A stretch of DNA of 43,215 nucleotides from a virus. Lineage: Duplodnaviria; Caudoviricetes. A program made the position numbers and the translations under genes. This document shows positions 1 through 43,215 of the stretch, piece by piece; the first letter of the stretch is position 1, and each line of letters opens with the position of its first letter. The stretch covers positions 1-43,215 of IMG/VR virus record IMGVR_UViG_3300032303_002980. One strand, given 5' to 3'. The notes under the pieces were generated by a model, which saw only the letters and a list, made by a program, of their open reading frames with translations, searched no databases and was not told the origin of the DNA.

Positions 1-1592
1 AGGCTATATTTAACAATCTTAATTTATCATCAGCATATAACGATATGCCTAAAAATATATCTATTATTCGTACATATTATAATCAAACTCTTCCAACAGG
101 TATTCAGAATGGAATTTTAGAAGTAGAAGGAGATTACTATAACCATATACCGATTCGAAGTATTACTAGCTCTGAACTAACAACATTAACAGATAGATTG
201 AATCTAATTAAAAATACAGGAGTACAAGCATCATTAGATACCTCTATTGGGAAACCCGAGCAAACATCAACTATTTTGGCATCTGATAGACTAAAGTATA
301 TTGTGCAACATTATAACTTATTACCGTCTGACTCTGGGTCGTGTTACTCTAGAGCAAATACCTCATTTACAAATTGTTATAAAAAAAATACTTTTAACAA
401 AATGCAACAATTATATCAAGAAGAACATGATATAGTTGAGCTTATGAGTAGTCAAACAGTATTATTAAATAATGTCCATACTTTAAGATCAAGCCTGCCT
501 GACACCCATCCATTAAAAATTAATACTGAAGTTTTACCAAAATATGGACCCATAATATCTGGTACTGGACCAATATCAATATCTTATAATAAAATAAATG
601 AGAATCACTATTGGGTTAATTTAGATCCTAATCAAGGATGTTTTGCAGATTTTGAGAGCAATCCAAAAGTTTTAGTCTCCACTAAATATAATTGTTTAGT
701 AACTAATTATAGTTTGTCCGAAATATCAGACGGCATCAATAATGTTTGTCCAAGTTATGCCCCGCAGGGGGAACTTACTGGAGAAAGAATGAAATTTACA
801 CAGGAAAACAAGGGGGATTATGGACACGATTATACCTATACAGTAGATCCAGATTATGTTAATGAGCAAATGGCAACATTGCAACAAAACTATGGATCTG
901 CATTTACTGAATGGAGAGAAATAATAAAAACTAGGTACTTCAATATTAATGGAGATCAAACATTTGATAGCAAATTAGCTCCAGGAGCAGAGATAACTAT
1001 TACGGCTGACGAAACTTATAAGGTTCCTATAGTCACATATGGTTCAGTATCGAATAGTTCGACAGATAATTCAGATTTACCAGGTATGGCTTCATGCGAT
1101 GGCAGTAATGGTAGTCCTCCAGGAAAAGGATTGTTACCATTAGATACACAGAACAGACCAAGAGTTGGCAAACCAGTTACAATAGCAAATACCGTTAATT
1201 TATCTGATAGTAATAATATTTCTATAATGATAAAAAAAATACCAAGAATGCTCAGGGGAGTAGATTTATTATCTACAGTTTATAGACCAGGAGCAATTAC
1301 TGACTACAGACAAATAGGTTTCACAAATCCTTTAATCCCATTAGAAATTGATCTTATGGGTATTAATGGAAGAATAAACAATAGTTTTTATGTGTGGTTT
1401 GCTTTGGAAATACAAAATAATTCAACATTAAGATATGTTTCAGAATTACCAGATTTTCTAAAATTACAGAATGAAATGGTTTTTAGATCATTTTTTGGGA
1501 GTGTTGATAGAATAGAAAATAAAACAGACAGTATCGTAGCAGGATATCCATGGGAAATAATACCATATGAGTACGATAATGTCTCCCCATAA
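1..1592 (+). CDS. C-terminal part of a large hypothetical (probably virion structural) protein; open to the window edge
   Basis: The frame of ORF 45..1592 stays open upstream to position 3 (AIFNNLNLSSAYND-M). S/T/N/G-rich composition; no recognisable catalytic motif. Confidence 0.6.
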   Translation, partial: AIFNNLNLSSAYNDMPKNISIIRTYYNQTLPTGIQNGILEVEGDYYNHIPIRSITSSELTTLTDRLNLIKNTGVQASLDTSIGKPEQTSTILASDRLKYIVQHYNLLPSDSGSCYSRANTSFTNCYKKNTFNKMQQLYQEEHDIVELMSSQTVLLNNVHTLRSSLPDTHPLKINTEVLPKYGPIISGTGPISISYNKINENHYWVNLDPNQGCFADFESNPKVLVSTKYNCLVTNYSLSEISDGINNVCPSYAPQGELTGERMKFTQENKGDYGHDYTYTVDPDYVNEQMATLQQNYGSAFTEWREIIKTRYFNINGDQTFDSKLAPGAEITITADETYKVPIVTYGSVSNSSTDNSDLPGMASCDGSNGSPPGKGLLPLDTQNRPRVGKPVTIANTVNLSDSNNISIMIKKIPRMLRGVDLLSTVYRPGAITDYRQIGFTNPLIPLEIDLMGINGRINNSFYVWFALEIQNNSTLRYVSELPDFLKLQNEMVFRSFFGSVDRIENKTDSIVAGYPWEIIPYEYDNVSP

Positions 1593-1899
1593 GTTTTGTA
1601 ATTTTGTGAATTTATATGACAATGAGTATCAATGTTTAAATTGTGGATTAAGAATAACTACAGAAGATGGATATGCTCCAATATTTCCATGCATGATTCG
1701 TAAACCAACTGGCATAGATAATCTATGCACTAATGATCAAGTAGAAAAAAGATATTCAGTATGTAATACTTGCGAGTTTTTTAATAACAACACATGTACT
1801 AAATGTGATTGTATTATTACTCGAAATTTAAATTATATGAATAAACTATTTTTTAAGGATCAAGAATGTCCTGAATTAAAATGGACTAAAGAAGACTAA
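1579..1899 (+). CDS. Small Cys-rich protein (DUF6171-like C-terminal pattern)
   Basis: Pattern R..vC..CE.....C..C.C......K......CP..KW, plus an N-terminal CLNCG. The start may be 1567 or 1579. Confidence 0.6.
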   Translation: MSPHKFCNFVNLYDNEYQCLNCGLRITTEDGYAPIFPCMIRKPTGIDNLCTNDQVEKRYSVCNTCEFFNNNTCTKCDCIITRNLNYMNKLFFKDQECPELKWTKED

Positions 1900-2216
1900 G
1901 CTTTCGCTGTCCACTTGTGCCAACCCTTATTGGGTAAATTATTTCCATCATCATCTTTTCTCTTTGGGAATAGTGTTCCACCCTTTTTGTGTTGACCAAA
2001 TGCTAGTATAGCACCGCAGTCCATGCATCGTAGTTCGTAATAATCATTTCCTTCAACATTACGAACTAGAAATCGCAAATTGGTACTACTACACAATCCA
2101 CACTTTTCTTCAGAGAAAATTTCTTGAATTAGGGCTAATTCCTTGAAAATTTCCTTTTGTCCTGATCCTTCTAATTCGAAAGATAATTTATCACTTGCTT
2201 TATATATAATTTTCAT
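1896..2216 (-). CDS. Hypothetical zinc-binding phage protein
   Basis: Two CxxC pairs (CGLC, CMDC) and the sequence FGQHKKGGTLFPK. Its stop codon overlaps the convergent + strand stop. Confidence 0.7.
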   Translation of the reverse strand: MKIIYKASDKLSFELEGSGQKEIFKELALIQEIFSEEKCGLCSSTNLRFLVRNVEGNDYYELRCMDCGAILAFGQHKKGGTLFPKRKDDDGNNLPNKGWHKWTAKA

Positions 2217-2219
2217 AAT

Positions 2220-2945
2220 TTATTTCCAATCTTTAGAATAGCCCATAATATCAGAAGGTATTTCTCCAATGTTTTGCTGGTATTTGGACAATAACCTTAT
2301 AAGAGTAACAGCATCATCGTGTGACATTGAATAGATATTATCGGCGGGTAATGAATTGTTAGATAGTAAATTTATCACGTTTATATTAAGCCTTTGAGAC
2401 ATTATGTCAATAAAATTTATTTGTTGATTGCTAATTTTAGATACGCTATTATTGTCCGGATTATCCTCTATGTCCTTTGATAATTCTTCGGCAGCCACAA
2501 CTTTCCTGAGCCTTAATGCTCTTCTAAGTGCTCGTCCCTCTGCTCTGGTTTCTGCCACGGCCACGGGATGGTTACGATATACCTTGTCACAATTACCCCA
2601 GTAAACGTCCGCTGCTCCATCCACGCTGAGTAGATTTAAACCCATGGTGTCCTGAACCGCTTCATTTAAACAGTAAGCGATGGTATGGACAACGGTGGCC
2701 CTTTTTTCGTTATTTGGGTCTGGACTTTGAACAACATTCGTTTTTGATTCTATTACTCTACAATTGAGCACTTTTTCAAAAATTCGCCTTAATCCGTCTG
2801 TTGTGGGATTGTCGTTAATTTTCTCATCATCTGAAAGTAAGCTTAAAACATAATCGGTCCATTCCAGATCATGAATTGACGGAGTGGTATTTGTACTTGT
2901 ATTTTCTACAGGAGCGCTTACGATTTCTTTTTCCTTTTTTACCAT
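2220..2945 (-). CDS. Putative single-strand annealing protein (Rad52/Sak-like)
   Basis: Motif AVAETRAEGRALRRALRL resembles the AET.A..RA helix of Rad52-like annealases; C-terminal 'ISNQQINFI' tail. Confidence 0.4.
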   Translation of the reverse strand: MVKKEKEIVSAPVENTSTNTTPSIHDLEWTDYVLSLLSDDEKINDNPTTDGLRRIFEKVLNCRVIESKTNVVQSPDPNNEKRATVVHTIAYCLNEAVQDTMGLNLLSVDGAADVYWGNCDKVYRNHPVAVAETRAEGRALRRALRLRKVVAAEELSKDIEDNPDNNSVSKISNQQINFIDIMSQRLNINVINLLSNNSLPADNIYSMSHDDAVTLIRLLSKYQQNIGEIPSDIMGYSKDWK

Positions 2946-2950
2946 TATAA

Positions 2951-3757
2951 TTAATCCTCTATAGTCAAAGTTTGTGGTACGTTATTATTTTTGCAATCAT
3001 TATTTAATAATTGTAATAATTTTTGTACAATTATTCGTGAACGAGTAACAGAAAAATCTTTGGTTTGTTTTATCCTGATAAGATGCAGACCTTTGCCAAT
3101 AATTAAACCTTCTTTTTTTTGGTCATATGAGATATTTCTATTTAAAGCATCTTGACCCCAAACGGGCTCAAAATGAGAAGGTCCATCAATCTCTATGGCC
3201 GTATTCATACTAGGTAGGAATATGTCAATTTGCAACTTTGTAGTTACCAAAGATTGCTCTTTATGAAATTCTACTTTGTAGCCATTATCTAGTAAGGACT
3301 GATGTATAAACTTTTCTAACTTTGATCCTTTTTTACTAGTTTCTCTAACGGCTTTAACAGCAAGTTCCTGCATATTTATCTTAGTGTCATAATCTAATTG
3401 TTCCCACTGTTCTTTTGCTTTTTGTTTTCTTTGTTCTAATTGCTGTTCAGATAAGTTTTCCCATGAGTTCATAACTCCAACACCAATTTTGTTCTTGGTA
3501 TTCTCGTCTCTTTTTTGACCCTTGGTTGGATGTTTGTGCTTTCCTGTTTGTAGAGCATTCTTTTGTGCTTCTGATTTATCTCTAATAGAAATATTAAATT
3601 TTTGAGCGTCTCTTCGTATCTTATTGGCATATGTACCATACATAGAGGCTATATCAGCAAAACTTTTCTTATTTTGCACATATAACTCATTTAATAAATT
3701 AGTTTTTTCTTTATCTGATAGAGTATTATAGGTATTCTTTGATTTTTTCATATTCAA
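2951..3757 (-). CDS. Vsr/DUF559-like PD-(D/E)XK endonuclease with basic N-terminal DNA-binding repeats (putative homing endonuclease)
   Basis: C-terminal SKLE...QIDIFLP..NTAIEIDGPSHF...DQKK...G..LIRI; N-terminal HTH-like segment and NUMOD3-like KGQKRDENTKNKIG. Confidence 0.7.
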   Translation of the reverse strand: MNMKKSKNTYNTLSDKEKTNLLNELYVQNKKSFADIASMYGTYANKIRRDAQKFNISIRDKSEAQKNALQTGKHKHPTKGQKRDENTKNKIGVGVMNSWENLSEQQLEQRKQKAKEQWEQLDYDTKINMQELAVKAVRETSKKGSKLEKFIHQSLLDNGYKVEFHKEQSLVTTKLQIDIFLPSMNTAIEIDGPSHFEPVWGQDALNRNISYDQKKEGLIIGKGLHLIRIKQTKDFSVTRSRIIVQKLLQLLNNDCKNNNVPQTLTIED

Positions 3758-4184
3758 ATCCTTCTACTATTCCTAGTGGCTGTTTCCAACAAGTATTATA
3801 TATATCATAGGTCGCTTGTGAATCAACTATAAAATCTAAATTGTCTTGAAAATATAAAGATTTCCATTCTTCATACATGGTGCTATTTGATGTTACCCAA
3901 GGCAATGAATTTGTATACATTAATCTCTTGTCTATATTTGGAAATTTTTGTGTTAATAAAATACTAGCCAAGTCAAAAATGATTAATTTTCCATGGAAAA
4001 ATTGAGCTTGGCTCAAATGTAAAATGGGAAGATTATATGTTTCTATTTTTTCTGAATAGCTATTAAAAATTATTGTTTGACCATAAATATTATCGTCTTC
4101 TATTTGTTTAATAGTTTGTAATATTTTATCGTGAGTTGTAGTATTTTGTAATTTAATGAGTATAAAGCCAATATTTTTATTCAT
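3726..4184 (-). CDS. Hypothetical protein, possibly a degenerate GT-B N-terminal domain
   Basis: Intact 152 aa ORF coupled to its neighbours, within the glycosyltransferase cluster. Confidence 0.5.
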   Translation of the reverse strand: MNKNIGFILIKLQNTTTHDKILQTIKQIEDDNIYGQTIIFNSYSEKIETYNLPILHLSQAQFFHGKLIIFDLASILLTQKFPNIDKRLMYTNSLPWVTSNSTMYEEWKSLYFQDNLDFIVDSQATYDIYNTCWKQPLGIVEGFEYEKIKEYL

Positions 4185-4914
4185 AAGTAATACCTGTTAA
4201 AAATTCTTCATATGTTATATAATCATTATTTATATTGTTTGTATTTTTATTTTCGTATGATCCTAAATCTTCTGTAGTTAAAACACAACATCCACAAGCT
4301 ATTGCTTCGTTAGAGTAGTCGTTCAAAGAACCACATGATAAATAATATTTGTATGATTTCAGCAATTCTGCTTTGGTTGGTTCTGCTAAAATGCCCAAGT
4401 TCTGTGGATGCTGGATTGTGGGATTATTAAATAATAATATTGGTGTGTTGTTATTTGGATATAAATAAGAATTGATTGATGATGGTATTTCTTTAAATCC
4501 ATCTAAAAAACAAACTATTTTATTTAGTCTATTATCTGATATATTGTTTTTATTAAAAATACTCGTATTTACTAAATTGTTGGGTATAATAATACTATTA
4601 TCAATTTGATCATGTAGTATATGCTTCACATTCAAATTATTTAAATCTAAATATTTTATAATTTCGAGATATGAATCCTTGCTATCAAAGTGATATATAA
4701 AAATTTTAGTGGAATCTTGAACATCTTCTATAAATTGTCTTGTCTTAGTTGTTAAATGAACACTAGATAAAAAGATAACATCTGGCTTAACGGCAAAATA
4801 TGTTTTATATAGGTCGTTGTCGTTATTGAACACACTGATACGAATACTTGTATTATTTAAAAATAATAAGTTATTCATAAACTTAAATGGGGAGTTTTGT
4901 ATTAAAATATTCAT
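4177..4914 (-). CDS. Degenerate glycosyltransferase-like protein
   Basis: KPDVIFL and the C-terminal 'EAIACGCCVL' GT-B signature remnant. Confidence 0.5.
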   Translation of the reverse strand: MNILIQNSPFKFMNNLLFLNNTSIRISVFNNDNDLYKTYFAVKPDVIFLSSVHLTTKTRQFIEDVQDSTKIFIYHFDSKDSYLEIIKYLDLNNLNVKHILHDQIDNSIIIPNNLVNTSIFNKNNISDNRLNKIVCFLDGFKEIPSSINSYLYPNNNTPILLFNNPTIQHPQNLGILAEPTKAELLKSYKYYLSCGSLNDYSNEAIACGCCVLTTEDLGSYENKNTNNINNDYITYEEFLTGITYE

Positions 4915-5585
4915 ATAAATATCTTTGCTTTGTTAAGATCTTTTTGGCTGTTGATTTTCATAATATTTTTTTTATCTATGTATACTTTTTCTATTGTTAG
5001 TTGATGATAGCCTAAAATTTTATTAATTAATTCAAATAAATACATATTGTTAACATTGTTATTATCTAGAATCTGTGAGATAAAGTCCAGCATGTTTTTA
5101 TTAAAAAAGATACATTCAGACCATAGTTCCGGTAAATCATAAAAAATATACTCTAATCTTGTTTGTGTGGAACATCCTAATGTAAAATTCTCTTTTATTC
5201 TATTTAGTAGAAATATTTTAGAATCACCATTGAGCATTTGTTTTTTGATCGTATTTTGCTTTAGTAAAATTCCATTGTTTATGACAAATAAACTATCTAT
5301 ATTTTTATTATGTTCCAAAAATATTTTTAAAGAATAAGACTGGTTTGTATTTTTATAGTTTTCATTATAAATATGGTTGATGTTATGTTTCTCTAAAATT
5401 GGTATAATCTTCTCGGACTCGAAACCAGTTATTGCTGTTATGTTTATATCTTTAGATATGTGTTTAATTAAATCAATTTGATATTCTATAACTGATATTT
5501 TCTTTTTAATTTCTAGCAAAGCTTTTGACCCTAAAGACTTCATGCCTTTGGTAATTTCTGGTGCTAGAATTAGTACATTAATCAT
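4911..5585 (-). CDS. Nucleotidyltransferase-like protein (LicC/GlmU N-terminal fold), degenerate
   Basis: ILAPEITKGMKSLGSKALLEI vs canonical ILAAG.G.R.....K.LL; also ITGFESEKI, YNENYKNTNQSYSL and 'KINSQKDLNKA'. Likely start is ATG 5585. Confidence 0.65.
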   Translation of the reverse strand: MINVLILAPEITKGMKSLGSKALLEIKKKISVIEYQIDLIKHISKDINITAITGFESEKIIPILEKHNINHIYNENYKNTNQSYSLKIFLEHNKNIDSLFVINNGILLKQNTIKKQMLNGDSKIFLLNRIKENFTLGCSTQTRLEYIFYDLPELWSECIFFNKNMLDFISQILDNNNVNNMYLFELINKILGYHQLTIEKVYIDKKNIMKINSQKDLNKAKIFI

Positions 5586-6327
5586 AATAATTAATAGTAT
5601 CTTTACATTTTTCCATAACTTCTGATACAATATCTCTATTTCTTATAGAGAAGTTTTTATAATTGGTAACAGTCATTAGTAGTCCATCGAAATGGTCATT
5701 AGATGTTGAGCAAACAAAAACCCCAAGATCTGGCTGTTCTATATTAATAGTGTAATTTAGTTTATTCATACTATTATTTGCAACAATATTTTTTATAGTA
5801 TTTAAATTAGCAAATAGTATATAGTCTACTAAGTTACCTAATCTTGTGTCTGTGGATAATATGCTATAAGCCGTTTCATATTTTGATTGATTAACGATGG
5901 GCATATGTAGTTTCCAATTAAATTTTTTACCAAATTGGTTTTCACAAATTTTTTGTACAGATTGTACGTCATAATTTGATTGGAATACTATACTTAATGC
6001 TTTTGGCTGAATACTTAGCCGATTTACATAGTCGCATAATAAATTAAAATCATCAGATTCTGATATTGTTATATATAAAAGATATTTTGGAACAACTCTG
6101 CTTTTTGTATACTCTTCTATATCAACATCAAAATCTTTAAGTTTAGTCTCAACAACAGTCTTAGAAATTCCATATCTACAAACATAGTTATGTATTTTAT
6201 TATACCCATTAATTGTTGTTATTTTTTTGCTGTCTTTAATAGCTTCAATTATTCCAAATTTACAACTGTATTCAGAATCAGCAGGATTAACAAAATAACA
6301 TTGTTCGCATGATGTGTTTTTTTGCAT
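5578..6327 (-). CDS. Hypothetical protein with N-terminal Cys motif
   Basis: CEQCYF...CKFG...CRY; intact 249 aa ORF. Confidence 0.55.
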   Translation of the reverse strand: MQKNTSCEQCYFVNPADSEYSCKFGIIEAIKDSKKITTINGYNKIHNYVCRYGISKTVVETKLKDFDVDIEEYTKSRVVPKYLLYITISESDDFNLLCDYVNRLSIQPKALSIVFQSNYDVQSVQKICENQFGKKFNWKLHMPIVNQSKYETAYSILSTDTRLGNLVDYILFANLNTIKNIVANNSMNKLNYTINIEQPDLGVFVCSTSNDHFDGLLMTVTNYKNFSIRNRDIVSEVMEKCKDTINYYD

Positions 6328-6328
6328 A

Positions 6329-6736
6329 TTAGATACCGAGTTTTGCTAAAGTCACAATAATTGAATTATCTTCATGTTTTATTTGTTTAATGGATATGTT
6401 CTGCGATACTGTAGTATATATATCTTCTAAAGATATTGCTGTAGACAAATTAGCAATTTGATTAAGAAATTGTTGACCGGTTATGTTATTGTTAATATAG
6501 TCTTTAGAGATTTTAACTAAATCAAGTATAGTTAACATAATTGTGCCGCCCGGTTTAACCTTTTCGGATAGTTTTTTAATAAACCCCACATCAGCAGAAG
6601 GCAGCTTTTGTATCACATCACACGATACATGATCTGCCGAACAATCCAATATAGAGTCTATATTAGAATAAGAAATATAAGAACATTCATTAGATATTCG
6701 GTCATCACCAAGTGTTATTTTATACATCCTATACAT
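6329..6736 (-). CDS. Truncated or degenerate class I SAM methyltransferase-like protein
   Basis: Has 'KVKPGGTIML' (LKPGG motif) and 'SADHVSC', but no GxG SAM-binding motif. Confidence 0.45.
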   Translation of the reverse strand: MYRMYKITLGDDRISNECSYISYSNIDSILDCSADHVSCDVIQKLPSADVGFIKKLSEKVKPGGTIMLTILDLVKISKDYINNNITGQQFLNQIANLSTAISLEDIYTTVSQNISIKQIKHEDNSIIVTLAKLGI

Positions 6737-7577
6737 AGAAAACCTCTTCTAGTTTTATTTGAGAAGTAATGGTATTTAAAGTGTCTATAAATTTTGCATA
6801 AGGGTACTTACTGATAGTGGACTCACTAATTTCTGAATAATTTGTTGGTTTATTTATTATATCATTTATCATAGGAATAATCTGATTAAAATCATTTATA
6901 CTATGGTTAAATTCAGAATTTATTTCATTAAAAGTTGAAATGGTTTGACATCCACATCCTAAGGCAAATAAGATATTAAATTTTTGTGTAATATCTATCA
7001 CAATTCTTGAATCACTTATAATACTAATTATATCGTCCCAATAATTTTGATTATTTGTATTTTTAATAATCGCACAATTAGGTATATGGGCTTGTATGTG
7101 CTTATATAGATTATCTATTTGGGGATTGTTATCAAAATTTAAAATTAATACTGGGATATTTTTTTCTTTTGGTAGTTCAATCTTTGGTATACCATAATTC
7201 ATAACATGACCGTCATCAGAACTAAAGCCCCATCTTTTAGCTACGCTATCTTCAAATATAATTTTATTTATGTTGCTAATATTCTGTTTAAAGATAAAAA
7301 CATCTTCTTTTTTAATTGTTGGATTAGGGGCAGTATGTATCATCAATAAACTTTTAAGTTGTTCATTTCTGATTTTTTGTTGTAATTCTGGATTGTTTAC
7401 ATTATGATAAATAATCATATCATGATAATAATTCTCATATTTATTTAAATAAAATAGCTGTCCACGAACCCCTTTCATAAGATAGTCGAAAAGATGATTA
7501 GTTGGCTCATATAATATATTTAGGGCTTGTGAGCATTTAGAGTATGCTGAATTGATAATTGCTTGACTAGTAATCAT
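6729..7577 (-). CDS. Degenerate GT-B glycosyltransferase-like protein
   Basis: 'VMNYGI', 'ISDSRIVID' and 'FALGCGCQTIS' are remnants of the GT4 C-terminal signature. Confidence 0.5.
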   Translation of the reverse strand: MITSQAIINSAYSKCSQALNILYEPTNHLFDYLMKGVRGQLFYLNKYENYYHDMIIYHNVNNPELQQKIRNEQLKSLLMIHTAPNPTIKKEDVFIFKQNISNINKIIFEDSVAKRWGFSSDDGHVMNYGIPKIELPKEKNIPVLILNFDNNPQIDNLYKHIQAHIPNCAIIKNTNNQNYWDDIISIISDSRIVIDITQKFNILFALGCGCQTISTFNEINSEFNHSINDFNQIIPMINDIINKPTNYSEISESTISKYPYAKFIDTLNTITSQIKLEEVFYV

Positions 7578-8566
7578 ATTAATTCGTTAATATCCGTTTT
7601 TTTGGTATGTGGTATACTATCTACAGTATTGTTCTGTAAGTACTGAGATATTTTATTAGCTATATTTCCTTCTGCAACTATGCTACAGCCGTTAGGGAAA
7701 AACATATCATTATTTTCATATTTAAGTTCATAATCGGTAGTGATAAAGCTTAATAATTCTTTATTATAGGCTTGGCTAATTTTTAGATTTAGAGCGTTAC
7801 TATGAGCATCTTCTAAATCTATAAAAACATCGCCAGTTCTATGTGCTAGAGACAATGTTCCAAAATCTGTATCTATGCCGATAACACTTATCTTTGGGTA
7901 TGAATTTTTATGACATAGTTGATATAATTTATTTATATATGATTCTATCTCATCTTTTTGAGATTTATTTAGATATAATAAAAATAATAATAAGACATGG
8001 TTATCTCTTTTAGAATTAGTAACAAAACAGGTACATAGCTTTAAAATATTATCCCTGTTGTCTCTATAGTCTCCAATATAATATAGTTTTTTATGAAAAT
8101 TAACAATTCCTAGATCAATTTTAGAATCATCATTTGATACAGAACCGATCTGATAATCGTATACTGAAACTTTATTTTTAAGCAATTTATGCTGGGCTAA
8201 GTTTTTGTAATCTTTTTGATTATCTACTAATATTTTATTAAATTGTTTTAAAGTATCTATATTAAACTTGTAATCAGCCGCACCTATAATCGGTAATAGA
8301 ATATTTTTTGTAATACCACCTATGGGTGTTGCGGATCCTATTGGAACATGCTGAATTACACAGTCATATTTGTCATAATTACTATTTTGAGCATCTCTTA
8401 TTGGGGTGTTAATACTTTCATCAGATAGAATCTTATTAAGATCTGAAAATATTGGAACACAAGATAATTTATTTTTTTTACCACTTAATAAATTGAGTAT
8501 TATAGCTTGAGATTCTAAGCCTAATACTGTTTTTTGTTTATATGGTCCTAAATATAGAATATTCAT
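7574..8566 (-). CDS. Degenerate GT4-like glycosyltransferase
   Basis: MNILYLGPY, YDCVIQH, LYYIGD, AHRTGDVFI; lacks the EGFG..E motif. Confidence 0.55.
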   Translation of the reverse strand: MNILYLGPYKQKTVLGLESQAIILNLLSGKKNKLSCVPIFSDLNKILSDESINTPIRDAQNSNYDKYDCVIQHVPIGSATPIGGITKNILLPIIGAADYKFNIDTLKQFNKILVDNQKDYKNLAQHKLLKNKVSVYDYQIGSVSNDDSKIDLGIVNFHKKLYYIGDYRDNRDNILKLCTCFVTNSKRDNHVLLLFLLYLNKSQKDEIESYINKLYQLCHKNSYPKISVIGIDTDFGTLSLAHRTGDVFIDLEDAHSNALNLKISQAYNKELLSFITTDYELKYENNDMFFPNGCSIVAEGNIANKISQYLQNNTVDSIPHTKKTDINELI

Positions 8567-10233
8567 GTGCTACTCTTTAAATGAGCATAGGAAATAAAAT
8601 CTTCATCAAAGGAAATATTATTTTGGATAGCCATTTGTGATTGATTATTATTGTTAATGTGTGTATTTAAATAATCATATACATTTTTTATGGAATATGG
8701 TTGGATATTAGTTGGTCCATTTTGAACAAAACCATAGTCTGCATAATTTAATAGCTCTAATATTTTTTGTTGACCAATCATGGTCGGTTGTTTTATATTA
8801 TTATTTATGGCAATAAGAACATTATCAAAATTCGCTATGGGGTTGGAATCATTGATGTTGATATTTGGCAAGATAGGGGTGACAGCCTTCCAGTTCGCCC
8901 TATATCCAGATTGGTCAATCTTATCAAAATATCGTTCCCATTTCTGTGCAACCAAATCCCAATTATATTGGTCGTGGGTTAACTTATGAACTTTGTCTCT
9001 CTTTTGATTTCTGATTGGTTCAGGGAGGGATATAAAGTCAATAATATAGTTTGCTAAATCGTCATTATCTGGATAAACTCTTATAGCTTTAGTTTCTAGC
9101 TCTTTGAATTCTGTTTGCACTTTAATTGGATAGGCTTCCAGGTTTTTAACCACATCAACCATAGCACTATAATTAACTGTTGCTATTGGCACCCCACAGG
9201 CCCCCGCCTCAACTTGCGGCATTCCGAAGCCTTCGCATATTGCATACTGTACATACAAATCAAATATATTATATACATTGCTTAAATCTTCTGGAGAATA
9301 TCCTAGAGTTACCGTTGGAGCACCAGAGCTTTTGTTTAAGCACTTTGTGCAGACCTTGGTTGGTCCTTGGAATTTAGAAACACTAACAGCACCACAATTT
9401 TTACATATATATGAGAATAGTACTTTATTGACTATCTTATTTTCTTTAAGTAGTTCTGGCAAATCCCAACCCATATCAGGATAGCTAGTATGAATATATA
9501 AAAATAGTTTTTTTGCTAAAGGACTATTTATTTTTTCTAATCTGTCTAATACTTTACGGAATGTTTTGAATAGTTCTGGAAATAGTTTCCTTTTTTGGTT
9601 TCTCATTACAGAACCAATAATAATAGAATCTTGTGGTAATCCTAAAGACTCTTTTATTTGTTCTCTATTTTTTGGCTTAAACACATCACAGTCTACTCCG
9701 GGCGATGCCGTATCTATATAGTTTATTCTGCCGGATGACTGTTTATTTAGAACATCAGCACCCCAATCAGAATAAGTAAAAATAGCATCAGCATCTAAAA
9801 AAGTATCAATCCATTCTTCTTGTTGAGGAGAAGAATCTACTGTTGGCATTAAAGTCCAATGATACATTTTTCTAAGAGGAGATACTCTTTGGTAAGCAGT
9901 CATCCAATAATCTCTTATGTCAAAAACTATATCTGGTTTAAAATCCAATAAAACTTTTTCAAATCGCCATCTTCCAAATTGGTTATCTCCTCTTGAAGTA
10001 TACTCTTGATGTCTTGGATCATCTTCTTTTACAGCATTTGCATAGTAGGTCCAATGCACATCCTTATCCCTAGGATCATTAACGAATCCATAAGAAGCAA
10101 ATTCTGCTATTTCATATTTGCCAGTTTTATGCAAGCGAGATAGGAGTTCTTTTGTATATACTCCGAAGCCAGAGTTGATAAAGCTCGCTTCTGAACACAT
10201 CAATACTTTTAATTTGGGTTTTTCTGTTGTCAT
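8563..10233 (-). CDS. Glycosyltransferase family 4 (GT-B) with internal zinc ribbon
   Basis: SGFG, KPDIVF, PGVD...FKP, VMRNQKRK and EGFGMPQVEAGACGVP; CKNC...CTKC insertion. The start is probably ATG 10233, since 10266 lies in the terminator. Confidence 0.9.
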   Translation of the reverse strand: MTTEKPKLKVLMCSEASFINSGFGVYTKELLSRLHKTGKYEIAEFASYGFVNDPRDKDVHWTYYANAVKEDDPRHQEYTSRGDNQFGRWRFEKVLLDFKPDIVFDIRDYWMTAYQRVSPLRKMYHWTLMPTVDSSPQQEEWIDTFLDADAIFTYSDWGADVLNKQSSGRINYIDTASPGVDCDVFKPKNREQIKESLGLPQDSIIIGSVMRNQKRKLFPELFKTFRKVLDRLEKINSPLAKKLFLYIHTSYPDMGWDLPELLKENKIVNKVLFSYICKNCGAVSVSKFQGPTKVCTKCLNKSSGAPTVTLGYSPEDLSNVYNIFDLYVQYAICEGFGMPQVEAGACGVPIATVNYSAMVDVVKNLEAYPIKVQTEFKELETKAIRVYPDNDDLANYIIDFISLPEPIRNQKRDKVHKLTHDQYNWDLVAQKWERYFDKIDQSGYRANWKAVTPILPNININDSNPIANFDNVLIAINNNIKQPTMIGQQKILELLNYADYGFVQNGPTNIQPYSIKNVYDYLNTHINNNNQSQMAIQNNISFDEDFISYAHLKSST

Positions 10234-10240
10234 ATAGTAT

Positions 10241-10270
10241 AAAATAGGGGGTGTTTCCACCCCCATTTTA
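10241..10270 (-). terminator. Intrinsic terminator downstream of ssb
   Basis: Minus strand GGGGGTG-GAAA-CACCCCC followed by TATTTT: a 7-bp GC-rich stem with a GNRA loop. Confidence 0.8.
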
Positions 10271-10295
10271 TTGAATAGTTATATATTAATCCTAA

Positions 10296-10685
10296 TCAAA
10301 AAGCAACTGCTTCTTGTGATGAAGACTCTTGGTTCTTATTAGATCCTTTGGACAATCTGGTGATCTTTGAAAAGTTATTTACTCTAACCTTTAGAGTGCT
10401 ATGCTTAATACCATCTTTTTCCCAAGAATCATTTCTCAATGAGCCTTCTACCATTACTAGATCACCCTTTTTTAGTGATTCTGCAATAGTATCAGCACCA
10501 GTATCCCAGGCTTCGCAATTAATAAAAGAAGTAATCTTGTCCTTTTCACCATTCGCTTTGGTATACTCTCTTGATACGGCGATAGTAAAATTAACTACAG
10601 ACGTTTGCTTCCCACCAGTATTTACTACTCTTAGTTCTGGGTCTCTAGCAAGATTACCTTTTAGCAATGTTATATTCATTATCAA
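10296..10685 (-). CDS. ssb: Single-stranded DNA-binding protein
   Basis: MN...L.GNLARDPELR, FTIAV.R, FINCEAW, LKKGDLVMVEGSLR..SWEKDG; ends in AF. Confidence 0.95.
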   Translation of the reverse strand: MIMNITLLKGNLARDPELRVVNTGGKQTSVVNFTIAVSREYTKANGEKDKITSFINCEAWDTGADTIAESLKKGDLVMVEGSLRNDSWEKDGIKHSTLKVRVNNFSKITRLSKGSNKNQESSSQEAVAF

Positions 10686-10724
10686 AACTCCTAAATGGAA
10701 GTAAATTTAACCGCAACCAGATTT

Positions 10725-10753
10725 ATTATAGCTCGGAGGCGTACTTGTGTCAA
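10725..10753 (-). promoter_or_regulatory. Perfect sigma70-type promoter upstream of ssb
   Basis: TTGACA (10753-10748), 17 nt spacer, TATAAT (10730-10725); SD AGGAG precedes the ssb start. Confidence 0.9.
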
Positions 10754-12372
10754 GTGGCCGGAAAAAAACATTTATCTACTACTAGGCCGTCTTTTGTTTT
10801 GCTTCTAGTCCCGATAAATACAAGAATATTTCCAGAAAATAAAACTGACTTATATTTGGAATATGTCTCTGGAAAAAATATAACAGAGTCTAGTGAGCCG
10901 AACTGATCCTCTATTGTTACAAATGCCATCTCTAAACCGGGATTTTTACCATTTTTGGTCTTTGTAACATTGATATAAGATATCTCGCCAACAATAATAA
11001 TATTTTGGTTTAATGATGTTTTAAAATTTTTGCAATTACAATTAGCATTACTTATATCATACATATCTAATTTAGAACAGCTTATACTAGTTCCTATAAG
11101 ATCATTTTCAGAATCAGATAACCATTCTATTTTATCTATTAAAGAATATGGTGGATGATTAACTAAAGAAACAAGACCAGATACAGAGTCTTTTCTGGTT
11201 TTAATCAATTTATGATTTAGCAATATATTTTTTAATATCTCAGCTACAGAAGAATCTTGATTTTGATTGCATAATTCTTTAAATGTTTCTGTCTCTTTTT
11301 TAGTTAGTTTACTACAGATATCATATTCAAATAAAAGTTCCGATCTGTTCTTTTTAAAATAATCAAATGCACCAGCACTTATTAAGTTTTTTGCTGCTAT
11401 AGAATTAATATTTAATAATACTAGATTTAGTATCTGAGTCCAACTTAATTTTTGGACATCATCAGGAGATACTAAGCTAAGAATTTTTTTATATACAGAC
11501 TGTCCAACCCCCTTTATGTCAGTTAAGCCGAAATAGATAATTTTATTCTTTAGTATAGATAGCTCATTTAAGTTTCTAAAATCCGGAATTCTTATATCTA
11601 TATCCATTTCTATAGCATTTTTTACCAATTCTTTTATTTCTTGCTGTGGATCTATTTTATCTTTAGCAAATCTTAGATAAGAAGCGAAAAAGACTCTTGG
11701 AAAATGTGCTTTTGCATATGCAGAAAGATATGCATTCATAGCATAGCTTATAGAATGACTAGCATTAAACAAATATCTTTGGCTTTTTTCAATCCATTCG
11801 AAAATTTGCTCTGCTTCTAAGTCAGTAATTAGTCCTGTTTTTTTAGCACCAGAAATAAATTTTTTCTTAACTTTTGCCATTTTGTCTGCTTGTTTTTTTC
11901 CAATAGCTTTTCTTAAGTCATCTGCTTCTTTCAGGTTAAAACCAGCTAATTCTTTAGCTATAGACATAGCCTGTTCTTGATATATCATCTCTGAATAAGT
12001 ATCTTTAAGAATTGGTTCTAGAGCAGAATGAAAATAGTCTATCGATTCAAGTCCATTTTTTTTATCTATATAATGGTTAGATACACTTTTCCCATCTCTC
12101 ATAGCCTCTAGACATCCTGGACGCAATATGCTGACTAGACCAGATAGTTGATGTATATTTTGAGGCTTTAGTTTTCTTGCCATTGTTTGTCCAAGTCTGG
12201 ACTCCAATTGGAAACAACCTTTAGTATTACCCTCTGATATTAAATCCCATGTTTTTTTACATTCCAAATTTATATTGGAAATTTTAGGAGAAAAATCAAT
12301 TTGTGGTATATTATTATGATTGCCAATAATTGGAAATTTACATCCACAATCGAATGCGAAAAATTCTGACAT
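10750..12372 (-). CDS. dnaE: DNA polymerase III alpha, C-terminal half (fingers, HhH, OB fold)
   Basis: GNTKGCFQLES, LRPG, IYQEQ, EADDLRKAIGKK, YLFNASHS.SY, GLTDIKGVG, MAFVTIED..G. Confidence 0.92.
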   Translation of the reverse strand: MSEFFAFDCGCKFPIIGNHNNIPQIDFSPKISNINLECKKTWDLISEGNTKGCFQLESRLGQTMARKLKPQNIHQLSGLVSILRPGCLEAMRDGKSVSNHYIDKKNGLESIDYFHSALEPILKDTYSEMIYQEQAMSIAKELAGFNLKEADDLRKAIGKKQADKMAKVKKKFISGAKKTGLITDLEAEQIFEWIEKSQRYLFNASHSISYAMNAYLSAYAKAHFPRVFFASYLRFAKDKIDPQQEIKELVKNAIEMDIDIRIPDFRNLNELSILKNKIIYFGLTDIKGVGQSVYKKILSLVSPDDVQKLSWTQILNLVLLNINSIAAKNLISAGAFDYFKKNRSELLFEYDICSKLTKKETETFKELCNQNQDSSVAEILKNILLNHKLIKTRKDSVSGLVSLVNHPPYSLIDKIEWLSDSENDLIGTSISCSKLDMYDISNANCNCKNFKTSLNQNIIIVGEISYINVTKTKNGKNPGLEMAFVTIEDQFGSLDSVIFFPETYSKYKSVLFSGNILVFIGTRSKTKDGLVVDKCFFPAT

Positions 12373-12373
12373 A

Positions 12374-13075
12374 TTATGTGTTTACGAATGAACCTTTAAA
12401 TTTAATTTTTTGAGCCATACTGCGATGCAGTTTCAAAAAACGAATCAATATATCTGCTGTGTCCTTTACGTCCTTTAAAGCGTCGTGTGCTCCTTCTTTG
12501 GATATTCCTAAATAATCTCGTAAATTATCAAGAGTATAATTTTTTAATTCATTATTGCCCTCAAACCAATAAAATACGATATTCATCATATCTATAACAT
12601 CTCTAGGATAAAACAAGGATGTTTTACCTTCTTTGTTTAGATTATTATGTTTCTTACTTAGTCTCTCTATAATTCTTAGGTCAAACCTATTGATATTATA
12701 TCCTGCAGCAATAGGTGCTGTAAAGCAAGATTTTTTACCACCATGAGATCTCGTATGGTACATTTCTAAATAAGATACAAATGCTGACCATCCGTGTTCC
12801 TGTTTTTGGTATTCTTTCCATGATTTCAAAACATCGTCTTTTGAAGCACTTTTGACCTTAGCATGAAACTCTAGTACGTCTGAGTCCCCGTATGCATAAT
12901 CAGGCTGAGTGTCCAAAATGTCTGGCCTTAAAGTAATATTAAATTCGGAATCAGGAATAATTTCAAGATGAACAGGATCTATAACTATTGCAGCGATCTG
13001 AACTGGACTGCAAGCATCTGGATTGATGCCATCAGTTTCAAAATCGAAAACACAAATTTTTTGAGTATTAGCCAT
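12374..13075 (-). CDS. dnaQ: DEDDh 3'-5' exonuclease (DnaQ/epsilon-like)
   Basis: VFDFETDG (ExoI), GYNINRFDL (ExoII), HDALKDV (ExoIII). Likely start is ATG 13075, overlapping the upstream stop. Confidence 0.88.
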   Translation of the reverse strand: MANTQKICVFDFETDGINPDACSPVQIAAIVIDPVHLEIIPDSEFNITLRPDILDTQPDYAYGDSDVLEFHAKVKSASKDDVLKSWKEYQKQEHGWSAFVSYLEMYHTRSHGGKKSCFTAPIAAGYNINRFDLRIIERLSKKHNNLNKEGKTSLFYPRDVIDMMNIVFYWFEGNNELKNYTLDNLRDYLGISKEGAHDALKDVKDTADILIRFLKLHRSMAQKIKFKGSFVNT

Positions 13076-13247
13076 TAACATTCACCACAGTGTTTGGTGC
13101 AAGGTATGTTTTTTGCGAAGAGTCGCTAACGGCATAACAATTTACGCTTTTGCAACAACTAATTCTTACATCGTCGGTCTTAACATATTCTATGCCATTG
13201 ACTGTAAAAATAGATCCAACTGCAACTTCTGATAATGGTTTTTCCAT
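13068..13247 (-). CDS. Small 59 aa protein missed by the ORF track (MEKPLSEVAVGSIFTVNGIEYVKTDDVRISCCKSVNCYAVSDSSQKTYLAPNTVVNVNG)
   Basis: Strong SD AAGGAG upstream of ATG 13247. It fills the dnaE-N/exonuclease gap, and its stop overlaps the next start (ATGGCTAA). Confidence 0.8.
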   Translation of the reverse strand: MEKPLSEVAVGSIFTVNGIEYVKTDDVRISCCKSVNCYAVSDSSQKTYLAPNTVVNVNG

Positions 13248-13249
13248 TG

Positions 13250-15134
13250 TTATTCTCCTTTTGCTAAAATATTTGAAACTGTCATAATTTTATCTAACAT
13301 TGCAACACCAAGAATATCAAATTTAATCAATCCAAGATTTTCTAGATCTTGCATTTCCATTCCCGCAATTGATTGGTGATTTTTTGAATCATAAATCATT
13401 GGACACATTTGATCCAATTTTTGACTACTAATAACTACACCGGCAGCGTGTTTGGACTGATTAGATTTTGTACCCTCTAAGCGTATGGCTTGCTCAAAGC
13501 GTTTCGCAAGTGGACCCATGAGAGTACCATCACTAGATATATAGCACCATTCCTTGAGCTTGTCAACGTTGTTTTCTAATGCCCAACGTATAATAGATGC
13601 TTCGCCCGTGTCTTCTTTCATTTCTTGCAGTTCATCTGCTATTTTTGCTTCATCAGGAATAAATTTGGTAATTTTATTCATTTCATCAAATGTAACGTTG
13701 CCATATACTCTTAATACTTCTTTTAAGGCACCTCGACCTTTCATCGTATTAAATGTTATCATTTGAGAAACCTTATCTTTACCGTATTTATTTTTAATAT
13801 ATTCTATAATATTTTCTCTTTTATTGATAGGAACATCAACGTCAATATCTGGCATAGATATATGATCAGTAGTATTTCTACCTTCATTATAAAATCTTTC
13901 AAATAATAGATTATATTTTAAAGGATTTATTTCTGTAATACCAATTAAATACGAGACTAAGCATCCTGCTGCACTTCCTCTTCCTGGTCCTGGAAGCCAC
14001 TCACTCTTCTTGACATAATTTACAATATCTTGCACTATAAGAAAGTAACTAGATAATCCAGCTTTTTGTAAAATATCTAATTCTAATTTTACTCTATCTG
14101 CATATCTTGTGTGCTCAGACTCTGGAATATCATTCATTATCTTTTCTCTCCAACCATCTCTACATAATTGTCTCAGATATTCTTCTGGATTAGAATTATT
14201 TGGACATTCAAAAGCTGGAAGTAATGGCTTACTGAGAATAGAATACTCCTCACATAAAGAATCAACAAAAAATGTATTCTCTAGTTCTTCTTGTGTGTGT
14301 ATACTTTGCATCTCTAACATATCTGGAATATGAAAATTATCAGATCTGAAAAAACACTCCATAGGAATCTGCTCATTAACAAGCATTTTTTTATTAACAT
14401 CTATTAAAGTTGTTTTTAGATTATTGCATAATAATATTCTCTGATCAATTGCGTCCTGTCTTTCACAATAATGAGCATCAGGGGTGGCTATGATTTTTGT
14501 TCCTGTTTTTTGAGACAAATCTCTCATAACTTGTGTCATTTGAAATTGTGATGGATTAATTTGTTGATCTATTAATTGGGCTTCTAGAAAAAAGTTATCT
14601 TTACCAAATATCTCTTTCATATAAGATATATAGGACAAAGATTCTGTAAGATAATCGTCTTTATTAGCCTCTATAATATCTGATAAAAATGATCCTAGAT
14701 GTCCACAAAAACCAATAACGTTACCATCTAAAAACTCTGACAATCTATTAAAGCTAATTCTTGGTTTACGATAAAAGTTATCTGATTTGTTAGACTCTGA
14801 TATTATATTAATTAGAGTTTTCCACCCTAATAAATTTTTAGCTAATAATAAAAAGTGACTTAGTTCGCCATTTGATTTATCTTTTATATTAGAATCCTGT
14901 TTGCATACATAAATTTCACAACCTAATATAGGCTTGATATTTTTTGATTTCATTGCCTGATAAAACTGTACACAACCAGATATTGATCCATGGTCAGTTA
15001 TTGCACAACTTTTAGCACTTATAGAAGAACATCTATTTGCTATCTGATTAGGTTTACTTAGTCCATCCAGTAGAGAATAATGTGATTCTCTAAGAATGGA
15101 CGTGCAAAGGAACATATCCTTTATTCACGTCCAT
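13250..15134 (-). CDS. dnaE: DNA polymerase III alpha, N-terminal half (PHP + palm/thumb), interrupted by a 10-nt gap at 15083-15092
   Basis: SHYSLLDG, AITDHG, GCEIY, DAHY, GPGRGSAAG, LLFERF, MPDIDVD, HAAGVVI, KFDILG. The first 14 codons (MDVNKGYVPLHVHS) lie in a different frame from ATG 15134. Confidence 0.92.
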
Positions 15135-15172
15135 CTATATTTTCTCCTTTTTGTGGGATTTAATCAAAATAC

Positions 15173-16216
15173 TCACATACTTCCCGGAGCTTTGTAATGG
15201 CCAAAAGTATGGTTTGGGTGCTTGTACACTGGCATTATACCATTGATTCCATACAAGTCAAGATCGTGTTTTACTTGTTCACATTTGGTCATGGTCTGAT
15301 CTTTTTTACATAATTGACCATCTCTGTATTCTTCGATAGGATCTACATTCGTTCCTTCAAATGTTGTTTTGCCAAAAAAACATAATTTACTACACATCCA
15401 ACTCTTATGTAGTTTAGGCTTTTTTGTGTGTTTAATATGATTAAATTTTTCTCTTAATATATCTTCTGTAGAAGAAAGATCATAATCATGAAAACATATA
15501 GAAAATGGCCCACCATCATTTATAAAATAAATAGAGAAAATAACATTTTTGATATTTGGATATAGTTGTTTAATGGCATAATGATATATTTTTAATTGAG
15601 GATCTTTTTCAAGTTTTTCCTGGGTTTTTTCTTGTCCGGTAGCCCAGTCTAGTCTTTTGCCAGTTTTCCAATCTATAACCTCTATGGTGTCATCATTTAC
15701 TTTTGTAATAAGATCGATGGTGCCTTTTAAAGCCAAGTGTCCTGAGAGAGTTTTGCCGTCTCCTAGGTCATAGGAATACTGTGACCAAGGCTTGCGAATC
15801 TCAAAGTCAAAGTGCTGCTCTGGTTGAAGTATATCTCTATTTCTTGGATCAAACATTCCATTATTTAAATTAATAGCTTTATAAACCCACTCTTTACAGT
15901 CTTTGTGATCTTTATTTGACCATTTGTGATGCGGAGAGTTCTTGGAGTAAAAAGAATATACCTGATCAATAATTGTGTCTAAATCATAATTTATTACATC
16001 AATATCTCCAAGTATATCATCATTTATCTTAGATAGATTATCTTGCGTCCCCTTTTTAATACAAGCAAGAATCTCCAAAACTTTATGAACTATCGTTCCT
16101 TTGTCTGCCTTTTGACCTGATGGACCTCTCCACCCCAACACATATTCTAGAAAATATTGTTGTTCGCACATACTGTGTGTATTAAATGAGCTGCTTCTAA
16201 AATATGTAATTATCAT
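15173..16216 (-). CDS. PD-(D/E)XK exonuclease, Cas4/RecB/AddB-like
   Basis: RSSS....C..QY, GTIVHKVLE, LKGTIDLI, IEVIDWKTG, QLKIY, plus C-terminal Cys residues (WMCSKLC...C). Confidence 0.85.
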   Translation of the reverse strand: MIITYFRSSSFNTHSMCEQQYFLEYVLGWRGPSGQKADKGTIVHKVLEILACIKKGTQDNLSKINDDILGDIDVINYDLDTIIDQVYSFYSKNSPHHKWSNKDHKDCKEWVYKAINLNNGMFDPRNRDILQPEQHFDFEIRKPWSQYSYDLGDGKTLSGHLALKGTIDLITKVNDDTIEVIDWKTGKRLDWATGQEKTQEKLEKDPQLKIYHYAIKQLYPNIKNVIFSIYFINDGGPFSICFHDYDLSSTEDILREKFNHIKHTKKPKLHKSWMCSKLCFFGKTTFEGTNVDPIEEYRDGQLCKKDQTMTKCEQVKHDLDLYGINGIMPVYKHPNHTFGHYKAPGSM

Positions 16217-17004
16217 TTATTAGTTTCTATAATTTGAGAAAGTATGGCTTTTGACTGATCAAAATATTCAGTAATATTGATATTATCATTTTCTATGATG
16301 TGATCAAAATTAGACCAATCATAATTGTCTTTATCCAATACTGTCTCACTTGTGTGATCTGAGTTAAAAGGATTTCTAGTTAGTCTAATTACTGAACCTC
16401 CCATATTCCTAATTGATTCTACCTCATTAGGAAATCGACAGTCTGTAATAATGGCAACTTCTGGTTGTTCATTTAATATTTTGTTGATTGTGCTGCGAAC
16501 CCAAACGTCTGTTTTCATTTTCCTGAACATATCGGTTCCAACAAACTGCATCACTTGTCTGGCTGTCATGTATCCACTAGGATCATGATCAGAGCTATTT
16601 AAATTAGACACCTCATATCCTGGCATATTTTTCCACATAATATCAGTTAGTGTATTTTTTTTATCATCATCACCATAGCACTGCCCATATGATAAACCAA
16701 GCATATTCATGCAAATATCATTCTTTAAAATATCTGCAAAATTATAAATTTTAACTTTCTTGTTAAGTTTTTCTAATGCTATGTTGATTCTTTGGTCATT
16801 AAATACTTCTTTATACATTCTTGTATCAAAAATTCCCTTAAACCTATCGTCGTCTAATAAGTCTGATACTAAAAGCTCGCCAGTTTCGGTATCTATATAT
16901 ATTGATTTAGCATAATCAAGCTTTGCTAAAAAAATAGAAATTGCAAAGTTACCGAATGTGCTTTTTCCAGACTGTTTTCTTCCGGATATTCCGATTATTT
17001 TCAT
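16213..17004 (-). CDS. Deoxynucleoside monophosphate kinase (T4 gp1-like)
   Basis: IIGISGRKQSGKST P-loop, FADILK, TARQVMQFVGTD..R, ITDCRFPNE, H.SE..LD. Confidence 0.88.
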   Translation of the reverse strand: MKIIGISGRKQSGKSTFGNFAISIFLAKLDYAKSIYIDTETGELLVSDLLDDDRFKGIFDTRMYKEVFNDQRINIALEKLNKKVKIYNFADILKNDICMNMLGLSYGQCYGDDDKKNTLTDIMWKNMPGYEVSNLNSSDHDPSGYMTARQVMQFVGTDMFRKMKTDVWVRSTINKILNEQPEVAIITDCRFPNEVESIRNMGGSVIRLTRNPFNSDHTSETVLDKDNYDWSNFDHIIENDNINITEYFDQSKAILSQIIETNK

Positions 17005-18164
17005 ATATCATATCCTATAATGAATGGTTTAATTTCTTGATCTATTTGAGATAGTGTCATTTCTGCAATATCAGGAGCAGAGATCTTTATATTTTTTACA
17101 TTGTAAATTCTAGAACATTTATCATAAATGATTTGTGCGGCTTTTTGCCCCGCATCGTCGTTATCCATAATTGTAATCAGATTCATTGCTCCAGATATAT
17201 CTAATAGCATTTTTTGTTTATTGCTCAAAGAAGAACCGAGTAATGCAACACTATTATGGATTCCTGCCTCTTCTAGCTTCCAAACATTGCCAGGACTTTC
17301 AACAACTATTACTGTTTTGGTCTTAAGTATCGACTCTTTGGCAAACCAGAAATTATACAAGCATTCTTGTGTTTTAAAATTTTTGCTGTGCTTCCATTTA
17401 GAAAATAGCCACTTATCTTTATCTGGCGGACATGCTTTATTATCGTCATGATAACATGAGCATGTATTGCATTTATCAAAAATAGATCTGCCAGAACAAC
17501 CTATCATGCCCATCATATCGTTATCATATATCGGGACAACAGATCGTCCAGACATTTCTTTTCCCAAACCTCGACATTCTCCAACGTCGTATTTAATTAA
17601 TACGTCTTTAGAAAATCCACGATCAATAAAATATTCGGATGGTATATCTAATGATTTTTTTACTATTTGTCTAGGTACTGATTGATTTTGGTGAGTTTTT
17701 TCAGACGATATATTTTGTATAGCTTTAACGAAATTGTGCTTTTCTGTTGCTTTTTTTGATACTTTAATTTTAGAAAGGTCTTGCTTAGAAAAATTAACAG
17801 CAAAATTTAAAGCATCATCAAAAGATACCATTGGATCATTGAGCTTGGACCATCCGTTATGGTGAGATAAACATCCTCTGATGAATCCAATAATTGATGA
17901 CTTAAAAACCTCTTCACATCCGTGTGTTCTACATTTCCAATTACCTCTATAAGAATCTCCCTTATAGTACAAATTAAATGCAGAATCATTATCCCCACCA
18001 TGAACGGGGCAGCTCATTGTAACCATTTTGTCTAGTAGTTTATAATCATCAATGCATAAAGTTTGCAATAATCTTTCAATATCATCACAGATAATGTCAG
18101 ATAAATGCTTCAGTTGCTGTTGATTATACGAAAGGAATTTCTTCATCTTGTACTTGGTCGTCAT
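17001..18164 (-). CDS. dnaG: DNA primase (CHC2 zinc finger + TOPRIM)
   Basis: CPVHGGDN...WKC...C; YFIDRG; VPIYD..GCSGR; VIVVES..N, ALLGS, IMDNDDAGQKA. Confidence 0.9.
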   Translation of the reverse strand: MTTKYKMKKFLSYNQQQLKHLSDIICDDIERLLQTLCIDDYKLLDKMVTMSCPVHGGDNDSAFNLYYKGDSYRGNWKCRTHGCEEVFKSSIIGFIRGCLSHHNGWSKLNDPMVSFDDALNFAVNFSKQDLSKIKVSKKATEKHNFVKAIQNISSEKTHQNQSVPRQIVKKSLDIPSEYFIDRGFSKDVLIKYDVGECRGLGKEMSGRSVVPIYDNDMMGMIGCSGRSIFDKCNTCSCYHDDNKACPPDKDKWLFSKWKHSKNFKTQECLYNFWFAKESILKTKTVIVVESPGNVWKLEEAGIHNSVALLGSSLSNKQKMLLDISGAMNLITIMDNDDAGQKAAQIIYDKCSRIYNVKNIKISAPDIAEMTLSQIDQEIKPFIIGYDI

Positions 18165-19593
18165 TTATTATAAATCCATCTTTTCCTGTTTTATTTCCGC
18201 TGAGTAATTCTAGCCTAGTTTGCCCTTCGGTAATTTTAGCACACCAGCCCTTCATATGACAATTAATATAATCATTATCGTCTAAGCCACCTCCGTGGCG
18301 ACTAATCAATGGTAATAGTTTTCTGTTCCCTGCTTCTGTACCATCCTCTGCTATTTCTTCATCACTTTTTCTCTTAAATATTGTGAAGTTACTGCACAAC
18401 CATATAATTCTGTCTGAACCGCTTGCAGTATCCGTGCTTTCTTTTGTAATACCATCTCTATTTAATTGTACAAATGCGACCATAGGAATCTTATATTTTA
18501 TGGCAAAATTATGCAATTCTGACATCATGAATCCTAAAACCTGATATTCTTTCATATCTTGAGAGATACCGGCACTGTCCATGAGTTTAAGATAGTCATA
18601 AAATACAACACAGTCTTTTGCGGTTCCATCATCGTTAAGACCAACTTCTTTTATTATCCATCTACGCATAATAGCTAATTGTTCTTCAAAAGATTTTCCA
18701 GCTATACTTTTATGATATAATCTAGATGCTTTTAAATCAGTTATAGACTTGTCAATCTTTGCACTTAAATTTGGGCTATTAAAACAATGTCCTGTTTCTA
18801 TTTTAGATAATTCTATTTCTGTAGACATTGCTAATATTCTATGAACATGGTCCTCTCTAGTCATTTCTGTATCCATATTCAAAACTGGAATTTTTAGATT
18901 ATTGGCGATGTAATATCCCATGTTGTCAGAGAGCAATGTTTTCCCCACTTTTGGTCTTGCGGCAATAACATTGATTGTTCCCTTTCGCAAGCCTCCTCCT
19001 ATAGCCTTGTCGTAAACAGGAAACCCAGTAGGTATTCCTATCTGATCAACAGGATTAGATTTTAAATATTCAATATAATCATCAATATTATTAGCTATTG
19101 ATAGTGGATCATCTTCAGAAGATGAACCAGCTAAATTCGATGCAAAATTAAATATAGGCTCTTCGGCAACTCCTATAATAGAGGATATTGACTCATTACC
19201 ATTGATATCTAATAATTTATCTTGTATCTTGTCTAATTCTTTATGTAGAAGTCTAGCGATATCTAATTTTTTAATTTTTAAAGCAAATTTTCTAACATTA
19301 TTTGGCTCTACAGGAAAATCGAATACTGCCTTTAAATGTTGGCTCTCTTCTTTTTGCAATAAAACATGAGAAAGCTTCAGGTCTTCTGCAGAAGAATATA
19401 CTGAAGCAATATCTATGACTGGCTTTGATTCTTTATCTAAAATATTTTTTAAACATTTAAATATGATTTGATTACTGTCTATGGTAAAACAGTTTTCGTT
19501 TAAGATATCTGATATGTCTAAATATGCAGTTTCTCCATATTTTAGGATACCACTAAGAACTGCTCTTTCGGCTGAAGGATCACAAAGTATCAT
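18124..19593 (-). CDS. dnaB: Replicative DNA helicase
   Basis: AERAVL, GIPTGF...D...GGL, AARPKVGKT, DTEM, FYDYLKL, QLNR. Likely start is ATG 19593 (MILCDPSAE). Confidence 0.93.
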   Translation of the reverse strand: MILCDPSAERAVLSGILKYGETAYLDISDILNENCFTIDSNQIIFKCLKNILDKESKPVIDIASVYSSAEDLKLSHVLLQKEESQHLKAVFDFPVEPNNVRKFALKIKKLDIARLLHKELDKIQDKLLDINGNESISSIIGVAEEPIFNFASNLAGSSSEDDPLSIANNIDDYIEYLKSNPVDQIGIPTGFPVYDKAIGGGLRKGTINVIAARPKVGKTLLSDNMGYYIANNLKIPVLNMDTEMTREDHVHRILAMSTEIELSKIETGHCFNSPNLSAKIDKSITDLKASRLYHKSIAGKSFEEQLAIMRRWIIKEVGLNDDGTAKDCVVFYDYLKLMDSAGISQDMKEYQVLGFMMSELHNFAIKYKIPMVAFVQLNRDGITKESTDTASGSDRIIWLCSNFTIFKRKSDEEIAEDGTEAGNRKLLPLISRHGGGLDDNDYINCHMKGWCAKITEGQTRLELLSGNKTGKDGFIINDDQVQDEEIPFV

Positions 19594-19600
19594 ATTAATT

Positions 19601-20029
19601 TTAACCAGACTGGGTTGAACAATTGTTACATTTATATCTTGAAGGACTATCAAATACAAGAGAAGGGGCTACATTCTCTGTTTTTCCACATATTCTACAT
19701 GTTACATCTACAAATTCAAAATCTCTTAATCTAGCAACTGGAGGAGCTTTACACAGCTTCTTATCAAGTTCTGTATCTTCTTTATGCATAACGAACTCTG
19801 ACATTGATTCAAATTTATTGTTGCTTTGCTGAGTTGTTGGTTCGTTTTTGCTTCCTGACACCTTTTTTCTGGTGCGTGTTTTTATATTAGACTTGGGAGT
19901 GGCCGGGTCAACATTGGTCTTTTTTCTTTCTGGAGCATCTGGTATATCGTCACCAGAAGATGCGTTCTGAGAAGACACTAACATGCTTTGTAAAAGAGAA
20001 ATTAACTGCTTAACTTGTTCTGGATCCAT
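19601..20029 (-). CDS. Hypothetical protein with C-terminal zinc ribbon
   Basis: CRICG...YKCNNC. Confidence 0.65.
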   Translation of the reverse strand: MDPEQVKQLISLLQSMLVSSQNASSGDDIPDAPERKKTNVDPATPKSNIKTRTRKKVSGSKNEPTTQQSNNKFESMSEFVMHKEDTELDKKLCKAPPVARLRDFEFVDVTCRICGKTENVAPSLVFDSPSRYKCNNCSTQSG

Positions 20030-20516
20030 ATTGCACCTTAATTTTTTGTATAGAAAGTATTATATCAGACAAATTTTTGATACTATTAGCTATGTAAGAC
20101 AATCTGTCAACTCTTTGTTTTGCGTATTTTTTTATTGAATTCAACGAGTGTGCTTTGTCATTATGTTTAATTGCTTGTAGAGATTTTTCTATAAATCCGT
20201 AACCTTTATAGTTATTAATTTCATCAGCAATAGTTTCTTTAATTGATTCATCAGACCAATTCATTCTAGCAATTTCTCTATTTATAGATCTTTGTATATG
20301 AAAAGAAAATTGAGCTAAACGATAAGATATTTGAGCACAGTCCTCTGGTGAAAGTTTTTCTATTTCATCTCGGGACATTGTAAGATATTGATTTATCTCT
20401 GATTCTGCTACTCCATATTGAGACGAATATTTAGGTAAGGATAGCGATGTTTCATATTCATCAAGTATCGCATCCCAGTTATGTAATTCTTCTTTTGCTG
20501 TTTTATTTGTTGTCAT
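20010..20516 (-). CDS. Hypothetical coiled-coil protein (possible recombination mediator)
   Basis: Helical 168 aa ORF lying between recA and dnaB; function inferred from position only. Confidence 0.5.
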   Translation of the reverse strand: MTTNKTAKEELHNWDAILDEYETSLSLPKYSSQYGVAESEINQYLTMSRDEIEKLSPEDCAQISYRLAQFSFHIQRSINREIARMNWSDESIKETIADEINNYKGYGFIEKSLQAIKHNDKAHSLNSIKKYAKQRVDRLSYIANSIKNLSDIILSIQKIKVQYGSRTS

Positions 20517-20916
20517 ATAATATATGCGCTTTCCATTGTTCTGGTGTTTGATAATGAGGTAGTACTATATGAGATATTCCATTTTTTTCACACCATTCTT
20601 TTTTTTCTTGATCTCTTTTTTGTGCTTTAAGAAAATTCATTTTGTTCGAATGGTAAAATGATACAAATTTATAATGTTGTTCGCCATGAACTTCTATGGC
20701 TTTTTTTAATAATGGAAGATAAAAGTCTAAATATAATTTTTCTGATTTTCTTAAAGGTATCGACACTTCTTCTAGAATTTGAACAGTTGGAAAAAGATCG
20801 GATATAATCTGTCTGGCAGATAAATGAAATGACGATTTATCTTTAATTCTACCATTGGCTATATGACCAACTAAACTCCAATTAACTGCATTGCCATCAA
20901 GATCATGAACAATCAT
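20503..20916 (-). CDS. Vsr/DUF559-like endonuclease
   Basis: LYLDFYLP..KKAIEVHGEQHY...RDQEKKEWCEKNGI. Confidence 0.8.
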   Translation of the reverse strand: MIVHDLDGNAVNWSLVGHIANGRIKDKSSFHLSARQIISDLFPTVQILEEVSIPLRKSEKLYLDFYLPLLKKAIEVHGEQHYKFVSFYHSNKMNFLKAQKRDQEKKEWCEKNGISHIVLPHYQTPEQWKAHILYDNK

Positions 20917-21935
20917 TTGATGCCTAATACCTCTTTGACAGAGTGTTCTACTTTCTTATACGCTTCGATATTTTCTAATAAGAAATTCCTTACTTTCTCT
21001 GTTCCTTGAAATTTTGGCTTATCTTCTAGACAAGTTATAGTGTACCAAGCGCCTCCCTTGTAGATAACTCCTAGATCAGATGCTAAATTTACTAATTCTG
21101 TACATTTGTCAATTCCTTGTCCGTATCTGATATATGATGTTGTAACAGCACCCGGAGCACCCAAAGCAGAACAGATAACTTGCCATTCTATTTCCTGACC
21201 TATCTGAGTATTATCAGCACCAATAACCCATGGCTTAAATGTTTTAGCTCTTAGCTTAATATCTGTTTGATAAGCTATCGCCTGACCACTCTTTTCTTTA
21301 AATTCTGCACCATAACCTGTTGGATTACCCATTAAGTGAGTAATTCCAATAACTATATTTCTATTTACCGGAATTACATTAGCTACTTTACGACAAAATT
21401 TAGCTAATAGTTTTGCTCCGTCAGCCCTTTGCATTTTATCCATATCGCTAGTAATCTCTGCTTCAGTACATAATGCAGAATATGAGTCTATGATTAATAC
21501 GCATCCTGGCTCTTCGTTTATAATTCTTTCTCCAATTTGTAGATATTCTTCTGCATGTAATATCTTACCCTGTTGACTTCCTATAATATGAAATCGTGAT
21601 AGATTTAATCCAGGTATACCTTCTAAATCTCTTTTCTTTAATCTACCTTCAATATTTAGGTAGTACACTTGTCGCCCCTCTTTAAAAGAACCGTGAGCAT
21701 ACTCAGGTCTTTGGGCTGTTGCTGAAAAATCTAACGACGTTGTAGTTTTTCCACACTTTGGTTGTCCAGTTAAAACAACAAAACTCCCTTCTGGGATTCC
21801 TCCATTTAATGCAATATCCAAAGAGGGACACACTGGAATAGTTAAAATTTTCTTATCAAGCAAAGCATTGCCAGAGAGTATTATTTCATCTCCAAAATTT
21901 TTAATTACATCGTCTTTAAGACTCGTAGCCATCAT
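20913..21935 (-). CDS. recA: RecA/UvsX-family recombinase
   Basis: SLDIALNGGIPEG, GQPKCGKTT, LIIDSYSAL, SGQAIAY, YGQGID, KGGAWY, FQG. Confidence 0.93.
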   Translation of the reverse strand: MMATSLKDDVIKNFGDEIILSGNALLDKKILTIPVCPSLDIALNGGIPEGSFVVLTGQPKCGKTTTSLDFSATAQRPEYAHGSFKEGRQVYYLNIEGRLKKRDLEGIPGLNLSRFHIIGSQQGKILHAEEYLQIGERIINEEPGCVLIIDSYSALCTEAEITSDMDKMQRADGAKLLAKFCRKVANVIPVNRNIVIGITHLMGNPTGYGAEFKEKSGQAIAYQTDIKLRAKTFKPWVIGADNTQIGQEIEWQVICSALGAPGAVTTSYIRYGQGIDKCTELVNLASDLGVIYKGGAWYTITCLEDKPKFQGTEKVRNFLLENIEAYKKVEHSVKEVLGIK

Positions 21936-22335
21936 CTAATTCCTTTAATTTGGATATAATATTATTAGATCTTTTATGTTGTCTATATGTTTTATCATCT
22001 GATCTGTTGACAATAATCTCTGGTATATTCGTGTCTTCTTTAACAGAATCATACTGTTCTATAATAGCAATAAGGTGCGGAGCACGCAAAGAATAGATTT
22101 TTTCTGCCCTTTTATCGTTTAACGCCTTAATAACTGATTTAGGGTTATATTTTTTTAGTAGCTGGTTAGCTGTTGCAATTTGATTTCTATAATATTTTGC
22201 CCATTCTTTATTGATCCAAAATTTATAATGCAAATCTAGCTTATCTAATTTCGCTTTATGTTCACATATAAGTTCTGTTATATACTGGGCAGCAGATACA
22301 TCTTTACCATTAGAGTATCTAGATGGATACTTCAT
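21916..22335 (-). CDS. Hypothetical protein
   Basis: Intact ORF, translationally coupled to its neighbours. Confidence 0.6.
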   Translation of the reverse strand: MKYPSRYSNGKDVSAAQYITELICEHKAKLDKLDLHYKFWINKEWAKYYRNQIATANQLLKKYNPKSVIKALNDKRAEKIYSLRAPHLIAIIEQYDSVKEDTNIPEIIVNRSDDKTYRQHKRSNNIISKLKELDDGYES

Positions 22336-22640
22336 TTTTGTTTTGGCCTAAAGATTCCTTTTTGGTCTCTTGTTGGCGATACTTTATTACGAGCAGTATC
22401 AACTAACTCAGATGCTTCTTTTGTCATAATAGCAACAGAATTAATTTTCTTTCCTGCTGTGTGCGTTATCATTAAGTTTGTAGATTTAGAATCCAAAGCA
22501 CTCTGTTCATATTCGTCAAATATCTGCTGTATCTCTGAAGATGAAATTTTAATTTCTTTAGCAATATCTTCATTACTAAATCCAGTGTGCTTTAGCCATT
22601 GTGCTGCATATTTTTTTATATTACTAATTTTTGTCATCAT
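22332..22640 (-). CDS. Hypothetical protein with N-terminal HTH-like motif
   Basis: GFSNEDIAKEIKISSSEI. Confidence 0.55.
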   Translation of the reverse strand: MMTKISNIKKYAAQWLKHTGFSNEDIAKEIKISSSEIQQIFDEYEQSALDSKSTNLMITHTAGKKINSVAIMTKEASELVDTARNKVSPTRDQKGIFRPKQK

Positions 22641-23014
22641 ATCATCTCTCTTTCTGCTTGTATTAAAAATGACATATTCTGCGTGTTTAAAAATTTAACA
22701 TATAGATTAAATGCTATTTGATTAACATTCTTCATTTTGCATTCTGGACTAATAACATTATCTAATATACTATATGAGCGGTCTTCTAGGCCAAAACCTA
22801 AGGGATTATATAGTTTATGATTATTGTTTATTTTTATAGCATACTGAGTTCCATTTGAAGTTTGAGTCTTCTGAGCATGTACTTTTGAAGAAAATTCATT
22901 TGCTCTAGCAAAATTATTATCATCAACATAGTCTTGATCTTTGCTAGTACAATAGTATTCAATTATTGGCTCTAGTTGTTTTTTATCTGTTGGTTTAAAA
23001 ATAAAATTTTCCAT
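22637..23014 (-). CDS. Hypothetical protein (paralogue of 23712-24119)
   Basis: Shares M.NFIF.P.D, LYNP, VN...F..Y..FL.T.N.S.L..AERE with that ORF. Confidence 0.7.
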   Translation of the reverse strand: MENFIFKPTDKKQLEPIIEYYCTSKDQDYVDDNNFARANEFSSKVHAQKTQTSNGTQYAIKINNNHKLYNPLGFGLEDRSYSILDNVISPECKMKNVNQIAFNLYVKFLNTQNMSFLIQAEREMI

Positions 23015-23015
23015 A

Positions 23016-23375
23016 TTATTCCTTTTCTTGTGACTGTATCGACTGATTCATACATCCTTCTAGGAAATTAAAAAAACCTTGTAAATATACATGATGATCT
23101 TTATTTTCTGGAACTGGTATGTGATAATTTTTTTGACATATTTCTTTTGTTCCCACAGTTGATCCAGTAACATCTTGTTCTATAACATGTGCAGTGATTT
23201 GTATAAGTATTTCATGTCTACAATCAATTAGTTTATTATGCTCTGATTGAGAATATATTTGAGAAGCCAGAGACTCTGATCCAATTTGATATTGTTTTGA
23301 TACGGATTCTACTGCCTCTAATATTTTTTCTTTTTCTAAGTCTGAATATTCTTTTTCACTCATAATTACGTCCAC
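23016..23375 (-). CDS. Hypothetical protein
   Basis: Intact 119 aa ORF in the operon. Confidence 0.6.
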   Translation of the reverse strand: MDVIMSEKEYSDLEKEKILEAVESVSKQYQIGSESLASQIYSQSEHNKLIDCRHEILIQITAHVIEQDVTGSTVGTKEICQKNYHIPVPENKDHHVYLQGFFNFLEGCMNQSIQSQEKE

Positions 23376-23710
23376 TTTGTTTTTTTAGATTTTTTAATAC
23401 GACTCATTCCTGATGGTAATTTTGTTTGTGGCACCTCATCTTTATAATCATTGTGCTTATTATGAAGTGCAAGCTTATGATCATCGCTTAATTTATCACG
23501 ATTACGATTTGCTAAATCTCCTATTGTTTTTAACTCACTATCTGATTTTTTAACTGACAGATTTTGAGTTGCCACATCTTTAATATAAGACCTATGAGTG
23601 TCTTTAGAATAACACAATGAACATTCTGGATCACTAATATAGTCTTTAATGTAAAAAAATAATTCAAAATCTTTTTTACATGTATTGCAGAAATACGAGT
23701 AGGTTGGCAT
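23366..23710 (-). CDS. FmdB-family zinc-ribbon protein
   Basis: MPTYSYFCNTCKKDFE......PECSLC matches MP.Y.Y.C..C...FE...C..C. Confidence 0.8.
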   Translation of the reverse strand: MPTYSYFCNTCKKDFELFFYIKDYISDPECSLCYSKDTHRSYIKDVATQNLSVKKSDSELKTIGDLANRNRDKLSDDHKLALHNKHNDYKDEVPQTKLPSGMSRIKKSKKTKWT

Positions 23711-23711
23711 A

Positions 23712-24119
23712 TTATTTTAGTTCACGCTCAGCATCTTTTAACCAAGATATATTTTTTGTCTTAAGAAAAGTTAAATATTTATCGAACACTTGCTTATTAA
23801 CCTCTTTAAACATCCATTTTTCTTTACATATAGAATCTATAAAATTATATTGTCTTTTATCTTTTATCGGAGATAATCTATTTATAGGATTGTACAATTG
23901 AAGATTGGGAGATATTCTTAAAAAATAAGTACAATAATTTTGTGACGATACAATATTTTTACCTTTTTTGTTTTGTATGCTTTTAGCAACTATGTGATCA
24001 GAAGCAGAATCATTTAACCTAGGGCAGCCATCTTCATCTAAAAAATCTTGTTGCCCTATTAAACAATATAGGTGTTCTGTTGGTTCTTGATCTTTTGGAT
24101 TAAATATAAAATTAGACAT
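23712..24119 (-). CDS. Hypothetical protein (paralogue of 22637-23014)
   Basis: Same shared motifs as 22637-23014. Confidence 0.7.
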   Translation of the reverse strand: MSNFIFNPKDQEPTEHLYCLIGQQDFLDEDGCPRLNDSASDHIVAKSIQNKKGKNIVSSQNYCTYFLRISPNLQLYNPINRLSPIKDKRQYNFIDSICKEKWMFKEVNKQVFDKYLTFLKTKNISWLKDAERELK

Positions 24120-24714
24120 AATTAATATGAGATATAAATGGTTTCCATATTTCGTACGACGATCCCTGAGTTATATTAGATAGTTCCTGGTACCATGGCA
24201 AGTATGCGTAAGAATAATTCGGCTCGATTGGGATATTTATTAATGACATCCCAGCTTCTTTTGGTGTTCTGTTGCCCTTTTTATGATTACATGGTCTGCA
24301 TGCTGTAACAACATTATTCCAATTTGTAGATAATCTTTTATTCTCATTGAATCTACTTTTTGGAATTATATGATCATATGTTAATTGTGAGAAACATAAT
24401 TGAATACCACAATATTGACATGTATGATTATCTCTAATAAATAAATTATGTCTAGAAAAATTAATCTTTCTATTGTATAGGTTGAAGAATCTAAGTGTTT
24501 TTGCTACTGCCGGAACAGGATATTGTTTGCCGGCAGATCCTTGTATGTGTTTATCTTTGTAATATGATAATATTTCGATACCATAATTTTTACTATCTTC
24601 ATATCTAATAGACCAAACTATAGCCCTCTGCCAAGATATTATTCTCAGAGGGGAATAGTCGGCATTTAATAATAAACATTTACTATTTTCGGCTTTGCTG
24701 CTCATAGTCATCAA
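24112..24714 (-). CDS. HNH endonuclease (McrA-like)
   Basis: LLLNADYSPL..ISW.RA; SRHNLFIRDNHTCQYCG; TYDHIIPKS; NVVTACRPCNHKKG. Confidence 0.92.
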   Translation of the reverse strand: MMTMSSKAENSKCLLLNADYSPLRIISWQRAIVWSIRYEDSKNYGIEILSYYKDKHIQGSAGKQYPVPAVAKTLRFFNLYNRKINFSRHNLFIRDNHTCQYCGIQLCFSQLTYDHIIPKSRFNENKRLSTNWNNVVTACRPCNHKKGNRTPKEAGMSLINIPIEPNYSYAYLPWYQELSNITQGSSYEIWKPFISHINYV

Positions 24715-25414
24715 GTCTATATAGGATTTTAGAGATGATTGGATTTCTTACAATATCTGAGGCTTCTAATTTAGAATAACCTATACCTTCAACTCCATTA
24801 AGGGCTGATATCATATCGCTAAAACCGCCTTGTAAATGTCTGCTTAAATCAGACTGAGCAACGTCGCCAGTTAAAACCATTTTACTAGCTTGTCCTGTTC
24901 TTGTTATTAGCATTTTTAATTGTTCATATGACGCATTCTGGCACTCATCAGCAACAATAAAAGCGTTATGAAAATTACGACCTCTCATAAGTCCCAGTGG
25001 AACCACTTCAACTTTATTATTAAGTCTTAGTGAAGCATAATGTGCTGAGCTTATGAAGTGTACAATTTCATCTAGTATAGGTAATAGATAAGGATGTAAT
25101 TTTTCTTCTGCTGATCCTGGGAGATATCCCATTTTTTCTCCAGCCTCTAATATAGGTCTTGTGATAATAATCTTTTTTACTTTTTCATCTAAAAGATACT
25201 CAAGAGCCATTCCTATAGCGATGTGTGTTTTGCCACTACCGGCTAAGCCTTGACAAAATGTTATAGTATTTTCTGCAACAGTCCTTATGTATTCTTTTTG
25301 ATTTTCTGTTCTTGGTTTTAATCGATTTCTATAAGCGGCTCCTTTGGGTTCCAAACTATTTGTCGCATCAATAACCTTACTTTTTTTCTTTGAGTTTCTA
25401 TTAGTTTTTCTCAA
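24683..25414 (-). CDS. phoH: PhoH-family ATPase
   Basis: PRTENQ, GLAGSGKT, TRP..EAGE..GYLPG, MRGRNF, DECQN, GDVAQSDL, VRNP; TTG start. Confidence 0.95.
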   Translation of the reverse strand: MRKTNRNSKKKSKVIDATNSLEPKGAAYRNRLKPRTENQKEYIRTVAENTITFCQGLAGSGKTHIAIGMALEYLLDEKVKKIIITRPILEAGEKMGYLPGSAEEKLHPYLLPILDEIVHFISSAHYASLRLNNKVEVVPLGLMRGRNFHNAFIVADECQNASYEQLKMLITRTGQASKMVLTGDVAQSDLSRHLQGGFSDMISALNGVEGIGYSKLEASDIVRNPIISKILYRLDDYEQQSRK

Positions 25415-25462
25415 TGTGTGCCCTTTTCTTATATAAGGAGTATTAAAATACTATATTAATAA

Positions 25463-25468
25463 TACACC
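25463..25468 (-). promoter_or_regulatory. GGTGTA motif upstream of phoH (candidate phage promoter)
   Basis: Minus strand GGTGTATTATTAATATAG; the motif recurs in other intergenic gaps. Confidence 0.6.
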
Positions 25469-25496
25469 TTTATAAGAATAACGAGTAATATTGTTC

Positions 25497-27686
25497 TTAT
25501 AATAAACAGGCGCCACCAGCACAACTTATTTCCTCAATCCCGACAGTATTATCTTCATTTTCCAGAAGTTGTGTATAGTCTACTTTTTTAAATCCGTTAT
25601 ATAGATCGCAATAGATTTTCCAATTATAAACATCCTTCATACAATATGTTAGTCTCTTAAGGTCACTATCAAAATATTTACCAGCAAAATTTTTCATCTT
25701 GGTAATAAATAATAATTTATCTTGACTATCATTTTCTTTTGTCTGATTCATACTAGCATAATCACAAGCCGCCCATAGATTGTTATTAAAAGCATTCAAG
25801 CCCAATTGAATTAGTCCAGAGCACCACAATGCAGCATCTCCATATTCTTTAACTATTTCACGACTAGTATAAACTGTTGTGAATGGGGCTTGTGTATAGT
25901 CTTTATCTCCGCTCTGTGGAATTAAACTAATACCAGCAAAATATTTACGGTTATCATAAATATATTTAGTAACATCATCCCATTCGTCTGGCTTAACGGT
26001 TACGGTATTACTAACATTATGACTTAAATATTCTTGAGTACATAATGATCTGTTTTTTCCACTTTGAACCCAGTTTTTTTGAGTATCTTTAACAATAGAT
26101 AACATTTCTACAGCTGGTAATTGGTTCTTTAATTTAGCTCCGTCTGGAACCTCTATTGGAAACTTAATTACCTCATCCGTATTGTTTGCTGACCAACTGG
26201 ATTTTTCACAGGCTTGCGGGTTTAGTTTTTTAAAGTGTTGGTACGGTGCTTCTAAAATATTGGCCTGTACGTGTCTTATATAGCGTTTAGCATGATGTGG
26301 GTGGATACCCGAGCTTGTTCCAAGCATACTAGAGCTTGTGCCTTCTGGCTTTAGACAAGTTACTCTTGCTGCTTGGTTAATTTTGATCTTTTTTGATAGC
26401 TCTTTGTTTGTTTCGACTGCAATTTTAGCTCCGGCACGAAGAACCTTTTCTGAAAGAATAAGATCGTGTTTTTCCATTGTTCCAGTTAATGAAACTCCAA
26501 GCAGAGCTTCTCTTTCAAAAATTCTGCAAGTGATCTCTCCAAGATAATCTAGTTTAGTGAATCCAGCCTGTAGAGTTCCTATAATAGCAGCAGCCTTACA
26601 TCTTTCATAAAAATCATCTTCATCTTCAATTGATGAACAGTTGATAGTAGATAGATTACATCCTTGCCATCCACTCTTTCCAGTTTCTTCATCTACTGGC
26701 CACATTCCAACCTCTACGCAAGGATTAAATGTCATTTCTGTTGAGTCACTCCAAATAAATCCTGGTTCTCCGAATTCTTTAACACTTTCCATTAGTTCTT
26801 GAAATTCTTCAAGCGTTGTTTCATTTTTAAGTAGAAGTGCCGAATTATTACTTCGTGCTCTTTGTGGGTTGTCTATATACCAATTACCGGTTTTTGCTTT
26901 TGCCATTTCTTCATCATCAGGACTAAATAAAGCAAGACTAGCAGAGCGTCTGACTCCACCACTTAACACGGCATCGCTACTGTGCATAACAATATCATAA
27001 GCATCGATTGGTCTTAGTTTCTTTTGGCCATTAGAGATACAACGATCTAGTAGAGTTCTGATTTTTTCTAGTCCATTTTGTAGTGGCTCAAATCCAGGGG
27101 CCTTTCCTACGCCACTGGCTAATGATGATCCTTTAGGTCTAATATTTGAATAGTCAAAAACAACATAAGTATTTTTGTATATTTTGAATTCTTCAATTGG
27201 CTTACTAAAGTAAGAACTAAGAAGAACTCCAAGAGCATCTGCCCATCCTTCTATGCTATCTTCAATAACATATTTTGTTCCTTCATTGTTGTCGGGAATA
27301 TCATGTTCTAATGTTGGTAATTTTGCAACGTGGTGTTTTTGAACACTAAATCCTGTTCCGCTACCACATAATAGTAGCCAGAAACACTCTTGGAAAAATC
27401 GGAGTCGATCACAATATGAACTTGTGCAGTTGTATATCTTCGCATGTCTTTTGAGAATTGGTTCGCCACCGAACTGTAATGCTCTTTGGCTACCAAGAAT
27501 CTTCTTCTTATACATCATATCATATGCCCAATCGATATCTTCTTTGACATCAGGATACTGGGTATGCATCATATTTTTGACGCGATCAACAGCTTCCTTC
27601 CAAGTTTCTCTGCGATTCTTATCTTCTATCCAACGAGCATACTTACTAACAAATGTATAATTCTGAAGTTCTTGAAGTGCCGACAT
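25497..27686 (-). CDS. nrdJ: Class II (adenosylcobalamin-dependent) ribonucleotide reductase
   Basis: KYAR...RRETW.E.V.R, YNC, GSGTGFSV, GGVRRSA, FNPCVE, GCNL, TCLKPEGT, C-terminal CAGGAC; no beta subunit nearby. Confidence 0.92.
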   Translation of the reverse strand: MSALQELQNYTFVSKYARWIEDKNRRETWKEAVDRVKNMMHTQYPDVKEDIDWAYDMMYKKKILGSQRALQFGGEPILKRHAKIYNCTSSYCDRLRFFQECFWLLLCGSGTGFSVQKHHVAKLPTLEHDIPDNNEGTKYVIEDSIEGWADALGVLLSSYFSKPIEEFKIYKNTYVVFDYSNIRPKGSSLASGVGKAPGFEPLQNGLEKIRTLLDRCISNGQKKLRPIDAYDIVMHSSDAVLSGGVRRSASLALFSPDDEEMAKAKTGNWYIDNPQRARSNNSALLLKNETTLEEFQELMESVKEFGEPGFIWSDSTEMTFNPCVEVGMWPVDEETGKSGWQGCNLSTINCSSIEDEDDFYERCKAAAIIGTLQAGFTKLDYLGEITCRIFEREALLGVSLTGTMEKHDLILSEKVLRAGAKIAVETNKELSKKIKINQAARVTCLKPEGTSSSMLGTSSGIHPHHAKRYIRHVQANILEAPYQHFKKLNPQACEKSSWSANNTDEVIKFPIEVPDGAKLKNQLPAVEMLSIVKDTQKNWVQSGKNRSLCTQEYLSHNVSNTVTVKPDEWDDVTKYIYDNRKYFAGISLIPQSGDKDYTQAPFTTVYTSREIVKEYGDAALWCSGLIQLGLNAFNNNLWAACDYASMNQTKENDSQDKLLFITKMKNFAGKYFDSDLKRLTYCMKDVYNWKIYCDLYNGFKKVDYTQLLENEDNTVGIEEISCAGGACLL

Positions 27687-27687
27687 A

Positions 27688-27831
27688 CTATCTCCTATTT
27701 AAAATGGCAATGATACCTATAATGATTGCGGTTTGAAAAGAAAAATTTGTCATTAATAAATCTTCAGTATAAACTCTATTATAAAAATAACAAATTAAAC
27801 TGCCATAAAATATTATTATTGGTAAGTTCAT
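27688..27831 (-). CDS. Small 47 aa membrane protein missed by the ORF track (MNLPIIIFYGSLICYFYNRVYTEDLLMTNFSFQTAIIIGIIAILNRR)
   Basis: TAATG overlap with the dCMP deaminase stop; two hydrophobic segments; its 3' end supplies the AGGAG SD of nrdJ. Confidence 0.65.
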   Translation of the reverse strand: MNLPIIIFYGSLICYFYNRVYTEDLLMTNFSFQTAIIIGIIAILNRR

Positions 27832-28313
27832 TATACACCGGGTATTTGTCTCAGCCAATTGAAGTTTGGCTTAATGTATCTAATATTGATTTGACTCATT
27901 TTGACAAAAGAATCAAAGTGTTTTTGTGCTTTGTCATCAAATAAATGTGTACCATGATCATCCATCATGATAACTGTGGAGACGCCTTCTTGCCATAAGG
28001 CCATAATACAATCATTACAGCATTGGCCAGTAACATATGCTACTCCATTGTCCGGTCTAACAACACAATTACTTAATGCGTTTCTTTCTGCATGTATCAT
28101 CCACGGATATTTATCAGGACGAGTGGTTGGCAATAGATCATCGTCCAAGCCTCGTGCAAAACCATTATATCCAACACCCAGTATCCTATTATTTTGATCT
28201 GTAATTACACAACCATGTTGTGTTTGAGAATCGTGACTGCGTTGTGAAATGACTTTAGCAAGACCTAAGAAATAATCGTTCCATGATGGTCTAGCGAGGG
28301 GTGTTGTTTTCAT
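27831..28313 (-). CDS. dCMP deaminase
   Basis: RPSWNDYFL..A...SQRS.D..TQHGCVI, GYNG, HAERNAL, CCNDC. Confidence 0.92.
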   Translation of the reverse strand: MKTTPLARPSWNDYFLGLAKVISQRSHDSQTQHGCVITDQNNRILGVGYNGFARGLDDDLLPTTRPDKYPWMIHAERNALSNCVVRPDNGVAYVTGQCCNDCIMALWQEGVSTVIMMDDHGTHLFDDKAQKHFDSFVKMSQINIRYIKPNFNWLRQIPGV

Positions 28314-28320
28314 ATAGCAT

Positions 28321-28348
28321 ATGATAGCAGAATTCTGCTGCTAGTCAA
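28321..28348 (-). promoter_or_regulatory. Sigma70-type promoter with a palindrome in the spacer
   Basis: TTGACT, 16 nt spacer, TATCAT with extended -10 TG; perfect palindrome AGCAGAATTCTGCT at 28326-28339. Confidence 0.7.
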
Positions 28349-28384
28349 ATATTTTTTCTTATAAGCTTCATTCAAGCTATTTGA

Positions 28385-28642
28385 TCAAGATTTGGTCTGT
28401 TGCTGGAGCTTATTATATAAAACAAGAGAGAGAATAGCTCCTGCTACTCCCATAAATAACCCTGCTGGAGATAAGGATTCGTATTTACCTAACATATACA
28501 AAACCGCCCCTCCCATATATGAACCAGCAACACCTAATGCAACTGTTTTTATAAAACCAAAATTTTCTTCACCTGGAACAATTGCTTTGGCCACACTACC
28601 AACAAATAATCCATAAACACACCATACTAATAAATTAAACAT
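28385..28642 (-). CDS. GlsB/YeaQ/YmgE-family (transglycosylase-associated) membrane protein
   Basis: W.V.GL.VG.VAK.IVPG....G...T..LGVAGS..GG......G.AGA...L.LY. Confidence 0.85.
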   Translation of the reverse strand: MFNLLVWCVYGLFVGSVAKAIVPGEENFGFIKTVALGVAGSYMGGAVLYMLGKYESLSPAGLFMGVAGAILSLVLYNKLQQQTKS

Positions 28643-29027
28643 TTGCTGTCTCCACTAGGGTTAATGCCTCATCGTCCGTGAGAATTTCTCCTTTATCTAA
28701 CAAAACTTCTGTAAGTTTAATACCATATTTATGATAGTCTTCTTTAGTTAGTTCTTGACGAATAATTCGCTTGATTCTTAGTCTAGTAAACCAACCCCTT
28801 TTTTTACTATAAGAACGTATTTCTTGACCATATAGAAAACCCTTTTCCGCACATGACATATTATTGGTTTTGCTTTTATTACACTCCTGCATAACTCTTA
28901 TAATGGTTAAGACTATACTAATCATCATTAAAATAGCTATAATACTACCAAATTTTTGATCTTCTGGAATATTAGCTTTTTTTAAAATTTCTTTGGATAT
29001 ATTTTTTAGTTTTTCATCATTAGACAT
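28635..29027 (-). CDS. Hypothetical single-TM membrane protein
   Basis: Hydrophobic FGSIIAILMMISIVLTII segment. Confidence 0.65.
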   Translation of the reverse strand: MSNDEKLKNISKEILKKANIPEDQKFGSIIAILMMISIVLTIIRVMQECNKSKTNNMSCAEKGFLYGQEIRSYSKKRGWFTRLRIKRIIRQELTKEDYHKYGIKLTEVLLDKGEILTDDEALTLVETANV

Positions 29028-29030
29028 AAT

Positions 29031-29381
29031 TTACTTTCTCTGTGTCGATGAGCAAGTTCCGCTTATACAATTGGGAGTTATTGTTATGGGATTATGAATT
29101 AAAACTTTTGGCGATGGCTTCTCAACTGGTTGGTTTTTTGTATCTTCTTCACAATAACCACAATCTACTTTTTTAATTTCATCTCCACTAATATACCAAC
29201 CTTTACCTTTACAGATGGGGCAATCTTTTCGTTTATATTTTTTATTATCAACCATATGTTGTGATGCAATAACTGATCCCGCTAAAATCACAGCAGATTT
29301 GGTATAAACTGGACTATAATCAGAAGAGTAGGTTACCATAGAAGATAAGAACATAGATATTATTAATAATTTATTAATCAT
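29031..29381 (-). CDS. Secreted/membrane protein with a DnaJ-type CxxCxGxG zinc motif
   Basis: N-terminal signal-like stretch; CPICKGKG...CGYC; C-terminal CISGTC. Confidence 0.65.
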   Translation of the reverse strand: MINKLLIISMFLSSMVTYSSDYSPVYTKSAVILAGSVIASQHMVDNKKYKRKDCPICKGKGWYISGDEIKKVDCGYCEEDTKNQPVEKPSPKVLIHNPITITPNCISGTCSSTQRK

Positions 29382-29554
29382 TTTTTAATTACCTTATTAA
29401 TTTGTTTTCTGAGCCAGGGAAATGGTTGATTATCAGGAACGTGTGGAACAACATTATCAATGTTTTTATTAGCAAAAATTTTTATAATAGATAATATAAA
29501 ACTTGTTATTATAGATATTAATCTATTTAATGCTATTCTATCTAATATTTTCAT
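29378..29554 (-). CDS. Small 58 aa membrane-associated protein missed by the ORF track (MKILDRIALNRLISIITSFILSIIKIF...PFPWLRKQINKVIKK)
   Basis: AAGG upstream of ATG 29554; ATGA overlap with the next gene; hydrophobic/amphipathic N-terminus. Confidence 0.7.
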   Translation of the reverse strand: MKILDRIALNRLISIITSFILSIIKIFANKNIDNVVPHVPDNQPFPWLRKQINKVIKK

Positions 29555-29577
29555 AATTAACCTTTATATTATCTAAT

Positions 29578-31908
29578 TTAACAAATGAAAGAGCCAGCGC
29601 CGCCAACAGCCAATGGATCTCTTACCGATATTGCGGATCCTGTTCCTGGACCTGTCGCAACCCATTGTCCAATAGGTTGTGATAAACACGTTACAGGAAT
29701 TTGAACTGTTCCATAAGTATTTATCGGATTATAGTCACTATAATCGAGTATTTGAGGATCTAATAATAAAGGATTGCCACATGTTACATTAGTCAATTCA
29801 TAATATGCAACAAATGTACCAGTTTCAACTTTGCCCAATTGCCATTTATCAACAGAAAATCTCATTTGTATATCTGAGTTCTTAAGACTAATATATCTAT
29901 TATTATCAGAATCATAAGCATATTGAGATATAAATTCTGTTAATCCTGCTTTAAAAACATATACTCCAACGTTGCTTCCTTCTCCACCTTCTGGAGTAAC
30001 TCTGGCGAATGCTGTTTTATTATCATAGCTAATCATTGGACCAAATAAATCGTCACTATAGCTTTCCCAGGTACCTGTTGGAAGAAACGGATAAATTGGA
30101 TAATTTGTATTATTACTTAATTTATACAAGTCATCACCATTTTTATTCATATACCACTCGCCATCACCCTGTGTAGATATTCTTGGATAACTATTTCCAC
30201 CATCTTTTGAATAAAAAATATTGTCATTATAATCAACAACATTTGCTGCATAATATTTTCCGCTTGTGTCATAGCCTGCTCCTGCTCCTGAAACATAAAC
30301 AGAGTCTCTAAGACTCCAATACACATCAACACCGGGCCATTTAATAGTAACATTGTCACTATTATCTAATGTTACAAAGTTAAAGTTTGAATTTATCCAT
30401 GATCTAAAGCCATCAGGAGTTTTAGCTCCATCGTAATCTACAAAAATTATTTGTCCACTATTAGCTTTATAAACATTACCAGCAGAATTTGTTGTTTTTA
30501 CCATAGGATAAACGTGAGGAATCGAAGCTACTTGATAAGGTAATCCAGAGTAAATAATCTTAAGATCTTGCACTCCTTCTGTTGTAAAATAATTTCCGCT
30601 AGGATGAGCAAAATTATCCCCACACATAAAATCAGCATTAACATACGAGCCAAAACAACTATTACTAATGGTTGAATATCCTGTTGATACAGGAATTAAC
30701 GAATTAAATTCTGAACAGGTTGTTCCAGATGTTCTACAAGAAAAATTAAATTCTATTGATGCATCTAAATACTGTTTAGGACTAAATAATGCTGTTTCGT
30801 TGATAGAATAAGAGACACTATTATAAGTAAATTGATATTTATGAAAGTGTGGTCTTATTCCACTACAACGATTCACCATAGAGACCCCATATTCTGAACT
30901 GTCAAAAGGAACTCCAACTCCTGAAGTTCTATAAGAGAATCCTATAGTTGAAAGGCCAGTATAAACTGGAGTTTTTGATGACGAGCTAGATAAATTATAT
31001 GGATTGTTACTTATTCCACTAATATTAATTGAGGACGGCTGACTAGCTATTCCTGTGAAATAATTGGTATTAAACCAAGGTTTTGCTGGGGCAGTTCCTG
31101 CAACGTCGAGAGGATAATTTTCTGGTAATATATTATGACCAATTTGATCAACAACTGTCCAATCACTATAAGGATGTCTCCACCTTAATGGTGGGTTGAA
31201 ACCAATAACCGCTCTATGGCCAGTTCCTAGTGGTAGTACAGGATTGGTGCCGCCAGGAAGATCTATTCCCACTATATCTTCTGGAGCTTGAATAGCTGTG
31301 AACACAAATTGACACGGAAAAGCATATACTCCACTCAAATTTGATCCAATATTACCGCTTGTTGCATATTCGACATATCCTTTATATGAAGGTTCGTTTG
31401 TTGTTTCTACTAAACTAATTATTTTTTTACCAACACCATAAGACATATTCCAGTAGTCCTGATAGGCAGATACTGAGGTATCGGTCATGCCTGATAAAGT
31501 ATTTAAACGCCATTCTTGAGTTAATGACTTATAATCAAAAACATATGTTCCGCTAAACACTGGATCATTTGGAATTTTAATGCTTATTCTTGAACTAAAA
31601 TTTGTTGTTGGGGGAGTTCCACCAAAAAGAGAGTATGCATACGATGGAGCTGACTTAGGGGTGCTTGTAATAACTCCATTATTTGGTTGTCCTTTAAAAA
31701 TATAATATGGAGCCTTTAAGCTGATTGGATGAGTGAATCTTGAGTCGTTACAAACGGTATTAGGATCTTCCCACGATGATAAAAACTGAATAGGACAGCA
31801 ACTTGCACATAAATCTTGAACCTGTTGTTCGGAGGATCGTACCCACGCGGTACCATTTGAATATCTAACATAAAAATTATTACCTACTTTTCTAACAAAA
31901 GCTGTCAT
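29578..31908 (-). CDS. Large S/G/T/Y-rich hypothetical protein (probably virion-associated)
   Basis: 776 aa, beta-rich composition, N-terminal CASCC; no enzyme motif seen. Confidence 0.55.
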   Translation of the reverse strand: MTAFVRKVGNNFYVRYSNGTAWVRSSEQQVQDLCASCCPIQFLSSWEDPNTVCNDSRFTHPISLKAPYYIFKGQPNNGVITSTPKSAPSYAYSLFGGTPPTTNFSSRISIKIPNDPVFSGTYVFDYKSLTQEWRLNTLSGMTDTSVSAYQDYWNMSYGVGKKIISLVETTNEPSYKGYVEYATSGNIGSNLSGVYAFPCQFVFTAIQAPEDIVGIDLPGGTNPVLPLGTGHRAVIGFNPPLRWRHPYSDWTVVDQIGHNILPENYPLDVAGTAPAKPWFNTNYFTGIASQPSSINISGISNNPYNLSSSSSKTPVYTGLSTIGFSYRTSGVGVPFDSSEYGVSMVNRCSGIRPHFHKYQFTYNSVSYSINETALFSPKQYLDASIEFNFSCRTSGTTCSEFNSLIPVSTGYSTISNSCFGSYVNADFMCGDNFAHPSGNYFTTEGVQDLKIIYSGLPYQVASIPHVYPMVKTTNSAGNVYKANSGQIIFVDYDGAKTPDGFRSWINSNFNFVTLDNSDNVTIKWPGVDVYWSLRDSVYVSGAGAGYDTSGKYYAANVVDYNDNIFYSKDGGNSYPRISTQGDGEWYMNKNGDDLYKLSNNTNYPIYPFLPTGTWESYSDDLFGPMISYDNKTAFARVTPEGGEGSNVGVYVFKAGLTEFISQYAYDSDNNRYISLKNSDIQMRFSVDKWQLGKVETGTFVAYYELTNVTCGNPLLLDPQILDYSDYNPINTYGTVQIPVTCLSQPIGQWVATGPGTGSAISVRDPLAVGGAGSFIC

Positions 31909-31920
31909 TATATAATCCTA

Positions 31921-32844
31921 TTATAAGTATGTGAAACCGTAATTGGGTAATTTTTGTACAGGAAATCCGTTAAAATTGCTGAAGGCATAAGATCCGTTTG
32001 CTGATAACATCCCAGCAGCAACATCTGATGTTATTAAAAATGATCCATCTGGTATGGGGCCCCACTCTGGATGACCTCCGTCATTCCATTTACCCCAACT
32101 ATTTTGTACTAAAAATGCTGGCTCACTACCAGTATCATCACAAGCAATCCAAGCCATGCAATGACCCCAGTTACCACTTACTTTAGCAAAACCCTTTTTG
32201 TCTCTTTTGTTACTAAAGCCATAATTTGAACAAACAGCTAATCCATATCCATTTGCTAATGCGTCTCTAGCTTCTTCTACTGTTGTTACTAAACTAGTTG
32301 TTGTAATTTGATGATCATTAGCTAGATCTATTACAGGATCTGGTAAACCTCTTGATCCCCAGTTCGCTCCTAGATTGCCATTATATTTACTAAAGTCTGC
32401 TATGCCTTCATAATTTTTTCTAACTACTATTCCGCCAGCCTGACTCACAAATGTCGCCGCTCTTGCACAACTCATTCCTTGGCCACCATGACCTCGTGCT
32501 CCATAGATAGCTTCTGTTGCTCCTCTAGCTATCCATGTTTCTTTTTCTTTCTTAATATCTATTTCTACCGCTCTGCTAATATCACAGGCATTTCTTGTTC
32601 CATGGCTTACGCAATCTCCAGTGGTTTGTCTTTCTTCGTATGCTTTTTTATCAAATTTTAATACACTTTTATAAGGAGTGCTTAATTTTCCTTTTCCGCT
32701 ATCCACAATCCTTTTTGCACCATCAGAAAAGTAAGCGTATTTAGAATTTTCCATTAGTTGTTCATATACATGCTCTTCCCATAAACAACCACTAAAACCA
32801 TCTTTATAGTTTTTATATAATTCTTCCGGAGTGTATCTTGGCAT
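31921..32844 (-). CDS. Papain-like (C1) cysteine peptidase
   Basis: Q-TTGDCVSHG (oxyanion Q and catalytic C), WGHCM (His), QNSWG..W...G (Asn). Confidence 0.88.
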   Translation of the reverse strand: MPRYTPEELYKNYKDGFSGCLWEEHVYEQLMENSKYAYFSDGAKRIVDSGKGKLSTPYKSVLKFDKKAYEERQTTGDCVSHGTRNACDISRAVEIDIKKEKETWIARGATEAIYGARGHGGQGMSCARAATFVSQAGGIVVRKNYEGIADFSKYNGNLGANWGSRGLPDPVIDLANDHQITTTSLVTTVEEARDALANGYGLAVCSNYGFSNKRDKKGFAKVSGNWGHCMAWIACDDTGSEPAFLVQNSWGKWNDGGHPEWGPIPDGSFLITSDVAAGMLSANGSYAFSNFNGFPVQKLPNYGFTYL

Positions 32845-33332
32845 TATTTTGCACCTTCTTTACAAGCCCACGCTAAATTCTTAAAAGCAACAACAGCCTT
32901 TTTGCGTAAATCGTTGTCTAGTGGAACATTATCATTTCCCACCACAGACTTAACTACTTCTTCACAGCTAGTAGCTAGATTATCATATTTACCTTTAAGA
33001 TTTAGTTTTAATAAAGATCCTGCAATTTTATTTACTGAAGCTATTTCTTCAGTATTTATAATAACTATATCTTCACCATCTAATTCTATTAGTCTAGCAA
33101 CATCACTATATAATGAAGCTAGGTCTAAAGCATCTTTTTTAGGATTGGGACCAGAAGACAAAACTTGAGTTACTTTTTTACAAGCTTCCAAAGTAACCTC
33201 GTTTGTTGGTTCTTCTACAAGAATAGTTACAGTAGATTCATTTCTAACAGGAATGATGTTAGAAAAATTTGGTTTAAATAAACCTAAAAGAACCAACCCT
33301 ACTGCTATACTTAGTAATAATTTTTTATTCAT
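32844..33332 (-). CDS. Hypothetical exported or membrane-anchored protein
   Basis: N-terminal MNKKLLLSIAVGLVLLGLF. Confidence 0.65.
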   Translation of the reverse strand: MNKKLLLSIAVGLVLLGLFKPNFSNIIPVRNESTVTILVEEPTNEVTLEACKKVTQVLSSGPNPKKDALDLASLYSDVARLIELDGEDIVIINTEEIASVNKIAGSLLKLNLKGKYDNLATSCEEVVKSVVGNDNVPLDNDLRKKAVVAFKNLAWACKEGAK

Positions 33333-33360
33333 TATATTTTATCCTTATACATTCTTTAAA

Positions 33361-33735
33361 TTACTTTTCTGGCGTGGTCAATACAGATTGTGTTGAGCCA
33401 CAAGCGTTCGGACTGAGAAATGGAAACATTTGATCAGCAACCTTAACAGCTTCTGTGCAGTTGCTTCTGGATGCTAAATCTCTTGTTTGTTTCCACGAGT
33501 GCATAAGTTGAAAAAATAAATCTTCTTTATTAACAACATTAGACACAACATTAGATGTGCTACCAGGAACCCTGGGCAATGAAACTTTTTGTAATAGATT
33601 ATTAATAAATCCCTGTACTGGGCCTAGTTTATCTTGAAATAAAACAAATAGGATAAGTGCTGCACCAGCATATAAAGCTAAATCAAAAGTAGTTACTCTA
33701 CTAGCAAACTGATCAAAACTCTCTGTGTAATTCAT
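33361..33735 (-). CDS. Hypothetical single-TM protein
   Basis: LALYAGAALILFVLF. Confidence 0.65.
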   Translation of the reverse strand: MNYTESFDQFASRVTTFDLALYAGAALILFVLFQDKLGPVQGFINNLLQKVSLPRVPGSTSNVVSNVVNKEDLFFQLMHSWKQTRDLASRSNCTEAVKVADQMFPFLSPNACGSTQSVLTTPEK

Positions 33736-34175
33736 TTCTTTTTCCTCGCTCTGTTAACTTTAAGGTTAGATTTAATAGATTGTGAAACTAACGGTTGTGT
33801 TTTAAAGACTCCAACTTGTCTGAACGTTGTGACCATAGCATCAATGCTGGAACTTACTAGTGCCATTAAAAATACTTTTACATATTGACGAATAATTGGC
33901 TCAATAAAACTTGGGATCATAGGAACATCAACAATAATAAAAACACTATCATAAAATTTTGATAAATAGTCCATAGCCATAGCTTTTTTATCTGGTCCAG
34001 ACAAATTACTAGTATTCTGTTCTAACACTTGTACCGTTTGAGCAACAGCAAGTTGTAGAATTTTCCAGGCTTGAGATATTGCAACAGATTTAATCTCTCC
34101 TAAAGAGACTTTGACCTGAGTCATAAATTCATCTAATTTTATTTTAATTGAGTATATTGAAGCTGCTTCTGGCAT
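33732..34175 (-). CDS. Hypothetical protein, weak holin-like pattern
   Basis: LSGPDKKAMAM resembles the G..KK..A motif of LL-H-type holins; basic C-terminus. Confidence 0.45.
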   Translation of the reverse strand: MPEAASIYSIKIKLDEFMTQVKVSLGEIKSVAISQAWKILQLAVAQTVQVLEQNTSNLSGPDKKAMAMDYLSKFYDSVFIIVDVPMIPSFIEPIIRQYVKVFLMALVSSSIDAMVTTFRQVGVFKTQPLVSQSIKSNLKVNRARKKK

Positions 34176-34211
34176 AAAATGTCCTTTTTGAAAACGCCCT
34201 ATATATTATAG

Positions 34212-34217
34212 TACACC
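34212..34217 (-). promoter_or_regulatory. GGTGTA motif (candidate phage promoter)
   Basis: Minus strand GGTGTACTATAATATATAG in an intergenic gap. Confidence 0.6.
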
Positions 34218-34229
34218 GACCAAGACTGT

Positions 34230-34553
34230 CTACTCAACTTTGAGCTGAATTGGTTTTTTGATTTTCTTCTTAGTTTTAGATCTTGTATTTTTTCTATTAG
34301 CTATTTTTCTTTCTTCTGGTGTTGCAGTATTCCACCAAGTCTTTTTAAGATCTGTTCTTCCTTTGATATATTTAAATAACAAAGTTAATTGACCTATAAT
34401 TAATATAGCAGCTTCTAATCCTTTACTTGTTTCTTGTATTAAATCTTCTTTTTGAGTAAAATCGTCTAATACCCCAAATAAATAAGCTCCACTAAAAATG
34501 AAACTTACTAATGTGAACCAGAATTCACTAGTTTTATAACCAGGTTTGACCAT
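34230..34553 (-). CDS. Putative holin (2 TM segments, basic tail)
   Basis: KPGYKTSEFW followed by two hydrophobic segments and a Lys-rich C-terminus. Confidence 0.55.
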   Translation of the reverse strand: MVKPGYKTSEFWFTLVSFIFSGAYLFGVLDDFTQKEDLIQETSKGLEAAILIIGQLTLLFKYIKGRTDLKKTWWNTATPEERKIANRKNTRSKTKKKIKKPIQLKVE

Positions 34554-34594
34554 TTTAAACTCCAATAAATGTAATAATAGTAACTATTATTAGA

Positions 34595-34600
34595 TACACC
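34595..34600 (-). promoter_or_regulatory. GGTGTA motif (candidate phage promoter)
   Basis: Minus strand GGTGTATCTAATAATAG in an intergenic gap. Confidence 0.6.
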
Positions 34601-34609
34601 TAATGCAAA

Positions 34610-35230
34610 TTATGTATTTTGATCCACAAATCCAAAACAAACTGTGCAGTAGTATTCACTGATAGTATAATTAAAAGTTATAGTAGTTAATACGCCATCT
34701 ATTCTAATAATATTAAATCCCTCTGTGCCGGTAAATTGAGAGTATTGAGTACCATTTACTGCATTTTGATATGTAGTATCTGTGCTCCAAATTGGAGTAA
34801 ATGGTAAGGATACTTGAACAGGAACTGGCGTGCTAGGATTACCAACACTAGCAAATGCAACTAGAGGATTTGTAACTGGTTGACTAAAAGTTGCTGTAAA
34901 TGTGCCAGCTCGACTATTTAAGATTTGAGTTCCATTACCGGGTACTCCATATGCTTCGGGAAATGTTGGATATCCATACATGCCATTATGAGGAGCCATA
35001 CCTCCACCATTTTGAGTAATTGAGATTGTAATATTATTTTGACCAATTCCAGATGCTGCGGTTGCAGTAACTCCATTAATATTCATCCATTGAAATCCTG
35101 AGCTACCAAAAGACGAGGCTGAAAAAACTAAATTATTTCCTAAAAATATTTTAGAAATATTTGTATTTCCTAATTTAATAGAAGTTATATTAGAACTACT
35201 TAAATATATGTCACTATCTATTGTTGGCAT
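34610..35230 (-). CDS. Putative tail-fibre/virion protein
   Basis: N-terminal SIKLGNTNISKIFLGNNLVF pattern common in phage fibre-associated proteins; beta-rich C-terminal domain. Confidence 0.5.
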   Translation of the reverse strand: MPTIDSDIYLSSSNITSIKLGNTNISKIFLGNNLVFSASSFGSSGFQWMNINGVTATAASGIGQNNITISITQNGGGMAPHNGMYGYPTFPEAYGVPGNGTQILNSRAGTFTATFSQPVTNPLVAFASVGNPSTPVPVQVSLPFTPIWSTDTTYQNAVNGTQYSQFTGTEGFNIIRIDGVLTTITFNYTISEYYCTVCFGFVDQNT

Positions 35231-35238
35231 GACAAATT

Positions 35239-35514
35239 TTAACCATTAATAATATATAATGTTTTTGAATCTTTTGTAGCAAGATTATCGTAGTTACTTT
35301 GTGATATGCTAATTATATTAGTAACTTTTACTGAGTTTGACACCAAGGATGTATCACTTTGAACAATCTTCATCGATGTTTGAATACCAGATAATGAAAC
35401 GGCTTTTGTCAAAGATGCGCCTAATGGATCATCCATAATTAAGAATATATCATCAGAACTTAGGCTACCACTTCCTTCTGGAAATTCATTTATTCTTTTT
35501 ATGCTCATGCTCAA
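35239..35514 (-). CDS. Putative small tail-fibre-associated protein
   Basis: RINEFPE....SDDIFLI.D....TKAVSL and ISQSNYDNL.TKD.KTLYII, both motifs common in phage fibre proteins. Confidence 0.55.
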   Translation of the reverse strand: MSMSIKRINEFPEGSGSLSSDDIFLIMDDPLGASLTKAVSLSGIQTSMKIVQSDTSLVSNSVKVTNIISISQSNYDNLATKDSKTLYIING

Positions 35515-35723
35515 CCACCTATTAAGTTTGCGTTGCCTATTCCATAATAGTAACTAGGATCATCAAATTTTTCATCATATTTAGATTGTATATCAGTTAT
35601 TACTGGAGAATTGTTAACATAAGAATTTATAGTTTTATAATTACCAGTAAATGAACATGTGGTAACAATAGTACCATTTTTTATAGCTTCATCACTTTTA
35701 CTTTTTATTATATCATTTGCCAT
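35511..35723 (-). CDS. Hypothetical protein
   Basis: 70 aa ORF with GAGG SD and an ATGA overlap. Confidence 0.6.
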   Translation of the reverse strand: MANDIIKSKSDEAIKNGTIVTTCSFTGNYKTINSYVNNSPVITDIQSKYDEKFDDPSYYYGIGNANLIGG

Positions 35724-35735
35724 AAATATACCTCA

Positions 35736-36056
35736 TTAGTTTCTTTCTATTCTTGCTTCTAAAGCCTCTAATGTTTTACCCAATGTTGCAATTTGTATTT
35801 TAAGTTCAGTCATGACTTCTGTATTTCTTTGTAGCATTCCTGTTAAAGCAGCTTGTGTTTCTTTATTAACTGCTAATCTTTCCATAATAAATTGTCGATC
35901 ATGTAAATATGGAGATTTGGTTTCTATCATTTCAGCAACTTCTGACTTACTAGCCATATTTTTACCAATAGCTACCCAAAAGCCTATCATAGTAATTATG
36001 ATTCCGATACTGGTAGTTGCTATACTTTCCCAAAAGTGAACTATGGTATCGCTCAT
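35736..36056 (-). CDS. Single-TM + coiled-coil protein (holin-like architecture)
   Basis: IATTSIGIIITMIGFWVAIG followed by a heptad-rich C-terminus. Confidence 0.6.
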   Translation of the reverse strand: MSDTIVHFWESIATTSIGIIITMIGFWVAIGKNMASKSEVAEMIETKSPYLHDRQFIMERLAVNKETQAALTGMLQRNTEVMTELKIQIATLGKTLEALEARIERN

Positions 36057-36102
36057 AATTAATAACCTTTATTTGATAAAAACAAATATACTTATTATAA
36101 TA

Positions 36103-36108
36103 TACACT
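36103..36108 (-). promoter_or_regulatory. AGTGTA variant of the recurrent motif, directly after a terminator
   Basis: Minus strand AGTGTATATTATAATAAG. Confidence 0.5.
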
Positions 36109-36142
36109 AAAAACAAAAAGCCAACAATATTATTGCTGGCTT
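36109..36142 (-). terminator. Intrinsic terminator
   Basis: Minus strand AAGCCAGCAAT-AAT-ATTGTTGGCTT followed by TTTGTTTTT. Confidence 0.85.
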
Positions 36143-36172
36143 AGTGTTATTAAATTAATTAATCAAGCGTTA

Positions 36173-36718
36173 TCAGCCAGTTTTGGCTTTATAATCTTGA
36201 TTACGAACTGGCAATTTGGCACCGGTTCTGAATACTAGATCACCAGGAACAGAACGAGTTGGAGAAGCAGCATTATCAGTACCAGGATTTTCTGTAACTG
36301 GCGTTGGCGAGGGCGAATACTTGCCAGTATAAAGGTTGAAGTATCCAGCCCTAAAAGCTGTTGCTTTACCATCAGACTTGAAGCTTTCGCGTTTGTGAAT
36401 TCCTCTTACTTGAGCTGGAGCATTAGAGCTTGTTGCTAAAACTGAACTATTTGCTCCTGCAATTTCTGTTGTTACTTTGAAAGTAATGGGTTTGGTGTGA
36501 TTGTGAGAAATAGGACTACCAACTATTGCTACATTTGTGTCCATTCCGTCAATAACCGTTGAGCCGAAAACTCCGGTTGTATCTTTACTAATGGCCACTT
36601 TACGCAATAGCGATGTTGATGTTACTCTGGTTGATGTTCCACCATCATTTACTGAGCCACTACCTTTTAAATTTGGCGGCGTTGTATAATCTGCGCCACT
36701 TGTATTAGCTGTTGACAT
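36173..36718 (-). CDS. Hypothetical S/T/G-rich protein (likely abundant virion protein)
   Basis: GGAG SD before ATG 36718 (MSTANTSG). It has its own upstream GGTGTA motif and a downstream terminator. Confidence 0.65.
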   Translation of the reverse strand: MSTANTSGADYTTPPNLKGSGSVNDGGTSTRVTSTSLLRKVAISKDTTGVFGSTVIDGMDTNVAIVGSPISHNHTKPITFKVTTEIAGANSSVLATSSNAPAQVRGIHKRESFKSDGKATAFRAGYFNLYTGKYSPSPTPVTENPGTDNAASPTRSVPGDLVFRTGAKLPVRNQDYKAKTG

Positions 36719-36758
36719 TGTTATCTCCATTGATAAAGGTAATATTACCAATAAAGTA

Positions 36759-36764
36759 TACACC
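36759..36764 (-). promoter_or_regulatory. GGTGTA motif (candidate phage promoter)
   Basis: Minus strand GGTGTATACTTTATTGG. Confidence 0.6.
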
Positions 36765-36775
36765 TATTATTGCAT

Positions 36776-37429
36776 TTATATAATATTTTCTTTATATAAT
36801 AATTCTAACGCATTCAAAGAATTCACCCTCAAACCAAATAAATTAGCATTTTTGATCAATTTTATATGACTCTCATTCCAAATGTTGCCATTGGAAATAA
36901 TACCAATTTCAGGTACTTTTTTATTGATTAGGGCAGAGGCAGTGATATTATCCGCTATATCGTCTATGAAATATCCAGTTGATGGATATATTATTTTTAT
37001 GTTAAAGTCATGCAATATTTGAACTATTTTATAAAGTAGTTCATAACTAAATTGACGATATTCTAAAATATATCTTATTTCAATATCAGGATGTTGTATA
37101 ATTAAAGATTGTATATTTTTTATATCTTCTTTAAATTTATCATATTTTCTATTACATAGATAATAACTTGGACAAATAACATCAATTGTATTGATATATT
37201 TAATTACATGTTCTATAGAAGATAACTTGGATTTTGAATCAAGAATACCAAATGGATAATCTATAGGAGTAGATAATGCTATATGTTGTGGCAAAAAAGA
37301 TTTTGCAACTTTAACATGAGAAGGCAAAACCGATAATGATTGAATACTATATTTGCTAATTTTTTCTATAATAGAAGATAATTCAGAATCTTTAGTTGCT
37401 ATATCGTAGTGATAGTATTCTATTATCAT
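36776..37429 (-). CDS. DeoC (deoxyribose-phosphate aldolase)-like TIM barrel, catalytically degenerate
   Basis: SVLPSHV, PIDYPFG......K, IDVI, RYILE; YPSTGY in place of KTSTGF. Confidence 0.7.
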   Translation of the reverse strand: MIIEYYHYDIATKDSELSSIIEKISKYSIQSLSVLPSHVKVAKSFLPQHIALSTPIDYPFGILDSKSKLSSIEHVIKYINTIDVICPSYYLCNRKYDKFKEDIKNIQSLIIQHPDIEIRYILEYRQFSYELLYKIVQILHDFNIKIIYPSTGYFIDDIADNITASALINKKVPEIGIISNGNIWNESHIKLIKNANLFGLRVNSLNALELLYKENII

Positions 37430-38091
37430 TTTACATTATTTTTTAGGGCATCTAAATTTGGATACTTTTTATCTCCTAACGCTCCATCTGCAAAACCATA
37501 ATACACCGCTTCTGACGCAGTAAGTATCCAATCTGTTTTATTTGCTAATTGACTTTCTATATGTTTTCTAACAAAAGGTCTTTTCCAATTTTTTTCTTTA
37601 GACATGGGAGAAGATATCCATTTCTCAACAAATATATCGATCATTTTTAATGATTCTCTTTCGCTCCACTGCAAACTACTAATAGCGGCTTTATGTTCAT
37701 CATCAATAGTTATAGACCCATAATGGATCAACATATTAACATTTGGCATAAGTATGCGGGTGTTAGCTGCTTGAAAAATTATACTACTAGCAGATTGAAC
37801 TTTTGCATATGCCAATATTGTTGTTTTACATTTACAATGTTTTATTGTGTCATAAATACTTAAGCAGTCTTCCCAGTCTCCTCCGGGTAGGTGCATATGA
37901 ATAAGTATAGGCTCTCCAGACAATAAACACAGATATCTTAGATTTTTTTCAAAAGTAATAGCAGACCTATAATCAACACCACTATCTTCATCATCCGCAA
38001 TGTATGAATGCAAATAAATTTCTCTATTTTTAATATCCAAACCATAAGAATGAATAGCATTAATTTCTTCAGTAATTGTTGCTCTAGGCAT
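37426..38091 (-). CDS. clpP: ClpP-family peptidase
   Basis: REIYL, HLPGGD, IYDTI, QSASS (Ser), MLIHYG (His), DWILTASEAVYYGFAD. Confidence 0.85.
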   Translation of the reverse strand: MPRATITEEINAIHSYGLDIKNREIYLHSYIADDEDSGVDYRSAITFEKNLRYLCLLSGEPILIHMHLPGGDWEDCLSIYDTIKHCKCKTTILAYAKVQSASSIIFQAANTRILMPNVNMLIHYGSITIDDEHKAAISSLQWSERESLKMIDIFVEKWISSPMSKEKNWKRPFVRKHIESQLANKTDWILTASEAVYYGFADGALGDKKYPNLDALKNNVK

Positions 38092-38527
38092 TATTTAACT
38101 CTCTATAAATTCTAGAATTTATTAGTCTCATGATAGTTGAATCGTCAAAGGCTTTACCAACACCAACCCTAAATCTATATCTAGTAAATATATTTAACGT
38201 TTCAACACCATCTGTTTTTTCTATAATATCTGCAATTTTATTAGTAATATTGAAATTAGTATGTCCAACCCAAAAATTAAAAATTTTGCCACTCATGGTA
38301 TTATCGTTAACGGGTATGATACCCATAGGGGTAGCAATAACTTTAATAGGTTCTCTTTTAAGATAGGGTAAATTATTTTTTATATTTTCATTTATTTGAT
38401 TATCTTCATCATCATCAACATCTTCTTCATAGTCTCCAACATATGGATCAAAATCTATACCGTCTTCGATATCGCTACCAAAAGGATCAGCCCACTTCTG
38501 CCATATAATTTGTTTAGATTGTTCCAT
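38084..38527 (-). CDS. Hypothetical protein with an acidic linker
   Basis: WQKWADPF; FNFWVGHTNF; DGVETL.IF.RYRFRVGVGKAF. Confidence 0.65.
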   Translation of the reverse strand: MEQSKQIIWQKWADPFGSDIEDGIDFDPYVGDYEEDVDDDEDNQINENIKNNLPYLKREPIKVIATPMGIIPVNDNTMSGKIFNFWVGHTNFNITNKIADIIEKTDGVETLNIFTRYRFRVGVGKAFDDSTIMRLINSRIYRELNNA

Positions 38528-38592
38528 TTTTCACATTCTGTAATGTCATAACTTACTAAATATATAGTAATTAAATATTGACCAGAAACAAC

Positions 38593-38994
38593 TTATTTTA
38601 AGTTAAAAACTTGACTAGGTTTAATAACTGGAGAATTAGAAGACAAAGAATGATTACTTTGTATGTGCTGTTTGATGGTTTCGCAGAAAAATAACACATT
38701 ATCCAATAACAGTTGTTCTTTTACGTTATTGCTATCTTTAATTGTTTTTTCAATAACATTATTTAAATCTTGTCTAAATGAACGAGTTCCCAAATAAATT
38801 AATAGTTCGGCATATTTTTCAGCCGCACTAATAATTTCGCCATCTTCTATTGATTGTACATCATACATTAAACCAATATCAATATCATTGTTTGACAATA
38901 TTTTAATTTGTATTGTAAATAAATCTTGATGCGATTTTGATCTTTTAAAGTATGAAATAAACTTATTATAAATATTGAATAATTTTTTGAGCAT
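38593..38994 (-). CDS. Hypothetical protein
   Basis: Intact ORF ending PVIKPSQVF. Confidence 0.6.
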   Translation of the reverse strand: MLKKLFNIYNKFISYFKRSKSHQDLFTIQIKILSNNDIDIGLMYDVQSIEDGEIISAAEKYAELLIYLGTRSFRQDLNNVIEKTIKDSNNVKEQLLLDNVLFFCETIKQHIQSNHSLSSNSPVIKPSQVFNLK

Positions 38995-39310
38995 TAATAG
39001 GGAAACTTATTTCTTTAATGTGTGATAATTTAGCTATTGATTTAGTTGAACAGTCCTGCATTATGAAAGTTATATAGTATATATACAACTCATTATCTTC
39101 TATAACAATGTCTGTTAATCTATTATTGAATATTTCTATATCAGATTTTACATACTGAGTGATTGTATGATTTAGGATATCCGTAATATTGATATTAGGC
39201 TCTATATTTATCTCAATTGGTTTATTTGTATCTACAGACACAACACAATCATATCTGTTGTTTTGGTAGTTAAATAGTATTGGTATTAAAATAATTTTAG
39301 CATTTATCAT
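38966..39310 (-). CDS. Hypothetical protein
   Basis: Intact ORF overlapping its neighbours. Confidence 0.55.
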   Translation of the reverse strand: MINAKIILIPILFNYQNNRYDCVVSVDTNKPIEINIEPNINITDILNHTITQYVKSDIEIFNNRLTDIVIEDNELYIYYITFIMQDCSTKSIAKLSHIKEISFPINAQKIIQYL

Positions 39311-39893
39311 AAGATTTTATAATTTCTATTGCTCTTTTGATATTTTGTCTTATTGCTTCTCTTGATACTCCAAATTTTTTACCAATAGCAGACAATGTAA
39401 GATTATCTAAATAATACATTTTTAATTGATTTTTTTGTTTATCAGATAACATATTACTTGTCAGGATTGTTGATATGTAATTTGTTAGATTATCAGATTC
39501 CTCTTTTTGAATTAAAAGGTCTAATGGATCAACAGATTTATTATCTTTAATTGTTGCAGATATTTCGGACGAATCATCTATATTAAAATTTAAACTAATT
39601 TTTGGACTATTGTCGTTATTCTTTTTGTATTTATTGCTTATATAAGTTTTTATAGCCCATATAGCGCATTGATTTCTATAAGAATAGAGGGTTTTTTTCA
39701 TTCCTTCTTTTCCAACTCGATTGGGATCAAATCGCCAATCTGCATACATAATAGCTGTGGCAACATCAGATACGGCATCAGTATTCTTTAACATTTCAGC
39801 CGATAATCCATTATAAAATTTTGGTCCGAATTTTGATATTGTTTTTTTAGCTAAGTTTAAATAACTATCCAGCGAATCATACACTTGAGTCAT
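39297..39893 (-). CDS. Phage RNA polymerase sigma factor (sigma70 regions 2 and 4)
   Basis: AIMYADWRFDPNR....YSY....IWAIKTY (region 2); LSDKQK.......NLTLSAIGKKFGVSREAIRQ..KRAI (region 4 HTH); AAGGA SD. Confidence 0.85.
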   Translation of the reverse strand: MTQVYDSLDSYLNLAKKTISKFGPKFYNGLSAEMLKNTDAVSDVATAIMYADWRFDPNRVGKEGMKKTLYSYRNQCAIWAIKTYISNKYKKNNDNSPKISLNFNIDDSSEISATIKDNKSVDPLDLLIQKEESDNLTNYISTILTSNMLSDKQKNQLKMYYLDNLTLSAIGKKFGVSREAIRQNIKRAIEIIKSYDKC

Positions 39894-39945
39894 ATTGTTT
39901 CCTTTTTGGAGTCCTAAAATATTTTACTATCGCAACTATACTAAA

Positions 39946-40692
39946 TCATTTAGTTAAGTTTTTCCATTGCTCTGGGTCTGGCCTATCTTTATCTCCAGGT
40001 TTGGCTGGTCGATATTTTTTACCCATCCTGTCTTTTTTCTTTCGGATATTATCCCATAAACCTTCTTTAGAGGTTGTCTCTGTAGTATCATCGTCACTTT
40101 CTGGAGATAAGATCACAAAATCTCTGATGGTGCTCATGTAGTCAGCAACTATAGCGATCTTACCCTGCAACCAGGGCTGTGTCAAGTTTTCTTTAATTTT
40201 TGGATCATCCAAGGAATCTAGAATTCTGTTGGCATGAGCAACCACTGATTTTAAAGCAACAATATTCATTTCAATAAATTCATCTTTATAGTTTTCAAAC
40301 TGTTCTTCCATCTCGTCTTCATCTTCGTCTTCCTCAACATCGTCAGCTTCTTCTATATTATAGTCCATAATTGTTGTTGGTGGACTCAACATGTTCATAT
40401 CAGCTAAGCCATAATCGTCTCTAGAGTCAACTAAAGTTAGCTGATCTTCAGTTTTTCTTAAATATTGATCCACAGTCCATGATTGTCCAGCATTCGTTGT
40501 TTTGTAGCCTATTACATAGCCTATATTTTCTGGTAGTTCTTCTATGTCTTGAACTATTCCTTCACTCCCATAATGCATACATGCTGTATTTGTGTTTTTG
40601 ACTTTATCACCAGCTTTAATTTTAGATACAGCGGTGATCTTTTTACATAGTGATTGTTCAACAATATTTAATAAATTATATATGCGGTCCAT
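39946..40692 (-). CDS. Modular hypothetical protein (probably virion/head-associated)
   Basis: KAGDKVKN SH3/KOW-like start, acidic tract, PWLQGKI..ADY, and a basic GLWDNIRKKK tail. Confidence 0.55.
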   Translation of the reverse strand: MDRIYNLLNIVEQSLCKKITAVSKIKAGDKVKNTNTACMHYGSEGIVQDIEELPENIGYVIGYKTTNAGQSWTVDQYLRKTEDQLTLVDSRDDYGLADMNMLSPPTTIMDYNIEEADDVEEDEDEDEMEEQFENYKDEFIEMNIVALKSVVAHANRILDSLDDPKIKENLTQPWLQGKIAIVADYMSTIRDFVILSPESDDDTTETTSKEGLWDNIRKKKDRMGKKYRPAKPGDKDRPDPEQWKNLTK

Positions 40693-40694
40693 TA

Positions 40695-41258
40695 TTATAC
40701 CTGTAATGTTAAGAAGTTATCTATGCCCATTTCTTCGATTAATTTTAGAAAACCTTCATAAAGCTCAATACCATCTTCACTTCCTTGTAATAGTTCAATA
40801 AACATATTGGCGGTAATTTCATCTCCAACCGATCTAGCAGCAACTATCGTCGCTCTTTCTGCTGCTGATGCTTCTCTTACGGAGTCCAGATTGTATTGTA
40901 TCATTGCGGCCATATCATGACGTTTCCAAACCGGTGGACTCAATACTAATGGCTGATAATCGGCATCAAAAAATTCTAATCTCTTAATGTTGATTGCGGC
41001 ATGGGTCTGTTCTTGAATAGCATCTTCCTTAATAATTGCTGCTAATTTTTTATATCCCCACCTTTGAAGATGTTCAGCTTGAGCTGTTAATACTGTTGTT
41101 TGTTGCCAGTGTATGTTTAATGATTTTTTTATTAATTCAATTACGGTATCAGAAGTATACCCAGTAACTTCTTGTGCTTGTGTTGGTGTTGGTGTTTCTG
41201 ATATTGGCGCTTGATACTGTTGATTTAGTAAGTCATTGATTGATTTTTTATCAGTCAT
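40695..41258 (-). CDS. Bacterioferritin-like protein with a degenerate ferroxidase centre
   Basis: H..RWGYKKLA, EQTHA...KRLEFF, GDEITA.MF.ELL, MGIDNFL are Bfr-like patterns. Confidence 0.75.
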   Translation of the reverse strand: MTDKKSINDLLNQQYQAPISETPTPTQAQEVTGYTSDTVIELIKKSLNIHWQQTTVLTAQAEHLQRWGYKKLAAIIKEDAIQEQTHAAINIKRLEFFDADYQPLVLSPPVWKRHDMAAMIQYNLDSVREASAAERATIVAARSVGDEITANMFIELLQGSEDGIELYEGFLKLIEEMGIDNFLTLQV

Positions 41259-41267
41259 TACATTCTC

Positions 41268-41807
41268 CTAAGTTAAGTCTGATACATTTGGTCCGGACCA
41301 CATTTTGCAGCTCCAGTAGTTAGCTTTCCATCGTGGGCCAGGATTATCACAATTGTGTCTTGCTCTGTATGATCTACGACGAGCTGGATCGTCTCGTTTA
41401 ATTTCCATATTAGGATCGCCAAAATTAACTTTTACAATATTACCTTTGTCATTTTTGACATGAACACTGAATTTTTTGGGACCATTTGGTGTTCTTACTG
41501 GTTTATTTAATTTGACTTTTTTTCCACCTTTTTCCTCTGCTATAATTTTTTCGTTCTCATCATAAACTATGTTTGCTTCAATTTCCCAAACAAACTCATT
41601 CCACTCATCATCCCATGTACAATTATTAGCTAATAGTTCGTCATGAACATCTTCTATTAATGATGATTTATTTTTTTTGCTTTGACCTATGCAAATAGCA
41701 ACACGTTGTTTATTATCTGGATAATCTTTTTTCATTACCTCATCACCCATGCAACGAGCTATGAACTTTTGCTTATCTTCGTTTTCATTTTTTGATGGAA
41801 TAGGCAT
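41268..41807 (-). CDS. Conserved phage hypothetical protein
   Basis: N-terminal E.KQKFIARCM......YPD.KQRVAIC; C-terminal KKF.V.VK....VKVNFGD..M......RR.SYRARH.C......ANYWSC. Confidence 0.7.
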   Translation of the reverse strand: MPIPSKNENEDKQKFIARCMGDEVMKKDYPDNKQRVAICIGQSKKNKSSLIEDVHDELLANNCTWDDEWNEFVWEIEANIVYDENEKIIAEEKGGKKVKLNKPVRTPNGPKKFSVHVKNDKGNIVKVNFGDPNMEIKRDDPARRRSYRARHNCDNPGPRWKANYWSCKMWSGPNVSDLT

Positions 41808-41817
41808 ATAGTGTCTC

Positions 41818-42876
41818 CTACTTAGGAATACACCTTACAAGTTCTTGAGCAGAATTCTCCCAAGAATACTTTTTGGCCGTTTCTATTCCATACGAATTAG
41901 CCGTTATTTTATTATTATAAACAAATCTCATATATTCAATAATATTTTCTATCTGATTATTTCCTAATTTGGCCCAATTCCCTTGGCCCTGAAATGCTTT
42001 ACCGTCAACAGCCCTTTCTGTTTCATCAATATTGACCAAATAACAGTTATCTGGTGTGCAAAATTCTGTATGTGCAGAATAATTTGTTGCTATTGTTGGC
42101 TTACCCATACTCATTGTTTCTAATAGTTCCAGATTCCATCCCTCTGCTCTTGATGGATATAATCCACAATCAGAGTTTGCAATTAATTGGGCTATTTCTT
42201 CTTGATTGTCAAATCCAGAAAATAATTTTATTCTGTCTGAACCATACATATTTTTCCATTGTTTCAATTCATCCGGAGATGAGTATGAATTAGTTTTCTC
42301 TGATGCTAAGATCCATAGTTCAACATCCTTTTGGTTTGGAAAAGCTCTGTTAAATAAAGACAATAGAATATCATGGCCTTTACGAACTTCCCATTTTCCT
42401 ATATTTAGAAAAACATATTTCTCATCTGATCTTGTTTTTTTTATGGTATTATTAAAAATATTTCTATCAACACCCAACGGAACTACAAATGATTCAGAAT
42501 CTATTCCGTTCTTTCGTAAAACTTCCTGACCCCATTTGCTGCTGACACATATATTATCTGGAACTTTTAAATTAATTTTTTCATGATCACTAAATGTGTC
42601 TAACTCAAAAAAGGGATAAGCAATATATTTACCTCGCCCAATATGTTCAAGTAAATCAAATTGATGCCATATTTTAAAATTTACAGCATTAATATCAATA
42701 TTTGTTCTTTTTTTTAATAAAGATACGATAAGATCATGATCTTTTTGGTTATTAACTGATGGCTGACCTATGGGATAATAAGTTACATCTGTTATTTGTG
42801 CTAGTTCTCGTAAAATGTTAATCGACGCTAAGCCATAACCAGTATTGTTAATTGGGCTTGAATAATTTATTTTCAT
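41818..42876 (-). CDS. Glycosyltransferase family 4
   Basis: TGYG, FFE, VPLGVD..IF, FLNIGKWEVRKGHD.L, PSRAEGWNL.LLE.M.MGKP.IATN. Confidence 0.92.
   Translation of the reverse strand: MKINYSSPINNTGYGLASINILRELAQITDVTYYPIGQPSVNNQKDHDLIVSLLKKRTNIDINAVNFKIWHQFDLLEHIGRGKYIAYPFFELDTFSDHEKINLKVPDNICVSSKWGQEVLRKNGIDSESFVVPLGVDRNIFNNTIKKTRSDEKYVFLNIGKWEVRKGHDILLSLFNRAFPNQKDVELWILASEKTNSYSSPDELKQWKNMYGSDRIKLFSGFDNQEEIAQLIANSDCGLYPSRAEGWNLELLETMSMGKPTIATNYSAHTEFCTPDNCYLVNIDETERAVDGKAFQGQGNWAKLGNNQIENIIEYMRFVYNNKITANSYGIETAKKYSWENSAQELVRCIPK
41829..41834 (-). promoter_or_regulatory. GGTGTA motif at the 3' end of the GT gene, upstream of the next gene
   Basis: Minus strand GGTGTATTCCTAAGTAGGAG, then ATG 41807. 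Confidence 0.5.
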
Positions 42877-43215
42877 TTTTCGTATATCTTATTGTGAGTA
42901 TTGTTGACTTGTATAAATGTTGTTTTCTTGCCAAAATCTTTTATTTTATTAGCACCAATATAAGTACAGGCACTTCGTATCCCGCCACAAATATCTAATA
43001 TAATTTCTTCAGCTGAACCCTTGTAGTCAACAGTAACACATTTTCCTTCTGCTGTTCTATATTTAGCAACTCCATCATGATGTTTATTCATTGCATTTTC
43101 AGAACTCATTCCATAAAATGATAGGTAGGACTTTCTTAACCTTCTAGAATCTATAGGGCTTTGATCCTGCTTCAATTTCTCCCATATATTATCGTTGTTC
43201 AAATACTCATATTTC
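42873..43215 (-). CDS. guaC: GMP reductase, C-terminal part (truncated by the window edge)
   Basis: FYGMSS..AM.KH..GVAKYR.AEGK.V.V.YKG......DI.GG.RSACTYIGA...K.TTFI.V; the frame is open to the window end. Confidence 0.88.
   Translation of the reverse strand, partial: KYEYLNNDNIWEKLKQDQSPIDSRRLRKSYLSFYGMSSENAMNKHHDGVAKYRTAEGKCVTVDYKGSAEEIILDICGGIRSACTYIGANKIKDFGKKTTFIQVNNTHNKIYEK

Follow-up and report, generated by a model that had tools for sequence, protein, structure and literature searches.

A stop-led ten-base gap in the dnaE gene of a Caudoviricetes virus and its variants in relatives: a probable small programmed bypass in a homing nuclease cassette

Organization of the dnaE locus

The window analysed in this study is the whole 43,215-nucleotide stretch of IMG/VR virus record IMGVR_UViG_3300032303_002980 (Duplodnaviria; Caudoviricetes). 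DnaE is encoded on its minus strand (10750-15134) in two genes, with a 59-aa ORF and a DEDD exonuclease gene between the halves and no intein seen (Table 1). The N-terminal half is itself interrupted close to its 5′ end. An AGGAG sequence is followed by a 9-nt spacer and by ATG 15134, which opens an ORF of 14 codons (ORF1), MDVNKGYVPLHVHS. The last codon of ORF1, TCT, is directly followed by the stop TAG. The ten nucleotides TAGAGAATCA begin with this stop and end with the triplet TCA, and 610 open codons (ORF2) start at CAT 15082 (CAT TAT TCT CTA CTG GAT GGA) and run to the stop at 13250. This layout, with 624 aa for the joined product, had been given in a preliminary description of the window and was confirmed on the sequence.

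The stop of the upstream PD-(D/E)XK nuclease gene usually overlaps the dnaE ATG (ATGA) in relatives that have no gap (gapless relatives). These relatives carry sigma-70-like sites similar to that of the window, matching at 10 of 12 positions, at the same place. Sites with at least 11 of 12 matches were found in 20 of 66 versus 6 of 53 rows, a weak enrichment among related rows. Elsewhere on the minus strand of the window, a 776-aa ORF (29578-31908) is flanked by sigma-70-like sites at 31935 and 34232, and the genes at 40695-41258, 37426-38091, and 24683-25414 were taken by eye to be ferritin-like, ClpP-like, and PhoH-like, respectively.

Table 1 Features of the dnaE region in the window
Feature	Coordinates	Strand	Remarks
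sigma-70-like promoter, TTGACT-16-TATAAT with TG before the -10	15234..15261	-	inside upstream nuclease gene; consensus match only, 11/12
PD-(D/E)XK nuclease gene, upstream	15173..16216	-	ends 38 nt before dnaE ATG
Shine-Dalgarno (SD) sequence AGGAG (15148-15144) and spacer	15135..15150	-	resembles last codons of HNH-type gene of relatives
ORF1, 14 codons, HxH metal motif of PHP domain	15093..15134	-	
Predicted 5′ hairpin, -20.1 kcal/mol	15096..15134	-	start codon pairs with His codon before take-off
Putative take-off codon TCT (Ser)	15093..15095	-	
Coding gap, 10 nt, from TAG stop (15092-15090) to putative landing triplet TCA (15085-15083)	15083..15092	-	
Predicted 3′ hairpin, 8 bp	15071..15092	-	from stop codon; partner is the His-Tyr-Ser-Leu codons
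Alternative extended stem, 15101-15094 with 15068-15061	15061..15101	-	exclusive with base of 5′ hairpin
ORF2, 610 codons, N-terminal DnaE half (rest of PHP, palm, thumb)	13250..15082	-	
59-aa ORF (Cys-containing), DEDD exonuclease (12374-13081), C-terminal DnaE half (10750-12372)	10750..13247	-	

Presence of the ten bases and the DnaE product

Confirmation of the ten bases from reads had been proposed as a check against assembly error. They were present, with no indel at the site, in contigs from four of four sequencing runs (one study; contigs, not raw reads; one run, X1, may be the source of the window itself). Three of the four contigs differ from the window elsewhere, by 1, 9, and 27 differences. 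The identical ten nucleotides are also found in relatives L001 (87% amino acid identity) and L049 (68%). The ten bases are thus a real, conserved, stop-led gap. Further gap variants were seen in contigs of X3, a sample that also contains a close relative of the window.

The 610-aa product of ORF2 matches the Pfam PHP family from profile position 7, as well as DNA_pol3_alpha, and is 82% identical to residues 13-622 of the gapless relative L002 in a gap-free alignment. Joining ORF1 to ORF2 restores the conserved N-terminal part of DnaE. The PHP ligands of Mycobacterium tuberculosis DnaE1 are described in the available text of PMC5636811 as five His, three Asp/Glu, and one Cys, and ORF1 apparently supplies two of what look like nine ligands in the window. 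The preliminary description considered the other ligands intact. By our own reading of an alignment with a gapless relative that has this motif in common with the window, eight of the nine look identical; where Taq and M. tuberculosis DnaE carry the Cys ligand, there is a His.

Both flanks of the gap are under coding selection. Among 62 distinct 5′ ends, six different codons encode the Leu of the YxPLHxH motif, and most of the variation at His, Tyr, and Pro is synonymous. Downstream of the gap, omega was ~0.07 for the window and L001 and 0.02-0.10 in six other pairs, with synonymous sites near saturation; the pair L045-L062 was dropped, its ungapped comparison being out of register.

Gapped relatives

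Among the best 80 loci from 153 relatives, a gap was present at the site in 14 and absent from 66. Pattern scans extended this set. Scan 1, in which a TCN take-off and a His resume codon were demanded and a stop was not, gave 100 loci, 57 of them gapped dnaE, all with a stop first in the gap (57/57). A metagenome scan gave 95 loci and a scan with a TCY take-off and any resume codon gave 74. Four dnaE genes were found among 22 matches to a TCR take-off and one among 27 matches to a non-T take-off. A scan that started from the hairpin returned at least 31 dnaE genes among the 119 matches listed, and 31 of 31 were gapped. Pooling gave 323 loci that include the 5′ end of dnaE, in many cases with one contig represented twice: 233 gapped and 90 gapless, with 95 distinct gapped contexts and 44 distinct variants of take-off plus gap.

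The gaps of the 44 variants are 7 (2 variants), 8 (2), 9 (8), 10 (12), 11 (13), 12 (4), 14, 15, and 17 nt long, and all three frames are represented (13, 14, and 17 variants with lengths of 0, 1, and 2 modulo 3). The first triplet is a stop in every variant (TAA 21, TAG 18, TGA 5). TGG, which the scan patterns allowed, heads none of the 44. The scans were bound to patterns, so that unusual variants are under-sampled, and the variants are related, so that the counts are not independent events. ORF1 is 11-16 codons long in relatives. The preliminary description had called for a conserved Ser-stop...Ser gap with variable fill in related phages and had named uniqueness to this genome, together with no reporter output, as evidence for a null mutation; such gaps occur in many relatives.

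Reassignment of the stop codon was rejected, as all three stops head gaps and 31 of the 44 gaps shift the frame. It is also countered by the long minus-strand ORFs of the window, which end with TAA (32), TGA (15), and TAG (7).

No close relative was found among cultured phages (best match 34.6%). A search of a genome collection returned two matches, one due to chance and one, L462, carrying the cassette. The contig of the latter is 8 kb long and belongs to a bin with the title Chitinophagia; it may be a binned phage contig and is a weak hint at the host at most.

Take-off and landing codons

Ser codons at both ends of the hop, UCU before the stop and UCA at the end of the gap, had been part of the original proposal. 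The match is present in the window, and the landing triplet shares bases 1 and 2 with the take-off codon in 34 of the 44 variants. It does not extend to the other ten, which mismatch at base 1 or 2: nine share the centre base only, and one differs at the centre. The last triplet of the gap is a Ser, Thr, or Ala codon in 43/44. A TCG take-off is paired with a TCG landing in L100, and ACT with ACT in L278 (HVHT), a joint Ser-to-Thr change at both positions. The nine base-1 mismatched landings are ACT, GCT, and GCC, all ending in a pyrimidine, so a tRNA with a GGA anticodon would keep two of three pairs. Base 1 of the landing triplet is stem-paired in 11/11 rows with a base-1 mismatch and also in 30/42 matched rows. 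AGY landing triplets were found in 0/43 variants versus an AGY Ser codon at this position in 18/56 gapless genes, and no gap (0/44) contains an earlier triplet matching the take-off. Take-off from the His codon was rejected, as the triplet preceding the landing triplet is variable. No tRNA genes were found in the window, and the identity of the tRNA that reads UCU and UCA would depend on the host.

The resume codon is CAT or CAC in 42 of 50 combinations and ATG in seven; in-frame GTG lies within 9/43 gaps and TTG within one. The loci resuming at ATG include L312, L376, L389, L401, L422, and L441, several of which keep the nuclease gene, and there a hop and re-initiation could compete. In L581/L592, take-off TCA is followed by the 7-nt gap TGAGTGA and resume codon GAA. 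The landing triplet TGA is mismatched at the centre, and neither a frameshift path nor a start codon is available, which makes these loci the best test of landing set by structure.

Predicted RNA structures

The region folds at z of -4.3 to -6.0 versus shuffles. The 5′ hairpin is predicted in 54/54 gapped genes, with a median of -17.3 kcal/mol and, for gapped 5′ ends, a median z of -5.3 versus synonymous shuffles. Gapless 5′ ends (n = 55) have a median of -2.5 kcal/mol, and only L079 has a decayed 5′ hairpin (-10.9 kcal/mol). In an alignment of 23 rows, which are related and three of which are shortened by the chosen coordinates, 98.9% of the cells are paired and three of the nine pairs have changed on both sides. 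L079 is sister to the gapped L067 and L118; gapless L079/L080 keep their own SD and the decayed hairpin, and a precise loss of the gap is probable there.

The 3′ hairpin has the first or second base of the stop as its start and covaries with the downstream codons, its own partner scoring above swapped partners in 43/45 cases. The wobble base of the Ser codon is paired as T-A in 27, A-T in 5, C-G in 5, and G-T in 4. No good 3′ hairpin was found in L100 and L237. In the alternative stem, GUCCAUUC pairs with the Leu-Asp-Gly codons; this fold is predicted to be 1.3 kcal/mol more stable in the window (-28.6 vs -27.3 kcal/mol). GGATGG is kept in 52/54 gapped versus 24/55 gapless genes. The bypass reading of the preliminary description is extended by these two stem-loops, at the stop and 5′ of it, both predicted and covarying, and by a link to a homing-type nuclease; neither was part of that description.

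Association with a nuclease gene and distribution

An SD of its own, by a loose rule, precedes dnaE in 48/51 gapped versus 26/51 gapless genes, the gapless ones being mostly ATGA-coupled to the upstream nuclease. The dnaE start is overlapped by the end of an ORF in L093, L094, L128, L152, L238, and L278. Five of these six ORFs, when scanned, matched PHROG endonuclease, endonuclease VII, and HNH families, and Pfam gave no significant nuclease match for them. The last codons of the nuclease gene provide the SD and the ATG. By a loose motif, and with some flanks short, an HNH-type gene lies upstream in 14/70 gapped contexts. When the nuclease itself was searched for, the ten closest of 80 loci were directly before dnaE, nine gapped and one gapless (L313), and more distant relatives adjoined other genes. 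As L313 (= L277) is gapless, the gap is not always needed beside the nuclease; its dnaE has no hairpin-type start.

Upstream of the nuclease gene, L308 and L152 still carry the stranded former gene start (MKNYIPLHAHSH and MKNYIPLHVHAH, then a stop), and the replacement peptide of L308 is that of ORF1 in the window. The L308 gene (2969-5113) resumes with His-Asp-Ser codons rather than His-Tyr-Ser and is broken further down by an apparent split intein. The HNH-type gene is absent from the window, where the SD and spacer are likely a relic of its tail.

Relatives thus show a nuclease at the site, patchy spread, and empty alleles in close kin, as in a homing cassette. Gapped genes are scattered over a FastTree tree of 100 rows (18 changes); a second tree of 34 chosen rows required 9 changes, not lower than shuffles, and a single clade of gapped genes was rejected on those chosen rows (p-AU 2e-133). 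Repeated homing and repeated loss are not separable on these trees, which have no root. The dnaE genes of the window and L001 are placed within gapless ones. The first 42 nt of the window gene match those of the distant L073 at 40 positions and of L308 at 39, but those of the close L002 at only 24. Transfer of the cassette into the lineage of the window is favoured by these comparisons, and the ten-base gap is likely the remnant of a homing nuclease cassette.

Proposed mechanism and alternative explanations

Comparison of the sequences points to programmed bypassing within a homing cassette, similar to that of T4 gene 60/MobA but much smaller, with a probability of roughly 0.85. Translation would begin at AUG 15134 and proceed through 14 codons, until peptidyl-tRNA-Ser is on UCU and the A site holds UAG; the stop-led hairpin would then hinder the release factor. 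The emerging strand would close into the 5′ hairpin, which extends at its base to the codon adjoining take-off, and would thereby promote sliding in the forward direction. Once the tRNA had re-paired at UCA, CAU would be decoded next, and the product would be an N-terminal DnaE subunit of 624 aa in which the HxHSHYSLLD motif is intact. The hop from UCU to UCA had been proposed in the preliminary description and is supported by the comparative evidence. Its suggested role in regulating polymerase output gained no support, and the nuclease link can account for the gap with no need for regulation. In the proposed origin, insertion of an HNH-type gene immediately after HxH[S/A]H would have supplied a new SD, a start, and a replacement N-terminus; the gap would disrupt the target site of the nuclease, the gene of which would later have been lost in the window.

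A stop with a hairpin is a common stimulator of recoding, and both are present here. Recoding at the stop would mean a +1 frameshift in the window, where no stop interrupts the resumed frame within the gap, -1 frameshifts in the 8-, 11-, 14-, and 17-nt gaps, and readthrough in the 9-, 12-, and 15-nt gaps, a few residues being added in the PHP motif. It is nevertheless very unlikely, as three mechanisms would be needed among close relatives, 3/31 frame-shifting variants have a stop in the resumed frame that closes this route, two to five variable residues would enter a motif whose spacing is the same in the DnaE proteins of Taq, E. coli, and M. tuberculosis, and the landing triplet is left unexplained. 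By bypassing, all gap lengths and frames are explained with one P-site tRNA that leaves at the stop and re-pairs downstream. Termination followed by re-initiation, with ORF1 as a leader or separate peptide and DnaE starting at ATG 15115 or at or after the gap, was judged just as improbable as recoding. ATG 15115 is in frame, one group resumes at ATG, some gaps hold an in-frame GTG or TTG, and DnaE is already split further down in this family. Re-initiation would, however, be limited to genes that offer an ATG or GTG; the resume codons are mostly CAT or CAC, from the gap onward no start precedes CTG in the window, and ATG 15115 lies inside the 5′ hairpin with no SD and is missing in L045 and L062; conservation of both flanks as amino acids also argues against re-initiation.

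Removal of the gap from the RNA, by a micro-intron or hairpin-guided cutting and joining, would suit the strong conserved structure and the Ser, Thr, or Ala codon at the end of the gap, residues that are seen at this position and would be decodable after excision. It was considered less probable still. To our knowledge, no bacterial system or machinery excises 7-17 nt from RNA; the cut sites would lie on a single strand of a stem instead of in a bulge-helix-bulge; an Rfam search gave two weak matches only, both far below threshold; and the in-frame stop in 44/44 and the lack of AGY landings point to the ribosome. A dead gene or an assembly artefact is extremely improbable. Contigs, not raw reads, were compared, and, as the genome is larger than the 43 kb of the window, a second dnaE copy may lie elsewhere. 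Against this stand the 233 gapped loci in 95 distinct contexts, the purifying selection downstream, and the agreement of contigs from four runs.

A more specific model of the bypass is tentative, and its chances were put at somewhat below even. A bypass device of ~75 nt would consist of RNA only: the start-codon hairpin would drive the ribosome forward, the stop-led hairpin would block termination, and structure, not codon match, would set the landing. Hops of 7-17 nt could then occur in any frame, including in-frame stop-hops, with no nascent-peptide signal, and the two exclusive folds might gate initiation and limit polymerase output.

Comparison with known systems

Very few natural systems of programmed bypassing are known. 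The dnaE genes would add a large family to these, in which a far smaller bypass device is present in a replicative polymerase gene in 44 natural variants. The variants are a ready mutational series for the drive by exiting-mRNA pairing, the need for a nascent peptide, and the need for a codon match. A homing nuclease could live inside a conserved motif by a route besides introns and inteins, and gene callers would truncate DnaE in many aquatic phages. No paper on bypassing in dnaE was found among those listed from the literature outside subscription journals and bioRxiv supplements; the metagenomic tables of 10.1101/2022.08.31.505936 could bear on novelty.

The following comparisons refer to the available text of the cited sources. 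As in T4 gene 60/MobA (10.1101/2022.08.31.505936; 10.1101/2024.12.09.627546), the stop is right after the take-off codon and a stem-loop is at the stop, the landing codon is matched or wobble-matched with no premature landing triplet, the linked nuclease gene is often lost and the bypass kept, and the insertion is at a metal-binding motif of a replication enzyme. In gene 60, a hairpin in the A site blocks the release factor (PMC7282821), pairing of the exiting mRNA is proposed as the forward driver, and 26 nt separate the stem and the P site (10.1101/2024.12.09.627546); the proposed geometry in the window would differ from this. The host gene is dnaE instead of a topoisomerase gene, and the gap is 7-17 nt instead of ~50 nt. 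With 11-16 codons before take-off, there is no room for a KKYK-type peptide signal 25-30 residues upstream, and a mini-SD positioned 6 nt ahead of the landing triplet would not fit into the shortest dnaE gaps. Ser or Thr is used here versus Gly or Asp in gene 60, all three frames occur, and the 5′ hairpin is conserved in all gapped dnaE genes tested versus unconserved in the gene 60 paper. As to MobA homology of the dnaE-linked nuclease, its PHROG matches are the endonuclease, endonuclease VII, and HNH families. The dnaE gap would work like gene 60/MobA but is not a member of it.

The terminase inserts of Streptomyces phage Hau3 (PMC10732093) are likewise 7-10 nt long and located in an essential phage gene, with structure around the site, and bypassing there has mass spectrometry support in E. 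coli. The trigger in Hau3 is a rare UUA codon and the role is proposed to be regulatory, whereas in dnaE the gap always begins with a stop and is linked to a nuclease. Short gaps and two-out-of-three landing pairing are shared with the byps of Magnusiomyces mitochondria and with synthetic stop-hops, shown for 9 nt in constructs (PMC5009743); the byps, unlike the dnaE gaps, use an unassigned codon and seem independent of context. No natural in-frame stop-hop was known to that 2016 review, as far as its available text goes, and 13 of the 44 dnaE variants would, from their sequences, be such stop-hops. Genes fractured by free-standing homing endonucleases (PMC2677866) are also phage replication genes, dnaE included, broken by a nuclease gene. 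Their repair is by a split intein, whereas here the break is accompanied by a replacement 5′ end and a gap.
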